Shown here: positions 1 to 12,051 of the stretch, piece after piece
How positions within the stretch are numbered: the stretch's first letter is position 1
Layout of the letters: each line of letters starts with the position of its first letter
Assembly (NCBI GenBank): GCA_947311535.1
Contig: CAMZLP010000027.1
Span: 1-12,051, forward strand
DNA length: 12,051 nt
Direction of reading: 5' to 3'
Source: an uncultured Deinococcota bacterium
Lineage (GTDB): Bacteria > Deinococcota > Deinococci > Deinococcales > Trueperaceae
Program-made: the position numbers and the translations under genes
The notes under the pieces: generated by a model
Seen by the model: the letters and a program-made list of their open reading frames with translations, nothing else
The model's database searches: none
What the model was told of the DNA's origin: nothing

Positions 1-27
1 AAATATATATAAATAAAATACTAAATA

Positions 28-49
28 AGACGACAATAATATTTCGTCT
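28..49 (-). terminator. Possible intrinsic terminator downstream of the ftsL-like gene
   Basis: The hairpin agacga-N10-tcgtct at 28-49 is followed, on the minus strand, by a long U-rich run (plus-strand A/T-rich 1-27). It lies just 3' of the minus-strand ORF that ends at 100. The stem is only 6 bp and AT-poor, so this is weak. Confidence 0.3.
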
Positions 50-99
50 GGACTTTGGTAAACTAAGCCCAAAATCATTCTCTTGTTTTTTCTTAGATT

Positions 100-438
100 T
101 TAACGCCATATTGTATACACCTTCAATTTAATAGGTTCAATCTTTTTAAACTCAGGAGCTGCCAGTGGGGCAACCATTTGAACTTTGCTGAGTTGACTAA
201 TTGGAACCATGCCATGGCTTCTAGCCCAAGCTCTTATTGCTAAAGGGCCTTTTATTTGTTCTGCTTGATGCCGCAAATCGGTTAAGCTTTTCAAATATTC
301 GTGCTTTTGCTCGAGCAAACCCAAAGTTTTTCGGCTACCATTTAATTCTCGATATAAAGCTTGGCTTTTTACACCCAAAATTGCTAATCCCAGTAGCAAA
401 AAAGAATATAAAATCACCACCCTAGTTAATACTTTCAT
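100..438 (-). CDS. FtsL-like cell division protein (N-terminal TM helix plus coiled-coil)
   Basis: 112 aa ORF. Hydrophobic segment VVILYSFLLLGLAILGV followed by a heptad-like charged region. Start overlaps the rsmH stop by 4 nt (ATGA). Position immediately after mraZ-rsmH is the conserved slot for ftsL in dcw clusters. The sequence itself carries no diagnostic motif. Confidence 0.5.
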   Translation of the reverse strand: MKVLTRVVILYSFLLLGLAILGVKSQALYRELNGSRKTLGLLEQKHEYLKSLTDLRHQAEQIKGPLAIRAWARSHGMVPISQLSKVQMVAPLAAPEFKKIEPIKLKVYTIWR

Positions 439-1328
439 ACTCGCCCCCCGAGTTTTTCAGCAATTCTTAATTTTGCACTTCTGGCTCTGGGGTTTTGCTG
501 AATTTCCTCAGAGCTCGCTGTAAGTGGTTTTTTAGTGATTATTTTTAATTCTTTATCATCTTTAATAAAGTGTTTTACAATTCTATCTTCTAAGGAATGA
601 TAGCTAATAACAACAAGTTTCCCATTCTTATCAAGTAGTCTACTTGCTGCCTCTAAAGCATCTTCTAAAGCCCTTAGCTCATCATTGACATATATCCTTA
701 GCGCCTGAAAAGTCTGCCTAGCAGGGTGTTTTTTACGGTATTTACCCTTAGGATAAGCACTAACAATTATCTCAGATAATTGAGATGTGGTTTTAATAAT
801 AGTTTCTTGGCGAGCAACTACAATAGCTTTGGCAATACGTCTACTCAAGCGTTCTTCGCCATATCTATATATAAGAGCCGCAAGCTTTTCTTCTGCTAAA
901 TTATTAATTATCTCTTCTGCTGATTGGGCTTCACTGCCCATACGCATATCCAAAGGGCCATCTTGTCTAAATGCAAAACCTCGCTCTGCTTGGTCTAATT
1001 GCATTGAAGAAACCCCAAGATCAAATAAAATACCATCGATTTGATTAAAATCTAATTCTTTAGCAGTTTTTATGAGTCCACGAAAATTTGTAATGCTAAG
1101 CCAGAAATTTTGATTTTGTTCTTTTGAGAGAGTAGTTCTTAATTCTTTTTCATATTTTATTACAGTTGCATCTTGGTCTATTGAGAGTAGCTTTAGATTA
1201 TGCTCGAGCATGGCCCTAGTGTGTCCACCAGCACCAAAGGTGGCATCTATATATTTACCGCCTGTTTTTAAATCTAGAGCGGCTAGTGACTCTTTTAACA
1301 TAACTGCTTCATGGCTATGAGTACTCAT
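435..1328 (-). CDS. rsmH: 16S rRNA (cytosine1402-N4)-methyltransferase RsmH (MraW)
   Basis: 297 aa. The N-terminus has the SAM-binding motif DATFGAGGHT characteristic of RsmH. Length and the position between mraZ and ftsL fit. Overlaps mraZ by 4 nt. Confidence 0.92.
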   Translation of the reverse strand: MSTHSHEAVMLKESLAALDLKTGGKYIDATFGAGGHTRAMLEHNLKLLSIDQDATVIKYEKELRTTLSKEQNQNFWLSITNFRGLIKTAKELDFNQIDGILFDLGVSSMQLDQAERGFAFRQDGPLDMRMGSEAQSAEEIINNLAEEKLAALIYRYGEERLSRRIAKAIVVARQETIIKTTSQLSEIIVSAYPKGKYRKKHPARQTFQALRIYVNDELRALEDALEAASRLLDKNGKLVVISYHSLEDRIVKHFIKDDKELKIITKKPLTASSEEIQQNPRARSAKLRIAEKLGGRV

Positions 1329-1762
1329 CCTATTAGCTCCTGTAATATTTCAGGGGCAGGACTTGACATTAAGATTTCATCTAAATTAGTCTTCCAACGC
1401 GCATCATTCCAGAGCTCCAGACGATTGGGAGCTCCAGCAATTATTACAGTTTTTTCAGTTTCACTAATTCCAGCAAAAGATCTTAGGGTTGCCGGAATAT
1501 TAATACGCCCAGCCGAATCAGTATTTGCCTTAGAAGCACCTGAGTAAAAGAAGCGGACAAAATTCCTGGATTCAGCATTAATTATTGGTAAATTTCCTAA
1601 ATACTCTTCCACACGTCTCCAATTTGCCAAGGGGAAGATATATAAACAACCTTCTAATCCACGGGTTACTACCATTCCATCAGTTACAAAATCCCTAAAC
1701 GAAGGAGGAATAATAACTCGTCCTTTATCATCAACAGAATATTGGTATTCACCAAATGGCAT
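1325..1762 (-). CDS. mraZ: Division/cell wall cluster transcriptional regulator MraZ
   Basis: 145 aa. Two tandem MraZ/SpoVT-AbrB halves, each with a DxxxR motif (DDKGRVIIP and DSAGRINIP). Typical MraZ length. Followed by rsmH. Confidence 0.9.
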   Translation of the reverse strand: MPFGEYQYSVDDKGRVIIPPSFRDFVTDGMVVTRGLEGCLYIFPLANWRRVEEYLGNLPIINAESRNFVRFFYSGASKANTDSAGRINIPATLRSFAGISETEKTVIIAGAPNRLELWNDARWKTNLDEILMSSPAPEILQELIG

Positions 1763-1991
1763 TGTAAACCCGTCCTGCGTTAAACTTAGGGCCTATCGTG
1801 GCATCTAGAGGAACTGTGAATTTTACTATAGTAATAAGCGCAGGAGAGTTAAAAAAACTCAAACCCCCTAAATATTTCGTCACTATCACGATATAATGCA
1901 AATGATTTTCCATCCTAGATTTATTTAGCTAGCTCCATCCCAAAAGCCCTATCTTGAGGAAGTTTTTAGAGAAATTAGAGAGTTGATAGCA

Positions 1992-2104
1992 TCTCCCACA
2001 AGATAGTTAATACTAACACAAATATCCCACAAAGTTCCACTATCTCCCACTATTTAATTATTTTTCGTGAAAGATAACAATATTCTCCCACAATAAACCC
2101 ACCT
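1992..2104 (-). promoter_or_regulatory. Array of five phased CCCAC boxes (GTGGG on the mraZ coding strand); candidate MraZ operator or other oligomeric-regulator site
   Basis: CCCAC cores at 1995, 2026, 2046, 2087 and 2098 sit within larger repeats TCTCCCACAA, TATCCCACAA, TCTCCCACTA, TCTCCCACAA and AACCCACCT. The spacings are 31, 20, 41 and 11 bp, all near multiples of a helical turn. MraZ is known to bind direct repeats containing TGGGN/GTGGG at about 10 bp periodicity. The array is 230-340 bp upstream of the mraZ start, which is farther than is typical. Confidence 0.35.
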
Positions 2105-2837
2105 ACACTTAATAAATTTTGAATCGGTGTTAAAAATATATTGCAATATTGGATATCTAAAAACTGTAATTGCTTTTTTAAAAAATATAATTTCCCTGAC
2201 ATAAGTCCTCTCTTAGACCTTTCCCCTGCGTAATTACTAGTGATTTCTTTAGTTTTAATAGCCTTACTACTCTCCCTTCTGATATTACTAGCTTAGAGCT
2301 AGCATAGCCTGAAGCTAAATTATGCTATTGGCGAATAGCTTATAATCATATCTAACAAATCCCATTATGTGAATATTCTTACATTTAGCTGCTTCAATAA
2401 GAAGACTTCTTTTTGAAGCTGTGTTTGCTAGCTATTTATTACAAAAATACCGAGATTAAAGTTCAAAACCAAATGATTGAGAGTGTCGAGAGAGTTGTAA
2501 GAATTAAAGAGCTTGATTTTTATCAGAAGAGAATTATAGGCTATAAGTAACCTAAGTTCGGAATTAAATAAATCAATATATTATCTCTCTTTATTTCTAT
2601 TTTTAATTTAATTTTCTTTATTAAATTGGAGTTTTCTCATCTTAGACGCTATTCTATCTCCGAGCTCAGGTTATAAGTAGTATTTTTACTAAACATGAGC
2701 TTAATTTGATAGAAGCTAAGGGGAATAGGATTCAAGAATTTAAACTAAGAATTAAATAGTTAGAATATGTCGTGAAAATGCGCAAGTCAAGAATATTTTA
2801 AAGAAAAACCACTTTCGCTTTAGGCATTATGAAAATT

Positions 2838-2877
2838 AAAAAAATAAAAAAGCAGAATGTGGCTTGCCACATTCTGC
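2838..2877 (-). terminator. Rho-independent terminator of rnpB
   Basis: On the minus strand: GCAGAAUGUGG-CAAG-CCACAUUCUGC, a perfect 11 bp stem (plus 2852-2877), followed by UUUUUUAUUUUUUU (plus 2838-2851). Confidence 0.75.
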
Positions 2878-3218
2878 GCAGGAGGGCTATAAGCCGGATT
2901 CTGTACTCTTACGAGCTCTAACCATCTTTCTGAGATAATTGTCACCAATTACCTTATGCGGTCATCCCGGAGATTTTAACGAGTCGGGCAAACTCTCTCT
3001 CCCTATCGGACCTTGCACCGAGTGGGGTTTACCTAGCTAGCTTTGTTTCCAAAGCTACTGTTGTGCTCTTACCACAACGTTTCACCCTTACCAAATTATT
3101 GGCGGTTTACTTTCTGTTGCACTTGCCGTCGTCTTACACGCCCAGCCGTTAGCTGGCACCCTGCCCTTTGGAGTCCGGACTTTCCTCAGCTTTCGCCGCG
3201 ATTAGACACCCTCACCAG
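2878..3218 (-). ncRNA. rnpB: RNase P RNA, bacterial type A (reduced form)
   Basis: The reverse complement contains the universally conserved tracts AGGAAAGUCCGGACUCCAAAGGGCAGGGUGCCAGCUAACGGCUGGG, CAAGUGCAACAGAAAGUAAACCGCC, GGUAAGGGUGAAA, GGUAAACCCCACUCGGUGCAAGGUCCGAUAGGG and ACAGAAUCCGGCUUAU (P4 3' strand), in the canonical order. Ends are approximate (+/-15 nt). The ORF at 3043..3228 in the track is spurious overlap. Confidence 0.88.
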
Positions 3219-3221
3219 ATT

Positions 3222-3227
3222 ATTATA
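3222..3227 (-). promoter_or_regulatory. Candidate -10 box (TATAAT) of the rnpB promoter
   Basis: A perfect TATAAT on the minus strand about 5-10 nt upstream of the inferred rnpB 5' end. There is no convincing -35. Confidence 0.4.
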
Positions 3228-3423
3228 ACTTTGATTACTTATATATTTTGATTTTGACCAACCTATGTACAGCCATATAATTAACATGGTCATTTCTATT
3301 AATATTAATTATTTTGCATAAGTGAAAAGCAAAAAATGCTGACTGAAAAAGTCGTAGACGGTGAATCTCAGCAGGTATATCTAGAATAAACTTGGTATTA
3401 TACTGACATTTTAGAAATATAGA

Positions 3424-3454
3424 CAAAAAAAGGTCTCTAGAATTCTAGAGACCT
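3424..3454 (-). terminator. Intrinsic terminator of the BMP-family gene (perfect 24 bp palindrome)
   Basis: AGGTCTCTAGAATTCTAGAGACCT at 3431-3454 is a perfect palindrome. On the minus strand it is followed by UUUUUUU (plus 3425-3431). It lies 20 nt after the stop of the minus-strand CDS that ends at 3475. Confidence 0.75.
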
Positions 3455-3474
3455 TAATAGAGATTAAGTTTTAA

Positions 3475-4596
3475 TTATTGTAGATCGAAGTAATTAGTTA
3501 CTACAATAGCTCCACTAATAATATCATTGCGAATTGCTGCCATTTTACTAACAACAGAGCTAGGAATTAATGGGTCGTTATAGTCGCCAAGTGCCCAGCC
3601 AACACCATTTTCTGCAAGGCCTAAAGCTTGATAGCCACCTTCAAATGTGCCATCTGCAACAGCTTGGACAGCATTTGCAGCAGCAATATCAACTCGTTTT
3701 AACATACTTGTTAAGCCGTGGTTTAGAGTAGAAACTCTATCATCGGTATCACCTAGGTAATTTTGATTAGAGTCAACGCCAATAAAGAATAATGGCTGAC
3801 TGCCAGCATCACATTTAGCATTGTATTCAGCACTTTTTGGAAGAACTTTTACAGTTGAAGAAAGTGGAGTAGTACGTAAGTTATCTGATTGATAACACAT
3901 AGTTTGGGTTACAAAATCAATTACACCAAGTCCAGAAGAACCAGCTGCAGCATAAATTATATCTGCACCTTGAGCTTGTTGAGCGGCTGCTAATTCTTTG
4001 CCACGTGCAGGGTCATTCCATGCAGAAGGAGTAGTACCTACGTAGTTGCTGATTACAGTGCATTCAGAACATGCTGCCATAACGCCTTCTTCATAACCCA
4101 AGTTGAATTTATGAATTAGTGGAATATCCATGCCACCAATAAAACCTACAACTCCGGTTTGGCTCATAAGACCAGCAAGATAACCTACAAGATAGCTGCC
4201 TTCGTGCTCAGCAAAGCCAACACGTAATTCGTTAGGGTTAATATCGTCGATTGGCCATGCATCGATACTTAGATAGTTTGTATCTGGGAACTCAGCTGAA
4301 ATATTATGAATAATATCTACCTGTGCAAAGCCAGGAGCAACAATTAGATCAGCTCCATCAGATGACATTTGGCGTAAACCTTGTGCAAAAGTGTCAGGCG
4401 AGCCTTCAAATTCTAAAATTTCAATATCGCTATCTAAATTATCAATAGCGGATGAAAAGCCTTCCCAAGTACCTTGGTTAAAAGACTTATCAAATTTACC
4501 ACCAGCATCAAAGTTAATACCCATGACAAAATCTTGAGCTAGGCCTAAGCTAAGACCAGCGAAAGCTAGAGCTACAACTAAAAGTTTTTTATTCAT
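3475..4596 (-). CDS. BMP/PnrA-family ABC transporter substrate-binding protein (nucleoside-binding), secreted
   Basis: The ORF track gives 3475..4608, but its first codon is TTG. An ATG at 4596 (MNKKLLVVALAFAGLSLGLA...) is preceded by GGAGGA 4 nt upstream and begins a classic signal peptide. There is no lipobox Cys, so the likely cleavage is after LGLA. The family-typical Gly-rich core GVVGFIGGMDIPLI and GVDSNQ are present. An extra Cys-containing insert is also present (CSEC ... C-x28-C). Confidence 0.8.
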   Translation of the reverse strand: MNKKLLVVALAFAGLSLGLAQDFVMGINFDAGGKFDKSFNQGTWEGFSSAIDNLDSDIEILEFEGSPDTFAQGLRQMSSDGADLIVAPGFAQVDIIHNISAEFPDTNYLSIDAWPIDDINPNELRVGFAEHEGSYLVGYLAGLMSQTGVVGFIGGMDIPLIHKFNLGYEEGVMAACSECTVISNYVGTTPSAWNDPARGKELAAAQQAQGADIIYAAAGSSGLGVIDFVTQTMCYQSDNLRTTPLSSTVKVLPKSAEYNAKCDAGSQPLFFIGVDSNQNYLGDTDDRVSTLNHGLTSMLKRVDIAAANAVQAVADGTFEGGYQALGLAENGVGWALGDYNDPLIPSSVVSKMAAIRNDIISGAIVVTNYFDLQ

Positions 4597-4634
4597 ATAT
4601 TCCTCCAAAATTGGGCTTTATGCCCTCGGCTAAA

Positions 4635-4643
4635 AGTATATCA
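4635..4643 (-). promoter_or_regulatory. Candidate extended -10 promoter (TGaTATACT) for the BMP-family gene
   Basis: The minus strand reads ...TTGCATGATATACTTTTAG... about 35-40 nt upstream of the ATG at 4596. TGnTATACT matches the extended -10 consensus. Confidence 0.3.
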
Positions 4644-4871
4644 TGCAAACTATAAAATAAGGCAAGAATAAATGAGCAATTTCCAAATGTCTTAATAGAT
4701 AATGAAAAGCCCTTTTAAAATATGAGTTTTAGGCTAAGGTTTTTATGATAAAAAAATCACGAACAGAGATATTGTGAATATAATCACTAAGGTACGGATA
4801 ATTCCATATTTGCTCTGAGTGAAAGGTATTCTGGGGTAAAAAAACTAATATTTTGTAAAGATAAACTTTAG

Positions 4872-6863
<1,992 letters not shown>

Positions 6864-6975
6864 AATATGTAGTTAATTGAATAGTATCTTAAAAACATTC
6901 ATAATTCTCTACTTCATCTTATCCCAATTAATTTCTTCTCTTATAAAATTACGTCGGACAACGTATTTTGCATGT

Positions 6976-7311
6976 TCACCATACAATGCTGACAGTCCTA
7001 ATCTTTCTTGATTTTGATATAAGGAAAATACTATTTTTAAAATAATTCTTTAATTCGCCCATCAAAATGAAATTGATATGGTTTGCAAATAAAGCGCATA
7101 TTAAAATCTTGATGTAGTGGATTAATAAATAATTATATTCACCTTTTATTGTTACACTAGGTACCCTTAAAGCTACTGTTTTAGCTTCCCCTAACCACTT
7201 ATTAGCTAAAATCTGGCTTTGGGCAAATGGTGAAAACCTCCATCTTTCTGCTCTTTGCTCTAGATCCCAATCTTCAGCTAATTCTATTTCAATAAATATG
7301 TGCTTGTTGCC
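6976..7311 (-). pseudogene. Start-less C-terminal remnant resembling a RES-domain toxin
   Basis: The minus-strand frame is open for 112 codons from a TAA at 7312-7314 to a TGA at 6976-6978: GNKHIFIEIELAEDWDLEQRAERWRFSPFAQSQILANKWLGEAKTVALRVPSVTIKGEYNYLLIH... Initiating ATG, GTG and TTG all fail; the only Met is 28 aa from the end. ...LRVPSV...E.NYLL... resembles the C-terminal VPS/N.vl motif block of RES domains. The N-terminal Arg and Glu motif regions are absent, and the upstream frame is closed. Family assignment is by eye only. Confidence 0.3.
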
Positions 7312-7432
7312 TTATCAATAAAGATAATTAATAACAAAAGCAATAATTAAGTAGCTGCTAGCCTAAGGAATAGACAAACGGAGAATTATTAAAATAGCAA
7401 TATTCTTTGCTTTAGCTGTCTTGACAAATCTA

Positions 7433-7984
7433 TTAAAATAAAATATCTTCCCAGTCAAGCTCATCTAAAGGTTGAAAGTGGTCAACATAATCTATAAGTA
7501 CACCAGCAGATTGATTCTTAAACATAGAGCTTTCGACATGCTTACCCATTCTTTGCAAGGCTTCAACAAGTTCTATATAATCACTATCACCACTAATAAT
7601 TATTGCAGTGTCAAAAGCATCAGCATGGGCTAACGTTAATGATTCTACGGCAATTGCTACATCTATACCCTTTTCTACCAAAGAGCCATCGTGTCTGCGA
7701 TATAATCGCCCAAGCCGAACGGTTAAGTAGGGTATTCGTCGCAAACTTTCAAAAAATCGGTGTTGACCTTCACGCAGGCCATCTTTGTAATCATCGGTTA
7801 AAGGTGCATTGTAATAATAAGCTCTAAAAAGCTTACGCCCTTTAAGAAGCTGCTTAATTAGTTCTGATAAATTGACTCGAGTATTATCAAGATTATCTCG
7901 CATACCATTGTATAAATTACTGCCATCAATAAATAAAGCTACTCTTTCTATCAAAATAATCACTCCAAAATAAAATATGGCCAA
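7433..7984 (-). CDS. NYN (LabA-like) domain protein, predicted PIN-like ribonuclease
   Basis: 183 aa. The N-terminal ALFIDGSNLYNG motif and central IISGDSDY(IELV) are the hallmark NYN/LabA acidic motifs. The first codon in the track is TTG, so the N-terminus is uncertain; an internal TTG preceded by GGAGTG is an alternative start. Confidence 0.8.
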   Translation of the reverse strand: MAIFYFGVIILIERVALFIDGSNLYNGMRDNLDNTRVNLSELIKQLLKGRKLFRAYYYNAPLTDDYKDGLREGQHRFFESLRRIPYLTVRLGRLYRRHDGSLVEKGIDVAIAVESLTLAHADAFDTAIIISGDSDYIELVEALQRMGKHVESSMFKNQSAGVLIDYVDHFQPLDELDWEDILF

Positions 7985-8049
7985 AGACCAATTCCTAGCT
8001 TAACTGAAATTAAGATGAATTAGTTTTATCTATAGAACCAAGTTCCTTA

Positions 8050-8109
8050 ACTCATAATTAAGGTAATTTTTCATATATGCCTCATAAAAGGACTACAACT
8101 CTCATAAAA
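8050..8109 (+). promoter_or_regulatory. Three CTCATAA(A) direct repeats phased at 30 and 20 bp in the divergent promoter region upstream of the response regulator
   Basis: aCTCATAAtt at 8051, cCTCATAAaa at 8081 and tCTCATAAaa at 8101. The last ends 4 nt before the ATG at 8112. OmpR/PhoB-family regulators bind direct repeats at about 10-11 bp periodicity. Confidence 0.3.
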
Positions 8110-8111
8110 CT

Positions 8112-8807
8112 ATGCATATAATTATAACTATGGATTTGAAACCAACAATTATTATTATTGAAGATGAAAAAGAAATTGCAAAATTTATCGATTTAGAACT
8201 TCAGGCGGAAGGCTATAACACTATAGTTACTTATGACGGTGTAACTGGACTATCTAAATTCCGTGAATTTAACCCAGACTTGGTTATTTTAGACCTAATG
8301 CTACCAGTTTTAGATGGTATTGAGGTTGCAAAGCGTATTCGTAAAACCAGTAATACGCCTATAATTATTCTAACTGCAAAAGACAATGTTGAAGACAAGG
8401 TTTTAGGACTGGATTCTGGAGCTGATGATTATTTGGTAAAACCTTTTTCGATTGAAGAATTATTAGCTCGAGTCCGAGCACATTTGCGCCGAGTAAACCC
8501 AGCCGTTACTGGTGAGGTTAGAGTCGCTGACTTAGTTATGAACTTAGACGGTCGTGAAGTTTTCCGAGATGGTAGACGTTTAGATTTATCAGCCAAAGAG
8601 TTTGAGCTTTTAGAAATTTTTGCCCGTAACCCAGGGAAAGTATTCAACCGCTTTGAAATAGAAGAAAAGGTTTGGCCAGAATACACTGGTGGAAGTAATG
8701 TCGTTGATGTTTATGTTGGCTATTTACGCCGTAAACTCGAGCTGGATGGTGAGCGTCGTTTGATTCATACCGTTCGAGGAGTGGGTTACGTTTTACGAAA
8801 AGAGTAA
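8112..8807 (+). CDS. OmpR-family two-component response regulator (REC plus winged-helix)
   Basis: 231 aa. The receiver domain has acidic residues IIIIEDE...D and the DLMLP / K (LTAKD) signatures. The C-terminal winged-helix has ...[11 protein letters not shown]...IHTVRGVGY, typical of the OmpR/PhoB family. An alternative start is the ATG at 8130 ([13 protein letters not shown]). Confidence 0.9.
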
Positions 8808-8819
8808 AGCCGTTAAAGA

Positions 8820-10385
8820 ATGAGATTACGAACAAGACTTACTGTTTTTACAACGCTATTCTTGGCTGTGGTGCTTACTGCTACAGCCTTGGCTGTTTAT
8901 GCTTTTACTGAGCGCTCGCTGCTAAAAACTAGTGAAACACGTTTAGAAGAATTTATGGAGAATGTGCTCGAGCAGCCCTTTAGTAGAGATAGTATTAGCT
9001 CCTTACCCAATGACTCATATTTCTTAGTTAAGTTGTTCCTTTTTGATATTGAAAAACCGACTGATATTAGAACAGGCTCTAGTTTTCGCTCAGGTGAATA
9101 TACCTTTAATGCCTTAAAATATCAGCTTCTTCCCAAAGACACTAGAATTGATCCAGGTCAATTTGATAACTTGGTTGATGTAAATGATATTACGAGAAAA
9201 ATAACCTATCATTTTAACCCTGACTCTGATGATTTGTTTAATAGACTTAGTGAAAATGATTTAAATATTTTGTTTAATACGGGGTTTTTAAACACTCGTA
9301 TTACAAATACTAGGGGGAAAGTTTACTTGGCTTCTATTAAAAAGGAGACCTTTGTAAATGGTAATAGTCAGTTGTTTTTAGAACTCCCTAGTTATACATT
9401 AATAGCACTTCCTTTTCCACAAGAGGTTTTAAATAGACTTAGATTTTTGCTTTTTGCAACCGTAATTATTGCTTTTATTGCTTTTGCAATTGGAGTCTAT
9501 TTACTTGCTGCAATAGTGCTAACCCCAGTTAGAAATATGACCCAAGCAGCAGGGCAAATTGGTGGCCAGGATTTATCCCTGCGAGTTCCTGTGCCAAAAT
9601 CTGGGGGAGAGCTAAGCGACTTGGCAATTACCATAAACGGTATGCTTGAGAGGTTACAAGAGTCTTTTGAGACTCAGCAACGGTTTACCGGCTATGCCTC
9701 ACATGAACTAAGAACACCAGTTACAGTAATAGCAGGACACGCTAACTATTTATTGCGTAGAACTAAGCCATCAGATGACCAAGTTGATTCTTTGACTATA
9801 ATTCGTAAAGAGGCAGACCGAATGGCTAAGCTAGTTAATGATTTATTAGAATTGGCTCGAGCCGATGCTGGTTTAACCATTAAACGTGAAGCAATGAATT
9901 TGGTAGAGGTCTTAGAAGATATTAAAAAGGAAATTGCCCCAGTTTCAGATGCTGAAATTAGTATTTCTATTAGTGAACCCTTAATAGAAATATCCGGTGA
10001 TGCCAATAGATTAAAGCAAGTTATTTTAAATCTATTACAAAATGCCCTTAATGCAGGCTCAAAATTAGTGACTATTAGCCTAGAAAAAGAAAATGATAAG
10101 ATTCGTTTAGAAATATTTGATAATGGTTCAGGCATTGCCGAAGATGCAATACCTCACCTTTTTGAAAGGTTTTATAGGGTTGATAGCTCCCGCACAAAAA
10201 AAGGTAGTGGTTTGGGTTTAGCCATCGTAAAATGGATTGTATCTCAGCATGGAGGTACGGTTACAGTTGATTCGCGAATTGGAGGAGGTACTGTATTTAC
10301 CGTAATTTTACCTAGTTTAGAGACAAAATCTGGTGAGCAGAATCTTTTGCCCCAAACATTATGGGGAAAGCAAATAAAAAATTAG
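8820..10385 (+). CDS. Sensor histidine kinase (TM - periplasmic domain - TM - HAMP - HisKA - HATPase_c)
   Basis: 521 aa. Two hydrophobic helices (residues about 9-30 and about 205-230) flank a roughly 175 aa extracytoplasmic domain. H-box GYASHELRTPVT. N-box QNALNAG. G-boxes DNGSGI and GSGLGLAIV. 12 nt after the regulator stop, so operonic. Confidence 0.9.
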   Translation: MRLRTRLTVFTTLFLAVVLTATALAVYAFTERSLLKTSETRLEEFMENVLEQPFSRDSISSLPNDSYFLVKLFLFDIEKPTDIRTGSSFRSGEYTFNALKYQLLPKDTRIDPGQFDNLVDVNDITRKITYHFNPDSDDLFNRLSENDLNILFNTGFLNTRITNTRGKVYLASIKKETFVNGNSQLFLELPSYTLIALPFPQEVLNRLRFLLFATVIIAFIAFAIGVYLLAAIVLTPVRNMTQAAGQIGGQDLSLRVPVPKSGGELSDLAITINGMLERLQESFETQQRFTGYASHELRTPVTVIAGHANYLLRRTKPSDDQVDSLTIIRKEADRMAKLVNDLLELARADAGLTIKREAMNLVEVLEDIKKEIAPVSDAEISISISEPLIEISGDANRLKQVILNLLQNALNAGSKLVTISLEKENDKIRLEIFDNGSGIAEDAIPHLFERFYRVDSSRTKKGSGLGLAIVKWIVSQHGGTVTVDSRIGGGTVFTVILPSLETKSGEQNLLPQTLWGKQIKN

Positions 10386-10466
10386 ATATCTCAATCAAAA
10401 TAAGGCCTTTGTGGCTTACTGAAACTAGTTTCTAAAAAGGCTAATATGCTTTTTAGGAGGTAATAA

Positions 10467-11390
10467 ATGTTAACTATTATTGGTCTAGCAATTACTATTT
10501 TTGGGATAGTACTTATTATTCAAGGAATTCAGGGTCAAAAGACCCTTAGTCGTAGTTTAGGTGGTATGGCTGTTATTGCAGGTGTATTAATTGCTTTTTT
10601 TGCAAATGCTTTTGTTATTATTCCACCAGGCCGTACGGGCGTTGTATTTAATGTTGTTGGTGGAGTACAAGAAGAAGAACTTGTTGAAGGCTTCCATATT
10701 GTCTTACCTTTTTTACAGCGAGTTACCGTTATGGATACTCGTAAACAAACCATTGATTTTGTAGGTACAGATGATATTTCAGCACTTTCAAAAGAGGGTT
10801 TGCAGATTGTAACTGATGCCACTATTATTTACAGAATTGATTCACAAAAAGCAGCTGAACTTTATCAAACTGTTGGCGTAAATTATCAAAGCAGCATAAT
10901 AAGACCAACTGTCCGTTCAAAATTGCGCGACGTAATGGCAGAATTCAATGCTGCTGAACTTATTAGTACTAAGCGTCAAGAGATGCAAATAAGTTTGGAT
11001 AAATCATTAGGGGAGGCTTTGCTAAAGAATAGTATTATCTTAGAAGAATTATTAGTTAGAGATATAAGGATTCCTGCTAGGATTTCTCAGGCTATTGAGG
11101 AAAAGCAAGCAGCTGAACAAGAAGTGCAAGTGGAAATTAACCGCCGTGAACAAGCTAAAATTGCGGCCGAGCGTGTAAAGATTCAGGCTGAGGGTGAACG
11201 TGATGCCGCTATCGCAAGGGCAGAAGGTGATGCTAAAGCTCTTACTCTAAAAGGTCAGGCAATTCGTGAGAATCCAGAAATAATCCAGCTTGAAGTTGCC
11301 CAAAGATTGGCTCCATCAATTCAGACAATTATGCTTCCTGCGGAAGGTAACTTTTTACTTGATATGAAAAACTTGATTCCTGGGCGTTAA
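10467..11390 (+). CDS. SPFH/band-7 (prohibitin/HflC-like) membrane protein
   Basis: 307 aa. N-terminal TM segments, then a PHB-domain core (PPGRTGVVFN...GFHIVLPFLQRVTVMDTR...) and a C-terminal Ala/Glu-rich coiled coil. Strong RBS AGGAGG 7 nt upstream of the ATG. Confidence 0.88.
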   Translation: MLTIIGLAITIFGIVLIIQGIQGQKTLSRSLGGMAVIAGVLIAFFANAFVIIPPGRTGVVFNVVGGVQEEELVEGFHIVLPFLQRVTVMDTRKQTIDFVGTDDISALSKEGLQIVTDATIIYRIDSQKAAELYQTVGVNYQSSIIRPTVRSKLRDVMAEFNAAELISTKRQEMQISLDKSLGEALLKNSIILEELLVRDIRIPARISQAIEEKQAAEQEVQVEINRREQAKIAAERVKIQAEGERDAAIARAEGDAKALTLKGQAIRENPEIIQLEVAQRLAPSIQTIMLPAEGNFLLDMKNLIPGR

Positions 11391-11682
11391 AAAACAATAA
11401 TCATAGACTCTAAGTCTTGGCTGTTATGAAAATAGCAGCTTTATTCTATTGATATATTTATAGCTTATAGAGAGAAGCATATTTTTGTAAAGTAGCTATC
11501 CTTTGATAAAATCCCAAGCCTACTAGATTCTTGATTGTGGATTCTTATTAGTTTCGCATTTACCTGTAAATATTTTATTTATTTGAAAGCCTGCTTCGCT
11601 AAAATACAATTAAGAACGTTCAGGCTTATTTCAGATCCCAAATGCCATACTAATAATTAAGATTCTTAGCTGAGTCTATAAG

Positions 11683-11738
11683 ACCAGTTAAAAGTTGTGT
11701 GAATATTGTTGTCGAGCAATATTTAGCTTTTAACTGGT
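11683..11738 (+). other. Compound stem-loop (12 bp perfect outer stem, 7 bp inner stem) followed by a U-rich tract
   Basis: ACCAGTTAAAAG (11683-11694) pairs perfectly with CTTTTAACTGGT (11727-11738). The inner stem AATATTG/CAATATT encloses an 8 nt loop. This is followed by ATTTTTAAC. It could be a terminator or an sRNA 3' structure. Confidence 0.3.
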
Positions 11739-11815
11739 ATTTTTAACTGCTATATTTCTATCTGTTTTTATACCAAATTGGGTGATATTCATAGCTGAAA
11801 CAATCGGGGTTCTTG

Positions 11816-11887
11816 GAGGTTTATTAGTTTGACAAAGTCCTCGATATTTTGAGTATTGTTGTTATTTCTCCATAGCAAAATTAAAGC
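11816..11887. repeat. Left arm of a perfect 72 bp inverted repeat
   Basis: 11816-11887 is the exact reverse complement of 11980-12051; I checked this base by base. The arm contains a TTGACA hexamer (11829-11834). Confidence 0.9.
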
Positions 11888-11942
11888 TTTGAGTTTATTG
11901 CTTTTACTTATTGAACCTTTAATTTAAACTTTATGACTAAAT

Positions 11943-11969
11943 AAAAAGACTTTTTTGCAAAGTCTTTTT
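11943..11969. terminator. Bidirectional terminator-like hairpin centred in the spacer between the inverted-repeat arms
   Basis: AAAAAGACTTT-TTTGC-AAAGTCTTTTT. A 7-11 bp stem with an A-run on one side and a T-run on the other acts as hairpin plus U-tract in either orientation. Confidence 0.35.
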
Positions 11970-11979
11970 ATTTGCTTGT

Positions 11980-12051
11980 GCTTTAATTTTGCTATGGAGA
12001 AATAACAACAATACTCAAAATATCGAGGACTTTGTCAAACTAATAAACCTC
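11980..12051. repeat. Right arm of the perfect 72 bp inverted repeat (window ends at the arm end)
   Basis: Exact reverse complement of 11816-11887. The repeat may extend beyond the window. Confidence 0.9.

Follow-up and report, generated by a model that had tools for sequence, protein, structure and literature searches.

HIP1, the octamer palindrome GCGATCGC of cyanobacteria, occurs in a surplus beyond codon usage and is conserved at the codon level (PMC5861425). It increases transformation in a way that depends on methylation (bioRxiv 10.1101/2024.09.10.611283; 10.64898/2026.06.24.733823) and is now proposed to act as an uptake or recombination tag (10.64898/2026.06.24.733823). The phenomenon is not bound to one word: in exceptional cyanobacteria another GC-rich palindrome can prevail in a lineage (GGGATCCC, GGCGCC, GCsGC and rCCGGy), each of these alternative HIPs matching a methyltransferase, and lineage-specific palindromic extensions occur (Elhai 2015, PMC4390886). 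All described cases are cyanobacterial, and CTCGAG does not appear in the text of PMC4390886.

The word analysed here comes from a 12,051-nt stretch of DNA of an uncultured Deinococcota bacterium (the window) and from related loci. It resembles HIP1 in its layout (a GC-rich octamer palindrome made of G, a hexamer palindrome C....G, and C), in a density of roughly 0.7–2.7 per kb, and in observed/expected ratios (O/E) from the tens to over 100, with a surplus beyond codon usage. It differs in being another word (GCGATCGC, n=0 in the window), in belonging to Deinococcota instead of cyanobacteria, and in that its methyltransferase is hypothetical, whereas HIP1 has the known cognate enzymes DmtA and DmtC.

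USS of Pasteurellaceae and DUS of Neisseriaceae are likewise clade-specific at about one per kb, and coding DNA carries them as protein sequence tolerates, in frames that encode common peptides. They are, however, asymmetric words of 9–12 nt present in both orientations, whereas CTCGAG is palindromic, and DUS favour intergenic terminators whereas CTCGAG avoids intergenic DNA. Deinococcota include naturally transformable genera. The XhoI/PaeR7I-type restriction-modification target is the identical hexamer, although active restriction targets are normally avoided in the host and CTCGAG is here about 10-fold over-represented; methyltransferases recognising exactly CTCGAG exist, so that a cognate enzyme is plausible. 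In E. coli, the CCWGG excess linked to Vsr/Dcm very-short-patch repair is a case of a methyltransferase site over-represented without selection on the sites; that effect is small, and the loss of the T-containing neighbour expected under it is absent for CTCGAG.

CTCGAG is over-represented in the window

CTCGAG occurs 13 times in the window (Table 1), against 0.97 expected from dinucleotide shuffles (maximum 4 in 200). Eight copies lie in the full palindrome GCTCGAGC (0.09 expected), and the remaining five octamers are GCTCGAGT (three copies), ACTCGAGT and ACTCGAGC. Both counts agree with the original prediction, which had put the chance expectation at about one hexamer and essentially no octamer; the positions it gave are also right, being octamer starts, one base before the CTCGAG starts. 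Under Markov models of order 1, 2 and 3, O/E in the window was 14, 9 and 2.8 for CTCGAG and 118, 61 and 17 for GCTCGAGC, order 3 being the model originally proposed for a genome-wide check; at all three orders these words rank first among 6-mers and 8-mers, respectively.

Table 1. CTCGAG sites of the window, with octamer positions, host genes and distribution among relatives
Octamer	Octamer positions	CTCGAG start	Gene	Codons and protein context	Distribution and flanks
GCTCGAGC	309..316	310	ftsL-like, minus strand	CTC-GAG, L-LE-QK	flanks complete 14-bp palindrome TTTGCTCGAGCAAA
GCTCGAGC	1202..1209	1203	rsmH, minus strand	CTC-GAG, M-LE-H	
GCTCGAGC	4884..4891	4885	ligA, codons 4-6	GCT-CGA-GCA, Ala-Arg-Ala	lineage-specific gain; AKH or AKD in relatives, IKE in outgroup
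GCTCGAGT	5195..5202	5196	ligA	G-LE-Y	retained by six ingroup relatives plus L169, L172
GCTCGAGC	5600..5607	5601	ligA	W-LE-QK	common to L081, L082, L173; LAE or LAG elsewhere among relatives
GCTCGAGC	5891..5898	5892	ligA	E-LE-PR	ancient; in 9/11 aligned ligA genes
GCTCGAGT	6701..6708	6702	ligA	R-LE-S	ancient; also in L087, L169, L171, L172, L089; gone from 96% relative L081 via C>T (GCTTGAGT)
GCTCGAGC	6833..6840	6834	ligA	G-LE-LL	window and L081 only; GCTCAAAC in L082, GCTCAAGC in L083 (LKL)
ACTCGAGT	7875..7882	7876	NYN-domain, minus strand	ACT-CGA-GTC, Thr-Arg-Val	
GCTCGAGT	8466..8473	8467	response regulator	GCT-CGA-GTC, Ala-Arg-Val	
ACTCGAGC	8735..8742	8736	response regulator	CTC-GAG, K-LE-L	
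GCTCGAGC	8966..8973	8967	histidine kinase	CTC-GAG, V-LE-Q	
GCTCGAGC	9855..9862	9856	histidine kinase	GCT-CGA-GCC, Ala-Arg-Ala	

With 12 kb of the source genome directly in view, one could suspect chance clustering, a GC island confined to this region, or an artefact of assembly or cloning (XhoI linkers, for instance), yet the probability of any of these is close to nil. No shuffle out of 200 reached 13 sites, the sites are in frame within conserved genes, and GC content is flat along the window (32–40%), so there is no GC island. Independent assemblies (NCBI, JGI, ENA, Logan) carry this excess too, non-syntenic regions included. Shuffles, flat GC and independent assemblies thus contradict this explanation.

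The excess extends across a Deinococcota clade

Nine related loci of 36–51% GC, several of them non-syntenic, carry 0.75–2.7 CTCGAG per kb (O/E 4–17). The syntenic loci (L173, L082–L084, L087) have 36–45% GC; the non-syntenic loci (L169, L171, L172, L216) have 43–51% GC and 2–2.7 sites per kb. Among palindromic hexamers, CTCGAG ranks first in 9 of the 10 clade loci, and no comparable excess was found in about 120–150 loci of other phyla, nor in Thermus pTT27 or Deinococcus MP1. The excess is therefore a clade-wide trait reaching beyond this gene neighbourhood, as sampled by the window and nine related loci, and a look at related genomes, suggested at the outset, bears the prediction out. The clade consists of uncultured, moderately AT-rich Deinococcota, relatives of Deinococcus, with about one CTCGAG per kb within genes; LigA relatives carry the name Trueperaceae.

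Sites are concentrated in genes

All 13 window sites are genic (ligA 6, response regulator 2, histidine kinase 2, and ftsL-like, rsmH and NYN 1 each), as the original prediction had it. With 13 sites this restriction is modest (P = 0.013, uniform placement) and becomes strong only once related loci are added: in four non-syntenic clade loci, intergenic DNA holds 2 of the 166 sites versus 14 expected, and over the window and related loci O/E is ~14 in coding DNA versus ~2 in intergenic DNA. The roughly 3.5 kb of non-coding DNA previously described as free of sites indeed holds none, but it measures ~3.4 kb and includes an RNase P RNA gene (2875–3217). In L087, one CTCGAG copy falls within the gene for RNase P RNA.

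The genic restriction sets the word apart from HIP1, which is enriched and conserved intergenically (PMC5861425), whereas CTCGAG is almost absent there; of the proposed likeness to HIP1, the iterated palindrome stands and this part does not. Selection apparently acts against intergenic sites; a palindrome that is bound or methylated would perhaps disturb promoters and terminators.

The excess goes beyond codon usage and touches every frame

The window sites read CTC-GAG (Leu-Glu) in 9 of 13 cases and xCT-CGA-Gxx (Ala/Thr-Arg) in the other 4, the split originally reported. Leu-Glu at 9 of 13 sites is in line with a simple origin in codon usage, dipeptide composition or a GC-rich ancestor, with CTC-GAG as the preferred or left-over spelling; GC-rich genomes do spell many Leu-Glu pairs this way (Thermus pTT27, O/E about 2; GC-rich control loci also). 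We nevertheless hold this to be very improbable, as it is contradicted by the shuffle, frame, flank and gain tests. Synonymous-codon shuffles of the window yield 1.8 sites versus 13 observed (maximum 7 in 500), a 7-fold shortfall. CTC is rare otherwise: the motif holds 9 of the window's 20 CTC codons, and outside it CTC accounts for 11 of 341 Leu codons. CTGGAG, the expected leftover of a GC-rich relic, is nearly missing for Leu-Glu (2 versus about 18 expected). Frames 0, 1 and 2 are each enriched across the clade, so CTCGAG is not tied to one frame or dipeptide; bases beyond the two codons are constrained, and gains have occurred inside the AT-rich lineage, with amino-acid change. Neither alternative named beforehand fits: non-syntenic loci of relatives have a like excess, against a chance cluster, and flat GC together with the shuffle result speaks against a GC-rich codon-usage island.

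In clade loci, 14–66% of Leu-Glu pairs are written CTCGAG, 5–15x the codon-usage expectation; by this excess the ten clade loci take ranks 1–10 of 130 loci (controls: median 0.77, maximum 3.4). Within the window lineage the motif stands at 9 of 13 permissive Leu-Glu contexts versus 0 of 19 non-permissive ones (Fisher P = 2.5e-5), and its unit is close to saturation where protein sequence permits.

Sites are conserved and still being gained

Among aligned positions, the motif is retained at 57% versus 15% for other hexamers. At orthologous positions, CTC codons are conserved in 73% of cases inside the motif versus 21% outside, and GAG codons in 88% versus 44%; constituent codons of HIP1 are likewise far better conserved inside the motif, by the test reproduced here (PMC5861425). 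Orthologous sites thus persist far beyond the synonymous background. Together with the shuffles and the three enriched frames, this codon conservation upholds the earlier argument for maintenance at the DNA level in place of codon bias. The 11 aligned ligA genes, with nucleotide identity down to about 61%, show ancient shared sites alongside polarised lineage-specific gains, some with amino-acid change; copies of CTCGAG are still being gained.

These gains bear on a neutral alternative, in which a CTCGAG methyltransferase and biased short-patch or mismatch repair turn near-cognates into the word and the sites are functionless; it is modelled on Vsr/Dcm in E. coli and on the G-mC-directed repair that Elhai proposed for HIP1. 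Gains are frequent, permissive codon contexts are nearly saturated, suggestive of a strong directional force, the synonymous one-step neighbour CTGGAG is depleted as noted, and GCTCGAGC has the G + (C....G) + C layout of HIP1 on which Elhai's model is based (PMC4390886). We still regard this alternative as unlikely, while giving it more weight than the others. Neighbours one base away, CTTGAG among them, show no depletion, so there is no sign that a T:G-to-C:G short-patch repair drive has acted; with O/E of 0.7–1.3, the deamination neighbours (CTTGAG/CTCAAG, TTCGAG/CTCGAA) have no clear deficit. Repair drive should also reach intergenic DNA, yet this is spared, and the 10–100x seen here is well above Vsr-type effects in E. 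coli. From conservation data of the same kind, Xu et al. argued that HIP1 is selected, not neutrally replenished (PMC5861425).

Flanks and recognition unit

The clade-wide unit is the hexamer CTCGAG, the G..C flank being limited to some lineages. The window lineage prefers TnnGCTCGAGCnnA, i.e. T-N-N-G-CTCGAG-C-N-N-A, a preference that reaches T(-4)/A(+4): relative to codon-position-matched backgrounds, the flanks are G(-1) in 11/13, C(+1) in 9/13, T(-4) in 10/13 and A(+4) in 9/13. As with HIP1, deviations fall mostly at the outer two bases and palindromic extensions are lineage-specific (PMC4390886); as with the alternative HIPs, a fixed core has flanks that drift between lineages. The symmetry to -4/+4 falls on unlike codon positions left versus right, and no left-right covariation of the flanks beyond half-site preferences was found. 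The two flanks thus act independently, each as a half-site, and this suggests that a symmetric protein reads duplex DNA; judged by the two-fold symmetry and non-covarying half-sites, the reader is probably a dimer.

An RNA- or translation-level signal, with GCUCGAGC in mRNA pausing ribosomes, for instance, or serving as the site of a protein that binds or modifies RNA, would account for the genic confinement; enrichment is almost all genic, with the L087 RNase P RNA copy in addition, and the palindrome is present in the transcript whichever strand codes. It seems improbable to us, given that enrichment of three frames leaves no codon-pair effect, that -4/+4 symmetry with non-covarying flanks bears the mark of a dimer on duplex DNA rather than that of a hairpin or of single-stranded RNA, and that sites favour no particular part of genes (KS p = 0.27). 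For HIP1, Xu et al. saw no role at the RNA level (PMC5861425).

A probable highly iterated palindrome

On balance, we think that CTCGAG probably belongs to the HIP type of highly iterated palindromes and is a property of the whole Deinococcota clade; the excess, codon, frame, conservation and clade tests support the original prediction in this. The word enters genes through synonymous, sometimes non-synonymous, codon choices. By analogy with HIP1, its reader would most likely be a DNA methyltransferase specific for CTCGAG, probably an orphan, or else a protein recognising the methylated site, and density may then be upheld by the usefulness of marked sites for handling the cell's own DNA, as a tag favouring conspecific DNA in uptake or recombination, or as a strand or repair mark. 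The intergenic near-absence is not obviously predicted by such a self-DNA tag or repair mark. Also counting against the overall reading, roughly 150 kb of clade DNA showed no gene for a methyltransferase, a restriction enzyme or competence. We found no earlier report of this Deinococcota palindrome in the literature; it would place a HIP1-like palindrome, almost solely genic, in another phylum, HIP1 itself being unexplained. Site spacing does not favour the HIP-type reading either, being roughly Poisson at the 10–20 kb scale (CV 0.8–1.2); longer-range periodicity has been reported for HIP1.

Abundance of CTCGAG in the window

The window holds 13 copies of CTCGAG and eight of its octamer form GCTCGAGC, with the numbers and places given in the original prediction reproduced exactly. 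Dinucleotide-preserving shuffles yield an expectation of 0.97 and 0.09 copies, respectively, and none of 200 shuffles came near the observed numbers. CTCGAG and GCTCGAGC are the top-ranked 6-mer and 8-mer of the window, and the observed/expected ratio (O/E) of the octamer is 118, 61 and 17 under Markov models of order 1, 2 and 3. Extrapolated from the window, this amounts to about 1080 hexamers and 660 octamers per Mb, a density that falls within the broad sense of a HIP (Elhai 2015), namely a GC-rich palindrome occurring hundreds to thousands of times per Mb with an O/E far above Markov expectation. The excess had been allowed to reflect a GC-rich island; GC content, however, is uniform across the window at 32-40%, and no such island is therefore present.

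Host and distribution among relatives

The window carries the dcw cluster in the order mraZ-rsmH-ftsL, and its LigA has close relatives (96, 86, 75, 74 and 73% identity) encoded on short contigs from MAGs or metagenomes that share the gene order, with further relatives more distant at 62-64% identity. An exact look-up of this LigA gave no match; the homology search recovered the identical protein. The 86% cluster includes a protein recorded under Trueperaceae bacterium, and the other named homologues are from Trueperaceae, Truepera sp. and Deinococcales MAGs; on these names, the organism is an uncultured member of the Deinococcota with an unusually low GC content (36%).

Related genomes share the motif, a point that the original prediction had proposed to check: site density is 0.75-2.6 per kb in the syntenic relatives, whose GC content is 36-45%. 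The 13-kb contig of the 86% relative, which reaches 10 kb past the window into mur/ftsW genes, has 18 CTCGAG sites, 12 of which are octamers, all within genes. In four further loci of the clade, at 43-51% GC, ligA stands in other gene neighbourhoods; the site counts there are 55 and 44 in 22 kb each, 31 in 14 kb and 36 in 13 kb (order-2 O/E 10-17), and one of these loci is from an assembly named Trueperaceae. Overall, relatives carry 0.75-2.7 hexamers per kb; every one of the ten clade loci shows the excess (about 140 kb together, four regions being non-syntenic), and CTCGAG is the top palindromic hexamer in nine of the ten. The same excess in non-syntenic loci speaks against the window being a chance cluster.

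By contrast with the clade, about 150 ligA loci of other phyla reach a CTCGAG O/E of at most 4.2. The controls included distant ligA loci from a genome-contig scan (LigA at most 46% identical) and loci from a metagenome scan, which gave distant relatives only among the matches listed. O/E is about 2 in 50 kb of Thermus thermophilus pTT27 and about 0.5 in 50 kb of Deinococcus radiodurans MP1, both devoid of the octamer. The excess thus appears to be a property of the clade and not of the phylum or of the region. A scan of viral contigs for TGGGCTCGAGCCCA returned only unrelated GC-rich contigs. Some of these IMG/VR contigs (L193, L189, L181 and L178) carry CTCGAG at 3-5 times the order-1 expectation and have no obvious link to the clade.

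Codon usage does not explain the excess

Within the window, nine of the 13 sites read CTC-GAG (Leu-Glu) and four xCT-CGA-Gxx (Ala/Thr-Arg). When synonymous codons were shuffled among the window's genes, preserving every protein and the overall codon usage, CTCGAG occurred 1.8 times on average and at most seven times in 500 shuffles, as against 13 observed, and the octamer 0.29 times as against eight. Of the window's 20 CTC codons, nine fall within the motif, and nine of its 33 Leu-Glu pairs are spelled CTCGAG where codon usage predicts about 0.6. Ranked by the share of Leu-Glu pairs spelled CTCGAG relative to codon-usage expectation, the ten clade loci occupy ranks 1-10 among 130 loci, with ratios of 5-15 against a control median of 0.77 and maximum of 3.4; in L169, one of the non-syntenic loci, the share is 65%. 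Across the clade, reading frames 0, 1 and 2 all exceed the shuffles, the window itself using only frames 0 and 1. The constraint therefore acts on the sequence itself, in every reading frame, and not on codons or amino acids, which supports the proposed maintenance at the DNA level over codon bias.

The other GC-rich spelling of Leu-Glu, CTGGAG, occurs twice among clade Leu-Glu pairs where about 18 are expected, and its O/E is 0.3-0.4 in all frames (window, syntenic L083, L084, L087 and L173, non-syntenic L169, L171, L172 and L216). This near-absence excludes a relic of a GC-rich ancestor as the source of CTCGAG. CTGGAG is a known type IIS recognition word; it may be scarce because CTCGAG has captured its positions or because a restriction target is being avoided.

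Anatomy of the word

The core common to the clade is the hexamer, and its flanks differ among lineages. The share of half-sites with G(-1)/C(+1) falls from 81% for the window's lineage to 74% for the L083/L084 lineage, 59% for L087 and 43% for L169; L171, with 23%, is at background. In the window, G(-1) occurs at 11 of the 13 sites, T(-4) at 10, and C(+1) and A(+4) at 9 each, all above codon-position-matched backgrounds, so that the preferred unit there is TnnGCTCGAGCnnA. The symmetric flank positions occupy different codon positions on the left and on the right, and the two sides show no co-variation beyond their independent preferences. The lack of co-variation speaks against a hairpin or cruciform; together with the different codon positions, the pattern fits a two-fold symmetric protein at two half-sites of duplex DNA, to which the two-fold symmetry of the word would also point.

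The flanks in turn govern where the motif is used. At Leu-Glu positions of the window whose neighbours allow a G before and a pyrimidine after, the motif is present in nine of 13 cases, compared with none of 19 at non-permissive positions (Fisher P = 2.5e-5). L169 and L171 use the bare hexamer regardless of the following sequence.

One pair of sites in the window, in the ftsL-like gene and ligA, has a 22-nt context matched at 91%, an inverted repeat (TTTGG.TTGCTCGAGCAAAAG), both copies encoding (L/W)LEQK; GCTCGAGCAAAA is found again at 4884 in another reading frame. Apart from this one pair encoding the same peptide, a repeat search around the sites returned no family. A REP/MITE-like dispersed repeat, which would be a longer, mostly intergenic unit with conserved flanks, was rejected, as no conservation extends beyond +-4 and the copies lie in frame in different genes.

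Conservation, gain and loss

In codon alignments of shared genes, CTCGAG is matched by CTCGAG in the other genome at 57% of positions, compared with 15% for other hexamers. Where the amino acid is conserved, CTC is kept in 73% of cases inside the motif and 21% outside, and GAG in 88% and 44%, respectively. The comparison of codons inside and outside the motif is the one used by Xu et al. to argue for selection on HIP1 (PMC5861425), and that test is reproduced here for CTCGAG, which thereby combines, as a HIP-type word does, an excess beyond codon usage with higher codon conservation within the motif. Three ligA sites are common to genomes that are only about 61% identical in nucleotides, and others are lineage-specific. 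Outgroups allow some ligA sites to be read as gains, some of them protein-changing (examples in the Table). Gain and loss of CTCGAG are continuing, under a clade-specific and symmetric constraint strong enough to bring the sites close to saturation and to override synonymous drift.

Restriction to genes

All 13 sites of the window lie inside genes, as claimed, and a near-confinement to coding DNA holds more widely. Across seven loci, genes contain 175 sites in 89 kb (order-1 O/E 14), whereas DNA outside genes contains three in 14 kb (O/E about 2), compared with 21 expected at the coding O/E; one of the three is part of the RNase P RNA gene in L087. The four non-syntenic loci have 166 sites, of which two are intergenic where 14 would be expected (P = 4e-5). 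What the original prediction counted as non-coding DNA is so only in part, as it includes an RNase P RNA gene, which occurs in the same place in L083, L087 and L173, the L087 copy holding GCTCGAGC.

Along genes, the sites are uniformly placed, and their spacing is near-Poisson at the 10-20 kb scale (CV 0.8-1.2); the quasi-periodic chromosomal distribution of HIP-type words has periods of 10-90 kb. Certain genes are free of the motif: mraZ, bmp and the SPFH gene in the window, mraZ and bmp also in every relative examined, and the SPFH gene also in L083, the only relative having it. The SPFH protein contains several Leu-Glu pairs yet its gene no motif, whereas ligA has six copies. In L171, two adjacent genes with faint AAA_16 and TPR matches lack CTCGAG over 2.85 kb, beside genes with about two sites per kb and at only slightly lower GC, and in L083 an inserted Fic-domain gene, with ligA on one side and the NYN gene on the other, has one site in 1.4 kb. 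The L171 pair and the Fic gene may be recent acquisitions in which the word has not yet accumulated.

Positions of features in the window and in two related loci
Feature	Position	Gene	Detail
Site gain	window 4884	ligA	AKH to ARA
Site gain	window 5600	ligA	LAE to LEQ
Matched 22-nt context	window 304-325	ftsL-like	
Matched 22-nt context	window 5591-5612	ligA	
Bacterial class A RNase P RNA gene	window 2875-3217		minus strand; 264 bits; gap between mraZ and Bmp lipoprotein gene
Motif-free gene	window 1325-1762	mraZ	
Motif-free gene	window 3475-4608	bmp	
Motif-free gene	window 10467-11390	SPFH	
AT-rich stretch	window 1763-2874		upstream of mraZ
Conserved patch	window about 1907-2055		77%
Conserved patch	window about 2359-2419		84%
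Indel	window 6864-7432		directly after ligA
Open stretch	window 6868-7302		reverse strand
Inverted repeat, first arm	window 11816-11887		
Inverted repeat, second arm	window 11980-12051		
Motif-free gene pair	L171 1093-3902		
Inserted gene	L083 6091-7482	Fic domain	

Possible mechanism

We infer that a dimeric DNA-binding protein reads CTCGAG. HIP1 and alternative HIPs each match a resident methyltransferase (PMC4390886), and by analogy with this pairing the reader would probably be a CTCGAG methyltransferase and/or a protein recognising the methylated site. No DNA methyltransferase domain was found among the called genes, which cover about 12-22 kb around ligA per genome. A palindrome that is bound or methylated might interfere with promoters and terminators, which would explain why intergenic DNA is spared. 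The role reported for HIP1 would be plausible for CTCGAG as well.

The main rival explanation is a neutral drive, in which a methyltransferase and biased repair keep making CTCGAG. Against this, the deamination neighbours of CTCGAG are not depleted and intergenic DNA is spared; the scarcity of one-off neighbours that very-short-patch repair would leave behind gave no clear signal except at CTGGAG.

Comparison with known systems

In its statistics and conservation CTCGAG is HIP-like, with a new word, a new phylum and a restriction to genes. HIP1 proper, GCGATCGC, is absent from the window, where the iterated word is GCTCGAGC, and the host belongs to the Deinococcota, as its Trueperaceae, Truepera sp. 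and Deinococcales LigA relatives indicate, and is not a cyanobacterium. The clearest difference lies in non-coding DNA, where HIP1 too is over-represented and conserved (PMC5861425), whereas CTCGAG is almost confined to genes. Elhai's survey of alternative HIPs does not include CTCGAG (PMC4390886). An incomplete search of the literature, which amounts to absence of evidence, turned up neither CTCGAG nor GCTCGAGC described as an iterated palindrome, nor any HIP-like words in Deinococcota, the matches being primer sequences and HIP1 papers; nothing relevant was found in it on Truepera methylomes.

Like the uptake sequences (USS/DUS), CTCGAG is specific to one clade and occurs about once per kb. 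However, USS/DUS are asymmetric 9-12-mers present in both orientations, often in intergenic terminators, whereas CTCGAG is palindromic, does not exceed about 14 bp even with its degenerate flanks counted and avoids intergenic DNA. The target of an active type II restriction system of the XhoI type would be avoided by its host; CTCGAG is instead about 10-fold over-represented.

Significance

HIP1 has gone unexplained for thirty years and is regarded as a cyanobacterial peculiarity, and the Deinococcota are known for DNA repair and competence. As a tentative possibility, which we do not favour outright, CTCGAG could represent a second HIP system that arose independently, the first beyond the cyanobacteria, in which an orphan CTCGAG methyltransferase and a reader mark the genome about once per kb, providing a self-DNA tag for transformation, recombination or repair. 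If so, the strict restriction to genes and the near-saturation of permissive codons would bring to light a constraint or mechanism not seen in HIP1. An independent case would offer a comparative handle, with another word in another phylum, a GC range from 36% to 51% and flank differences between sister lineages, and genes that co-occur with both words (methyltransferase, competence, repair) would be candidates for a shared mechanism.

The near-absence from intergenic DNA, the spelling of up to about two thirds of Leu-Glu pairs as CTCGAG in some members and the gains that change amino acids are informative in themselves; together they show that a DNA-level word can strongly shape protein-coding sequence. 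In practice, CTCGAG is a compositional signature that can help to bin these MAGs and to pick out genes of recent acquisition, and XhoI sites are unusually dense in DNA of the clade, or fully blocked if methylated.

Other features of the window

Directly after ligA, the window differs from the 96%-identical L081 by an indel of about 390 bp. The reverse strand there has an open stretch of 108 codons that lacks a start codon and has no Pfam match; it may be a gene remnant, and its assignment to a RES-domain toxin gene was dropped for want of a Pfam match. The final 660 bases of the window have no open frame. They include an inverted repeat with perfectly matched 72-nt arms, the second of which ends exactly on the last base of the contig, probably an assembly fold-back artefact rather than biology. 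Upstream of mraZ lies a 1.1-kb AT-rich stretch (31% GC) with no ORF of at least 80 codons and no match in an Rfam search. Two patches of it are conserved in the syntenic relatives L173 and L082, and it may hold the dcw promoter/operator region or a small RNA.

What the first reader, a model, noticed from the sequence alone, without database searches (positions are those of the whole stretch)
1992..2104. Five helically phased CCCAC boxes (GTGGG on the mraZ strand) 230-340 bp upstream of mraZ
Read on the mraZ strand the boxes are TTGTGGGAGA, TTGTGGGATA, TAGTGGGAGA, TTGTGGGAGA and AGGTGGG. The last two are 11 bp apart, and all spacings are multiples of about 10.3 bp, so every box faces the same side of the helix. 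MraZ forms ring oligomers and represses its own operon by binding direct repeats containing TGGGN/GTGGG. This array would be an unusually extended and distant version of that operator. That implies a long 5' leader or a promoter far upstream of mraZ. A DnaA-box-like reading (TTATCCACA) fits worse.
Basis: partly seen in the sequence, partly recalled or inferred. Interest (0 to 1): 0.55.

Follow-up and report, generated by a model that had tools for sequence, protein, structure and literature searches.

The report
MraZ operator-promoter array upstream of mraZ
The phased CCCAC/GTGGG boxes are real and are almost certainly the self-regulating binding sites of the cell-division regulator MraZ, sitting on top of the operon's own promoter: a familiar kind of switch in a longer, two-part layout shared by relatives of Thermus and Truepera.

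Summary
Five GTGGG lie on the mraZ strand at 1995-2102, spaced 31, 20, 41 and 11 bp. No dinucleotide shuffle out of 2000 gave such a cluster. Phasing is tight (R = 0.98 at 10.25 bp).

With them, boxes 3, 3' and 4 form the canonical three-box MraZ core at 10-bp period. It runs straight into a predicted extended -10, TGTGTTAGTAT (2010-2020).

The same layout recurs upstream of mraZ in relatives: one or two distal boxes, a 41-43 bp gap, contiguous 10-bp boxes, then TGnTAnnnT. It occurs from 36% to 72% GC. The triple-box pattern is in 54 of 57 loci and almost nowhere else in 655 kb.

The window's MraZ keeps Lys13, Arg15 and Arg86, which contact GTG(G/T) in the M. genitalium cryo-EM structure.

The distance to mraZ comes from a leader of about 242 nt that carries a clade-specific insertion of about 170 nt. 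It is not a remote operator.

No binding or transcription-start data exist. This is a known system in a bipartite variant spanning about ten helical turns. Interest is modest.

The parts
2098..2102 (-). Distal box 1, GTGGG (context AGGTGGGTTT), about -98 to -94 from the predicted TSS
   Evidence: Present in L052 and L053 but absent in L054. A box 11 bp upstream of the main distal box recurs in several Trueperaceae loci.
2087..2091 (-). Distal box 2, GTGGG (TTGTGGGAGA), about -87 to -83. It lies 41 bp (four helical turns) upstream of core box 3.
   Evidence: GTGG is invariant in the window, L052, L053 and L054. A distal GTGGGAG 41-43 bp upstream of the first core box is seen in most Trueperaceae-like loci.
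2051..2086 (-). Box-free spacer between the distal and core boxes. It is AT-rich and carries no in-phase GTG.
   Evidence: It diverges between the window and L052: the 2051-2104 segment, which holds the distal boxes and this spacer, has 8 substitutions and a 1-nt indel, at 85% identity. Start-to-start distance is held at 41-43 bp across loci.
2046..2050 (-). Core box 3, GTGGG (TAGTGGGAGA), about -46 to -42
   Evidence: Invariant in the four close relatives. It corresponds to the -35 slot relative to the first base of the -10 hexamer in the anchored alignment.
2036..2040 (-). It lies about -36 to -32 and overlaps the weak -35 position.
   Evidence: GTGGAA is invariant in the four close relatives. 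Thermus loci carry GTGGAAA in the same slot.
2026..2030 (-). Core box 4, GTGGG (TTGTGGGATA), about -26 to -22, within the promoter spacer
   Evidence: It is GTGGT in L054 and lost in L053. It corresponds to the -15 slot in the anchored alignment.
2010..2020 (-). Predicted extended -10 promoter element, TGTGTTAGTAT (TGn plus -10 hexamer TAGTAT at 2015-2010). Its GTGTT (2019-2015) is a fourth contiguous in-phase GTG(G/T) unit.
   Evidence: TGnTAnnnT is found directly after the boxes and in phase in 55 of 56 loci. TANNNT is the validated -10 motif of Deinococcus-Thermus (PMC12340547). TGTGnTA is invariant in the four close relatives. The TSS itself is inferred, not measured.
1995..1999 (-). Box 5, GTGGG (TTGTGGGAGA), about +6 to +10, just downstream of the predicted TSS (about 2004)
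   Evidence: TTGTGGGA is invariant in the window, L052, L053 and L054. It has decayed to TTGATGGAGA in L057, and most Trueperaceae and Thermus loci lack it.
1959..2055 (-). Longest perfectly conserved block between the window and its 92-96%-identical relative L052. It covers the core boxes, the extended -10, box 5 and the first 45 nt or so of the leader.
   Evidence: a 97-nt identical run, the longest in the 1.1-kb intergenic alignment, which is 92% identical overall.
1763..2004 (-). Predicted 5' leader of mraZ, about 242 nt
   Evidence: Inferred from the position of the conserved extended -10. Relatives outside the window clade have the -10 hexamer only 54-143 bp upstream of the start codon.
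1763..1929 (-). Clade-specific leader insertion of about 170 nt, between the ancestral Shine-Dalgarno block TTTTGGGATGGAGCTA (1930-1945) and the mraZ ATG
   Evidence: Alignment with L057, L055 and L056. It is present only in the window, L052, L053 and L054. It has no Rfam match and no excess folding energy.
1325..1762 (-). mraZ, the presumed cognate regulator, followed by rsmH (435-1328) and an ftsL-like ORF (100-438)
   Evidence: Pfam MraZ E = 7.7e-32 and MraW methylase E = 6e-99. K13, R15 and R86 are conserved against the M. genitalium MraZ structures 9qlr and 9qlg.

Best explanation
The array is the autoregulatory operator of MraZ, laid over the promoter of the mraZ-rsmH-ftsL (dcw) operon.

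Layout, read on the mraZ strand:
- three contiguous boxes at 10-bp period, GTGGG-GTGGA-GTGGG (2050-2026), over the -46 to -22 region;
- a fourth in-phase unit, GTGTT, which is part of the extended -10 TGTGTTAGTAT (2020-2010);
- a predicted start of transcription near 2004, giving a leader of about 242 nt;
- two distal boxes four and five helical turns upstream (2091, 2102) and one box two turns downstream of the -10 unit (1999), all on the same face of the helix.

Inferred mechanism. When MraZ accumulates, neighbouring subunits of the oligomer insert their K13/R15/R86 'cradles' into successive major grooves of the core boxes. This blocks access of RNA polymerase to the -35 region, spacer and -10, and so represses the operon. 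The distal and downstream boxes are inferred to give cooperative extra contacts to further subunits of the same oligomer or fibre, sharpening the response.

Shown here: the motif, its phasing, its conservation and specificity, and the conserved contact residues.

Inferred: the TSS, binding, the direction of regulation and the role of the outlying boxes.
For: 1. Clustering and phasing are far beyond chance.
2. Motif and 10-bp period match the experimentally defined MraZ boxes: M. genitalium GTG(G/T) with 6-nt spacers, cryo-EM, EMSA and reporter assays; B. subtilis 3 x GTGG[A/T]G required for repression; B. cenocepacia four repeats bound in EMSA. The three E. coli boxes, read directly, are nearly the same words.
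3. Pairwise GTGG distances upstream of mraZ in 56 non-redundant Deinococcota-like loci peak at 10-11, 20-22, 31-32, 41-43, 51-53 and 61-63 bp. The antisense strand shows nothing of the kind.
4. Anchoring on TGnTAnnnT (55 of 56 loci) puts boxes at -35, -25, -15 and -4 from the first base of the -10 hexamer, and distal boxes at -76 and -87, exactly as in the window. TANNNT is the validated -10 motif in this phylum.
5. The triple-box pattern occurs upstream of mraZ in 54 of 57 loci and only twice elsewhere in 655 kb counting both strands.
6. The architecture survives a shift from 72% to 36% GC.
7. Against the close relative L052, the core, the -10 and box 5 lie in the longest identical run (97 nt) of a 92%-identical intergenic region.
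8. The window's MraZ retains K13, R15 and R86.
Against: - There are no experimental data for this lineage: no TSS, no footprint, no expression data.
- The -35 is weak (TGGAAC or GGAACT), so the promoter call rests on the conserved extended -10 alone. The simple sigma-70 scan did not list it.
- Box 1 and box 4 are not invariant even among close relatives.
- Box 5 is restricted mostly to the window clade. It could be conserved for an RNA 5' hairpin, as in the MFE fold, rather than for protein binding.
- Only 12 kb of this genome could be scanned, so genome-wide uniqueness is untested.
- A promoter-like site closer to mraZ (1852-1825, TTAACT-16-TATAGT) could bypass the operator.
Confidence: 0.8

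Rival explanations
1. The same MraZ sites, but MraZ activates rather than represses. With boxes upstream of the -10 and a poor -35, box-bound MraZ would recruit RNA polymerase in the manner of a class II activator.
For: The boxes lie upstream of and over the -35 position, not downstream of the -10 as in E. coli and B. cenocepacia. The -35 hexamer is weak. From memory, Fisunov et al. 2016 reported up-regulation of dcw genes on MraZ overproduction in M. gallisepticum; one search reports increased FtsZ levels in that study.
Against: Repression was shown experimentally in E. coli, B. subtilis and M. genitalium. In B. subtilis the repeats also overlap the -35/-10 region. In the window a box sits in the promoter spacer and another is fused to the extended -10, positions where a bound protein normally excludes sigma. 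Extended -10 promoters do not need a -35 or an activator.
Confidence: 0.12
2. Only the contiguous core (boxes 3, 3', 4 and GTGTT) is the operator. The outlying boxes 1, 2 and 5 are not MraZ sites. Boxes 1 and 2 would be a remnant, a duplicated half-operator or a site for another factor. Box 5 would be conserved as part of a 5'-terminal RNA hairpin of the leader.
For: Model-organism operators have only 3-4 contiguous boxes. Box 1 is missing in L054, and box 5 is missing in most loci outside the window clade. The MFE fold pairs CUAUCUUG.UGGGAG with CUUCC.UCAAGAUAG at the very 5' end of the predicted leader, and TCTTG/CAAGA are conserved in L053 and L054.
Against: A distal GTGGGAG held at 41-43 bp, an integral number of helical turns, from the first core box recurs across most Trueperaceae-like loci although the spacer sequence itself is not conserved. 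Distance peaks persist out to 61-63 bp. In vitro, M. genitalium MraZ still binds boxes separated by a longer spacer, and this depends on oligomerisation. No covariation supports the hairpin, and the leader folds no better than shuffles (z = -0.02).
Confidence: 0.2
3. The promoter lies in the 41-bp spacer (TTGTTA-17-TTAAAT, about 2079-2051). Boxes 3 to 5 would then act downstream of the start site as a roadblock, as in E. coli.
For: The hexamers can be read in the window, and a version of them in L052 (TTGTTA-18-TAAAAT). The E. coli and B. cenocepacia boxes lie just downstream of the -10.
Against: The spacer is the least conserved part of the array between the window and L052. The high-GC relatives have no TAnnnT in the equivalent spacer, whereas TGnTAnnnT after the core is present in 55 of 56 loci. 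In 30%-GC DNA such hexamers are expected by chance: the scan finds as many promoter-like sites in shuffles.
Confidence: 0.08
4. The array is not an MraZ site at all. It would be a DnaA-box cluster or origin element, a generic genome-wide repeat, or the operator of some other regulator.
For: CCCAC resembles part of the DnaA box TTATCCACA. Only 12 kb of the genome is available, so genome-wide occurrence cannot be excluded.
Against: No DnaA box with one mismatch or fewer lies anywhere near; the only two in the window are at 9413 and 11002. There is no other GTGGGA in the window. The array is tied to mraZ in 54 of 57 loci across a phylum and is otherwise nearly absent from 655 kb. Strand, period and motif are those of MraZ boxes.
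Confidence: 0.03

Closest known systems
E. coli Pmra MraZ operator (Eraso et al. 2014, cited from memory and; sequence read)
   Same: Direct repeats of GTGGG at an exact 10-bp period on the mraZ strand, upstream of mraZ-rsmH-ftsL. The box words are nearly identical (AGTGGGAAAT / TGTGGGGCAA / AGTGGGAATA against TAGTGGGAGA / TTGTGGGATA). The operon is autoregulated by its first gene.
   Different: E. coli has three contiguous boxes only, placed 8 bp downstream of the -10 and overlapping the TSS, with a 38-nt leader. In the window the contiguous boxes lie upstream of and fused to an extended -10, there are three outlying in-phase boxes spanning about 108 bp, and the leader is about 242 nt.
Bacillus subtilis MraZ binding repeats (bioRxiv 10.1101/2022.02.09.479790)
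   Same: Three GTGG[A/T]G repeats with 4-nt spacers lie in the -35/-10 region of Pmra. They are required for repression by MraZ through R15 and R86, and form the only triple repeat in the genome. This is the closest match in the position of the core relative to the promoter.
   Different: No distal or downstream outlying boxes are described there.
Mycoplasma genitalium four-box MraZ operator with cryo-EM structures (PMC12957436)
   Same: Four contiguous GTG(G/T) boxes with 6-nt spacers, each read by K13, R15 and R86 of one subunit of an opened ring, with the TSS inside a box. If GTGTT counts, the window also has four contiguous units, and its MraZ has the same three residues.
   Different: The box flanks differ (AAAGTG[T/G] in Mollicutes). 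No natural bipartite arrangement was described. Binding across a lengthened spacer was shown only with an artificial probe.
Burkholderia cenocepacia PmraBc (PMC7761207)
   Same: Four 7-nt repeats with 3-nt spacers, bound by MraZ in EMSA. The single dcw promoter lies well upstream, with the TSS 100 bp before mraZ.
   Different: The repeats lie downstream of the -10 and overlap the TSS. The leader is shorter and there are no outlying boxes.
Rhodobacter sphaeroides 268-nt mraZ leader with the sRNA UpsM (PMC5089854)
   Same: An unusually long mraZ 5' leader confined to one clade. The window clade likewise has a leader of about 242 nt with conserved internal blocks.
   Different: UpsM ends at a clear Rho-independent terminator 84 nt before mraZ. 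No terminator, Rfam family or excess structure was found in the window's leader. There is no sequence relationship.

Membership tests
MraZ operator (MraZ boxes / MBRs) of the dcw operon | Lies in the non-coding region directly upstream of mraZ, on the mraZ strand | tested here: met
   All units are on the minus strand, 233-340 bp upstream of the mraZ ATG at 1762, with no convincing gene between them: only short, non-conserved ORFs of 54 aa or fewer.
MraZ operator (MraZ boxes / MBRs) of the dcw operon | At least three contiguous direct repeats with a GTG(G/T)/TGGGN core at a period of about 10 bp | tested here: met
   GTGGG (2050), GTGGA (2040), GTGGG (2030) and GTGTT (2019) start 10, 10 and 11 bp apart. 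The definition comes, and the E. coli sequence.
MraZ operator (MraZ boxes / MBRs) of the dcw operon | Overlaps the promoter or TSS of the operon | tested here: inconclusive
   A conserved TGnTAnnnT follows the boxes in phase in 55 of 56 relatives and in the window (2010-2020), and TANNNT is the -10 motif of the phylum. No TSS data exist, and the simple sigma-70 scan did not call the site.
MraZ operator (MraZ boxes / MBRs) of the dcw operon | The cognate MraZ carries the DNA-contacting residues (K13, R15, R86; two DXXXR motifs) | tested here: met
   The protein reads VDDKGRV (K13, R15) and TDSAGRI (R86). It aligns to the M. genitalium MraZ structures at E = 1e-14.
MraZ operator (MraZ boxes / MBRs) of the dcw operon | Conserved in orthologous position in related genomes | tested here: met
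   Found in 54 of 57 loci. The same slots recur relative to the -10, and phased distances extend to six turns. The core is 100% identical in the close relative L052.
MraZ operator (MraZ boxes / MBRs) of the dcw operon | The triple repeat is unique or nearly unique in the genome | tested here: inconclusive
   There is no second array in the 12-kb window and only 2 off-target triple boxes in 655 kb of related loci. The rest of this genome is not available.
MraZ operator (MraZ boxes / MBRs) of the dcw operon | Bound by MraZ, with an effect on transcription | not testable with these tools
   This needs EMSA or footprinting and reporter assays.
DnaA-box cluster / replication origin | Several matches to TTATCCACA (one mismatch or fewer) in an AT-rich intergenic region, usually beside dnaA, dnaN or hemE | tested here: not met
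   There is no match with one mismatch or fewer within 7 kb of the array. Neighbouring genes are rnpB and mraZ.
5'-UTR-derived sRNA or attenuator of the mraZ leader (UpsM-like) | An intrinsic terminator inside the leader and a structured, conserved RNA | tested here: not met
   There is no terminator-like site between 1763 and 2004, the fold z-score is -0.02, and there is no Rfam hit. Only one compensatory pair is seen in the long-range helix among four sequences.

The most novel reading that the evidence does not exclude
Deinococcota use a bipartite MraZ operator spanning about ten helical turns. One ring- or fibre-forming MraZ oligomer would contact a contiguous core fused to an extended -10, a distal pair held exactly four turns upstream, and (in this low-GC clade) a box at about +6 to +10. 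It would wrap or loop the whole promoter rather than simply sitting on three boxes. In addition, the 170-nt insertion peculiar to this clade would add a second, post-transcriptional layer of control in the mraZ leader: conserved blocks, or a uORF ending at the mraZ start.
Probability: 0.2. Interest if true: 0.5.

Novelty: new variant of a known kind. Interest (0 to 1): 0.3.

Why it matters
MraZ is one of the most widely conserved bacterial transcription factors, and it sits at the head of the cell-division and cell-wall cluster. Its operators have been dissected only in Proteobacteria, Firmicutes, Mollicutes and Corynebacterium, where they are 3-4 contiguous boxes.

The comparison made here shows that a whole phylum keeps extra boxes at fixed integral helical turns from the core, and fuses the last box to an extended -10. 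Thermus, Meiothermus, Trueperaceae and an uncultured low-GC relative are included.

This gives a natural test case for how the ring oligomer seen in crystal and cryo-EM structures engages DNA beyond four boxes. Thermus thermophilus is genetically and structurally tractable for that test.

For annotation, it fixes the likely promoter and the 242-nt leader of the dcw operon in this lineage. It also flags as spurious an 84-aa gene call that overlaps the operator in the related assembly.

It does not change the general picture of MraZ autoregulation.

Tried and rejected
1. A promoter inside the 41-bp spacer (TTGTTA-17-TTAAAT) was my first reading. I rejected it because the spacer is the least conserved part of the array and the high-GC relatives have no -10 there.

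2. DnaA boxes or an origin: no match with one mismatch or fewer nearby.

3. A generic repeat: no other GTGGGA in the window, and the triple box is almost exclusive to the region upstream of mraZ in 57 loci.

4. A protein-coding reading of the region.
- The 84-aa gene called over the array in L052 is broken into 50-aa and 33-aa ORFs in the window by a 1-nt indel.
- The 54-aa ORF at 1749-1913 is open in relatives. However, its amino acids are conserved only where the nucleotides are fully conserved, it has a stop at codon 3 in L053, and window versus L052 shows 5 replacement changes among 7 substitutions.

5. A structured leader RNA, attenuator or UpsM-like sRNA: no terminator, z = -0.02, weak covariation, no Rfam family. 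The only hit was U6atac at E = 0.31, which is noise.

6. A mobile element as the origin of the 170-nt leader insertion: no second copy in the window or in any fetched locus.

7. A conserved element in the 740-bp rnpB-to-array spacer: not conserved in L053 beyond the rnpB terminator.

8. Literature on MraZ operators in Deinococcus-Thermus: none found. The Eraso et al. 2014 paper is not held in the library.

Full report
**Setting**

The left part of the window carries these features on the minus strand:
- an ftsL-like ORF (100-438);
- rsmH (435-1328; MraW methylase, E = 6e-99);
- mraZ (1325-1762; Pfam MraZ, E = 7.7e-32);
- about 1.1 kb without convincing ORFs;
- the RNase P RNA gene (2875-3217; 263.7 bits) with its terminator hairpin (2852-2877).

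The window is about 36% G+C.

**The observation**

GTGGG occurs on the mraZ strand at 1995, 2026, 2046, 2087 and 2098. All four GTGGGA of the window are among them. The other four GTGGG of the window are scattered on the other strand.

No shuffle out of 2000 dinucleotide-preserving shuffles produced five same-strand copies within 110 bp; the maximum was three. The spacings of 11, 41, 20 and 31 bp give R = 0.984 at a period of 10.25 bp, and only 0.14% of random placements match this.

It is incomplete in one respect. Two further in-phase units exist, GTGGA at 2036-2040 and GTGTT at 2015-2019. The series on the mraZ strand is therefore 11, 41, 10, 10, 11, 20. Boxes 3, 3' and 4 are the canonical contiguous triple repeat.

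**Relatives**

The MraZ protein is 55-69% identical to MraZ of most of the Trueperaceae, Thermus, Meiothermus and Calidithermus loci recovered, all with 56-72% G+C. LigA points to the same phylum.

Closer, uncultured relatives were recovered by exact-protein look-ups:
- L052 has an identical MraZ, and its DNA is 91-96% identical.
- L053 and L054 have 83% MraZ identity, at 37-43% G+C.
- L055 and L056 have 70-72% MraZ identity, at 58-66% G+C.
- L057 and L058 have 69% MraZ identity, at about 40% G+C, with the same synteny: ligA, bmp, a gap of the size that holds rnpB in the window, then mraZ.

**Conservation of the array**

Every group has phased GTGG boxes upstream of mraZ. Over 56 non-redundant loci, same-strand GTGG pair distances pile up at 10-11, 20-22, 31-32, 41-43, 51-53 and 61-63 bp. 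The antisense strand shows nothing of the kind.

Anchoring on a TGnTAnnnT element, present directly after the boxes in 55 of 56 loci, puts the boxes at -35, -25, -15 and -4 from the first base of the -10-like hexamer. Distal boxes fall at -76 and -87. These are exactly the window's positions.

Thermus has five contiguous boxes and then cGTGcTATACT. One Trueperaceae group has two boxes, and the third is GTGGTAGAGT, so box and extended -10 are one and the same.

The pattern GTGG-N6/7-GTGG-N6/7-GTG[GT] is found upstream of mraZ in 54 of 57 loci, and only twice elsewhere in 655 kb counting both strands.

Between the window and L052, the longest identical run of the whole intergenic region is 97 nt (2055-1959). 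It spans the core boxes, the extended -10 and box 5. The 41-bp spacer carries substitutions and a 1-nt indel.

Among the four close relatives, boxes 2, 3, 3', the TGTGnTA element and box 5 are invariant. Boxes 1 and 4 are not.

**What it is**

Motif, strand, period and location are those of the experimentally defined MraZ operator:
- M. genitalium has GTG(G/T) boxes with 6-nt spacers, each read by Lys13, Arg15 and Arg86 (cryo-EM, EMSA and reporter assays).
- B. subtilis has three GTGG[A/T]G repeats that are required for repression.
- B. cenocepacia has four repeats bound in EMSA.
- E. coli has three boxes, read directly from MG1655: AGTGGGAAAT TGTGGGGCAA AGTGGGAATA.

The window's MraZ has K13 and R15 (VDDKGRV) and R86 (DSAGRI), and aligns to the solved M. 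genitalium protein.

TANNNT is the validated -10 motif of Deinococcus-Thermus. I therefore read TGTGTTAGTAT (2020-2010) as an extended -10, with a weak -35 under box 3' and a start site near 2004. This last step is inference; no TSS data exist.

**How it most likely works**

MraZ subunits would occupy the contiguous boxes from about -46 to -12 and exclude RNA polymerase, giving negative autoregulation of mraZ-rsmH-ftsL and the genes downstream. The core's position resembles B. subtilis. It differs from E. coli and B. cenocepacia, where the boxes follow the -10.

The outlying boxes lie on the same helical face, at about -98, -87 and +6. The fixed 41-43-bp gap, held despite a non-conserved spacer sequence, argues that they are additional contacts for the same oligomer. 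In vitro, oligomeric MraZ can still bind boxes separated by a longer spacer, while a monomeric mutant cannot. Whether the DNA is wrapped or looped is speculation.

An activator role cannot be excluded, because the boxes are upstream of the -10 and the -35 is weak. It is less likely, because boxes occupy the spacer and the extended -10.

**Why it is so far from mraZ**

In the other loci the -10 hexamer lies 54-143 bp before the start codon. In the window clade it lies 253-272 bp before it.

Alignment with L057, L055 and L056 shows homology from the boxes down to TTTTGGGATGGAGCTA (1945-1930). In L057 this block is the Shine-Dalgarno region, 5 nt before the start codon. In the window, L052, L053 and L054, about 170 nt are inserted between this block and the ATG.

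The insertion has these properties:
- no second copy in any sequence held;
- no Rfam match;
- no terminator;
- no excess folding energy (z = -0.02).

It does contain conserved blocks (AGGATGGAA; AATATyTAsGGGGTTTGAGwTTTTTT). It also contains a reading frame that stays open to, or just past, the mraZ start in all four relatives, but without a coding signature.

So the 'distant operator' is an ordinary promoter-overlapping operator placed ahead of an unusually long leader. The only precedent I found for such a leader is the unrelated 268-nt UpsM leader of Rhodobacter.

**Rivals rejected or down-weighted**

- DnaA boxes: none with one mismatch or fewer nearby.
- Generic repeat: argue against it.
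- Promoter in the 41-bp spacer: not conserved.
- Coding region over the array: the 84-aa call in L052 is frame-broken in the window.

**Novelty and score**

MraZ operators are well known. I found no description of them in Deinococcota.

What is new is the conserved bipartite, multi-turn layout and the fusion of the last box with an extended -10. This makes it a new variant of a known kind, supported by comparative evidence only.

Interest is 0.3. It is useful for MraZ structural and mechanistic work, with Thermus as a model, and for annotation. It would not surprise a specialist.

Noticed in passing
window 1763-1929 (minus strand); L052, L053, L054 equivalents: A clade-specific insertion of about 170 nt lies in the mraZ leader, between the ancestral Shine-Dalgarno block and the ATG. 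It carries strongly conserved blocks (AGGATGGAA; AATATyTAsGGGGTTTGAGwTTTTTT). A reading frame (window 1749-1913, 54 aa) stays open in all four relatives and ends at, or just past, the mraZ start. No coding signature, Rfam match or stable fold was found, so its function is unexplained.
   Followed up: partly
window 2105-2850: An AT-rich (26-32% GC), ORF-free spacer of about 740 bp lies between the rnpB terminator and the operator. Against the 91%-identical relative L052 it has large indels (54 nt and about 114 nt). It is only about 370 bp long and unrelated in sequence in L053. It looks like fast-evolving non-coding DNA or a decayed gene.
   Followed up: partly
window 2875-3217 (minus), terminator 2852-2877: A bacterial class A RNase P RNA gene (263.7 bits) lies directly upstream of the dcw operon, in the same orientation. 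The rnpB-mraZ adjacency is also seen in L053. L057 and L058 have the matching ligA-bmp-gap-mraZ layout.
   Followed up: partly
whole window; L052-L054, L057-L059: The window is about 36% G+C. All named relatives of its MraZ and LigA (Trueperaceae, Thermus, Meiothermus, Deinococcales MAGs) are 56-72% G+C. It appears to come from an uncultured low-GC lineage allied to Trueperaceae/Deinococcales, with no close genome found among the GTDB representatives searched.
   Followed up: partly
L026-L038, L041, L048, L056 (about -17 and -7 from the mraZ start): In Thermus and several other loci, two further GTGGG units 10-11 bp apart lie directly over the ribosome-binding region of mraZ (for example GGGTGGGACCAGGTGGGAAATG). 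They may be only the SD sequence or an additional MraZ site. They are absent from the window.
   Followed up: no
window 1825-1852 (minus strand): A promoter-like site, TTAACT-16-TATAGT, lies about 60 bp upstream of mraZ, inside the leader insertion. A TAnnnT at the same alignment column is kept in L053 and L054. It could be a proximal promoter independent of MraZ.
   Followed up: partly
L052 2080-2334 (= window about 1949-2203): The public gene call of an 84-aa protein in the related assembly overlaps the operator. It is interrupted in the window by a 1-nt indel and is probably a spurious annotation.
   Followed up: yes
L042, L044, L045, L051 (Meiothermus), about -87 from the -10 hexamer: The distal box there is part of an inverted repeat (GTGGGAAACCGGCCCAC), unlike the direct-repeat logic of the rest of the array.
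   Followed up: no
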